DNA of 64,000 bases from Octopus vulgaris (taxonomy: Eukaryota). The notes beneath the pieces are model-generated. The model did no database searches and was not told the DNA's origin. It saw only the letters and a program-made list of their open reading frames with translations. Within the stretch, counting starts at the first letter, position 1. The number at the start of each line of letters is the position of its first letter. Location: NCBI GenBank assembly GCA_951406725.2, contig OX597817.1:83142001-83206000 (forward strand), in the 5' to 3' direction. Made by a program: the position numbers and the translations under genes. Of this stretch, positions 1 to 64,000 are shown piece after piece.

Positions 1-490
1 ATGTGGAACACAAATACTCATATAGCCAGAGGAAAGAAATTCGGAACAGATGAGACAAGAAAGCAGTCGACAACTACTCTAACGAGTGACAAAACTGGTC
101 CTCGTACAGACTTAACTTGGCTGTAGGCTTTTTAAAATAATGATAAGCAACGTGCCTCCAAAAATCGACACCTGCTGGTTGGTGGCGGACGATTTTTCCT
201 TTATGGAAGAGAAGACTTGTATTCTGCAGTCATAGAAGGTTCAGAAACAGAACTGCTCAGGTAAAGGCACATAAAGTTTCATACAGACATGGAAATGATA
301 CCAGGCCTGATTAATCTACTAGACGATCCAAAAATACACGTTCGTCGAAGACAAAATGCAGAGGTATCACTTGTGTGGTAACACAAATCACCTCATTGAT
401 TTTTGTGTCCAGCAAAATGAAAGAAGGGATATTACCATCACCACCATCAACATCTCAACAACAATGACAACAACAAATGCAAGGAAATAA
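1..490 (+). pseudogene. Degenerate gag/ORF1-like relic of a retroelement with CCHC zinc knuckle
   Basis: Manual translation across frameshifts gives CRLFKIMISNVPPKIDTCWLVA (~122-190), MEMIPGLINLLDDPKIHV (~289-342) and RYHLCGNTNHLIDFC (362-406). The last has C-X2-C-X4-H-X4-C spacing with the first Cys mutated tgt>tat. Stops and frameshifts are present. Confidence 0.5.
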
Positions 491-978
491 TTTTATCTCG
501 GTAACTGATTGAGCAACCAGAGAGCATTACCAATTTTAGAAAAAATGCGGACACATGAGCAGTGCTTACCTGATATGAATACGTAGAATATACATTTTCT
601 TCCACTACATAAACAACATTAAAATATTCAGTAAAACATTGTCCAGATCTCAATACCCTGCTACTCTGACGACTGTGACCAGGGCTGTGACACATCTAAC
701 CTCCACAGACTCAGTGTAACCAGTGATCACCATGCGATCCTGAACATGCATTGTAGATAAACGAAAATGCCCTCTCAGTAATAATTTCCGCTAGGAAACG
801 TGAATTAAAAAAATTTGTTTCGATGATTTTAGAAAGCTAAAGTAACAAATTCATGATATAAATATTTCAATACACTCTTGCACATAAGGGAGCTTTTTAA
901 ACACGCACCAGTTCGAAAGTTATGTGCGCATGTCTGTGTATGTTATATTTACCATATACTATATATATCATATATAAT

Positions 979-1080
<102 letters not shown>

Positions 1081-1103
1081 GCATCTTTCTCTGTGTGTGT
1101 GTG

Positions 1104-1349
1104 TGCATAATTATTGAGGCATTTTTTCAACAAATTTTATTCATTTTATTCAACAAACCAATAATAACATGTAACAAAAACATATTTAAATGATTAATAC
1201 GGACCATATTCACTCTCTACTTCAAATACTGCTTCCCATTTGCTTGGCAGACGGTCAGACCGTCATGTAAATATGTTTTTGTTAAATATTGTTATTGTTT
1301 TTGTTGAATTAAATTTGTTGAAAAAAAGCCGCAATAATTATAACCCAAC
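1104..1349 (-). mobile_element. Mariner-derived MITE / internally deleted element with ~80-bp terminal inverted repeats
   Basis: Left arm cataattattgaggcattttttcaacaaa...aacaaaaacatatttaaatga is inverted to right arm tcatgtaaatatgtttttgtt...tttgttgaaaaaaagccgcaataattat. The spacer on the minus strand encodes DRLPSKWEAVFEVESEYGPY*, resembling a mariner transposase C-terminus. Confidence 0.7.
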
Positions 1350-2174
1350 TCTCTCTATATATATAGACACACATATACATTTAAAAATGTAGATATATAC
1401 ACGTGTGTGCGTCTGTGTGTCTGTAAATATGCTTGCATGATGTGAATTGGAATAGTTTCTTCAAATGTGGAAAGTGACGGAAAGCTTTCTGCGACAAGAA
1501 CATATACTTAAATGTAAGCAAACTTATATCACATTAAGGAACCGAAACGAGCTTTAGTCAATGAAATTCAGCTGCATATTGTACAGAAGAATCAGCATCA
1601 TTAATGGCAATTTCTCTCAAAAACATTCTTATGTCGATATTGTAATTTTCACCAACATATTATTGAATGTTGCTTTTCCTAAGGTCGTATGTGTTGCCAG
1701 TCGTTCGAAAGTATAGCTACTGTAAAGAATACATTACACTAAGGATACTAACAGGCCCGATATATATACGGCGTTGTCCTTGTATTTGCCAGAAATGTGT
1801 ACACTCGGGCAGATCCTTCTTATTGCTTTACTTTCTCTAATTCTCCATCCCCTCCTAAATTGCCTGCATCCTGTCACTGCATTTGCTTCTGTTCCTCTTC
1901 TTTCAGTCACTGCTTAAATTCCTCGCACCAAAATGTAAAATGCTTTATATCATTCTTCCCGTCCTGACGAAGGAAGTCGGTATTACGCAAATGTTAATAT
2001 CCATCCGTCTACTGATTATATATCAATGAATTTTTACACGTTCAATCTGCTAATTTTAAACATTACAGCTATTATGTAATTCCGAGATCCCAGATAAAAG
2101 CTGTTGAGTTAATTAACTATGCGTTCCCCACTTAATTTTCTGTATCTTTTGAACTACATGAAAAATTTATTTGT

Positions 2175-2215
<41 letters not shown>

Positions 2216-2858
2216 TGTATATATTTATATATATATAACATGCCTAATCGTGTACATCTGCATCAGTCTCTCTCTCTCTCCCTCTGTATATATACATACA
2301 CACACATCTATCTATTTATCTGTGTGTGTGTCTGTGTGTATGCATGTATTAAGTGGCCAACACACTATGAAAGTGGCCCTGAGGTCAATTCCCTCACATT
2401 TTACCGCACATCAAAGATACAGAATGAATGTGTTCATAGCAAGTCTTTCTAATATATAAATACGCGCACGCGTGTGCACACACTCATGCACATGCACGTA
2501 AATCTAATAATTTTCAAACGAAAATATTTACACATAAATGTGTGTCAATATGTCAATATTTATGATGTATATGTGTCTGTGTGTGTGAGAAAGAGAGTAT
2601 CTCTATGTGTGTGTGAGTGTGTTTAGATAGAGAGATAGATACATACATACATATATAGGCAGAGAGACAAATAGATGGACAGACAGATAAATTGATTTCT
2701 GAATGCGCATTTTTAGGATGTGTATGTGTGTAAATGTATGCACGCATTTATGCATATGTGTGGGTAACTATGTATGTATGTATGTATGTATGTATGTATG
2801 TATGTATGTATGTATGTATGTATGTATGTATGTATCTATCTATATATATATCTGTCTA

Positions 2859-2912
<54 letters not shown>

Positions 2913-2916
<4 letters not shown>

Positions 2917-2967
2917 GGTGCCCCAGCATGGCCACAGCTCATGAGCTGAAACTAGAATCAATCAATC
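2913..2967 (+). mobile_element. Isolated 3' tail of tRNA-SINE family 1 (or of its partner LINE) in a TA tract
   Basis: ggcggtgccccagcatggccacagctcatgagctgaaac matches the SINE-1 3' end ggcggtgctccagcatggccgcagtcaaatgactgaaac at ~5124-5162. Confidence 0.65.
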
Positions 2968-3074
2968 ATATATATATATATATCTTTATATGTATATATG
3001 TATATATATATATATCTTTATATATGTGTGTGTGTGTGTGCATGTATGTATTTTGGATTTATTCCCTAATATTT

Positions 3075-3168
<94 letters not shown>

Positions 3169-4162
3169 CATATATATATATGTTCTTCTGTAATATGATT
3201 TTCGATCTATTCTTACAATGAAACAAGCATGAGGTATAAACCAGATCACATATTATGGTACTCCTTTTATAGTGACGAATTAATGGTGACATAAATCAAA
3301 TCCATGGATAAACTCTACCTAATGTTTCTATATGCTATTTTAATATTAGAGAAACGGAAGCCATTGATTAAGCAGAAATATGAGAGCTACATATAAAATC
3401 ATTATATAACGCATACCATAAACGAGTTCATCTTCATATGTTCTATAGCGATCAAATCTGTAATTGAGCAATTTACCAAAATAATGATGCACATAAATTT
3501 TCCCAGTTCGACACCAAATTAGAATTACTACAACATATTTCAGACTTCCCCTTAGTCTCTAAAACATCTAAACAGCCTCTCCATGTCTAAATCGAATAAT
3601 TGGTAAATCATTGTTTTACAATAATGTGGTCGTTTTTAAAATCTATTAATACGTTCTTAATATATGCGTTATTTTTGCTGTTGACGTCATATCAGCTCCG
3701 AGGGAGGAGAGCTGTAATTAGTTACACTGAAACTGCTCTCATTTTATCTTTTTGTTTTGGAAAGATATTCTAAAGCAATGTATCCTTACATTTTAAAGGT
3801 TTTATACAAGGGAGATTTGGTTTCTATTTCTAGTAACTTGAAAAACTACGAGTGTGTATTAGTGTAGTAGTAAAGACCAGGGTTTTTAACATGTGGCATA
3901 GAATATAAATTATTTTTCGTAGTCAACGTTTCTACTTCCATCAGCAAATACTACTGTGTGGGCCCCGCCAATATAAAAGCTGAGGTTTCCACCAATATGG
4001 GATAGCCTTAACACAGGACTGTTTTTATTTATAAAATATGGTGCTTATTTTACCAATATCGTTTGCTGAACTACTCAGTTACGAGGATGAAAACATATCA
4101 GCACTGGAGTGGGACAGATATATAAAGGCACACACACACACACACACTCATATACACACATC

Positions 4163-4192
<30 letters not shown>

Positions 4193-4196
<4 letters not shown>

Positions 4197-4737
4197 AAGC
4201 CCGGTTTGGCCCGGGATTAAGTTAGGATTATTAAGCTATTCAAGGTCATTATTTCAAACCAAACTAAGTAACATCGACATCAAAGTTAAGCGAAATCCGT
4301 TGAAATTCGTAAACTTTTGGCTGAAAATGAGTTGCAGACAATTTGATTGGGAAATCTCATAACGTATCGGTTTATCGACTTTTTTTATCCTGATTAAATG
4401 GAAAACCCCATAAGGAAACAGTTTATTGATTTTTCACCCCAAATGGGACCTAACCGAACACAATATTGCTGATTCAAAATCATCTATATTTATACTTTAA
4501 AGTTGGTTTTCACACCCAACTCAATATTGCAAAATCAATGTCGCGACGGGAGCGCATGGTTTGTGAGTTTGAACGGCAGAGGTGATCAGGCTGCACATGT
4601 CAACCCTTTGAAAACACCACCCCATCATCTAATACCACTTTGCCCATGGGTTGGGAACGCTTCCAGCAAGGAAACTAGAATGCCTAAAAGGGCTCCCAAT
4701 CCTCTGTGTCAAGTGGTTATGTTCAGATCACAACTAA

Positions 4738-4750
<13 letters not shown>
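4193..4750 (-). mobile_element. Probable non-autonomous Helitron/Helentron-like element
   Basis: GC hairpin gcccggtttggcccggg at the left end (3' hairpin on the minus strand); the right end reads ...aacttttatatatat (Helitron-type TCTATATATAAAA 5' end on the minus strand). Inserted in a TA tract, no ORF; terminal CTAG not preserved. Confidence 0.45.
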
Positions 4751-4773
<23 letters not shown>

Positions 4774-4775
<2 letters not shown>

Positions 4776-5176
4776 CGCAGAAGTGGCTGTGTGGTAAGTA
4801 GCTTGTTTACCAACCGCATGGTTCCGGGTTCAGTCCCACTGCGTGGCACCTTGGGCATGTGTCTTCTGCTATAGCCTCGGGCCGACCAAAGCCTTGTGAG
4901 TGGATTTGGTAGACGGAAACTGAAAGAAGCCTGTCGTATATATGTATATATATATGTGTATGTGTGTGAGTTTCTGTGTCTGTGTTTGTCTCCCTAGCAT
5001 TGCTTGACCACCGATGCTGGTGTGTTTATGTCGCCCGTTACTTAGCGGTTCGGCAAAAGAGACCGATAGAATAAGTACTGGGCTTACAAAGAATAAGTCC
5101 CGGGGTCGAGTTGCTCGATTAAAGGCGGTGCTCCAGCATGGCCGCAGTCAAATGACTGAAACAAGTAAAAAAAGAG
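4774..5176 (+). mobile_element. tRNA-derived SINE family 1, full length
   Basis: A-box tggctgtgtggtaag, B-box ggttcagtccc, internal TA/TG microsatellite, conserved tail ...gactgaaacaagtaaaa; at least 5 other copies in the window. Confidence 0.9.
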
Positions 5177-6243
5177 TATATATATATATGGGCAACAAAC
5201 ACACACATACGTACACCCATTGCATACATGTTTTTTGTACGCATACGTGTTCGTGTGTGTGTGTGTGTGTGTGACTGAAACCATTCACAAATACATACAT
5301 AACAACCCCTCTCTATTTGTCAATAACTCACTAAAAGAGGAAATAAAAAATCTGTTATATATCGTTCTCTCTGTCTCTCTGTCTCTCTTCACACACACTA
5401 ACAAAACAACTTCTCATACACACTTCACTTTCTGTGTTGCACACCCCATGTGTGTGTGTGTGTGTGTGTTTGACGGTGCCTCCAAGGAACAGGTAGCGAT
5501 CGACAATAAGAATTCTCTTCTAGAAGAACAGGTCGTCTTTTCCTATGTGAGTCTTGAAATTGCACGAGCTTCTTCGTCCAGATTATTTTGTTTCTTTCAG
5601 TGACACAAGCACTTCTCTTAGACATTATTTTTTTTACTTTATTTTTTTCTATTGATTCTTTAGCACGGAATTTTGTTAGTGAACAGATCGCGGTCTCAAA
5701 GCAATGAAAATATTTTGACAAATTAAATTTAAATGCTGAAGTGAATCTAATGGTTTTTGTATGTTTTTAAATGGCTTATAAACACCTTCCCCGCTGCAAA
5801 TGTTATATATTTTTTTATGTATATAATTGCTTCATTCCATTTATTTATTTATTTATCTATTGTATTAGTTCCATATTACTAGTTTATATTTTGTCGTCAG
5901 GTTGTGGTGTGGGTGTATTAGTGTTCCATTCTAGTTTTCTATTTAGGCTAGGTTTATCTTCTGTTATGTTTGTAGCTTTTGTAACTTGTCTAAGTGTTGC
6001 GTCCGTTCTGTGTGTGCACAAGATTTTTACTTCTATGTTTTGGAATAAAACCCTCCAAAAATAATTATTATAAAAGACAGGGTTAAACTGTTTACTCTTC
6101 TAATAAACTTAATATACCATAAGCCAACAAGGAAACCTCTAGGTGATTATTTGATCTTCTAGAAATAACAGTCAAATCTCCTTCAAATGACACCTTACTG
6201 TTTTACAAAACATGAGCAATTTTGACAATGTAATAGTTCTCTG

Positions 6244-6412
6244 GGTGCAAGAGTGGCTGTGTAGTAAGTAGCTTGCTTGCCAACCGCATGGTTCTGGGTT
6301 CAGTCCCACTGCGTGGCATCTTGGGCAAGTGTCTTCTACTATAGCCTCGGGCCAACCAAAGCCTTGTGAGTGGATTTGGTAGATGGAAACTGAAAGAAGC
6401 CTGTTGTATGTA

Positions 6413-6463
<51 letters not shown>

Positions 6464-6490
6464 CTGTTTGTGTTTGTCCCCCTAGCATTG
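6244..6490 (+). mobile_element. SINE family 1, 5' half (interrupted at 6490)
   Basis: Near identity to 4774-5002. Confidence 0.9.
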
Positions 6491-6794
6491 TATGTTGATA
6501 TAGCATCGACGAGCTCTTCTCTTCCTTGAAGTAATTAAATACATAAACAAAATATAAGTTAATAGAAAAAAAGAAAAAGTAAGTAAATAAAAACAAATGA
6601 ATAAAATAAAATAAACGTGAATATACAGGAGATATTGATAACGCAGGTACCATACACGTCCCCACATACAAACTTACCAAACATGGACACACTCAGGGAT
6701 ATGCGCATGCGCAAATAAAGACACGTACAACAGGAACACAAAATGGCAGATGGTTAGGAAGGAGAAACGCAAAAAGAAAGAAGAAAGCAAAGAA

Positions 6795-6833
6795 CCACTG
6801 ATGAGGTCCCAGAAGTGTGACGAAAGAGCTCTG
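6795..6833 (+). ncRNA. Minimal type-I hammerhead ribozyme motif
   Basis: cca-CTGATGA-g-gtc-ccagaagtgt-gac-GAAA-gagc-TC-tgg: stem I cca/tgg, stem II gtc/gac, near-palindromic stem III, predicted CUC cleavage triplet. Confidence 0.65.
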
Positions 6834-6947
6834 GCCGAAATACAATAAATATGAAATAAGCTGAAGCAAACGAACAGCAAATAAATAGTGAGTGATTTCA
6901 TTGGCTAAATTGGCAATATGACCATCCCCAAATACAATATATATCTA

Positions 6948-8174
6948 CACGGGCTGGATAATGTAATTTCAAACAGATTTATTTTAATATAGAGTAGGAC
7001 GCCTTTGGCAGTAATTACAGCTTGAATTCTATGAGCTATGGACTCATACAAAGTTTTAATTGTTTCCAAAGGAATTTTTGTCCATTCTTTAGCTAAAACA
7101 GACTCTTGTAGTGTAGATGGTGGAGGATATCGACTACTTACTTATTTTTATAAAATGCGCGATAAATGTTCAGTAATACTGAGATCTGGGGACTGTAGTG
7201 GCCAGATAAGATGTTCAACTTCACTAGAATGTTCCTCGTGCTATTCAGTAATAACTTTGGCTGTGTGAATTGGCGCATTATCATCGCGAAAGATTGCGTT
7301 TTCCCCCGTAAACAGTTCCGCAACCATAGGATGAATTTGATCAGATAGAATGCTTAAATAGTCTTGAGTATTAATTCTGCCATGGAGAAAAACCTTTGGG
7401 CCGGCGGATTTCCAAAATATAGCACCCCAAATCATTACAGCTCCTCCTCCATGTTTAACAGTTGGAAGAAGGCAGTCTGGGTCAAATGCTTCTTTGGGAT
7501 GTCTCCACACGCACACTTGACCGGTGGTCAGAAATAAGGTAAAGGATAACTTGTCCGAGGAAATAACATTCTTCCACTGCTCTAGGGAGCAATTCTGTCG
7601 GTATTTACTCCAATCTAAACGCTTTGCAACGTTTGATTTTGAAAGTAGTGGTTTTCTGATTGCAGCCCTCCCGTGAAATCCGTTTTTGTGCAGCTCCCAG
7701 CGAAACTAGGTCTTTGAGGTGGTCATTAAGCCCTGCAGTAATTTTGGGAGCTGTACTTTTGTGATCCTTTCTAAACATTCACGTATAAGAGTCCGACAGT
7801 CCCTATCTGAAAGATTTGGTTTTCTTCCGTAGTTTTGTTTCCATGATGAGATTTTCCCCTCTTTCTCAAAGGCTGTCATTATTTTCGCGACAGTACTTCT
7901 TGAGACGCCAAACATTTCGGCTGTTTTCGTCACGCGAGCGCCTGTCATATGCGCACCAACAATTTGACCTCTTTGAAAGTCCAATAGATCTGTCATTTTA
8001 ATGAATTTTAATTACATTGTTCTAATGACGTCTGAAAAGAAACAGCAAAACATATTAAGCAACATTTATACTAAATAAAAAACATAAAAATAAACAAGCT
8101 TTTGACGGTTTTATAGATGTTTCAAAATTATTATGCTAAGATGATAGGTTTTTCGACTATTTTGTCCAACCCTG
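6948..8174 (-). mobile_element. Tc1-like DNA transposon, near full length, degenerate DD34E transposase
   Basis: ORF 7706-7996 is an N-terminal paired-HTH (FQRGQIVG...GRKP). ORF 7241-7516 has TVKHGGG-VMIWG and DDNAPIH, followed by WPLQSPDLSITE at ~7165-7205. Imperfect TIRs cacgggctggataa / ttgtccaaccctg are flanked by TA. Confidence 0.9.
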
Positions 8175-8363
8175 TATATATATATATATATATATATATA
8201 TTAATAATTTTAATTTAATTTTATAATTTTATAGTAGTTGAAAAGACATTAGCGTCTATTTCTAATTTAGTATGTGGCGAGGCACTTACCTGACTCCTGA
8301 TTATAATTATGTATATAATTATAGAATATTTTGTATACACACAGTTATATATATGTATGTATG

Positions 8364-8579
8364 TATTCTTTTATTTGTTTCAGTCATTTAACTGCGGCCA
8401 TGTTAGAGTACTGCCTTTTGTCGATCAAATCGGTCCCAGAACTTATCCTTTGCAAGCTTTGTACTTATCATATCGGTTTCTTTTCCCGAAGCGCTAAGTT
8501 ACGGGGACGTAAACACACCATCATTCATTGTTAAGCGATGTTGGGGGGGAGGAACAAACACAAACACACGCACACACAC

Positions 8580-8633
<54 letters not shown>

Positions 8634-8685
8634 ACACACACACACGTATATATATACGATGGGCTTATTTCAGTTTCCGTCTACC
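8364..8685 (-). mobile_element. SINE family 1, 3' part, diverged
   Basis: Reverse complement matches the SINE-1 tail and body, with an expanded (CA)n. Confidence 0.8.
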
Positions 8686-8702
8686 GCCATTATATATGTG
8701 TA

Positions 8703-8791
<89 letters not shown>

Positions 8792-9299
8792 GTGAATGTG
8801 TATAAAACGAAATTCTTAATATGTAGCATTGAAATTGCAAAAGAATAAAAAAAATACATGTAATAGATTATTTAACATGTATGACGCTGTGCATTAAAAT
8901 ATAGTTTTCTTTTCCATAATATACACATACAATTCACATGCTGCATAAAATTTCCTTAAATTTCTTATATTTCTCCGAATACATAAGTTTCCAAATTTCA
9001 CATTATACATTAGCATTTTTTTGTGTGTGTGTTTTAGTTTTAAAATTTAGAATGCCAGATATAGGTATAGTTTGGGTTATCATTATTTTACACTACAGTG
9101 CAATATAACGAGCTATTGTGATTTAATAACATTCTCCAGTTGTTCACATGTGGGTGTTGTTTGATATATACTATTTCCTTCTGATGTCTATTTTCTTTCA
9201 GTTGTATAACTGATAATTATCTACGGGTAATAATGTATCACTGCTGCACACATTTCGATAGAAATATGTTTAACTAAAATATATTACGTGTATGTGTGT

Positions 9300-10362
9300 C
9301 TACATGAGCCCATATGATCAGTAGACTATGCATGGATATATTACTAGGAAGCGCTGTGATGATAGTAACATCGATCATCGAAGCAGTTTAACATGAACCA
9401 ATAGCCGGAATACGACCGCCCACTTTGAAGGGTATGCGTTTGCAATCTAGGAACAAGAAATAACATTGCAATCCAGGAACAAGAAATATCAACCAAGGAC
9501 CTGATGCACAAAAGGGATACAGATGCAGGTAAAGCCGTAAAGTGTGACAACCGATGTAGCCTTTTTTCAGTTCACACTGAAGATATCACCCACTTCATAA
9601 GCAGTTGTCCGAAAATGTCATGACGTTCTAGCTAGGACACTCTATAAAGAAATCCGTCAGAAGAACAAAGTAATAAAATCCCAAGAACAAAGTAATAATA
9701 ACCCACAATATGGTAGAAGCCATAGCCACTCATAATAATAAGGAATACTGGTGGAATGTACCAGTGAAGACCTCAGTAAAATGTAAGCACAACATGTAAG
9801 CACAACATGTAAGCACAACATGTAAGCACAACCTGATATAATGGTTTGGGATAGAGAAAAGAAATTGTGCACAATTGTGGAAATTAGCAGTTGTTAACAT
9901 AAAAGATCAGTGAAAAGGAGAACACCTATGCTGAACTATTGAGAAATCTGCACTTACTCTGTCCAGATTACAAGTTTAGGTTTATACCTGTAATTATTGA
10001 GGCCTTGGGATATGTAACACACTGCCTAAATACCAATATTGAGAAATTAGGCTTCTCAAAACGAGAAAGGGGAAAGCTAATTGGAAGACTACAGATCCAG
10101 TCCATCGCTGGAACTGTAAAAGTCTGTAAAATTTTCCAAAGTTTGCCATACTAATATATATGAGTATGTCTAGATGTGCAATTATGTGCATCAGAATACA
10201 CACATAAAACATACAAATCTGCACATACATACATACATACATACAAACAAACAAAAATATCCTGTTATTGTTGTTGAAATTCCAATGAAGGAGCCTTGGA
10301 TCTATGTTAGAATCCGGCACTTTCTCTATTGGCAAGCACTCTTGAAATAAACTGAATAATGA
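9300..10362 (+). mobile_element. 5'-truncated RLE non-LTR retrotransposon (R4/Dong-related), CATA-associated lineage
   Basis: Zn-knuckle-like RCSLFSVHTEDITHFISSCPKM (~9555-9620), PDIMVWDREKKLCTIVEIS (~9832-9890), ORF 9939-10154 ([10 protein letters not shown]). The 3'UTR is followed by (CATA)/(TA) repeats. A 13-bp x4 tandem (atgtaagcacaac) lies at 9781-9832. Confidence 0.8.
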
Positions 10363-10419
10363 CATACATACATATATACATACACACATACATATATACA
10401 TATATATATACATATGTAC

Positions 10420-10539
<120 letters not shown>

Positions 10540-10561
10540 ATATAAATATATATATATATAC

Positions 10562-10596
<35 letters not shown>

Positions 10597-10600
<4 letters not shown>

Positions 10601-11662
10601 CATGACAGAAGTAAATAGACAACTCATACAACATCGTTTTATGTATATTTTAACTTGAAGAGGTATATATTTTTTATTAATTGACATTTTTATGTTTCAG
10701 GTTCGATATGTGACTGTTTAATCATGCCACTTACAAAAGAAACCTTGGAACTGTCCTAATTTCAAAGCGTATGTATTGTGGGTCAATCTGAACATGGACT
10801 TGGTCAACGAAAAATCGCAGAAAACATTGCAATTAATAGTGTGATTATGCAATTCACTAGGGAAGGAATGGAGTCCACATCACGTTGCCCAGGTCGACCA
10901 GGATTCTCTGACAGGACCCTTCGCTTTGTTAAGAGAAATATGGCTGATAATCCTCGTTGCAAGACCTCTAACATAGCAAAAGATGTTAATGTCAGTCTCA
11001 GAGCAGCTCCCAGATATCTTGGCTACTAATTTGCTATATTTTCGGACCGTGGTCGAGTGTGGGTCTGGAGACTCTGTGAACAAGAATTTGATGTGAAAAG
11101 ATTGCAGCCCGCAATGAAACACGGTAGCTATGCTGTGATGTACTGGGGAGCAATTTGGCGTTGGTGGAGTGTGAGGGAAACTTAAACACAGATAAATATG
11201 TGTCCATATACAGAGTGGTCTCCGTCCAATCTTTTCCAATGATGAAATAATAAAAGACTGTATTTATGGAAGATGGGGCTCCTTGTCATACAGTTCAAAA
11301 GACCCAAGATTGGTTGGAAGAGAATGACATTAGAAAGCTTTCATGACCAAGTCAGTCACCAAATATGATCCCTATTGAAAGCCTCTGAAGTATAATGGAC
11401 AATACGCTTCATAAAAGAATGAGAAAGCATCCTCAAATCCAGAATTCTTGAGATTACTGCATAAAATTCGTTAAGGGAATATTCCTCATCTGATCAGTAG
11501 CATGCCTAATAAGGTCCTTGCACTGAGAAATGCAAAGGGCATGTCTACTAAATGTTAGATACTCACATCATAATTATTAACAAATAATTTGAATGTATAA
11601 TTTCAGGCTTAAATAAATTTTAACAATTATAAGGGTATCTATTAACTCTTGTTATATTTGTG
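10597..11662 (+). mobile_element. Tc1-like transposon family 2, copy A (degenerate, internal deletion)
   Basis: TIRs cagacatgacagaagtaaatagac / gtatctattaactcttgttatatttgtg. ORF 10778-11029 is HTH-like (PGRP..SDRTLR); remnants MEDGAPCH (~11266) and *PSQSPNMIPIE (~11344). Flanked by TA tracts. Confidence 0.8.
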
Positions 11663-11664
11663 TC

Positions 11665-11717
<53 letters not shown>

Positions 11718-11721
<4 letters not shown>

Positions 11722-11892
11722 AGTCAAATAGCCAGATAACCGAAGAGATGGTGTTGTGGATTTCCACTTCGGCATCTGAAACTCAGAGTTTTATCTTGAC
11801 TACCGAGTAATGTAACATATTGTATAGATACATTTCCTCTATTTACATAATATTGAGGTCTCTTTCTTTCTTTTGTTATCTTACCGTTTTAT

Positions 11893-11897
<5 letters not shown>
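11718..11897 (+). mobile_element. Short HHR-containing repeat (Penelope pseudo-LTR-like) in a TA tract
   Basis: gataa-CCGAAGA-gatg...catc-t-GAAA-ctcagag-TT-ttatc (11735-11795) enclosed by the perfect 10-bp inverted repeat cggtagtcaa/ttgactaccg; homologous to 29453-29513. Confidence 0.65.
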
Positions 11898-11928
<31 letters not shown>

Positions 11929-12096
11929 ATATGAATCAGAAGCGACTCGAAGGATATAAACAATATCGAACGCACATACACAAGGTATACGTTTGATTAC
12001 TAGATCGTGTGTACTTTGCGGTTAGAGATTATAAACGCAGCCTACGCATGAATTAGCACCAGACATATATGTGTATACCTGTTTGATATTGTATAC

Positions 12097-12153
<57 letters not shown>

Positions 12154-12450
12154 TATTTACATATATATATATAATTAAATAATAAGGGTAGAAATTGATA
12201 TTAATCAATTAAAACCAGTGGCTTATCATATTAAAAAATCCGAAGATTAAAAATTGTGTTACATACAAAATTTAAAGGAATGACCACTAAAATGGATACC
12301 CTTTATGCTAAACATAGGTAATCGTTTTTTATTTCGTATATTTTCATTTGTCTTGCTTATTTTTTACGCTTTGGTTTTTTTTTTCCTGAGATTTTTCTTG
12401 AGAACACATTCTTGAAAACACATTTTTCTTGAGGGATAGAGGATACAATA

Positions 12451-12701
12451 TTAGTAAAAGAAAAACTTACTAGAGTCACGCTGACTCATAATGGCCAGTT
12501 TCCCGGTTTCATGGCGTATATATTCCCCACCTGGACGGGACACCGGTTGGTCGCAGGATTGCTCATTTTTGCCAGCTGAGTGAACTGGAGTAACATACAA
12601 TGAAGGGTTTTGCTGAAGAACACGACACATTCTCCAGTCCTGGAACCGAAACCACAGTCCTATGATCATGAGTTCAACACCCTAACCACTAAACCACGCG
12701 C
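12451..12701 (-). mobile_element. tRNA-derived SINE family 3
   Basis: The minus strand begins gcgcgtggtttagtggttagggtg (A box) ...ggtttcggttccagg (B box), then a central domain ...cctgcgaccaaccggtgtcccgtccagg..., reminiscent of Meta/V-type SINE cores. Confidence 0.7.
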
Positions 12702-13190
12702 TATCACAGACATATTACATATAAAAGTGCACATAAATAGGCGCGTACACATCGGCACACACGTACATACACTTTTACATTGTAAAATGTGTCTCTGTCA
12801 ATACTCGAGGCAACATAGTATTTATGTTGATTAATTACCAGCTATAGAGGCTATAGAAAATAAATATGACAGAAGGGATATAATTTGTGCATGTATATAC
12901 TATGTTTATATTATAAGCATAGAAATATGTATACATACAGGCACACAAATATATATATGTATATAAGTGTATATATATGTATAAACATAACACACATATA
13001 TACATGTGAACGAATATATGTATGTATAGTATTGTAACATTTAGGCACATTTAGGTTTGAATTAGTCGTGACATCGCTTCCTAGAGTAGGCAGCATATTG
13101 TAACGTTCAGCACTTCATTACACGTTGCACAAGATACCTGATCTTAACACACACACACACACGCACACACGCACACACGCATACACGCAC

Positions 13191-13215
<25 letters not shown>

Positions 13216-13223
<8 letters not shown>

Positions 13224-14378
13224 TGACAGAAGTAAATAGGCACCTCATAAAACAGCGTTTTATGTTTATTTTAACTTGTAAAGGTTTATATCTTTTATTT
13301 ATTAGCATTTTTATGTCTCAAGTTGTATATGTGACTGTTTGATCATGTACAAAAAGAGTCTGAATTTCTAAATGGCCATATTCTGAAGGGAGACATAGTC
13401 AGAGTAAAATCGCATAAAACTTTGGGATCTCGTTTTCTACAGTTGATAGGGTGAGTGTTCAATTCACCAGAGAGGGGAAGGAATCAACATCACCTCACCC
13501 GATCAACCAGCGCACTTTGAGAGGCTCTTTGCTTTGCTAAGAGAAGTGTGGGGGATGACCCTCGTGGCAAGGCCTCTGACATGGTAGAAGTTGATGTCAG
13601 TCTCAGAACAGCTGTCAGGTATCTCCACATACTTGGTTACGATGGCAGAGAAGGAAGCCACTTCTTCGACCAGCCAACATCAAGTGGAGAAAAGATTGGG
13701 CCAGCATTCTAGGACACTGTCATATTCTCTGATGAGTTCAGACTACTGTATTTTCTGAGAGTGGGTCTGGAGGATGGATCCAGAATTTGATGTGAAAAGA
13801 TTGCTGCCAACAATGAAGCACGGCAGCTAGTCTGTGATGGTCTGAGGAGAAACTTGGTGCAACGGTTGATCAAAGCTGGTGGAGTGTGAGAGAAACATAA
13901 AATCAGATAAATTTGTGTCCATATTGCAGAAAGAACTTCCAATGTTCTCCAGTGGTGAGATCATTAAAGAAGATTATTTACAGAAAAAATGGAGCTTCTT
14001 GTCATACGAATAAATGACCCAACATTTGTTGGGAGAGAATGGCATTAGAAACTTTCCATAGCCAAGCCAGTTACTAGATATGAACCCTATTAAATAACTC
14101 TGGGACATAATGGACAGGAAACGTCATGAAAAAAATAAAAGAAAGCATATACAAAGCCAGATCTTTTCAATTTACTGCATGAAAGTTAGCAAGAAGTTCC
14201 GCAAGAGAATATTCATCATCTCAGCAGTAAAATGCCTAATAGAGACGTTATATTGAAAAATGCAAGAGGCATGTCTATTAAATATTAAACCTTATAACAT
14301 TTAATAGATGATATGAATGTATAATTTCGGATTTAAATAAATTTCAATGAGGTGTCTATTTAATTCTATCGTGTTTGT
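13216..14378 (+). mobile_element. Tc1-like transposon family 2, copy B (degenerate)
   Basis: TIRs cacatgacagaagtaaataggcacctcat / atgaggtgtctattaattctatcgtgtttgtg. Colinear with copy A and retains VIFSDE (first catalytic D, ~13718-13736), which copy A has deleted. Confidence 0.8.
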
Positions 14379-14394
14379 GTGAGCGTATATATAT

Positions 14395-14441
<47 letters not shown>

Positions 14442-14450
14442 CTTGCTTGC

Positions 14451-14854
14451 TCTTTTACTCTTTTACTTGTTTCAGTCATTTGACTGCGGCCATGCTGGAG
14501 CACCGCCTTTAGTCGAGCAAATCGACCCCGGGACTTATTCTTTGTAAGCCCAGTACTTATTCTATCGGTCTCTTTTGCCGAACCGCTAAGTGACGGGGAT
14601 CTAAACACACCAGCATTGATTGTCAAGCAATGCTAGGGGGACAAACACAGACACACAAACACACACACACACACATATATATATATACATATATACGACA
14701 GGCTTATTTCAGTTTCCGTCTACCAAATCCACTCACAAGGCATTGGTCGGCCCGGGGCTATAGCAGAAGACACTTGCGCAATATGCCACGCAGTGGGACT
14801 GAACCCGGATTCATGTGGTTGGTTAGCAAGCTACTTACCACACATCTACTCCTG
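14451..14854 (-). mobile_element. SINE family 1, full length
   Basis: Reverse complement of the 4774-5176 family. Confidence 0.9.
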
Positions 14855-14877
14855 ACATATATATATATACATATATG

Positions 14878-14932
<55 letters not shown>

Positions 14933-14940
14933 GTATATAC

Positions 14941-15007
<67 letters not shown>

Positions 15008-15310
15008 TTGGGTTGTGAAAGGTCAATAAATACTTGCCATTACATTTTTAATCAACCAAATATGAACCATTTTGTTGCACAATGCGTCTCCATTTTACCA
15101 TTAACTTGAAAATACCCTCTTCCCAGAATTAAGGTGGTTTCAGGGCAAATAATTCATCCAGGTATCTTTTTACGTCATCCTAGAAATTGAAACTTTTACC
15201 ATTACGTCTATTCTGCAGAGAATAAATCCGAAGGAGCAATATCTGGTGAATATGGAGGGTCTTGTAACACATCACAGCCGAGCTGCAGCAATTTTTATCT
15301 GGTTCCCGAA
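15008..15310 (-). mobile_element. Mariner transposase 3' fragment
   Basis: Minus strand encodes PPYSPDIAPSD (YSPDLAP motif, ~15225-15260) and [23 protein letters not shown] (~15050-15122). Confidence 0.75.
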
Positions 15311-15525
15311 ACAACAACTGCCGAAAATGAACTTTCTTATCTTCTATTTTAAAGGGTTACATAATTAACACAGGTTATAGGAACATAAACCTTCTTCCAC
15401 GTAAAGATAGCTTACACTGTGCTCTAAATGGAGGTGTAGTCACATCCTATTTTATGGACTCAACCATGTTCTAAAATAAGTCGAAAGGTAAGCTACTATA
15501 AATCGGCACGAACTTTCCGAAAACC

Positions 15526-15572
<47 letters not shown>

Positions 15573-15575
<3 letters not shown>

Positions 15576-16010
15576 ATTATTCTAAAAAAATCAAAAGACG
15601 AAGAGGGATGGTGTAGCAAACAAACAGATGTATTAGTAGAACACTCGGGAATTGCAAAGGTCTTTAACGTTTCGAGCCTACACTCTTCCACAGAGAGTAA
15701 TAAAAATTGTGGTCAAGGGATATCCACGTAGGATGAAGTGGCGAGCCATGAGTTGCGACTGAGTCTCAAACTCATGGTCGTCACTACAGAGCCAGCGTAG
15801 ACGGTGGAATTTGGAAAAGGGAATGGAAAGCTTGGTGTGTTTAGGGTGGGAGGAGGAGAGCTTGAGGTATGAGTGGGAGTCTGCCTGTTTGTAGTGGATG
15901 GAGGTGGTAAGGGTTGAGTGATGAATGCAGACCGAAATGTCAAGAAATGTGACAGAGGTGTGAGAGATAGTGCAGGAGAAGTGGAGGGCAGGATGGAAAG
16001 ATTTGACAAA
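15573..16010 (-). mobile_element. Penelope-like element fragment: RT C-terminal region plus pseudo-LTR with HHR-like motif
   Basis: Minus strand encodes TSIHYKQADSHTSSS / SSSHPKHTKLSIPFSKFHRLRWLCSDDHEFETQSQLMARHFILRGYP, typical of the PLE RT thumb. Downstream lies ctgtggaa-gag-tgtagg-ctc-GAAA-cg-tt-aaag (15662-15695). Flanked by TA tracts. Confidence 0.75.
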
Positions 16011-16019
16011 ATAGAGGAA

Positions 16020-16063
<44 letters not shown>

Positions 16064-16133
16064 TAATTATTTATATTTATATTTATATTTCCTGTATTTT
16101 GTGATATATATATATACATATATATATATATAA

Positions 16134-16195
<62 letters not shown>

Positions 16196-16232
16196 TATAT
16201 ACATATATGTGCATAAATATATATATATATAT

Positions 16233-16290
<58 letters not shown>

Positions 16291-16790
16291 GTATGATAAG
16301 TTTTTAGATAATCTGTACATATTCTCTAATGTTAGATATATATATATATAACACAAAAATTTGTGACATACAACATACAAAATACATACATACATATGCA
16401 ATATAATATTACATATGAACATAGGTACTCACGCGAACGCATATAGCCACACACACGCACATTCACAAACACATACACACATATCTTTAAATTTTAATAT
16501 GTGTCTCTGTCAATACTTGTGGTAACGATGATTAATTACCAGCTATAGATACTATTGAAAATAGACATGACAGGAAGGATATGATATATTCATATCGATC
16601 ACAATCCATAACTGAACTAGTGGAAAATATCATTAAGTTAGGAAAGCTCAATATGTTTGTACTGTGTTAAAAAAATACTCGAAACATTATTTATTATACC
16701 TGGCATTTATTTCGAAAATCTACCTGCCACGTTTCATAAAATGTAATATGTCTTAAGATACTTTGCTAGTGTATATATATACATACATAC

Positions 16791-16852
<62 letters not shown>

Positions 16853-17635
16853 CATATATATATATATACAATTATGTATGTAAGTGTGTATATGAATATA
16901 CATAGTTACTTGAAAAAAAAATATATATATACCACACAACCACAGCCACAAGCCCCCGTGCGCGCACACACAAACACTCCCACCATTATAAAAAAGCGAA
17001 AACGAAGATTTCTACACGAAAGAAGTTGTATTTAATTTAAATATTTGAGCGTGTTTTTGTCTGTGCGTGAGTTTGTCATGTATAACATAATATAATAATA
17101 ATTTTATAATAATAATATTTATAATATATATACGATATATTATAAATGTTTTATAATGATGATAACAATACTGTGTGTGTATGTGTGCGTGCGTGTGTAT
17201 GGTAAGTGACAATGCATGAAACGCCTGGTCATTGAATCAGTCTGTTACTTCAGATGATTAATGAAAAATTACACTTAAGATTTTTTTCACTTCAGTTTTG
17301 TGAGTTTTATCACCAAACCTATACGATGCATATATCTATGTATACACACAAAAAAAATACACACACGCGCGCATACGTGCACACACACAAACACACACAC
17401 AGAAACACACATACACATATATATATGTAGTTTATTTTTAACTATGAATATTGATGACTGTGACTTCGAAAAATCGTCGGACTGAAGTCCGTGTATAACT
17501 TAATTGGCCGAATTCACTGTCAACAATATCCGTATTGAAGAATGAGCTTGTATTCTGCAAAAGTATACAATAACCCCTCGAAATTGTGTTGATTAAAACT
17601 TAACATTAAAAGAAACATTAAATCAATTTATACTT

Positions 17636-17690
<55 letters not shown>

Positions 17691-17850
17691 CATACATATT
17701 TACACATATGTATATATACATATATATATATATACATACATATATATATACATATATGTATATATACATAAATACATATATATATATGTGTGTGTGTGTA
17801 TATACATATATATACATGCATATATACAAAAATATACATACTCACACGCA

Positions 17851-17889
<39 letters not shown>

Positions 17890-19007
17890 CAATGTTTAAT
17901 ATGATATTAATGATATAATAAGAATATGTATAACTTGTCCTGTTTAGGGCTCAGTGCTTTACAGATTTTCTTGAGAACTCACACGCTGTAGATTTTAGCC
18001 CAGTACATAGTACCCAAATTTTTGTATTGAGAAGATTGATTTGCATCCAGGTCGGAATTTTTTTATTTCACAATGCAGTTTTGCAGAGGGGCATGTATTT
18101 GTCAAAACATTTAGCAATTCAACTATTTAAATAATCCCTTGTACTTCTTGTAATGACGCACAAATTACAACCTTGAGAATTAGTCCAGCACTGTAAATCC
18201 ATGTATATGTATATTGTCTTGAATTCTAAATTTACATTATTCATGGTGAAGCCTGCATGTAGTTACGCAGATGAGACAGAATAAAATGAGCAAGATTACA
18301 AAATACTTTATTACGTCATCCTAAAGACGATGTACTTCACCAGATTTTTTAAATTGTATATTTCTTTAGTTTAAAAAAATTAGGCAGACATATTTAGTGC
18401 TCGGTTCCTCTGACATCTGGTACATTCAGTGTAACTCATTCGCTGCATGTTGTGATTCTTGTGATTTTTTTGTATTACATTTGATCCAATGTTTTGTGCC
18501 AATATAAGGCGTAATATTAATTTGAAATGCTTTAGATTAAGGTCACAATATATTTATGTTAATACGATTTTACAGTGAAGCACATGCACTTATTTGAAAG
18601 GTGGTTCATATGTCTTAGGTCTGTATATATCATCTCTATATAATTTATAACTTTCCTTTACTATGTCTCTTCGGGAGAAGGAAATCCCAGATTCACCGTG
18701 GAAGAGAACAATAGCTAGTCACTTGAGATGGCTACTTAGAAAGACCCACTTTCTGAAGAAATCTATCAAAAGCTATCAACAATTGCATCAAACATCTGCT
18801 CGTGGAGTGTTTATTAATTTGAAGTTATGTAAATAATGTGTTTTAAAAATATTTTACAATATATTTATCAGTATAGCGGATCATATATGGAAAAATGGAG
18901 ACCATCTCCCCCTGTGAGATGAAGTTAAAATAATAGACAGAAGACACCACTGGAAAGTACGAAAACTAAAAGAAACAGGACATATGCTAGGACACAGCAA
19001 CCTCCTA

Positions 19008-19072
19008 AGCAGACCGAGAGCAGTAGTGGTTAAGATTCCCAAGATTCTGAGTTCGATTCCAGACAGTGACCT
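19008..19072 (+). mobile_element. tRNA-like SINE head leading into an (AAT)n tract
   Basis: A-box-like tagtggttaag (19024-19034) and B-box gagttcgattcc (19050-19061), immediately followed by (AAT)n. Confidence 0.55.
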
Positions 19073-19591
<519 letters not shown>

Positions 19592-19593
<2 letters not shown>

Positions 19594-20834
19594 CTTACCT
19601 TACCTTCCCAGAGCCCAAGGAGGTCGAGCCCTGATCCAGTTTGAACTAGCTTACAAAACAACCACAATTGGACTGGCCAAATATCTCGAAATATCGAATG
19701 ACTGGATGCTAAAGCTCGTGGAAAATCACGAGAGACGAAAGAAGCTTCATTCTATCATAAAGGAAAGCAAAAAATTTGCTATTGATCTCGTGCAGGATAC
19801 TCAAACTGAACAACCCGAGGGAAGTACGGCAACTATTGTTGCAAAGAAGGTGAAAATGATGGCAATGAAGAAAGCGCACGAGCAATTGGCTGATAGGTGG
19901 GAGGAGAAACCTCTGCACGGCAAATATGTGACCCGCAGCAAAGAAACTGATGTTGACCAGAAGCAAACCCATCAGTGGCTACGGAGCTCAGCGCTAAAAG
20001 CAGAGAGCGAAGGTTTCATCCTGGCTGCTCAAGATCAAAGCCTATTAACCCGGAACTACCAGGCCAATGTGATGAAAAATGGAGCAGACCCAAAATGCCG
20101 ATTCTGCAACGACAGGATTGAAACAGTGGACCACCTAATCTCTGGATGTAAAGTCTTAGCACCAGTGGAGTATAAATTAAGACATGACAGAGTTGGCCAA
20201 TATCTACACTGGCTAATAAGTCGGCATTACAATATCAAAACTGCCGACAAGTGGTATAATCACCACCCTGAGGCTGTAACTGAAGGAGAAAATGTAACCA
20301 TTCTATGGGACTTTCCAGTACATACAGACCGAACCATCAAGGCCAATAAACCAGATATTGTTGTGAAAGACCAAAACAATAAAGTTTGCTTATTGATCGA
20401 CATGAGCATCCCCTGTGATCATAATATCTCAGCGAAAGAGTTTGACAAGCTCAGAAAATATAAAGACCTTCTCATTGAAATTGAGAAAATGTGGCATCTC
20501 AAGGCGGTTACAATACCAGTGATCGTAGGAGCACTAGGAATGATCAAGAAGGGAACCGAAAATTATATGAGAATGATCCCTGGCTTACCATCCCTGCAAG
20601 AAGTGCAAAAGATTGTCTTAACTGGTACATCACACGTATTGAGAAGAGCAGTGTCGATGTGAGAACTGTTGCTGCGCATGTAATTTAATTTAACTTTAAA
20701 AAAAAAAAAAAGGAACGAACTACTGAGTTTAGTTTAATGGCCTACCAATGTATACTATGAGTTTCTTTGCCCTAGGAGTCGGGAAGACACTCGGCAAGAA
20801 ATGGAAGCAAATTTGAAAGAAGAAAAAAAAAAAG
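19592..20834 (+). mobile_element. R4/Dong-like LINE family B, 5'-truncated, intact C-terminal ORF
   Basis: Uninterrupted ORF to 20662 with KPLHGKY, CCHC (CRFC...HLISGC), RHD and the RLE motif KPDIVV...ID...K; 3'UTR then (TAA)n. Confidence 0.92.
19706..20662 (+). CDS. Non-LTR retrotransposon polyprotein C-terminus (CCHC + restriction-like endonuclease), partial
   Basis: 318-aa ORF with CX2CX8HX4C and PD..D..K motifs; the reading frame extends upstream to the insertion junction. Confidence 0.85.
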   Translation: MLKLVENHERRKKLHSIIKESKKFAIDLVQDTQTEQPEGSTATIVAKKVKMMAMKKAHEQLADRWEEKPLHGKYVTRSKETDVDQKQTHQWLRSSALKAESEGFILAAQDQSLLTRNYQANVMKNGADPKCRFCNDRIETVDHLISGCKVLAPVEYKLRHDRVGQYLHWLISRHYNIKTADKWYNHHPEAVTEGENVTILWDFPVHTDRTIKANKPDIVVKDQNNKVCLLIDMSIPCDHNISAKEFDKLRKYKDLLIEIEKMWHLKAVTIPVIVGALGMIKKGTENYMRMIPGLPSLQEVQKIVLTGTSHVLRRAVSM

Positions 20835-20852
20835 TAATAATAATAATAATAA

Positions 20853-22454
20853 TGATAAAAGAATAGACCAAAGCCAAGAAATAAAAGACCAAGAAATAAA
20901 AGACCAAGAAATAAAAGAATTAGACCAAAGCCAAACTTACAAATACTTAGGAATCCATGAACTAGATAAGACACAACACACACAAATGAAAGAGAAAATC
21001 AAAAAAAGAATATTATAGACGAGTTAGAACAATACTAAAAACAGAGCTCAATGCTAAATACAAGATAATAGGTATTAACACTTTAGCTGTCCCAGTTATA
21101 AGTTACAGCTACAATATCCTTAACTGGACACGAAATGAACTGACCAAAATAGATAGGAAAACAAGAAAAATAATGACAGGATCTAGGATGCATCACCCAA
21201 AATCTGACATAGAAAGACTATATATACAACGTATAGAAGGTGGTAGAGGCCTTATACAACTGGAAAACTACTATAAAATAACCACCATAGGACTGCAAAA
21301 ATATCTACTTCAGAAGGAAGGAAAACTGATACAAATAGCGGCAAAACACGAGCAAAACAAAAAACTGTTCTCAGTATTTAAGGAATCTGACAAATACAAA
21401 CAAGAAATCATACCACCTAATAAACATGAAGAAGAAGAAGAAGAAGAAGAAGAAGAAGAAGAAGAAGAAGAAGAAGAAGAAGAAGAAGAAGAAGAAGAAG
21501 AAGAAGAAGAAGAAGAAGAAGAAACAACAAAATCTATAAAACAAATGAAATCCAAACTAAAAATAGAACAGCAACGAACCATGATAAAACGATGGCAAGA
21601 AAAGCCCCTTCATGGTAAATACTGCACTAAACTAAACGCAAAAGAAATAGACAAAGAAAAATCCCAGCAATGGTTGAGAAGCTCAGGACTCAAAGCAGAA
21701 ACAGAGGGATTTTTAATTGCAGCACAAGACCAAAGCCTCCCCACCAGAAATTACCAAAAACATGTAATGAAAAGAAATATAACAAGTAACTGCAGAATAT
21801 GTGGAGATGGACAAGAAACAATAAATCATATTATCTCTAGCTGCCCAGTCCTGGCTAAGAAGGAATATATTCACAGACATGACAGAGTTGGAGCCTACAT
21901 ACATTGGAAGTTATGCCAACATTATGGAATAACAACAGAAAAAAGATGGTATAGGCACACACCAGAAAAGGTCACAGAAAACGAGAAAGCAACCATACTC
22001 TGGGATATGCCGATACACACAGATATAGAAATTAAGGCTAACAGGCCAGATATAGTTGTCAGAGATCATGAAGGAAAAGAATGCTTTCTAATTGATGTAC
22101 CAATACCGACAGATGACAACGTGTCTCTAAAAGAAATGGAGAAACTCTCAAAATACAAAGACCTGGAAATAGAGGTAACCAGAATGTGGAATCTGAAAAC
22201 AGAAACAATTCCTATCATAGTAGGTGCATTAGGCATGATAAAAAAATATTCAGACAAATACATAACAAAAACACCAGGACTTACAAACACATATAACATA
22301 CAGACAATCGCACTACTAGGCACTGCACACATCCTACGCAGAACACTTTCCATACAATAACCATCAGAGCATCACAACAAATCACAGCACATACCCAAGG
22401 CACCCAGAGCTGCGCTCGGTAGTGAAGTGAATGCACGCCATAAATATAAAACTA

Positions 22455-22457
<3 letters not shown>
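20853..22457 (+). mobile_element. R4/Dong-like LINE family C, 5'-truncated
   Basis: YKYLG RT C-terminal motif (~20938-20952), a frameshift in the A-run at ~21001-21008, ORF 21173-22360 with CRIC...HIISSC, RHD and RPDIVV...ID; 3'UTR then (AAT)n. Confidence 0.92.
21173..22360 (+). CDS. Non-LTR retrotransposon polyprotein C-terminus with an in-frame (GAA)32 poly-Glu
   Basis: 395-aa ORF: HPKSDIERLY..GGRGL, CCHC, RLE. Confidence 0.85.
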   Translation: MTGSRMHHPKSDIERLYIQRIEGGRGLIQLENYYKITTIGLQKYLLQKEGKLIQIAAKHEQNKKLFSVFKESDKYKQEIIPPNKHEEEEEEEEEEEEEEEEEEEEEEEEEEEEEEEETTKSIKQMKSKLKIEQQRTMIKRWQEKPLHGKYCTKLNAKEIDKEKSQQWLRSSGLKAETEGFLIAAQDQSLPTRNYQKHVMKRNITSNCRICGDGQETINHIISSCPVLAKKEYIHRHDRVGAYIHWKLCQHYGITTEKRWYRHTPEKVTENEKATILWDMPIHTDIEIKANRPDIVVRDHEGKECFLIDVPIPTDDNVSLKEMEKLSKYKDLEIEVTRMWNLKTETIPIIVGALGMIKKYSDKYITKTPGLTNTYNIQTIALLGTAHILRRTLSIQ

Positions 22458-22538
<81 letters not shown>

Positions 22539-22550
22539 AATAATAATAAC

Positions 22551-22642
<92 letters not shown>

Positions 22643-22652
22643 CAACAACAAC
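22458..22652. repeat. (AAT)n/(AAC)n microsatellite
   Basis: Direct inspection. Confidence 0.95.
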
Positions 22653-22700
22653 ATCGAAAAATACCTTAGGAATGAGAACCCAGGTTCGAAATTTCCCCAA

Positions 22701-22746
22701 GACACCTGATGAATGCTGGAGGGTATAGCAGCGGAAACGTTGTGTT
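22701..22746 (+). ncRNA. Minimal type-I hammerhead ribozyme motif
   Basis: gacac-CTGATGA-a-tgctg-gagggtatag-cagcg-GAAA-cg-TT-gtgtt: stem I gacac/gtgtt, stem II tgctg/cagcg, palindromic ACGU stem III, GUU triplet. Confidence 0.7.
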
Positions 22747-25380
22747 AACAACAAACAAGATGAGGACAAATATCCGTCAAATGTAAATAATGTAAATAAT
22801 GTACATAATTCCTCATCTCTTTAATATAGAACTGTATTTTTAAAACACTCATTCATAATATCAATGTCCATGTGTTCCCACTTCCAAATCACATTATGAT
22901 TAATACCACTACACTCAGCTACTGTATTACTAATTACTTTCCCATGAAACATGATGCCTTCAACAGTAATAACATTACCCTCACGCACTATTCTACAATT
23001 GACATCACCAAAGCTCTCGGCTCCGTAAACCACTTCTCCGTTATTTAAGAAACAGATTCTTCACGGTCAACATAAAAATCTGTCTAACATGCTAGCAGTT
23101 TTTCCGTCAAATTTCCGGTATGAAAATCAATTTATTTAAATTCCTAAGTCTTAATTTTGCTCAAGTATTTTTAATCAAACAACTATAAATGTCGCAATTG
23201 TTAAGTGGAATATATTCAAGAACACTTAGGTATAGACGTTTTTGAAGAAATAAATTTGAAAGAGATTTCATGGATAGCACTACAGACCATATGTTTCTAT
23301 AGAATATTTTCTCCGTAAGATAAACAGAATAGACACGTATACTCGTCTCTAAAGATACCAATCGTAATTATTGTGAAATTACTAATCTTAGTCGGTCAAC
23401 GAAAACTTTGTATACATGAGTAGATTGCAGACGAGATTATATTCTAGCCTGCATTTAATTATATCATCTTTAAAACCATAACTTTTTGAATGACTTATAA
23501 ATACACATCATATAGTAATCACAATATCGCAATATTCACCATGTTTTCTTCTAATCACAAAAGAAAGAGGCTGGTATAAGGCTAAAAATCTCCAACAGCA
23601 TTTTCACCTGAATAGATAATTGGTAATTTCATTTATAATTTTATATGCTTGAAAAAGATCGAACTGCTTGGGAACTCACCAAATTTTTATATGAATTAGT
23701 AGAATAAACTGTTATTTGATAGAAATCGATTGACTGATTTATGCTTAGCACTTCAGTCTCACAAAACACGTGTTAGTACATTAATGTTACTAATTTACAA
23801 CTAAATAGTTTTGGCTAGCCACAGATATAGTCATAATGTAGTGCTGTCAATGAAGTAGGAACCATTAACATTTTGACCTCTAGGCCGACTCAATTTTCAC
23901 TTGCCAAACTGGTTCTCTGATAAATACTTTACTAACATCCTCCGTCGTATTTCATATCGTATTTTTGTGAACATTAAGCTTGCAGGTTACAGATTTTCAG
24001 GAAAACAAATACCAATTCACTAGACATATAATGGCGTCGTTGGCAAGATAGTAGCACCAGTGTAATTTGGGCGTAACAGGTTAGATGGCTGCCGTTTATC
24101 ATTTTTTTTTTATTCATTGATGATTTCATATTTTGTCTCTCCCGTTCTTATGTATACAAACATTTTATAATTTAAAATTTTATGTACTTTTATGTAGCTG
24201 AGGCAAGATTATATGTGTACCTGTGTGTGTGTATAGATATACCTGTCTATATGTGTACGTATTGTGTGTGTATATATGTGTTGTGTAGGAGTATGTATGT
24301 ATGTATGTATGTATGTATGTATGTATGTATGTACGTACGTATGTATGTATGTATGTATAACAGTTCAGCTGAACTAAGTTTCGTAGGCGTGGGACAGAAA
24401 TACATTATGTGATGTTTTATTTGGCTATAGATTCTGTGAAACTAGTGAAATACTTATACACACGAACTCCAACTAAATATTTTGAGGACGACTTTCTTTC
24501 GTCTGATCACTTTTTATTGTTTCGAATATAAGTTAGATCAACAACAATGAACTCCATCTAGTGAGAGATAAATACGATTGAGTATACACAGAATTTTTTA
24601 AAAAGTCACATATAGTTTCATGCCGTAGATACAATAATTGCAGTGTGTCCCAAAACAATCCTTTAGAATCAGTGTATATCTCTATCAAGAGCGCACTTCC
24701 AATTCTAAAAGTCGTTATGCAAGTTGCCAGTTTTCTTCCGGTGCATTGAGAGAAAATAAATACACTTAGGTGGCTAGCTATATATGGGATCTCAAGGCCA
24801 ACTGCACCCCACATACGATCAAGTGAAGAATCATGGAGACGTCTCATCTATATATAAATGGATGAAGGTGATGCAAGTCACATGTAGCTGAAAGATCACA
24901 CATTCTGTTTCCATCCAAAAATGACACCGCACTACATAATTTGAGATTTGAATTAACAGCAAATGCAAACACATGGAAAGATATCTTTTGTCAAGCTTGA
25001 GAACACCACCCGCTTTAGACTGAGTAGCTATGTCCCAAATTTGGCCTCCTCTACCTTATATTATTCAATAACAGGTTGATTAATTATGTTGTTCCGAAAG
25101 GCAAAGAGGACGCAATCCTTGATTTTCTAACCATGTTTTCCTTTCTTCTCGTTCCACTTTTTGCATCAACTTTCCCATTTTTCCTTCCCGTATATTGATT
25201 TTTTTCATGTTCTTTCATAAATCCGCGTCTTGGTTTTCAAACATGATTAACGACATTTACTCCCAAATTATTGTATCTCTACTGCATGGGATTATTAGTA
25301 GGTGTTTGTTTAAATTTGTGAGTATAATAAATGATATACTCCAGCATGTCCACAACTCTCAAGCTCAAACCAGTAACGTA

Positions 25381-25417
<37 letters not shown>

Positions 25418-25425
25418 ACACACAT

Positions 25426-25483
<58 letters not shown>

Positions 25484-25506
25484 TCATATGTATATATATA
25501 AATACA

Positions 25507-25547
<41 letters not shown>

Positions 25548-25874
25548 TTTGAGGTCAAATATATTACCTTCGCCCATCTAATACAATAAATGAATTAATT
25601 GCATTGCAATTATAAGCATTTATGCATTTGCCTTTTGGGTACTTCACTAGCAGTATATTGGATAACTGATATCCCATAGTGGGTTACACTCATAACCCCT
25701 ATCTCACTTTGTACTTATATATATATATATATATATATATGCATACCTATCTATCTATACCGGTGTGTGAGTGTGTGTGTGATCAAAAGATAGAAAGTAG
25801 TACACTCAAAATATTTTACTGGGAATCGTGTATTTAATAAGAATTTGACTTGTTTCACAGAACTTGTACCCGAA

Positions 25875-25931
25875 CCAAACATCTCATGAGGTTGATGTGT
25901 CCTGTATCTGCGAAACTTTAAGTACTGTTGG
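25875..25931 (+). ncRNA. Degenerate type-I hammerhead motif
   Basis: ccaaacat-CTCATGA-g-gttgat-gtgtcctgt-atctgc-GAAA-ctttaag-TA-ctgttgg. One core mutation (G5>C) and stem II mismatches; stem I ccaa..ca/tgttgg retained. Confidence 0.45.
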
Positions 25932-26073
25932 CCGAACTCTTTTGTCAAACATACATGCATGCATACATACATACGTACATACATACATACATACATACAT
26001 GCATACATACATACATACATACATACATACATACATACATACATACATACATACATACATACACACACATACA

Positions 26074-27140
26074 TAGTCTCTCTCAGATGGAACCTGCTGA
26101 AAAACAGCACCAAAAGTAAATACATTGCTCAAGTGTGAAGAAAACTATCCTATTTCTCGGAAGCGAGATCGTTTAGAAGCATTCACTTCTTGATTTCCCT
26201 TACGACCCCAAATCAGCTGGACTAGTATGACCCAAAGAAGACCTGGAGGTGAAACGCTCAGCACAAAAAACAAGACCATGGATGGGTATCTTTTCTGGAG
26301 ACTTGAAAAAGAATAACATTTACATAAAGCGAAGTCTCTCTTGAACTCGTGACTGCTACGTCACATTACACTTTGAAGGCTATGCATTTGCAATCCAAGA
26401 AAGGAGATTGCTCTAAATACCTCATCAACAAAAGAGAAACTGAAGTCTTTGGGGTTCCAAGATGCAACCGAAAATGTAGATTATGTCATATTTCTCTGGA
26501 AGATATTCCACATGTGATTAACAGGAGCCCAAAAATGTCATCAAGCCACTACCTCCCTATGCGACACGGCATTGTCGCAAAATCAATATACAATGTCATC
26601 CGGAAAAAAATGATTGTCCTGGAGTAAATATAGAAAATCCCCCTGTCATTGGACAGTTACACAAATATCAGAACAAGGAATACTGGTCGAACATTCCCAT
26701 CAAAACATCTGTCAAGTGTGAGCATAAGAGGCCAGATATTGTTGTCTGCGACAGACAAGTAACGGGTATGTCCTGCGGATGAGAATACCTCTTTGAAAAT
26801 CAAAGAGAAAGAAGATAACTATAGAAAACTGCTTCGAAACCTCCAGCTTCTATAACCGGATTACAAATTTACATTTATACCAATAATAATTTGAGCACAT
26901 GGTTTTGTAAGTAAATGTCTGTCAGTCTGGATAAGCCTGGAGTTTCAGAAAAAGAAATCAACTAATTCGCACATTACAAATACAATGTGTAAGCGGAACA
27001 GTAAAACTATGTAAGATTTTTCTCGGGTTTAAAATGTGACATTGTTTTCTTTATAAATATTCCAACGATCAAGCTATGTATCTTCGTTTGAAACCAGTTC
27101 CTCGAAAGGAAACATTTAAATAATTAAAAACAAAAGAGAA
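26074..27140 (+). mobile_element. 5'-truncated RLE non-LTR retrotransposon, CATA-associated lineage
   Basis: ORF 26349-26627 has CRLCHISLEDIPHVINRSPKMSSSHYLPMRHG, then KRPDIVV and LLRNLQLL..DYKFTFIPII. Begins directly after a long (CATA)n and ends in catacatacat. Confidence 0.8.
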
Positions 27141-28287
27141 ACATACATACATGCATACAGACAGACAGGCAGACGTGCATGCATACACACTCAGAATACA
27201 TACACACATATTCTCATACTCATATACAATGTAATTTACGTCAACTGCATAAAATTGCATAAAATGATAAAATACGAAACGCTTCATGTAAGAAATTATG
27301 AGAACACTAACCTATTTTTATTTGCAATAACTCTGTTCGAGGAAGAAAACTTTGCAAATGAATTCAAGAATCGTATTAAAACTTCGACATGTAACTCATC
27401 TTCTTCAACCAATGTTTTAATTCGATCTCTCTCGCACGGACTTCTGTCTGTCTGTGTGTCTGTCTGTACCCCTCTCTGCACACACACTCATATATAGCTT
27501 TCTGTGTGTGTATAGCTAAGACGTCCACTCATATATACACTATCGAAGGAACAGTAACAATTAAAATGACAGTCTATCATTATCCCGCCCCCGTTTCTGT
27601 CTCTCATTTCCTCTATGTGATAGATGACCCAATCAATATCAAACCATATCAGCTCATAATTTATAGTTGAATATTTCTCATATTTTCTATTATTCATATT
27701 TTCATTTCTGTTGATCAATTTTATATGAAAATTTAGTTTGAAGATTTTGTCTTATTATATACCTTTGTATAATCCAATTCTATCTTTGAAGTTTACATTT
27801 TCAATATTTTAGCATTCATATTTTTATTCCCGTCCCTTGAATATTTGTTTGTATTTTTGGTTCTTATTCTTTCTTCTAAATTTTCTATTTCTGCCATATT
27901 GGTTAAGAGGATGTATACTTTTTTGCTTTTCGTTATGAAAAAATATATTTTTAAAGAGAGAAAGACATTTTTCTTAAATTAGCTGGTAGTATGTGGTTTG
28001 AAATTGCCTTTGTATCAGCTTTATTTTCTTTAAAAAGTTTTGTGAATGCTGTGTAAGTGTTCTATTTTTGCGCGTGGAGAATAGTTGTACAATATATAGG
28101 CATGTTGTATACAAACGTATGCCTCTAGTGTCGATTCGTGCATATTATTTTTTAGTTACTGAAAGTGAAGTAGGAAAATGGTACTTATTTCGGTTGATAT
28201 CATTTTCATCTGATTTTGTTTATTTGTTTTATACATATATTTATTTGTTTTATATACTATTTATATATTTATTTGTTTTATACATAT

Positions 28288-28513
28288 ACTCTTTTACTCT
28301 TTTACTTGTTTCAGTCAGTTGACTGCGGCCATGCTGGAGCACCGCCTTTAGTCGAGCAACTCGACCCCGGAACTTCTTTGTAAGGCCAGTACTTATTCTA
28401 TCGGTCTCTTTTGCCGAACCGCTAAGTGACGGGGACTAAACACACCAGCATCGGTTGTCAAGCAATACTAGGGGACAAACACAGACACACAAACATACAC
28501 GCACACACAAACG

Positions 28514-28589
<76 letters not shown>

Positions 28590-28727
28590 TATACATATAT
28601 ACGGCGGGCTTCTTTCAGTTTCCGTCTACCAAATCCACTCACAAGGCTTTGGTCGGCCCGAGGCTATAGTAGAAGACACTTGCCCAAGGTGCCACGCAGT
28701 GGGACTGAACACACCCACTCCTGCACC
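28288..28727 (-). mobile_element. SINE family 1, near full length (head partly deleted)
   Basis: Reverse complement of the family 1 sequence. Confidence 0.9.
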
Positions 28728-29452
28728 TATATATTTATACATATTTATAGAAATATTGGTTTATAGGTGTATTGCTTATATATATTTTACACATAATATT
28801 TCTGTATTCTACCTTCCGCCCTGCATTTTTCCCTGTGCGTACATAGACGTGTATATGGATTCTTTTGTGCGCGCGTGTTATTGTATGCGTGTGTGCGGTA
28901 TGTGCATATATAGATGTGTGCGTGTGTGCGTGCATGCGAGTATGTAGACGTGTATATAGACGCGTATATAGACGGGTATGTGCGTGTGTGTGTGCGTGCA
29001 TACGGGTATGTGCGTATATTGACGTAGTTTACTTTTTGTATACTCCCTTATACCTTTTTTCTGTATTGTTACCCTTAGCCCTGTTTTTTCTTGTGCTTGT
29101 GCGTATATAGGCGTGTATATGAATCGTTATGGTGCGTGTGTATGTGTGTGTTGGTATGTATGTATATACATATACATTTGGCGAATAGTATAGGTGAGGA
29201 AGCGTCCTTTTTCAAGTGAGGGTGGATGAATGTATACTTTTAGGCGCATGCACGTGGGTGTGCGGGAGCGCATGTGTAAGTATGAACATGCGCGCTTATG
29301 CGAATACTATGAACATTTTTTACCTCCTTACTTTTACTTGCTCCCCTCACTTAGCGGTCATTCAAATAGCTCTTTTGTCTTAATAACGGTCAATCACACA
29401 GTAATTTCCCTTTGTATAACGGTCATTTTTCATAGCATTTATCCGATGGCCG

Positions 29453-29513
29453 GATAACTGAAGAGATAGCGGCGTGGATTTTCACCTCGGCATCCGAAAC
29501 TCGGAGTTTTATC
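29453..29513 (+). ncRNA. Type-I hammerhead ribozyme motif
   Basis: gataa-CTGAAGA-[gat...cggcatc-c]-GAAA-ctcggag-TT-ttatc; 5-bp stem I gataa/ttatc, intact core; paralog at 11735-11795. Confidence 0.7.
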
Positions 29514-29571
29514 ATGGCTACCGAATAATTGTCACATATTACCTTTACATATATATATATATATATAAAGA

Positions 29572-29613
<42 letters not shown>

Positions 29614-29656
29614 TACAGGCAGGCAGAGAGAGCGACAGACAGACAGACAGACAGAC

Positions 29657-29693
<37 letters not shown>

Positions 29694-29732
29694 CATACAT
29701 ACATACATACATACATACATACATACATACAT

Positions 29733-29886
29733 AGGCGACGGGCATCTTTCAGCACCTGTCTACCAAGTATGGTCATCACAAGGGCTATAGCAGTAGACAC
29801 TTGCTTAAAATGCTACACAGTGGGACTGAACCCGGAACCATGTGATTGGGAGACACGCTTTTTACAACACAGTCACGCCTACGCCT
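29733..29886 (-). mobile_element. SINE family 1, diverged 5' portion
   Basis: Minus strand taggcgtaggcgtgactgtgttgtaaaaag...ggttccgggttcagtcccactg. Confidence 0.75.
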
Positions 29887-30255
29887 ATAATGACAATTTT
29901 ATTCCTATTGCTTGCTAAATCACGTGTGGTGAAATGAAACTATCTTTTAATATAAGTTTGAGTGAAATAATGCCTTCGGTTTATCGTTGATGAGTCTGTC
30001 ACATTATCTCAGACGTTTGTAGGCTCTGATGCGATTGAGACAACTAGTGTTCAGTTTAAACTGTTGTCAGTTAATACCAACGACAAAACCGGCTTCCCAG
30101 TCTAGGAATAGAACCCATGACCGCCCGATCGCATGATCATGAAGGCAACACTTAACCATTATATAACAGTTGAGTTGTTTTACACACATACACACGCATA
30201 TATACACACATACATATATAATACATGTATCCATAATGCTTACACAACATACATA

Positions 30256-30371
<116 letters not shown>

Positions 30372-30560
30372 CATATATATATATAATAAATATTAGGGAA
30401 TAAATCCAAATTTACAGGGAAAAAATCAGATTTAGGATTAAATCCAATTTTATAGTAAAATATTATATAATATTATTAGAGACAAAACCACTATATTGCA
30501 AAACAAACAAGGAAAGACTTAATCAATACATAAAATTTTAATAAAAAGTCAAAAAAACCG

Positions 30561-30603
30561 CCACTACAATTGTTTCTTGTCCTGATCGACAATCTTCAGG
30601 TGG
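30561..30603 (-). ncRNA. Perfect minimal type-I hammerhead ribozyme
   Basis: Minus strand: ccac-CUGAAGA-uuguc-gaucag-gacaa-GAAA-caauug-UA-gugg. Stem I 4 bp, stem II 5 bp, palindromic CAAUUG stem III, GUA triplet. Confidence 0.85.
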
Positions 30604-30989
30604 ACTTCCAATCTAAAATATCAATATTTTAAAATATAAAAATAATAATTTTAAAATAATTAAAGTATTAATGAAAAAATATAAATATATAATCTATATA
30701 TAACCTATATATAATCCATATATAATCAATATATAAACAATATATAAACTAAAATAAACCTATCAACAATTAAATATAAAACAAAACAAAAAATAAACTA
30801 TATATACACCCATACACATATAACTAATTATATATAACCATATCTAAATACATACACTAAATCACACACCTATATATATATCCCTATACATGCACATAAA
30901 AACGTCTAGGCAACGATAAATAAATAAAATAGCCAAATACTTCAACACAATACTTATTCATACTCCCTCACACACACATACAACCCACA

Positions 30990-33470
30990 TTCCCGCTCTA
31001 GAAACGAACATCATTTAAAATTATGAATGGAGAAATGGAAAAACGGAATTAAAAATTATATTCACTTGGTAAATCGAACATTACTTAAAAATTATGAATG
31101 AAATAATGTAATAAAATAACAGACATCGTAAATAGACATAAATTACTACGAATTCTTTAATAAAACTACCATGATAAACTAAAACTCATAAAAACATATA
31201 ATGATAAAATCTCCCTTTACTAAACTCTATAACATACCTATATAGCAATCCCCCTAAACCTAAACATTCACACACAAATACACACACGTAAACCACAGAC
31301 CCACGACATATACAAATACCCACCTCACTCACACATACCTATACATACATATAAACCTCAATATATACTCCAAAAACCCACTCAACCCCACACAGATAAA
31401 TAAACACATACATCCCCAAACCTATATAGCAAACCCATAAACACATTCACACACAAATATACATACGTAAAACACACACCATATACATATACATACTCAC
31501 TAAACTCGATATATACAACAATATTAACACACCCACACTCATACAGATAAATAAATTATACAACTAAAATACGCACACACTCACACACAATCCCACATAC
31601 ATAAACACTCCAAGAAAAACAACATTATTACACATAATACGATATATAAAATACATCGTAAGTAACCAGAATATCAAAAATAACAATATGACATAAGGAG
31701 AAATAATATACATACTTTCAAGTCAGTTTCAAATTATGAAGTGAAATTAAATTCTAAGCCGTTAAAAACATCAAACCAAAATTACGTTACCATAGGAACC
31801 TAACATATGTATAAAAAGAATACGCGCTATGGAAGCAAACGTCATTTAAAATTATGAATGGAGAAATAGAATAAATGGAATTAAAAATTATATTCACGCG
31901 GTAAACTAACATTATTTTAAAAAATTATGAATGGATTCTTTAATAAAACTACCATGATAAATTAAAACTCATAAAAACATAAATGATAAAACCTCCCTTT
32001 ACTAAACCCTATAACATACCTATATAGCAATCCCTTTAACCTATACATTCACACACAAATACACACACGTAAACCACACACCCATAACAAATACAAATAC
32101 CCACCTCATTCACACATACCTATAAGTACATATAAGCCTCAACATATACACCAAACAAAATTACGTTACCAAGGAACCTAACATAAGTATAAAAAGTATT
32201 CCCGCTCTGGAAACGAACATATTTTAAAATTATAAATGGAGAAATGGAATAAATGGAATTAAAAATTATATTCACGTGGTAAAACGAACATTACTTAAAA
32301 ATTATGAATGAAATAATGTAATAAAATAACAAACATCGTAAATAGACAAAATACTACGAATTCTTTAATAAAACTACCATGATAAATTAAAACTCATAAA
32401 ACATATAATGATAAAATCTCCCTTTGCTAAACTCTATAACAAACCTATATAGCAATCCCCCTAACCTAAACATTCACACACAAATACACACACGTAAACC
32501 ACATACCCACGACTTATACAAATACCCACCTCACTCACACATACCTATACTAACGTATAAACCTTAATATACACCAAAAACCCACTCCCACCCCACACAG
32601 ATAAATTAACACATACATCCCCAAACCTATATAACAAACCCATATACACATTCACACACAAATATACATACGTAAAACACACACACACAACATATACATA
32701 TACTCTCTCACATATACGCATATACATACTCACTAAACTCGATATATACAACAATATTTACACACCCACACTCATACAGATAAATAAATTATACAACTAA
32801 AATACGCACATACTCACACACATTCCCACATACATAAACACTCCAAAGAAAAACAACATTATTACACATAATACGATATATAAAAAACTTCATTAGTAAC
32901 CAGAATATCAAAAGTAACAATATGACATAAGAAGAAAAAAATATACATACTTTCAAGTCAGTTTCAAATTATGAAGTGAAATTAAATTCTAAGCCGTTAA
33001 AAACTTCAAACCAGAATTACGTTACCATAGGAACCTAACATATGTATAAAAAGAATACGCGCTATGGAAGCAAACGTCATTTAAAATTATGAATGGAGAA
33101 ATAGAATAAATGGAATTAAAAATTATATTCATTCGGTAAACAAACATTACTTAAAAATTATGAATGGAATAATGTAATATCATAAAAAGACATAAATTAC
33201 TACGAATTCTTTAATCAAACTACCATGATAAATTAAAACTCATAAAAACATAAATGATAAAACCTCTCTTTACTAAACTCTATAACATACCTATATAACA
33301 ATCACTTTAACCTATACATTCACACACAAATACACACACGTAAAACACACACCCATAACAAATACAAATACCCACCTCATTCACACATACCTAAAATTAC
33401 ATATAAACCTCAACATATACACCAAAAAACCACTCCCACCCCACACGGACAAATAAACACATACATCCCC
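30990..33470. repeat. Tandem duplication of a ~1.2-kb A/C-rich unit containing a sub-repeat
   Basis: ttcccgctct(a/g)gaaacgaaca recurs at 30990 and 32199. The sub-block aaaattat(g/a)aatggagaaat recurs at ~31018, 31848, 32226 and 33083. Confidence 0.9.
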
Positions 33471-33632
33471 AAAAAATGGGCGCAATCCCACTCACACCAA
33501 TCATACATGTATACAATTACACACACAAGAACAATACATAACTAACCCAAATATACAGAACATACCACAAATCACCAACAAATTCCTTGTTTGTTTTGCA
33601 AAATAGTGGTTTTGTCTCTAATAATATTATAC

Positions 33633-33684
<52 letters not shown>

Positions 33685-33697
33685 CATATACATATAT

Positions 33698-33809
<112 letters not shown>

Positions 33810-33902
33810 AATAATAAGGGTGACAAAATTGAATATTAATTTGATTAATATCAATATAAAACCAGTGGGCTAGCATATTGAAAAATCTGAAGATTCAGAA
33901 AA

Positions 33903-33946
<44 letters not shown>

Positions 33947-34229
33947 GTATATATATATACATACATAATACATATATACATATATGCTTTCATAAATATC
34001 TATACATAATGTATATATACATATATGCTTTCATAAATATCTATACCTAATGCATATATACATATATGCACACAGACTACCCCACACACACACACACACA
34101 CACATTTCAAAAGAAAGTAGACGCCATATTTTCGAAAGGTACATTTCTCTTTTCTTCTTTTAAAATACTTCACTCCGACTCCTTTGGAGTTGTTCTACAA
34201 CATAGTTTCTGAAAGTAGGCGCTACTTCC

Positions 34230-35328
34230 CCACGGTGGGTATAAATCTGAACTTGTAATCTGGATAGGGTAACTGCAAATTTCTCAATAGTTCAGCGTAG
34301 GTATTTTCTTTTTCGCTGATCTTTAGCTTTATTTTAACATCTACTGAGCAACTGACTACCATAACTGTATACAGTTTCTCTATCCCGAATCACTATACCA
34401 CGCCTATTGTGTTTATATCTTATTGAGGTTTTCACTGAGAAATTCCACCAGTACTACCTTTTATTATGAGTGTCTATGGCTTCCACCATACTTTGGGTTT
34501 GTATTTCTTTGTTTTCTGGGTTACCCTTCCGACCTATCTCGTTATACCGTAACATCATGTCTCATGACGTTTTCGGACAACTGCTTATGATGTGGGTGAT
34601 ATCTCAGGTGTTAACTTCACAAAGTATGCATCGGTTTTCACATTTTGCAGCTATTCCTGCATCTCTGTCCCTTTTGTGCATCAGGCGTTTGGGTGGTATT
34701 TACAGTTCCTGGATTGCAAACGCATACGCTTCAAATTGGGAAGCAGTAATCGGGTTGCTAGTCCATGATAGACTGCTTTCATGATCAATGTTATTATGAT
34801 CTCGGAGCTTTCTACAAATATATTTATGCATGGTCTACTGCTCATATACGCTCTTGTTTTCATCTGATGACACATTGCTGTAGAGTCGTGCGACTTTGGT
34901 TATGCATTTATGGGTATCAGACAAGGAATGCAGGTCAAAGAGCTGCTTTCCAAGTTTTATGATGTTATCAGTGTCATGCATACAAACTTGGTCAAGAGAT
35001 GCACTTCAACACTTGGTGGTTAATAGATGTTGCCGAAGGGATGCGATACGACATTCAAAGTCATTCTGGATCAGTGTTAACCCTCTGATCCCCTGTTTTT
35101 GTTTTAGGTAGATGCAGTCTACGACACTGTTGATTTGGAAATTATGTGTGCTTGTTAGTATTTTCCGGGTTTTCGCATCAATGACTCGAATCTCATTAAA
35201 CGTTCAAACAAGCAACCCGAATATTGGTATGAGTACTGGCACTGCAAACACATTGTGGGCCATTGTTTTATGGAATGCAGAGAGTTCCGAGGTCCAAATT
35301 TTCTTTATTCGACTGTAATATTCTTTAT
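34230..35328 (-). mobile_element. RLE non-LTR retrotransposon, CATA-associated lineage, degenerate
   Basis: Minus strand KEYYSRIKKIWTSELSAFHKTMAHNVFAVPVL, ITHIISSCPKTS, ENTYAELLRNLQLPYPDYKFRFIP; the 5' junction abuts (CATA)n on the element strand. Confidence 0.8.
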
Positions 35329-35809
35329 GTACGCATGTATATATGTATGTATGTATGTTTGTATGTATATATGTGTGTATTGCATGTGTACGTGTGTGTA
35401 TTGTATGTGTACGTGTGGGGGGGGGACACGTGATTGTGTGTACGTGCGTGTGTGCGCGTGCGTGTGTGTGCGCGCGTGCACGCACTTGTTAGTTCGGGAC
35501 CTGGGGATGACGCACGATAGGTAACGAGAGTTTGAGCGATGAATGGATCTGGAGTGCTTGAGTACATAACGTACAATGACAGCCAACTCACAGCAGTGAT
35601 CACTATAATGGTGACAGAGGAATAAAGGGAACACGTACAGCTGTGGACTGGACACTGGAGCATTTAATTATGGTGGTTAGTCGTTCTTTATACCCACAAA
35701 TACAATTAATTGCCCTTATGACTTAAAATGAATCTATTATATTTCACGTAAATTCTTATTTATTTATTCTTATTTGTTATCCTTCAATACGTAGTTACCG
35801 ATTTGATAG

Positions 35810-36010
35810 AACGATAAAGGAAATATTATACTTAGTTATGTCCCTTTACGTTCTGTGTGTAAATCTCATTGAGATTGAATTTGATATGCATATTTCTGTA
35901 GTGAATAACATAGGTACCACTGAATATCGTGGTCAAGTAAATAGACTGCATCGTTCTTTCAAATCTTGTGGCCGTCTACCTATGTTACAAACTGTTATAG
36001 TTCCTATTGA
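35810..36010 (+). mobile_element. Highly diverged copy of SINE family 2
   Basis: ctttacgttctg...aaatc...gtaccactgaatatcgtggtc... aligns loosely with 38277-38497. Confidence 0.4.
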
Positions 36011-36993
36011 AAATGTAAATATTTTATAACATCTTCTCAAAATTTGTAGCCGTATACTTGTATTATAAACATTATTATTACTACTAAAAATGTAAATGTT
36101 TCATAGTAGTAGACCTACTGTTACACAGATAATATATATCATATATATATAACTAAATTTACAAACCAAATGTAATTCAGTCCTGTTATACAAAAGTAGA
36201 TATATTTGGCGCCAGATGTTTTTCTTAAGGCAGCTTGATCATCGCAGAAATAATTTCGAAATTTCATTCAAAATGCCAAGCTTCTTCAAAAACTAAAAAC
36301 ACGTGATAGTTATTTGAGAGAATATAAATTATTAATAAATGCTAGAGACTTTGTGGCTTTGCTGATAAGCTAATGGTCTTTTCTAGCTAATGTGTTGGAA
36401 ATGAAAGTATAAGATTAAACTATATTCCTTATTAACAAGTAAAATTTTATGAAGAAATTATACTTTGTTAATGGTTAAATTCAAATGGTCCCAATAATAG
36501 TTATACGAATGTTGGTATAGAAAAGTTGAGCACTGTACTAAAATATTTATTTTTCTTACAATATTTCAATTTGTACAGGTTTACTATTTTATTTTGTAAA
36601 ACTATACAATGACTCCGAATTCCACTGGGACGATATGCTTTACATATCTACGATATACAGTAACAACGTGCTGTCTCCAGAACCCGAATAGAATTCCTAC
36701 TCTCGAGTCTTACATACGCACAGACGTACAAGAGATCTACATACAAGTCACAGATGCATACATTGAAATGTAGGGTATAGCTTTATAATAAATATTATAT
36801 ATGATAATAAACACGGCAAATCTTTACTTTCCAAAATAAAGCTAAGTATGTATGTCTATTGATAAAGATACCTCTTTTTTCAAATAATTCAAAAACCCCA
36901 TGAAGCATAGAATGAAGAATACGTACATAAATACACACAAACATACACAAATACACACTCACACGCATCTAAACATGTGTATATGTATATATC

Positions 36994-37029
<36 letters not shown>

Positions 37030-37289
37030 TTGTGTATGTATATATACATATATATTCATATGTTTATCTAAATGTATTTATGTATATATGTATTTCTGTA
37101 TGCATATTGATGTAATCACATATATACACACACATAACTTATTGAATTGGTTTCTGCTCATGGATATGCACTTCAATATTGTAAGTTATCTAGATTTTCC
37201 TGAAAATAGTGATGGTGGGTAATGATATAATATGCTTACAATTATTATAAATGTTATTACTATTATAGTTTTTTGTTGTTGTTGTTTCA

Positions 37290-37880
37290 TTTCCCAGTGC
37301 TCTCGATTTCACTGGCTCCGGCTAATTCTGTAAGACCGGACAACAACGCGTTTTCAAGTATCTCAGAGGGTCTCTTTGAACGATGCTTAACATTCAAGTA
37401 CCACTCTCAAAATTCTCGCTGCCCCCAGTAAATCAGCTTCATAAGCATACCCTATCCTCAAATCAATCAAAATTTCTCAAACCTAGTAGTTAATGCTCCG
37501 AGTTTCCTAACAACTCATTGTATTACAATCACTTTCTTCATTGCCTACGTTCGTGCAATCTTAGCTTTCAGTGTGTTGCAATTTTAAATCTTTTCCACTA
37601 TTTTATCACATATTCGTACATCCCCAGACATGGCAATATCTAAAATGTTGATTTACGTCATCATTTTATGAATTACAACAGTGTCTGGTGTCTGAGCTTC
37701 AGTCACTAAATCATACTAGTTTTTAAAATCTCAGACGATCTTATGTTCATTATTATTGATAACGCTTTCTGGGTTATGTTCATAGCATTCCAGTGCCCTA
37801 TCAAGGCAGTACTCTCTCATACAATCTCCCATGAAGATACTTATCTGCGTTATTATGCCACCTTGTAACAATTCCTCATG
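37290..37880 (-). mobile_element. Degenerate R4/Dong-like LINE 3' end
   Basis: Minus-strand remnants PESVINNNEHKIV*DF, EAQTPDTVV, ILDIAMSGDVR; adjacent (TTG)/(TTA) tract. Confidence 0.6.
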
Positions 37881-38276
37881 AACTTCTTCAAGTTTCAGAT
37901 GAGGAAAATAAGGTGGAGGGTTGCCTTGTAGCCCTATTGCTTAAAGGTGGATAAGAGTGGCGAGAATGGTGCGAGTTAATGGACCTTTCCTGAGCATATG
38001 CCCGTGGAAATGAGGGGAGACACCTGCCCTAGTAGTCAAGGTACCCGGGTTTTTATAGGGATTTTTCATGAGCAGCCCTCGAACGTCTCCTCCCTATAGA
38101 AGATTATACAATGCTAAAATTGATTTTTTTAAGTTAAACCTGTTTACATGCGAAACCCTCACAACGCACTCACCCACACACGCGCGCGCGCACCCCCCAC
38201 AAACACAATAACACACACACAACACACACAAACACACACACTCAAACACACAAACATACACAACTTTGTGGTCCTT

Positions 38277-38497
38277 AGAGCTGGTAGAATTCTTAGCACT
38301 CTGGACGAAACGCTTAGCAGTATTTCGCCCGTCGCTACGTTCTGAGTTCAAATTCGGTCGAGGTTAATTTTACTTTCATCCTTTCGGGGTTAATAAACTA
38401 AGTACCAGTTGAGTACTGGTTTCGATGTAATCGACTATCCCCTCCCTCGAATTTCAAGCCTTGTGCCTATAATAGAAAGGATTATTATTATTATTAT
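38277..38497 (+). mobile_element. SINE family 2 ending in (ATT)n
   Basis: gagctggtagaattcttagcac...gagttcaaattc (B box)...atagaaaggattattattatt; second copy at 47262-47505. Confidence 0.8.
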
Positions 38498-39142
<645 letters not shown>

Positions 39143-39145
39143 TAC

Positions 39146-39240
<95 letters not shown>

Positions 39241-40816
39241 GCCTTTGCATATCCTCTAACGCTGGAGATGTACTACCGTGTCAGCTATCATTCCCAGTGG
39301 ACTAAGGTAATACCTCTTATTTTTTTAGCACCTTCCGGAGTATTCGGTTCCAAGCAGTGCTGTTTTCTGCAAATGCTCCTCCCTTATTGCAGCCCCTATT
39401 TGTTCCATGTGCTTCTCAAGATTTTTACTCACTGTTCTCTGAGTTCCGACAATTATTGTTACAGCTACCACCTTTTTCATCAACCAAAGCTGCTTAAACC
39501 CCCAAGCTAACCTGTCATATCTCTCGACTTTTCTTTCTTCCTTATCGCATACCTTGTTGTCAGCTGGGCATGCTATATCTATGATCAAGCATAGTTTATT
39601 TTTTTTCTCATAAAGACTATGTTTGGCTTCTATTCTCTATCTCATGGTCGCACTGGATCATAAAATCCCACAGGATCTTTGCATTATCCTTTTCGATGCC
39701 TTCGTGTTTGCTCTGTCAAGTCCATACTTGTTGCAAAGTTTCCAATGGACAATCCTTGCTATATTGTCGTGGCGTCTCTTATATTCCTTCTGGGCTAGTG
39801 GCGTACATTGGCTGGTAATATGACATACGCTTTCACCATTTTATCCACAGTTTCTGCTCTTATAACTTTCTGATGTGTTGTCTATTCTGTATTTTATGTA
39901 GTTTGTTCTTAGTGCTTGCTCTTGCGTAGCACAGATTAAAGCTTCCGTTTCCGGTTTTAAATCACTTTTAGTCATTCACAGCCATCTTTTTTCTCTGTTT
40001 GCCTTATCTTCAACAGTCCTACGAAATTGTTCATGCATTGTTTTCTTTACCCACCTATTTTCAGTTTCATTCGTTTTCAATTTCTTGTGTAGTGCTTTAT
40101 ATTTGCAATCTTTTAGCCTACACAAGCCTGACTTTCTTACGTCTAATAATAGCGGTTCTGTGGCATTTTTTATATGCCATGCTAAATTGTCTTCTTCTGC
40201 TCTAATGCTGTGTTTGCATCCAAAAAGTCCTCTTCCCCTATTTTCCTTGGTACATACAGTCTGTCTGTGTCACTTTTTGGATGGACAGACTCATATCTAG
40301 TCAGCAACTTCCTTGCCTTTCTGTCTAAGCTGTTTAGTTCGTCTATTGTCCATCCTGCTCCATATCTAAGGAGTGAAACTTCCCTCGTATTGATAGTTTC
40401 AATCTTATTCCGTCCGTTTAACTTCGACTTAAGGATCAATCACAGTCTGCGCAAGTATTCCACCTTAAACGTTCTGTCATTTCTTTCTCCATCAATTTAT
40501 CCCTTTCCAAAATCCCCAAGTACTTATCGCCCGTCCCTTCTATCTGCTTCATAACCTCCCCCGACGGTATCGCTAGCTCGTCCATACATTTGATTTTGCC
40601 TCTCTTCAAGACTAACACACCACACTTTTCCAATGAAGGTATACACCATATCAACGAGGGAAATGACTTGGGATTCATCTTTACCATAAAGTTTGAGGTC
40701 ATCTATGAATAACGAGTGTTTGACATTTTGTTGGCGGCTTTTGAATACATACCCAGCCTTTACTTTCTTCAGAATCAGTGTTAGTGGCATCATGCACTGT
40801 ACAAAGATCATCATCT
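39241..40816 (-). mobile_element. R4/Dong-like LINE family D, 5'-truncated within RT, degenerate
   Basis: HSLFIDDLKLYGK (RT YXDD), KYLGILE, HPKSDTDRLY, IIDIACPAD..KVERY (RLE); (ATT)n on both sides. Confidence 0.88.
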
Positions 40817-40889
<73 letters not shown>

Positions 40890-41174
40890 CATCATCATCA
40901 TCATTATTATTTTATCATCATCATCATCATCATTATCACCATCAGCATCATCATTATCATCATCATCATCATCATTACTCTGCAATAGAATATTTCCGGT
41001 TATATTTTCATCATTGTAGAACTTCGGTTTGATCTATCGATCCATTAGCTATATCAAACTAATCTCTCATATTCACAACTTTCAAACCTAGAGAACCATA
41101 AATTCCAACAACAAAAATAACCTAAATGTCAGGATACCATCGCATTCCTTCACTTTTAAGATAAACAACATAAT

Positions 41175-41305
41175 AATATTCTGTTGTCTCTGGGGAGAGT
41201 CATTTTCTTTTTGTGTCTTATAATTCAACACACTCACTGGTAAAATTTCCACTTATTTCTTATTTTTATTTTCCCAACCTTTTCTCCCCAGAAACAACAG
41301 AATAT
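41175..41305. repeat. 23-bp inverted repeat enclosing an ~85-bp segment
   Basis: atattctgttgtctctggggaga (41175-41197) versus tctccccagaaacaacagaatat (41283-41305). Confidence 0.7.
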
Positions 41306-44300
41306 GCCTCAAAACACGAACTCACATGAAGAATCTTGTAAACCAAGCATAATAATAATTCAACACTGAGCACCAATAACAGAAATACAAAAGATAATAT
41401 TGCTCGTGACAAAAGATAACCATACAAAGAATATCAACAGACTGAGACCATCGTGGCTTTATATCTCTTGAACAGACTTGAACATGCTTGGAATAGGTCC
41501 TATAGGAAATTTTCTGTTAGGGCAGTTCTGTGGAACTTGAGAAGTATTAAAGAGAGCCTTACATTGTTCATATGACGAGCTCAATTGGGAGAAAGTTGAG
41601 CTCTTAAATCAATGAAAGAACTCTTAAAATGAGGAGGCGAAGGATCAAAATAAAAGATTTTCATATAACTTTAGCAGGTATTTTTGCTACTGGAATGATG
41701 TCACAGACATTGTGAGAGCACATATTTATATCGGAGAAAATGGGAATTATTTCTCTGATAAAGCATGAATTATTTTTTCAGACAAAGTATTGTAATACTT
41801 TTTGCGGTGTCGAGAAGAATAAGCCGTGGTAATGCATTCTAGAAAATTTCGTTAAAAACATCCTCCAAGAACCATCTATTTCTGATGTTTCATCTTCAAT
41901 AGCAGAAGATGCAGATAATCCTCCTGAGGGAGAAAGAATTTCCTGTAAAAACTTTGGTAAACATGACTTCTGTGGTTCTCATCTATCAACTTGTTCCCGT
42001 TGATGTAGGCTGCTAAACCCAAGTGAGATATTGCATGATTTTTTTATTGACGGGTATATAATTAATATGTATTCTTCAAATTGTAATAAGCATTTTAAAA
42101 ATTAATCATGTGTCTCATGTGTTTCGACACAAAAGCCTAAAATCATTTGCTTTTATTGATATACATCAAACCGAAAACAACTAACAACGATATATCAGAA
42201 AGATTCCATGTTGAACATGAGTTAATTAAATAGTTGATTTTAAAATTATCTAATTTATTACGTTTTTCATTTTCCATATTGAATTATTTATCATATAATA
42301 ACATCTGTTTATTTCATAAACATTAATTTTTAATTGCCATAGCTCGTGTAATCGTGGGACAGGGGCCAATCAAATAACAAATAATCTGTAAAAGACCTCT
42401 CAAATATCAAAAATTAATCTATTTTTCACTTCATGTACTCTTATAAGTTATTTTCATTTGTACAATTATGGTATTTGCTTCATGATATGTATTCGTTTTT
42501 CAAAGATAACATGGGTCCTATTAATTTTTATAATGACACTTGTGATGTAGAATTTTGGATTCGGTCGATGTTTTGGAACAAAATAACCCAGTATACTAAT
42601 ATTAAAACTATAATATTAATTGATTTAGCAATGAATTATGAACACAAGCGATGTTCTGGAAAGGGTAAGATAATTAACCAAAAGTTTGATCTTATATATG
42701 CATACACACATGCATACATACATACATACATACATACACACATACAAACACACATACATACATACATTCATTTATGTGTGTGTGTATGTGTGTATGTGTG
42801 TGTGTATGTGTGTGTGTGTGTCTCTGTGTGTGTGTAGCTAATATCAGTGTAACCACTAAATATATATTATTCACTCATGTACTATTGGATTAAAAATATA
42901 AAGCGATTATTACGAATATCCGAATCAAAATGAAAGTATCCATATTTATAGTAACGCTAATATCGCCCGGATAATTTTGTTTAAACCCATAGTTTTGCTT
43001 TCTAAGGATGAAATCTGGAAATCTTCATTCGAATTAGTCTCACACGATGAAAAGAATAACTGACTGCTCCAAGAGAAGAGATACATAAACTATTATACTA
43101 GTTACAAAACAGATGGAAAATCATGTATCACGCGTGAATTATATACGCATACTTACACACTCATATACACATATTCTGGTTATATAGTATTCATAAAGAA
43201 TCGAGGTACATGAACGTGTAGTAAATCACTGATTAGCTAGAGAATCACACAGAGCAGAGAGTTGAATCCATTATCAACGCAGAAAACATCGATGAAGATC
43301 AGGCACTGTAGTTGGTTAATCCGCAATTAGACGAATAATAGGTTCTTTAGTGAGGCGAGAAATAGTAATAAGCGAACAATTGTTTCAGTAAGAAATTTTA
43401 TTTATTGTGAGAACAATCTAATATTTTGGATTACGCCAAACATTATGAAAATCTCACGCTCATCCGGCAATATTTAAAACAGTCATATAACGACTTGTTG
43501 AGTAAGAATTGATTCACAAACAAGGGACGTTATAGTCAAAGACACTGCTTTATGAAATAAATCATACAAATGTCAATCAATTGGCCCAATCAATTGGGTG
43601 TCATGAAACTGAATAACAATAGTACCAAACAAAAAGAGAATGGAATTATAATTTAAAGTTATAAACTTTACAATATACGAAGTAACAGTTTTATACGGAA
43701 AACTGGCGTCGAGGAATACAGTATGATCTATATGCATTGATGGAGAAGCTCAAAGACAACCATTTAGTTATTTTACTTCATTCATATATACATATTTACA
43801 TTCGCATACACATACATACATATATACATACACAAGTAAAAATGTATGCACATATATATATGTATGTGTCTACATATATATATATATACATACATAAACA
43901 TATACATACACTATATATATATATATATATACATACACGCACTCTTAGAATAGTAAAATTTGCTTTTAGATAAAAAGAGAATAGCAAATAAACGAAAGAA
44001 ACCGACAAGGATAGAAAAGGGACATTTAAAAACAGGATAAATGCCATATATATAGAGAGGTAATGGTAAGTATAAGAGATGGAAGAAGAGAGGACGAGAA
44101 AAATAAGGAAGTTTCCAGAATGAAGTGTACTTTTAGTGAACAACACGAGGATAATATCATGTTCTGATCATACAAAAAGTAATTATTAAAACAAACCAAA
44201 CAAAATAGTGATGATAAAAGCTTAGCAAGTTATAAACATCTTGAATACGGAAATTAATATACTTGACATTAAATATTAGATATTTAGCATTTAGTATTTA

Positions 44301-45169
44301 CTGTAAGGTAATGATTGATCTAACAGGAGTACAAATTACAGTAAAGATTTGTGTATCCAGTCACTGGGTGTGCATGATGCTGTTGTAATGAAGATATCTA
44401 AAACTTGAATCAAACTAAACAGTCCGTTATAATATATGAGCTGCAGCAATACCTCATTATTTAGATCATTCATAGTTACTAGAGAAATAATGGGTTAAGT
44501 AAGCTATTAGATACGAGACAAGATATTAATTGTCAAATATGAATATTTATTGTGTAAGATTTGAAATAATAGCACAGTAACTAGAATTGGATTAGATAAT
44601 AGGTTTTAAGTAGAACGAGGTTTTTCTAATGGCATGCAGGCATTTAATCTCGAGTTAATCTGATTTGTTAATAACTTCACCTGAACGTTTTAAGATTTCC
44701 ACTAATTCCATGCAGCAAAAGCTACAACCATACCTATCGTTAATATAAGATCTAGCATTTTCTCAATATTTTAGGTAATACGGGAGTAGAAAGTGTTTAA
44801 CTGCCAGATTTTTATAGTCATGTTTTAACCATATCTGTTTTTTTAAAGACGTGATTATGGTATGCCATCTCCGTTTGAAGGTGTTAGAAGTAATACCTGT
44901 GTAGATAAATGTATTATGGTTAGTATGAATATTACATTTATAAACAATATTTTTTGCCAGACAGCTATTAATAAAAGGGCTCAGAAATGTATTTCTACAA
45001 TTACATAGTTTCGATGACGATAGTTATTACAGAGACGGCTATTTAGATTACAATTATGTTGTATATAGCTAGTATGATTAGAGTTAATATTTGTGTTAAG
45101 TATGTTAATAGCACTTGCATCACCTTAGTTACGACTAGATGTACAACTCTTATAATTATAATTACTAGC

Positions 45170-46965
45170 TGGACTCGGGAAAAATTCACGGAAAACATCT
45201 TTCCTGCTGTTCAGAGGCAAACTTTCTGTAGAAGTTCTTCAGGAAATTCCATTTCAATCTCCTTCAAATATTCGTGTATATCATTACTCACAGTCCCTAA
45301 TGCTTCGATTCTTATAGACACAACGTTTACAGTTTTCATATTCCGAAATCTCTTTCAAATTTTGAGTGATTGTATTTTATTAATCTTTCATTTCCATTGT
45401 TTACTATCCTAAAATCAAAAGGAAATAAATCAAATCACTAAGCAACTTCGCTTTTCCTTGTATATTATTGCTATATCTGGTTTATTATTTTCAATCTTTT
45501 CCGTTTTAATATGAAAATCCTATAAAATCTTGCATTTCTCCGAGTCAAACACGTTTTCAATCCGATTATACCAAGTACTTTCAGTTGCAGATCCTCATTT
45601 CTGACAACGCTTCAAGTGTAAAACGTTCGCATCTTACTCATACCTCCATTTCTTATAATCCCCAGAGCAATCTTCCGACTTTCTACAATAGTGTGTGTCA
45701 TTGTTTCATCTTTAATTCCATATATTCTTTAATTTTGCCGACACCATTTGCCCATGCACGTATTTTCTCAAGTTATTTGTTTTTAACGCTTGGCTTTGAA
45801 CTGCTATAATAAAGCTCGTTGGATCTTTTCTCGGTTGCCCTTTTTAAACCAAGTCCAGGTTTTTGTTCCATATAATCTTTAGTGGCTTTCTAAAGCTGAC
45901 CATACCAAAGTTTTTCCTCAATATGCTTTATATACTCTCTATCTATTTCATTCTCGTCCTTTGCTCCTATTCTAACCCTGAGCACCTGTTCTTTACTAAC
46001 TGCCTCTAGTAATTTCTTTATGCTGTAAATATTTTAATACGCTTTTTCTTTCCATTTTGTACACATTCTTCGATCCTGGTCTCTCTTCAAGTACAAATAA
46101 TTACTATCAGCCATACAGAGTGAACAGCTTTCTAGTTTTTCTTTCAAGTTCTACTATTCCAACTCCATATCTAATTACCGATACTTCTCTTGCATTTATT
46201 GGCTCAATAGCATATTTTGAAATGAACATTGTAACATTTTTCTCATTCTCCTCGTTTTCTCCCAACTTGTAATTTGATGTGTCTCTTCATGTTCGATTTC
46301 ATCAGCCTCCACTATTTCAAATTCCTTGCCTTGCTTCAATTATTTTTCTTTCATTATCAATATAGCGCACTTTTTAACACCAAATTTCATTTCTCCTTCA
46401 TGTACAAGACTTTCAGCCCACTTCGCATTTTTCGCATAAAGTTTTGTAGCATCCATAGAAAGAAGATGGATTATCTGATCATGGCCTTTCCCTATTTTAA
46501 GATTAGTTAAAACCTTCAAATATACCACGTCTGATATTGACTTTCCTAACTTGTCCTTTTCTTCCAATCGCTTCAGTATTACAATGTTTCATATTTTCAG
46601 TTCCATTTTCTCCATGTATTTTCTCCCATATGCTCATTGTCTACTTATTCAACTTTGCTGTACCGTCTCATATGCTTATCTGTATTTCAATGAATCCCGT
46701 CAGTCTGCGTCAGCAATTTCTTATTATCATTTTATCAACTAATAACAAAGCTTTAGTTGCTCTACTTTACTTCCTGCATCCTTTCTCTTCTACTGGAAGT
46801 AAATTGTTACTTTCCAGAAGATTATATAACTTTGCTGTCAAGACACCAGTCATAATCTTTCACGTAAGTGGCAAATAGGTTATAAGTCGAAAATTTCAGA
46901 CAAGTGTACATTTCAAGGGAACTATGGGACATAACAACTTTTGTACAATTACCATCCTAGTAGAG
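45170..46965 (-). mobile_element. Old degenerate R4/Dong-like LINE (RT to RLE)
   Basis: Minus strand IIHLLSMDATKLYAK (degenerate YMDD), MKFGVKKCA, CKIL*DF, KPDIAII; abuts (ATT)n at 46968. Confidence 0.75.
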
Positions 46966-46970
46966 ATTAG

Positions 46971-47047
<77 letters not shown>

Positions 47048-47052
47048 CATTA

Positions 47053-47150
47053 TCTTTTTTCTTTCAATTTTGTTACTCTTCTTTGTAGAGTATCTTCTCA
47101 AGACCTAGGGCATAGAAACTCATTGTATACATATGTAGGCCATCAAAATA
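47053..47150 (-). mobile_element. 3'UTR fragment of family B-like LINE
   Basis: cctagggcatagaaactcattgtatacat matches the reverse complement of 20748-20776. Confidence 0.6.
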
Positions 47151-47261
47151 AATACACCAGGTTGTTCATTTACAAAGTGATGTGATAGAAAAAGAAGGGA
47201 CAGAAAAATAGAGAGAAAAAGGAAAGAAGGGAAAATCGTGATAAAGAAAAAGTAAGTAAAG

Positions 47262-47505
47262 GGGAGCGGCGCGACGACAGAATCGTTAGCACGCCGGGTA
47301 AAATATTTAGCGACATTTCATCCGTCTTTACATTCTGAGTTCAAATTCCGCCGAGGTCGACTGTGCGTTTTTATCCTTTCGGGGTCGACAAGTACCAGTT
47401 GAGTACTGGGGTCGATGTAATCGACTTGGATCACTCCATCCCCCAAATTTCAGGCCTTATGCCTATAGTAGAAAGGATTATTATTATTATTGTTATTATT
47501 ATTAT
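47262..47505 (+). mobile_element. SINE family 2 with (ATT)n tail
   Basis: Homologous to 38277-38497; B box gagttcaaattcc. Confidence 0.8.
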
Positions 47506-48060
47506 TGAGTGTGAGAGCAGTGCATGCCATCAAAGTGACACTGGGGTAAAATATACGAAGCCCAATATACCCATCATGACTACCCGTCTGATAAAGGTAC
47601 ACCAGGCACATGCATCACAACCATATGTGCGCGACATGGTGATCTCATATCAAGATAAACAGCACATGACCTTGCAGGTGGGGCCCAGTTAGAATTTTCT
47701 TCAGGTTGAGTAGCCCATCCCGCTCAAAAGGTCCCTGAATAAGGGTTGTTTAAGGATGTTGAAAGAACCACCCATGTTTCCAGAGGTGAATTATTCAAAC
47801 CCCAAAGAATCCCTCTCAACACATGGCTATGATGCTCCCCCACTACTTCTGCTCGTGATCAGAGATGCACATATCGTCAGCCACTAAGGGACATGCTCAA
47901 CTGGTTAAGGTCAAACAACTGACAAGCAAATCTGTGGTATTGAGCAGAATATTTGCTGTAGCCCATCTTTTATACCAAGACAAAACAATGTACATGATAA
48001 CACTTCCAATCAGTTAAGATCAGAAGCCATGAGAGCCACTGCCTGGTACTGCATCAGGGC

Positions 48061-48063
<3 letters not shown>
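47506..48063. mobile_element. ~560-bp ORF-less element flanked on both sides by (ATT)n
   Basis: Complex, relatively GC-rich sequence with sharp boundaries inside an ATT microsatellite; no convincing ORF or tRNA boxes. Confidence 0.6.
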
Positions 48064-48149
<86 letters not shown>

Positions 48150-48204
48150 CTGTTGTTGTTGTTGCTGTTGTTGTTGTTATTATTATCATCATTATTATTA
48201 TTAT

Positions 48205-48267
<63 letters not shown>

Positions 48268-48361
48268 CAGCAGCAGTGGTAGTAGTAGTACTAGTAGTAG
48301 TAGCCACTGCCTGCTATGATAGGAATTGTTTCTGTTTTCAGGTTCCAATTCTAGTTACCTC

Positions 48362-48461
<100 letters not shown>

Positions 48462-48499
48462 CATCATCATCATCATCATTATCATTATTATTATTATTT

Positions 48500-50880
48500 T
48501 CATATACATACAACATATTAGAACACTGTTTTCTGGAGCTGTACTAAACTGGGTTTTATGCCTATTTCCTCTATCCGTCTGTTCAAATATTTAGGGATAG
48601 TTCCCAATGCACCTATGATTACTGAGAAACATTTTACCCGCACTTTCCATATCTCTGGAATTAAATGACTAGGTTCTGGTACTTTGCTACTTTTTTATAC
48701 ATCTCATATTGATTTCCCTACCATTTGGGACTGTAAAGTCAATTATCTGGAATTTTCTATTTTCTTTATCTACTAGTACTAAATCAGGCCTTCTAGCTTG
48801 TATTACTCTGTCAGTCTGAATGTTAAATTCCCACAACAGCTTATATTTCTTACGTTCTAGCACTTTATTATATTCATGTTCATACCATTTATCGGTATGT
48901 TGAAATCCTAGCTTTCTACATAGCTACCAGTGGATTGCTCTCCCTAAGTTGTCATGTCTTTTCTTGTATTCTTTCAGTGCCAACATGCTACAATCACTTA
49001 CTATATGAGTAACGCTTTCCACTTTTGATTTGCATGACCTACATTGGAAATCTACTTGGCATTTATCCAATTTGTCTCTAATGCTTGATCTTGTGATGCT
49101 ACTAACAAACTCTTTGTCTCCCTTTTCAGCTTTCCATTCTGCAACCATAGCCATGTCTCACTACTACTAATTGCTGCAAATATCTTTGGGAATTTACCAT
49201 GCAACACCTCCTGCCAGTCAGATAATTTCGCTTCTTTTTCTGGTTTTTAAGTCGTTTGGGTTTTTAGTTTCCCTATGTCTTGTGATTCTAGACGGTTTTA
49301 ATAAGCATTCTTCACTGTTACCTACATAGGAGTCTATATCTATTCTAGCTAACACCACGCAGTCTTCTGCTGATATTCCGCCTTCCTTTCCAGGTAAGTA
49401 TAATCTTGCTACTCCAGTCTTGGGTGGAGTGCTCCATTCATTTTGAATTCCTTCCTAGTACCTCTGTCTAGCTTTGCTAATTCCGTTTTTGTCAAAGCTG
49501 CTGAGTATCTAAGTAATGAAACTGCCCAAGTATTACAAGTTTCACTAGATTAGGGCCATTTAGCTTTAACTTCATTAGCTTCCTCACACTTCTCATGTAC
49601 TCCTTCCAAATTTTCGTTTTCATTTCTATTGTTAGTATTCTGTAAGATTCTAATACTACTATATACTTATAATTTTCTTCTTCTTTCAATACTTTTAATG
49701 TCTGGCCTTCTGCTAATTAGATGCCTTAGCTCGAAAAGTCTGTTTAATCTGTACTGCTCAATTCACTGTTCATATCTCTTTAGTTTATGTGCTTTAGATT
49801 TCAACATTTGTATTAATTTCTCAATCACAACACTGATTCCCGTTTTCATCACCCTATACTTATCACCTTAGCTCAACATATTTCCCTCGCTGAACTTCAT
49901 TTCTTTTTTTCCGTTCTAGAATATTAATATGTTTTCTAGTCTCGATAATAAACTGCCTTATTCTCCTTTTCCACCATAGTTCCTTCAGGTTATGTTGACA
50001 TTTACCTTTGGCTTTCAAACCTAATTTCCTGGCTATAAAGATCGAGATTGCATTTATCAGATTGTTGGTGTCTGTGATGTTGTCAGTCCTGATATCACCA
50101 GTGATATAATTTATCTTCTTGATCCATCCTTTAGTTTATTTCTGTCTACTTTTTCAAACCCCGTATGAAAGCTCTGTTCACCAGAGGTCCATATATCAAT
50201 GATCTCATTTAAAATTGATATCTGTTCCTCGATTCTCTTATCACTTTCCTGATTGATAATCCCTGCCTCATGCTCGTTTTCTTCCTTTAACTCTACTGCG
50301 ATAGTTTCACTATCTGCATTTTCTTCCTCATCCTTCCGTTCACCGCTGGTCTTACTATCCCTAAGCACCCATCTCTTAATGCTTCTCAGTTCAAATGGAG
50401 ATAACCATTCATTCTTTCTGATGGCTCTAGATTGGTCACACAGATTTTGTTCACTTAGTTCAAATAGGCCTCTGTCGTTCCATGTCCTGTGCATTTTCTT
50501 CCTATATCCCCTAGCTATATACTTCATTATCATTTCATTATCATTAAATCCACATTCATTTCTTTCATTCACTTTTCTTTTAGTAGTTGCTTGATGACGA
50601 CTGGGCCCACGCAGTTCATCCGTGGGGCACCCGCCGGGCGAGAGACACAAAGTCTTCCAGCCTCATTCATGCCGTTCTCATTTGTATTTTTATTTGACAT
50701 TTCAGCACCCATGATAGGAGTTAGTGAATTTTAGATTGTACAATACAACCACCAGTATTCTTTTTCCCATGACACCATCACTGACAGGGTCTCCACCCTA
50801 GGATATAGGATTCCTGTGACCTTAGTTTAATTTTTGGCGTTTCATTCCCCTAGAAGGGGTTTTCAAGCATTATGATTGCT
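48500..50880 (-). mobile_element. R4/Dong-like LINE retaining N-terminus and 5'UTR, with a large internal RT deletion
   Basis: ORF 50111-50650 GYRKKMHRTW..LFELSEQNLCDQSRAIRKNEWLS (R4-type N-terminal domain); ORF 49492-49689 YKYIVVLE; ORF 48924-49154 CRSC..HIVSDC..KKRHD; ARRPDLV at ~48775-48800. Confidence 0.85.
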
Positions 50881-51141
50881 TCTGCCTCTTATGTATGTAC
50901 TATTTTGGTGGCTGTTGCCTCGTAAGTGTTTATTAACCTTAATACAAGTCTTGTTTTTCTTCTTGTAGGGTGTCAAAATAGCAAGAATCATACACTATCC
51001 TCACAGAGCAAGCTCTGCAGGGTTGCCGGTTTAGTTGCCGACGTCCCGACCGAAGAAAAAAAGAAAGACAAGAATAATTATATCGTTCCCAGTTTGAATA
51101 CGGGGAAGAGGTGGTAGTGGTGGGGGGGGGAGTGGGCGCAT

Positions 51142-51518
51142 CGGTCTCATTACAGTAGCTACATAGGAATATTTGGAGAAGATAAACCAGAAAAAAAAGA
51201 AAAGAGGAAGACGAAATGTTTAACTTTCTTTTGCGTTGTACTGCTAACCTTATGGCAAAACGGTCTTTTCATTACCGTAGCTAGATAGGAATATTTGGAG
51301 AAGGTAAACAAAAAAGAAAGAAAAGAAAAGCGGAAGAAGAAATGTTTAACTAACTTTCATTGGCATTTTACTGCTAGCCTCATGGCAAAACGATCCTTTC
51401 TTTATAGTAGCAAGATAGGAATAATTGGAGAAGATAAACGAGAAAAAATGAGGAAAGAGGAAGAGAAAATGTTTAACTAACTTTCTTTGGCGTTGTACTG
51501 CTAGTTTCATGGCAAAAC

Positions 51519-51520
<2 letters not shown>
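51142..51520. repeat. ~125-bp minisatellite x3
   Basis: The unit cggtct..gtagcta.ataggaatatttggagaag...tgtttaact..ctgcta..atggcaaaa starts at ~51142, 51261 and 51391. Confidence 0.85.
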
Positions 51521-51607
<87 letters not shown>

Positions 51608-51617
51608 ATTATTATTG

Positions 51618-51687
<70 letters not shown>

Positions 51688-51793
51688 TACTATTACTATT
51701 ATTATTATTATTATTATTATTACTAATTATTATTAATTATTATTATTATTATTATTACTATTATTATTATTATTATTATTATCATTATTATTA

Positions 51794-51833
<40 letters not shown>

Positions 51834-51834
51834 T

Positions 51835-53136
<1,302 letters not shown>

Positions 53137-54076
53137 ATTATTATTATTATTATTATTATTATGATTGTTATTATTCATATCATCACTACTGATAATATTG
53201 TTACCACTACTTTTATTATTATGGCTGATGGTATGGAGTTCGCAGCCGTATTGCTATAGAACCCAATTGTCACACGGTTATTGGGGATGATAGTATGCAT
53301 ATATGTGTGAGTGTGTGTATGTAAGTATGCATTTGTGTCTGTCTCTCTGTGAGTTTTACTCTAATAAATAAAAGGAGCAAATGACACTGATTTAGAAAGA
53401 GAGAGACACAAGACAAACCAGAACGAGACCAATAAAGTTATGTAGATACATGCATAGATTAACTCTTATACGCATTCTTATAGTGCTGATGTCATCACTA
53501 AGGTAAAGTGTCGTTATGGATTCTTTGAAATGCCTTACCGAGAAATGCAGTATATTATAGTTTTAATACTGACCTATTACTCTTAACTACCTTAATAATT
53601 GTTTGTTCTCATTCTTATACATTATAGTTGTGACAAACCATTTACAAGGTAAGTGAATATTTCAGAAGTTCATATCGTTTCAAATATGAAGTTAATAAAC
53701 TTCTATAGCAAATCTCTAAGCTACGTCATGTTAGAGATCAATGACTGTTACAATGTACATATATAAAATATATATTAATGCCATTATGAATTTATGGCAT
53801 GTCAGTATTGGTTTAGCTATAAAGAGTGTATTGTAGAACAATCGCAGTTTACTGCTATAAAACAACAGGAATACCTGATGCAAAAGTGGAACGCTAAAGC
53901 AAACCAAACATGCGTAAATCGGAAGAGGTTGCACCTTTCTGTGAACAGTGCTTTGAAGTACATCATGCATAAAATTGTACGATAATGCAACGCAACGAAT
54001 CAAGAAAGAATGGCTAGTATAGAATGCAAGACTGAGAAGGCGAAAGTAAGAGTAAGAGACTGAGAGAGAGAGAGAA

Positions 54077-54112
<36 letters not shown>

Positions 54113-56759
54113 AGAGCAAGACAAAGAGAAAGAGAGAGAGAGAGGGAGAGAGAGTAGTTTTATAACTAAACGTTGTATTTTTATGACATATGCGATTCTT
54201 GTATTACCAGAGTATTATATCATGGAATACCAAAAAGTATCATGAACCAATGGCGCAAATTTTAAACACATTGGTTTTTATTGCTTCATAAGATGAAAGT
54301 GTTTTACACTTTTCCTTTGAATTAGGGCCAGTATTTGAAATCTAGCTAACAGTAGTTGAGTACATTTTGTTTATACATACAATACACTGACCTTCATCTA
54401 AATTAGTCTACAAAGATATTACAATATATCACACTGAACTATACGTAAATATTCTAAACGACGCCACAGAATAAAATTCACATTAAATAACGAACAAATA
54501 AGTAATTTACTCTGAAACGTACACACCACAGAATAGTTAATGTATTGTACAATATAAATAAAATTAATTGGCATCATAGTCACAACTTATTATCTAAATC
54601 ATGTCTACTGAATAATAGCTGTCACGGAATAATATATCGAGCAGAGATATACTTGTTTTAAAACACAACAACGTAAAATATGCAAATTACAGAAAACATC
54701 AGGCACAAAATTTATGATACTTAATTAATAGAGAGCATAGGACAATTCTTTACATACAATACAATCACATGTGCCTTTACAGTATAACATAATTACATAC
54801 ATCTCCCCATATAAAATAATCGCGACTATATATGTATGCAGACACGTATGGTGACATTGTAATATCACTATACGTATCCGCATACATTGTAGTTTAACAT
54901 GTGTAATCTAAGGTCTAGCAATCTTTTAATGTTATCAAAATTCAAATAAACTATACAGAAATATTTACATAATAAAATAAAGGCCATTAATACATTTCAG
55001 TTTCCATAGATACAACAATACAAAGTTGTTCTGTACAATCCCTTTCATTTCCTGTTTGGAAAACCGTTTCACTATATTTTTTCGCTATCCCAATATGTTT
55101 ACTTTATATTGTAACGGAATCACATGAAAACGTACATGAAAAAATGTGTAAGGGTATTTCCTGATAAAGAAAGCCAAATGATCGATTTCTTTTCAAGATA
55201 TTTCGATTGACTAATTGAGATAATTTCGAAATGCTAAAGGAGCAAAAATAGCAAGTAGATAAAACTGCAAAGAATAAAAACATATCTAATTTCCTTCAAT
55301 CAAACGCTTCCAATTGCATTGGATAGCTCTCTTAAAATAGCAGGATGTGTTGTAGCAACTTGAACTCAAAGAATTCTAAGGTGAACGAAGTATTGATGTA
55401 GCAGATCAGTTTTAAATGGTATACAAAGTATATTTCTTTAACATATGAAAAGATAATGGACCTTTTTGAATTTAATGCATGATATGTCTTATATTTCCTC
55501 AATCCCAAATCTGTATATTATTTCATTAAGTACCGAAAAGGAGACAAAATTATAAAACAAATGGCATTTATTGCTGAGAGAATCTAAATCTAAAACCGAA
55601 CCTTCCCAGTTTGGATATTTCAACATTTTGCTCATAAATTTACTTTGCTCGTGATAAATATGCTTAACCCGTGATTTTATTTAAGCGAACTTCGATTGTT
55701 ACAGCCTTCTGATCTATGTTAAGAGCAGTCAAAATTAATGCTCCAGGGTTTCAAATTTACAGTTAACAGATATAGCTAGTATTGTACGCAGAATGGGGAT
55801 TTGATGGAAAGATTACCTGCTTTGATCTGAAGTAATCACTTGCAAAACAGAGAGTGAAGAAAAGAGATCGAATCAAAACATCCCAGAAATGAATGGACGG
55901 AATTGAACGAGGAGTGCAAACCAACAGAAGTTAAGAAAAACTGTCAAAATGAAATAAGAACATGATTAGAATATAGAGCCGAAGAGGACATGTGGCGGTA
56001 CAATGGAATGTTCTAAGTACTGAGCCGAATTCAGAGGAACAGTCTGGAACAGAGGTCGAGTTTTCTGGACAAGCGTCTACAAGTTAAATGTTGGTTTGAA
56101 CACACCTGCAACATCCTCTCAACCTAACCTTCAAGAAGTTTGAAAGATAGCCATACATCATCCATCTTAGGGCACGGTTGAGCGATATCACAAATTCTGA
56201 AGTTGCTAGTCATCTGCTACTTAAAAACATTACAAACCAACAGCAGAAATGGTTGAGATCGCTGCAGATCTCCTGAAGCAAAGATGAGATATCACAATGA
56301 AACAGCTCCCTTAATTGTTCAAACCGATATGATATAATGAAGACGTTCGGGCTGACTCCCTCGGCAGTCGTTTTACTAGCTAAGTTAATCTTCCCGATCA
56401 TCCTTTGTCACTGAAGACAGAGATCTTCCTTGGGGAAGAACAGGTTAGCTCTCAGATATGAAGGTGTTCTATAGAACAAATCTTCATACTGCATGCATCA
56501 TCGCACAATGCTCTGGGTCCTACGCGGTTCTTGTCAAATACATCGACTTCAAGATGGGTACTATCATAGGAAATAGAAGGACTCTGCATCGTTCGTGAGA
56601 AATATATCAACTTCTTCACGTTCTTCAGTTCCTGCTCCAGTTACTGTATTGCCTTCCCTATAGCCGTCCTTGGTGTTGTGACCAAGGAAGGCAATACATA
56701 TTTGTCGTCGAGATAGCCGATCATCGGAACTGCATTATTTCAGTATTCTTATTATCATC

Positions 56760-57030
56760 GATTTATAGAAAGATAGAAGAATGAATGATCTTGATTTCAT
56801 CGACGAATCATATGGAAAATTAGAAGAGTGAGTGCTTTGGCACCATATGGAAATTTAGAACGTTGACTGATCTTGATTTCAGCGAAAAATCCTAAATAAC
56901 ACCCTGGAGCTCATACAAGAGATTACATACTCGTACAACTTGAAAGCAAGTGGAAATAGGTTTGGCATACATATCAATTGTGAGAAAACCAAGGGAATGT
57001 TTATTGGCGTTAATCCAGACTAACACAACA
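56760..57030 (+). pseudogene. RTE-like reverse transcriptase relic
   Basis: GNRFGIHINCEKTKGMFIG (~56952-57008) resembles the RTE GLxINxxKTKxM motif. Confidence 0.4.
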
Positions 57031-57039
57031 CAATCAACA

Positions 57040-57720
57040 CAACCTAGAATATGGCAGCCATTTTCCACTGGTCAACTCTGCCAAACGCTTTACTGAAGTC
57101 ACGATTATTAAACACCAGAGTTTGAACCTGATCCCAAGGCTTTAAGGATATTATCAACGTGATGTAAGAGCTGTGTTAGACAGTCTCTGCCGCAGAGAAA
57201 TCCATGTTGGTTTGAATGACCAGAAAGTCATTTGTCTTTGATCTCACTATCATTTCAAACATTTTAGTGATATGGGAGGTGAGTGAGTTTGGGCGATAGT
57301 TGACTGCGAAGGATCCGAATCCCTGTTTGAAAACTGCGGGACGATACACTGGGATAAAAGCTGTTTCAGTATATATCCCGAGTCAAAAGAATTTCTTCGG
57401 CGGTCGGTTAGAGGGACTGCAAGTTGATGTCTTCATTCCTTCAGGAGACTAGCGGGGAATAGTATTTGATCTCATTTTTGCTGTTATGATGTCTAAAGCA
57501 GTAAAGGTTATGTCCGAGAATATATATTGGGAATCGACTTCGTTAATAGCCGTTACGTCAATATCAGTGAGATCACTAAAGACAGAGCAGTATGGTTTCT
57601 GTAGTATTTCTATCATTTCTTTAGCATTATGTTGGAGAATGCCGTTATCATCGGTCAATGGATCAACGGGTTTGACAGCGGTCCTATGCTTATTTGCATA
57701 TGAATAGAACGCTTTGGGTT
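57040..57720 (-). pseudogene. CR1-like LINE reverse transcriptase relic
   Basis: Minus strand NYRPNSLTSHITKMFEMIVR (~57243-57302), DFSKAFGRVD (~57071-57102), and ORF 57449-57658 EMIEILQKPYCSVFS. Confidence 0.65.
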
Positions 57721-58139
57721 CTGTTTGATTTTTGGATTACGCAATGTTCCTTTGAAGCTCTTTGGTTTTCAATGCAGGTTTTCATATATATATGTGTGTG
57801 TGTGTATAAACTCCTCAGACAAATATGTAAGAGTGTAAGTCCACTATTGACGAAACCTCCAGCTTTCTTTAAAAATTTTTTTAGATCTATAGAAAACAAA
57901 CACACGTTTTTCATATGTGTGTAAGTTCTTGTGTAAGTGTGTAGCTCTGTGTGTATCTATGCATATATTTTATGTTGTACAGAAAATATATTTATCTAAT
58001 AACCAGAAACTACACACACAACCACATACACAAACGCACAAACATATATACGCACACACATGTGTGTGTGTATGTAGTGTGTAGTTGTGATAGATAAAAC
58101 TATTTTCTACAAAACGTATATTTCATGTGCATGCACATT

Positions 58140-58405
<266 letters not shown>

Positions 58406-58803
58406 ATTTCAATATATCAAAACGCAATACATCTGTTTTATTCATCGCTATGTGATTATGTTGGTTGTGTTTATATTAACAATGATAATACGATTTTACA
58501 CATAGTTCTAACCGTACATTACATGACAAATATCAATAGGGATAGAAGAAAACATTGATTTCGAATAGAGGATTCTTAAAACAAAAAAAAATCGGAATGT
58601 GTTACAGTTGATACGTATTCAATCTGCCGTTTCCGATACAATACTTTGCACTTAAATATCTGTTTCAAATTCAAATTCCGCATAGGGTTTTAAATAAATT
58701 CAAACGCATTTTAGATTTGAATTCTAAAGATGATGCTATCAATAATTAAATAGATAATAAATATATGCTTTTATGAAGGACTGGTTGCACACTCTCTCAC
58801 TTA

Positions 58804-58897
<94 letters not shown>

Positions 58898-59023
58898 AAG
58901 TAAAGTTGTAAGGTACCGCACGAGTGGAAATATATATGAAAGTTCAAACCTTCTTTCACAGATATGTAGGTATGTACATATATGTATGTATATATGCATA
59001 TATTTATATATTATTTTAATTAT

Positions 59024-59070
<47 letters not shown>

Positions 59071-60470
59071 ATTATGCAAATGTGCGTGTGTATTGATAAT
59101 GAAATACATGTATATTGTAATATTCACTTCTCTCTCTCTTTATATTTGTGCATCTGTTCATGTATATATATATATATATATATAATTATATATGTATATC
59201 CATTGATATATACAGACATACATGCATATGTTCATACATACATACAAACATAAACAGATTCATATACACACATAACTATATATAAACATATATATATATA
59301 ACAAATATGTGTGTGTACGCATAATTACCTTTTTCTTCCCTTATATCACATTATGCACTCTTTACAAATTTGTGCCTACATCTACAGAGTTATTTTTTTT
59401 TACATCTTGGTTGTATTTTGAACTATTCACTATTGAATGTTTTAATCTTTACTCTCACTTGCCATATGAATATCCCCTCCTTCTCTGCCTCCTCTCTGCC
59501 ATTTCTATCATTATTTATTTATATACCTGCTTCCTTACACATATATTTCTCTCTTCTTATTGTTTTGTTTTTTCTAATTCTTATTTTTCTATCACATATT
59601 TTTTCGAATTCATCCTGAAGTTATAGTTTTTAACATTTCTCCTACTTTTTCACTTGTTAACTGTTTTAATGCAACACATTTCCGGAATAAAATGCTTTAT
59701 TTTAAGATATTTGGAAATCGTTTTCCGTTGATAACTACATAAGACTTATGTTCTATTTTCTTTAAATATGTACTGCTACAGAGAAACGTGGAAAGAAATT
59801 AAAGAACTTGATAATAATCACATATACATACTGTCTTAGCAAAACACATATTTGATGTTACGTTTAAATACAACATCCTTTATGCCTTCTGCGTTTCAAG
59901 AATGTTGTTAGAGACACAATTGCAACTGATTGCCATAAAATAACGAGTGTATCTTGTTGCAGGTGATACGTTGTATTGTTTAAAACGAGAGACATCTCTT
60001 ACCTAACTTCGATACATTAACTTGCTTTAAGGAAAAAGCTGAATAACGGGATACGAATTTTCATACCATATATTTTAATTATTTATTTATTCATTCATTC
60101 ATTCCTTAAGTAGGCAGTAGCTGATCAGAATATTGAATAGAACATGACTAGTCTGCTATACTAGTGTGTGTATGTGGTGGGGATCCTTAATATCTAAGTG
60201 TCTCGTTGCTTTAGCTACAAAAATGTTCCATGTGTATGATGAGTTCAATTTTATTAATGTTCTGCAGACTGCGGGAAAATAGATGAAGTTACTACATATT
60301 TTACCAATGAGCATATTTCTATTTGGAGTAAGTTGAAAAAAATATTGATTCAACCATTGTAATTAACGTTAGATATGACTCATAAGGATAAAATCTTTCG
60401 CAAGCAATATTATAACATCACCAATTTTTTTTATGGTGCTTATATATGATGTTTAGATATATATCTATAC

Positions 60471-60520
<50 letters not shown>

Positions 60521-60567
60521 GTACATATATATATAAATATATATATATGTATATATATATGTGTGTT

Positions 60568-60619
<52 letters not shown>

Positions 60620-60623
60620 TATA

Positions 60624-60663
<40 letters not shown>

Positions 60664-60913
60664 AAAATAGGATAAATTCTTTATAAGAATTTATCAAGTA
60701 GTTAGCGTGAAAAACCTCATAAGAGAAGAATCCACCAATTTTTCTCTTAAATATAATTATTTATATTATATAGCTTCGAGAGTTGCATTCCCTCGCTTTC
60801 GGTACGATGTGTTTACTTATTTTGGCAGTTTTGACTTTAAGAGTCCCTCCTAGCGTGTGGCATTTATGAATAGTAATGCCCTGTATTTAATATATATATA
60901 TATATATACACAC

Positions 60914-61025
<112 letters not shown>

Positions 61026-62019
61026 CTCAATATATGATACATTTTTGTTCCTTTGATTTTAATTAGTCAAATATCTATTTTGGTTAAGCGGAAGGAATTA
61101 TTTACCCTGAAACTCCTGATATTTCTTCATTTTTAATATCTGTTGACAATATAATTTTATGTAATAGTGTATATACAAAATTAATGATTTTCACATTATA
61201 TATTCCTTAGTACAGAACTAACAATAGGAATACAAATACCTAGCGTGATTTCTGTTTCCTGTATATATTAGGGAAAAAGGCATATTAGGCCGATTAAGAA
61301 TCTTGGATTCCTGACATAATTATAGATTGTTTGTGATAAACAAATCTACGTTTCATGAAAAATGTTATTATATTCAGTACCGATTCTATATCCACTATAT
61401 CACTAGCTAGTTATCCTGTATATGTTATAATATGTAAACAATTGCAGTGGCAAACAATCGCAAAGCACAAGCAGTCGTCTCAGCAAGCATTTCATTTTAG
61501 ACCCTCATTCACTGCGTATTTATGAATGATGTAAGCAAAAATAAAATAGATAAAATATAATGAAATATATTGATATCCGTAGGAAACTTGACTGAAGATT
61601 GTGGTGCTGCCACTAACAGTTGCTTTCGGGGTAAGAGAGAGAAAGGGAGAGAGAAAGAGAAAGGGACAGACAGACAGACAAACTGAGAGACAGTTTACAA
61701 AGAAATAAAAGAGAGAGTGAAGTTTCACTTTAAGGGGCAGAGAACCGGTTCAAGGTTTAAAATTCTTTTGATTATGAGAAGTCTTTTTCTTATGAGTGAC
61801 AGAGCACAGGGAATAATATGTCCCTATAATATTTTTTTCCATTTTAAGTGTCGTAGTTGTAGATAACGTCATTTCGTCCTACTTATAAACTCTTCAGTAC
61901 CACAGAAGTTTGGATCATGATATTAGTTGGTTTATGTTCATTTAAAATCTTTAGGATTTTACGATCGTTTTCTTTCCTTATTTTTGTTCTTATTATTTTG
62001 CAACTGACCTGTGTCTTGC

Positions 62020-62093
62020 TACAAATTTTGAGATTCATACAATTAGAATCAATTGTACAAATTTTGAGATTCATAGAGTTAGGATCAATTGTA
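62020..62093. repeat. 36-bp direct tandem duplication
   Basis: tacaaattttgagattcata(ca/ga)(a/g)ttag(a/g)atcaattg x2. Confidence 0.85.
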
Positions 62094-64000
62094 TAGAAAA
62101 TGAGATATTTCACATAAGAGACTGTGTTCTTGTGCATATTGCAGTTTCGTTTTAGTGGTTGATGAAATGAATGATGATGAGAAGGCAATATATTCATGAA
62201 ATGTGCTACGAGCAAATATTGCGTGCACACCAAATTCACAATCCAAGTGATGGTAATACACGCACATGTAAACGTGAGGAAGTCGCGTTTATTCTAATTC
62301 CTCTATGCAATATTGAGACACCAAGGTGTCGTTAATAAATTTCTGTATTTCCTGTTGATCTATTGACCAACGGACCAGTGTAAATGCAATGCATATTGAT
62401 AGGCCCCACTATCCAATGGGACCACCATGTCTAGTGGAAATTATTTCATAAAATACATTATTAGAAGTAAAAACTGAAATGGTGCCAAAATTATTCTTTA
62501 ATTGTCCTATAATTATTGGTAGGATCCAATGTGCACTATAGCATTTTCCAACTTATTGATTGTGGGACTACGTGAAACATTTAGACTTACAAAGATTACA
62601 ATGTTTCTGGTATCTCTCTAAGTATTTGTTGAGTTTATTGTAAACATGTCTGACGATGTGGTCAGGTATTTATTGTAAACGAGTAGTTTCGCGAAATGTG
62701 CTCTGTCTATCAATATATTTTATTGTTATAAATCATGGCAGTATTAAAGAAATGTTAGCGTACAGTATCAAATATTTGTTTCATGACTTTTGATACCTAC
62801 AAGCAGTTTATTATCAACGTGCCTGTTTTCCAAAACAAAATCATGACGAGAAAAGCTCTTACAAATAATTTATGTTGACAATCTTCTTCCACCACCCAGT
62901 CCGCGCGCACACACTAATAGCTATCGCATTTTAAAGCTGTGGGAGATCAATTTTGCAAACAGCCCACGTTGCCAAGTGTTAAAGTAGGATTATGATGGAT
63001 GAGCTATATGCCACTTACAAAATTTCATCACTGATTGCTAAATTTAGAAAGTCAAATTCAATTAATGAATAATTGATACTAGAATTTGTTAGTGAGGTTA
63101 TTGCACCAAGTGCGAATCACACACGAGGGACTGAAAATAAGCAATAAGCAAATTTCTGTGAATGATCATGAAAATTAATAAAGAATTTACGGAAGAACTG
63201 TACACGTAGAAGACATAGTATGTAATTCTTGTGAAGACAGCCTAATTTTCGTTGCATGCATTTTGGAACAGATATCGATATTGTATTTTTTTTTTCAGAA
63301 AAGAAGATTCGTAAAACAAATTATAATAATTGATGTGACTGATAGAATGCTACTCATAGTGGACTACCCTCGTGAAGAATCTAATAGTTTGTTATTCTAC
63401 ATTGAAGTTCACTAGTTGTCGAAGGCTACCGCTTTTATAGGTTTTCTAAAAAGCAGATTTAGGACTATTTGTACACAAATATGCTTTCATATAAGGCAAT
63501 TTGACGTTTAAAAGTGAATATTTTTAATGCCAGACATATTTCTACTTTAACGAAATTAATTTGTAGATGGAAGCAGATGAATTGAAAACGGTTAAATCGC
63601 AGACTGTTAATGTATATTTCCCAACCTTATTCTGTTCAAGTGCAGCTTGAAGCGTGGGAGAACTTATCTGCCTCCCAGTCTTTTTGCACTGAAATTAAGA
63701 ATTGTACCATGAAGGCGCTTAGGTTTTACATCGATTATTGAGAAACATCACGTAAGCCCCTTCAAAATATTTGAAAATTTTGCTGGGAAATATCCAGATT
63801 TTCTGCAATAGAAACAAAAATGCAATAAGAATTGATTGAATGGAAAGCAAACGAAGATTTAAAGTATCAATTCAGGAACTGGTACCATCGTTTCAGATTT
63901 TAGATCCAAATTTCAAATCTTTATCTTGGCTCCTCCTAATATTTAACTAAATATTATATTTAATGCCTTTATGGAACTTTCGACAAAGAAAAGGAAACCT

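What the first reader, a model, noticed from the sequence alone, without database searches (positions are those of the whole stretch)
30384..33630. 3.2-kb ORF-less element: perfect hammerhead, inverted termini and a 1.2-kb tandem body
Seen: an intact HHR on the minus strand (30561-30603) and a ~49-bp inverted copy of the region just 3' of the ribozyme at the opposite end (33583-33630). The body is strongly strand-biased (G/T-rich on the HHR strand) and made of a duplicated ~1.2-kb unit with sub-repeats. The whole sits in a TA tract, and a tiny copy of the same terminus occurs at 3053-3075, also in TA. Established: Penelope-like elements make partial inverted/tandem pLTRs and carry such HHRs. 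Inference: this is a large non-autonomous PLE- or retrozyme-like family whose body is satellite-like non-coding RNA rather than a decayed ORF. The intact ribozyme suggests recent activity.
Basis: partly seen in the sequence, partly recalled or inferred. Interest (0 to 1): 0.75.

Follow-up and report, generated by a model that had tools for sequence, protein, structure and literature searches.

The report
Truncated Penelope copy, RNA-edited sister lineage
This is the cut-off tail of a protein-coding jumping gene, not a non-coding element of its own, and its sister copies, whose tail gained a flipped segment, each carry about a hundred A-to-G changes that were likely made by RNA editing and then copied into inherited DNA.

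Summary
The observations hold, but the element is not non-autonomous. It is a 5'-truncated copy of a young, autonomous Hydra-clade Penelope-like element (PLE). The 'tandem body' is that element's 4-5 kb repetitive 3' UTR. Full copies encode an 840-aa RT plus GIY-YIG protein (10 of 27 full-length frames open). The hammerhead, inverted short end, tail and TA target are known PLE features.

The unusual result lies in sister copies. One clade inverted about 1 kb of the UTR, so it can pair with the UTR sub-repeats. Its 26 copies examined each carry 73-139 A>G changes on the RNA strand. These fall at 166 of 443 A in strongly pairing blocks against 13 of 533 elsewhere, avoid a 5' G, and accumulate along the tree. 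This is the ADAR signature, most likely fixed in DNA by retrotransposition. The window copy belongs to the un-inverted lineage and shows none (4 A>G, 4 T>C), so it preserves the pre-editing state. No RNA evidence was obtained. This scan has noted ADAR-type marks in Penelope copies before, on other DNA of this genome and others.

The parts
30286..30383 (.). (TA)n target microsatellite, left flank (preceded by (TC)n 30258-30286)
   Evidence: 85 of 88 long or short 3' ends in the family abut TA tracts
30384..30465 (-). 3' 'tail' extension (long end), about 80 nt, present at only one end of two-ended insertions
   Evidence: 23 of 25 two-ended insertions have one long and one short end
30384..30640 (-). 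pLTR terminus; in full copies the same sequence also lies just upstream of the ORF start
   Evidence: L031 1931-2196 = 8763-9029, 98%
30561..30603 (-). type I hammerhead ribozyme with palindromic stem III/loop; predicted cleavage between 30565 and 30564, probably as a dimer
   Evidence: activity untested
30604..33582 (-). 3' UTR of the Hydra-clade PLE, un-inverted and unedited lineage, truncated at 33582
   Evidence: 98% colinear with L085 and L053, 95% with autonomous L081 over 30380-33168
30989..32158 (-). distal copy of the 1.2-kb UTR duplication
   Evidence: 90% to 32198-33429; the duplication is also in full-length copies
32198..33429 (-). proximal copy of the 1.2-kb UTR duplication
33345..33582 (-). 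end of UTR segment B, which is inverted and A>G-edited in the sister clade and colinear and unedited here
   Evidence: 5-15 A>G in 25 of 26 inverted copies; the 26th does not cover the edited part
33583..33631 (+). 49-nt inverted copy of the element's 3' end (short end), joined at the truncation point
33632..33806 (.). (TA)n target microsatellite, right flank
3052..3079 (+). 28-nt stub of the same family's long 3' end, in TA

Best explanation
The window element is the 3' UTR and hammerhead-bearing end of an autonomous Hydra-clade Penelope-like retrotransposon, truncated at its 5' side and capped by a short inverted end, and a sister clade with an inverted UTR segment carries strand-specific A>G changes that were likely made by ADAR on the folded RNA and fixed by reverse transcription. 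Steps: (1) shown: full copies are pLTR-ORF-long UTR-pLTR with RT and C-terminal GIY-YIG. (2) Inferred from published PLE biochemistry: the endonuclease cuts (TA)n and RT starts at two internal RNA sites, giving one long and one short end; here the main arm stopped after 3.2 kb and the second arm after 49 nt. (3) Shown: a single inversion-deletion in the UTR of one clade placed about 1 kb antisense to the UTR sub-repeats. (4) Shown: A>G changes sit on the RNA strand of both partner arms, avoid 5' G, differ between sister copies and accumulate along the tree. (5) Inferred: germline ADAR edits the hairpin, RT reads inosine as G, edited copies become new masters, and editing slows as the duplex weakens. 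(6) Untested: hammerhead cleavage, probably dimer-dependent.
For: Intact 840-aa ORF linked to the same UTR and terminus. RT fold closest to telomerases; C-terminal domain closest to I-TevI, EndoII and UvrC (Z 9.2, rmsd 2.6, 90 aligned). Hydra motifs DKT, CxCX5C, CxxC, CxH. 10 of 27 full-length frames open; synonymous changes about equal nonsynonymous against older copies. 24 inverted copies form one clade, support 100/99, nested among colinear ones. A>G 73-139 vs T>C 2-9 per copy (one copy 81 vs 20) in 26 copies, on either genome strand (2016 vs 108 and 1055 vs 80); in segment B the polarity flips with the inversion. Changed in at least 2 copies: 166 of 443 A in strong pairing blocks, 33 of 194 in weak, 13 of 533 outside; T>C 3 of 586; silent ORF A 1 of 230. 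5' neighbour G 7 of 67, C 25 of 125, T 92 of 273, A 75 of 172; no 3' preference, as reported for invertebrate ADARs (PMC5625713, passages). Window copy and six close un-inverted-type copies show 0-4 A>G vs 1-6 T>C. An older inverted arm in the colinear master shows 45 A>G of 56 mismatches.
Against: No RNA evidence of expression, editing or cleavage was obtained. The pre-editing state rests mainly on one colinear copy (L085), checked against the window, L053 and L168-L170 only where they overlap. Sites are not independent, because copies share ancestry, so the p-values overstate support. Private A>G changes are few (0-8 per copy), so most edits are shared or recurrent rather than per-copy bursts. 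A second strand-specific bias, C>T in segment B of the later lineage, is not explained by ADAR and shows that other strand-biased processes act here. L169 and L170 differ from L085 by more T>C (17-20) than A>G (8-9). No full-ORF copy of the window's own un-inverted sub-lineage was among the 40 scored ORF hits. The Hydra RWK motif reads KWK here. No tree with published Hydra sequences was built.
Confidence: 0.83

Rival explanations
1. The element is a non-autonomous PLE derivative or retrozyme with a satellite-like non-coding RNA body that spreads as its own unit.
For: No ORF in the window copy; hammerhead and tandem body present; many short ORF-less copies exist.
Against: The body is contiguous with the ORF in full copies. 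Truncation points differ from copy to copy. In the search none of the other 39 scored candidates extends past query base 463 into the window's junction. Only one hammerhead, not one per unit.
Confidence: 0.04
2. It is a truncated Hydra PLE, but the A>G excess in sister copies comes from a non-ADAR strand bias: RT misincorporation or pausing at hairpins, transcription-associated mutation, or selection for G-U pairs.
For: A strand-specific C>T excess also exists; the whole RNA strand is C-poor; no RNA data.
Against: A>G is about 15-fold enriched in pairing blocks and nearly absent from silent ORF sites and the unpaired UTR start, whereas C>T is not enriched in pairing blocks (0.13 vs 0.22). 5' G depletion fits ADAR. 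The changes weaken the predicted duplex from about -207 to about -157 kcal/mol, which argues against selection for pairing.
Confidence: 0.11
3. The tandem body or the A>G pattern is an assembly or polishing artefact.
For: Low-complexity repeats flanked by microsatellites; no reads examined.
Against: The same structure occurs on many contigs at 93-99%; polarity follows the element on both genome strands; shared changes follow the ORF tree.
Confidence: 0.02

Closest known systems
Hydra clade of C-terminal EN+ Penelope-like elements, including Hydra-1_Obim (Craig et al. 2021, PMC8557442; passages, section 11 and supplement passages seen)
   Same: Single ORF with RT then GIY-YIG, DKT, CxCX5C linker, CxxC and CxH, canonical hammerhead in the pLTR, (TA)n target, inverted 5'-truncated arm, tail at one end.
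   Different: About 7 kb with a 4-5 kb repetitive 3' UTR (described Hydras are generally under 3 kb); about 80-nt tail (30-40 described for PLEs); KWK for RWK; long Asn-rich linker. By eye the N-terminus differs widely from Hydra-1_Obim, so it is another family; this was not computed.
PAc Poseidon PLE mechanism (Frangieh et al. 2024, PMC11167929; abstract and passages seen)
   Same: Two RT start sites delimit the tail, both target strands are cut and extended, AT-rich target; this fits the long-end/short-end pairs.
   Different: Another clade; there initiation is inside the ORF, here both ends lie upstream of the start codon. Not tested biochemically here.
[quoted passage not shown]
   Same: Near-half of A changed to G in an inverted-repeat region and copied into DNA by RT.
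   Different: Isolated viral clones; here a host retrotransposon clade inherits and accumulates the changes over successive rounds, with an unedited sister lineage in the same genome.
APOBEC DNA editing of LTR retrotransposons (Knisbacher and Levanon 2016, PMC4866542; passages seen)
   Same: Clustered, strand-biased deaminase marks fixed in genomic retroelement copies.
   Different: G>A made on cDNA, vertebrate LTR elements, none found in invertebrates; 'ADAR' does not occur in its main text. Here A>G, tied to RNA pairing.
Animal non-LTR retrozymes (Li et al. 2026, 10.64898/2026.07.22.740005; part 1 of 5 read)
   Same: Type I hammerhead, PLE connection.
   Different: Retrozymes have a hammerhead in each tandem unit and no ORF-bearing parent of the same sequence; neither holds here.

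Membership tests
Hydra-clade PLE | Single ORF with RT and C-terminal GIY-YIG endonuclease | tested here: met
   840-aa ORF in L081; RT fold; GIY-YIG fold. Pfam gave no significant family for this protein.
Hydra-clade PLE | DKG changed to DKT | tested here: met
   SDKT at residue 127; DKT in 28 of 34 homologues
Hydra-clade PLE | CxCX5C linker; CxxC and CxH around the conserved E and N | tested here: met
   residues 691, 797, 825; 32, 33 and 33 of 34 homologues
Hydra-clade PLE | N-terminal RWK motif | tested here: inconclusive
   KWK at the aligned place; RWK in 17 of 34 homologues
Hydra-clade PLE | Canonical hammerhead in the pLTR | tested here: met
   sequence and structure only
Hydra-clade PLE | (TA)n insertion target | tested here: met
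   85 of 88 long or short ends
Hydra-clade PLE | Phylogenetic placement with published Hydra proteins | not tested
   published sequences seen only as text in the supplement
Naiad/Chlamys PLE | N-terminal GIY-YIG, no canonical hammerhead | tested here: not met
   endonuclease is C-terminal; hammerhead present
Non-LTR retrozyme | Hammerhead in each tandem unit, no coding parent | tested here: not met
   one hammerhead in 30384-33631; coding parent found
ADAR hyper-editing fixed in DNA | One-way A>G on the RNA strand | tested here: met
ADAR hyper-editing fixed in DNA | Confined to double-stranded regions | tested here: met
   166 of 443 vs 13 of 533; pairing is predicted, not probed
ADAR hyper-editing fixed in DNA | 5' G depletion | tested here: met
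   7 of 67 vs 192 of 570
ADAR hyper-editing fixed in DNA | Inosine or RNA-DNA mismatches in transcripts; dependence on ADAR | not tested
   no read evidence obtained

The most novel reading that the evidence does not exclude
An active animal retrotransposon has become a self-editing lineage: a built-in UTR hairpin recruits germline ADAR at each cycle, edits ratchet up from master to master until the duplex is weakened, the process has run at least twice (an older edited arm survives), and the hairpin or its editing favours spread, since all 22 of the youngest ORF-bearing insertions with a readable UTR are of the edited type. A second, unidentified C-to-U process would then turn the flipped segment back to the element's G/T-rich composition.
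Probability: 0.2. Interest if true: 0.85.

Novelty: new variant of a known kind. Interest (0 to 1): 0.58.

Why it matters
The window copy alone is an ordinary truncated PLE. The family gives a natural experiment: edited and unedited sister lineages with 98-99% identical ORFs differ by one inversion, so pre-editing sequence, pairing partners and the order of edits can all be read. If ADAR is the cause, RNA editing acts on germline transcripts and becomes heritable mutation through retrotransposition, a route I found described only for a few avian retrovirus clones (seven library searches). It also provides intact Hydra-clade ORFs and a strict long-end/short-end pattern for testing PLE insertion models.

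Tried and rejected
Rfam at gathering score: 0 hits. Pfam and PDB sequence searches did not recognise the ORF (1 of 35 alignment members hit GIY-YIG weakly); folds were needed. My first label, Naiad, was wrong: the endonuclease is C-terminal. Decayed-ORF reading of the body rejected. Sequencing-run search: no RNA holder listed; no reads were laid, so expression, editing in RNA and cleavage stay open. The window's own 1.2-kb duplicates show no A/G excess (8 A/G, 12 C/T, 19 A/T), so ADAR does not explain the body's G/T-rich strand in general. The two arms of single insertions differ little and not mainly by A/G (7 usable pairs with 1-7 differences; 3 inflated by flanking TA, 1 unrelated, 1 without hit), so arms were not shown to come from different RNAs. 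Hammerhead covariation is weak against shuffles. A target-site duplication cannot be read in TA tracts. Symmetric methyl-CpG decay rejected for the C>T excess (G>A at CpG 0.00 vs C>T 0.27). A look-up of earlier scan notes by this sequence found nothing.

Full report
Observation. A type I hammerhead lies on the minus strand at 30561-30603 with cleavage predicted between 30565 and 30564. Its core is complete, but stem II closes with U-A and Rfam does not report it. A 49-nt inverted copy of 30466-30514 lies at 33583-33631 (98%), 30989-32158 duplicates 32198-33429 (90%), and a 28-nt stub lies at 3052-3079. Both flanks are TA tracts. The hammerhead strand of the body is 48% T, 22% G and 6% C.

Family. 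The window is on contig C4 of a 2.8-Gb genome. No tool named the organism; an octopus is my inference from size and repeat content, and earlier scan notes say the same. Probes gave 934 candidates for the terminus, 950 for the body and 515 for the ORF; only 40 of each were scored, so these are not copy numbers. The scored terminus hits are 97-100% identical. One locus ran from the terminus into a reading frame. Fetching it and others showed the full element: pLTR, ORF, 4-5 kb UTR, pLTR. L081 holds an open 840-aa frame. Of 41 loci examined, 27 cover the whole ORF and 10 of these have an open frame of 800 aa or more. The predicted structure matches telomerase RTs best and the last 161 residues match GIY-YIG nucleases in the top four rows. 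DKT, CxCX5C, CxxC and CxH are present and RWK reads KWK, matching the Hydra clade definition (PMC8557442, section 11). The supplement lists one octopus Hydra family of 2507 bp, which by eye is a different family.

The window copy. It matches the colinear copy L085 at 98% over 30460-33582 and autonomous L081 at 95% over 30380-33168. The body has no similarity to the family protein or 40 homologues. It is therefore UTR, cut off at 33582, with a 49-nt inverted end. Of 25 two-ended insertions, 23 have one long end (window 30384) and one short end (about 30460), and 2 were unresolved; 85 of 88 long or short ends abut TA. This fits the two internal RT start sites and two-strand extension reported for an anole PLE (PMC11167929, passages); applying it here is inference. 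Hammerheads with a palindromic helix III are thought to work as dimers with low activity (PMC4209133, passages); not tested here.

Two UTR arrangements. In L085, L053 and the window, segment B (about 1 kb) is colinear with the rest of the UTR. In another group it is inverted, with about 600 and 175 nt lost at the edges. On a tree of the ORF 3' part (37 rows; copies with under 900 aligned bases and one duplicate left out), the 24 inverted copies form one clade, support 100/99, with colinear copies outside. The inversion is thus derived. Inverted B is antisense to the UTR sub-repeats in blocks of 81-95% identity, and one junction folds as a long hairpin.

A>G signature. Against L085, the 26 inverted-type insertions examined carry 73-139 A>G and 2-9 T>C on the RNA strand; one poorly aligned copy has 81 and 20. 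In B the polarity follows the new RNA strand: 38-72 A>G against 0-1 T>C in seven copies, and 15 against 0 in a short eighth. It holds for copies on either genome strand. Counting sites changed in two or more copies: 166 of 443 A in strong pairing blocks, 33 of 194 in weak, 13 of 533 outside; T>C 3 of 586, 1 of 285, 7 of 812; silent ORF A 1 of 230. A preceded by G is spared (7 of 67, against 25 of 125 after C, 92 of 273 after T, 75 of 172 after A) and there is no 3' preference, as reported for invertebrate hyper-editing (PMC5625713, passages). The window copy shows 4 A>G and 4 T>C, and six close relatives 0-4 and 1-6. Among loci picked by terminus identity with enough coverage, 6 insertions (the window included) were unedited and 9 edited.

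Accumulation. Of 937 scorable A, 41 are G in both the early and late sub-lineage, 66 vary early and are fixed late, 20 are late only, 56 occur in some early copies only, 48 vary and 706 never change. Seven early copies differ pairwise by 8-31 A/G and 0-4 other changes in the hottest 200 nt. The predicted duplex weakens from -207 and -199 kcal/mol before editing to about -157 to -160 and -160 to -171 in late copies. An older inverted arm inside B of the colinear master shows 45 A>G among 56 mismatches to its paralogue, so the cycle probably ran once before. The window copy ends before that arm.

Against and unexplained. There is no RNA evidence. Polarity rests mostly on one reference copy. Shared ancestry inflates p-values. 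Private A>G are few (0-8 per copy). The late sub-lineage also gains C>T on the RNA strand of B (mean 0.27 at CpG, 0.18 at CpA, 0.04 at CpC; G>A at CpG 0.00), not tied to pairing and not ADAR-like. ADAR does not account for the general G/T richness of the body.

Literature. Seven searches (listings and abstract starts seen) returned no paper on ADAR-type edits fixed in copies of an animal non-viral retrotransposon; most subscription journals are not in the library. The nearest precedents are avian retrovirus clones (PMC12925331, passage) and APOBEC marks in vertebrate LTR elements (PMC4866542, passages). PMC5558901 was searched for passages without a relevant hit. The bioRxiv retrozyme paper was read in part 1 of 5; its supplements were not seen and could list this family. 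Earlier scan notes report ADAR-type marks in Penelope copies and the long/short end rule in this genome; I reached both readings before seeing them, and none matched this sequence.

Verdict. The finding as written is a truncated member of a known PLE clade. The family adds a well-controlled, likely case of RNA editing becoming inherited mutation, for which the window copy is the unedited reference.

Noticed in passing
window 44604-45011 (-): Fragment matching the endonuclease half of Hydra-type homologues (tblastn E to 2e-12): an older, different PLE family.
   Followed up: no
window 6798-6831 (+) and 61862-61897 (-): Two further hammerhead-core-like motifs, probably decayed ends of other PLE families.
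   Followed up: no
window 19529-20662 and 20990-22360 (+); 51990-52436 (-): Open frames of 377, 456 and 148 aa that look like C-terminal parts of non-LTR retrotransposon proteins with a zinc knuckle and restriction-like endonuclease (recalled motifs), flanked by (AAT)n.
   Followed up: no
window 7241-7705 (-): 154-aa frame resembling a Tc1/mariner transposase fragment (recalled).
   Followed up: no
segment B in L134-L148, L159: Strand-specific C>T on the RNA strand in the late sub-lineage, highest at CpG and CpA, lowest at CpC; cause unknown.
   Followed up: partly
L085:2530-2700: Older inverted arm within the colinear master with 45 A>G on the RNA strand; its partner arm shows 22.
   Followed up: partly
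L084, L131, L137, L142, L159: Some inverted-type copies have re-duplicated the hairpin junction (end of B plus start of the distal UTR), adding further edited fold-backs.
   Followed up: no
L149-L157, L162-L167: Older subfamilies (81-95% ORF identity) have differently arranged UTR repeats, so the UTR turns over much faster than the ORF.
   Followed up: partly
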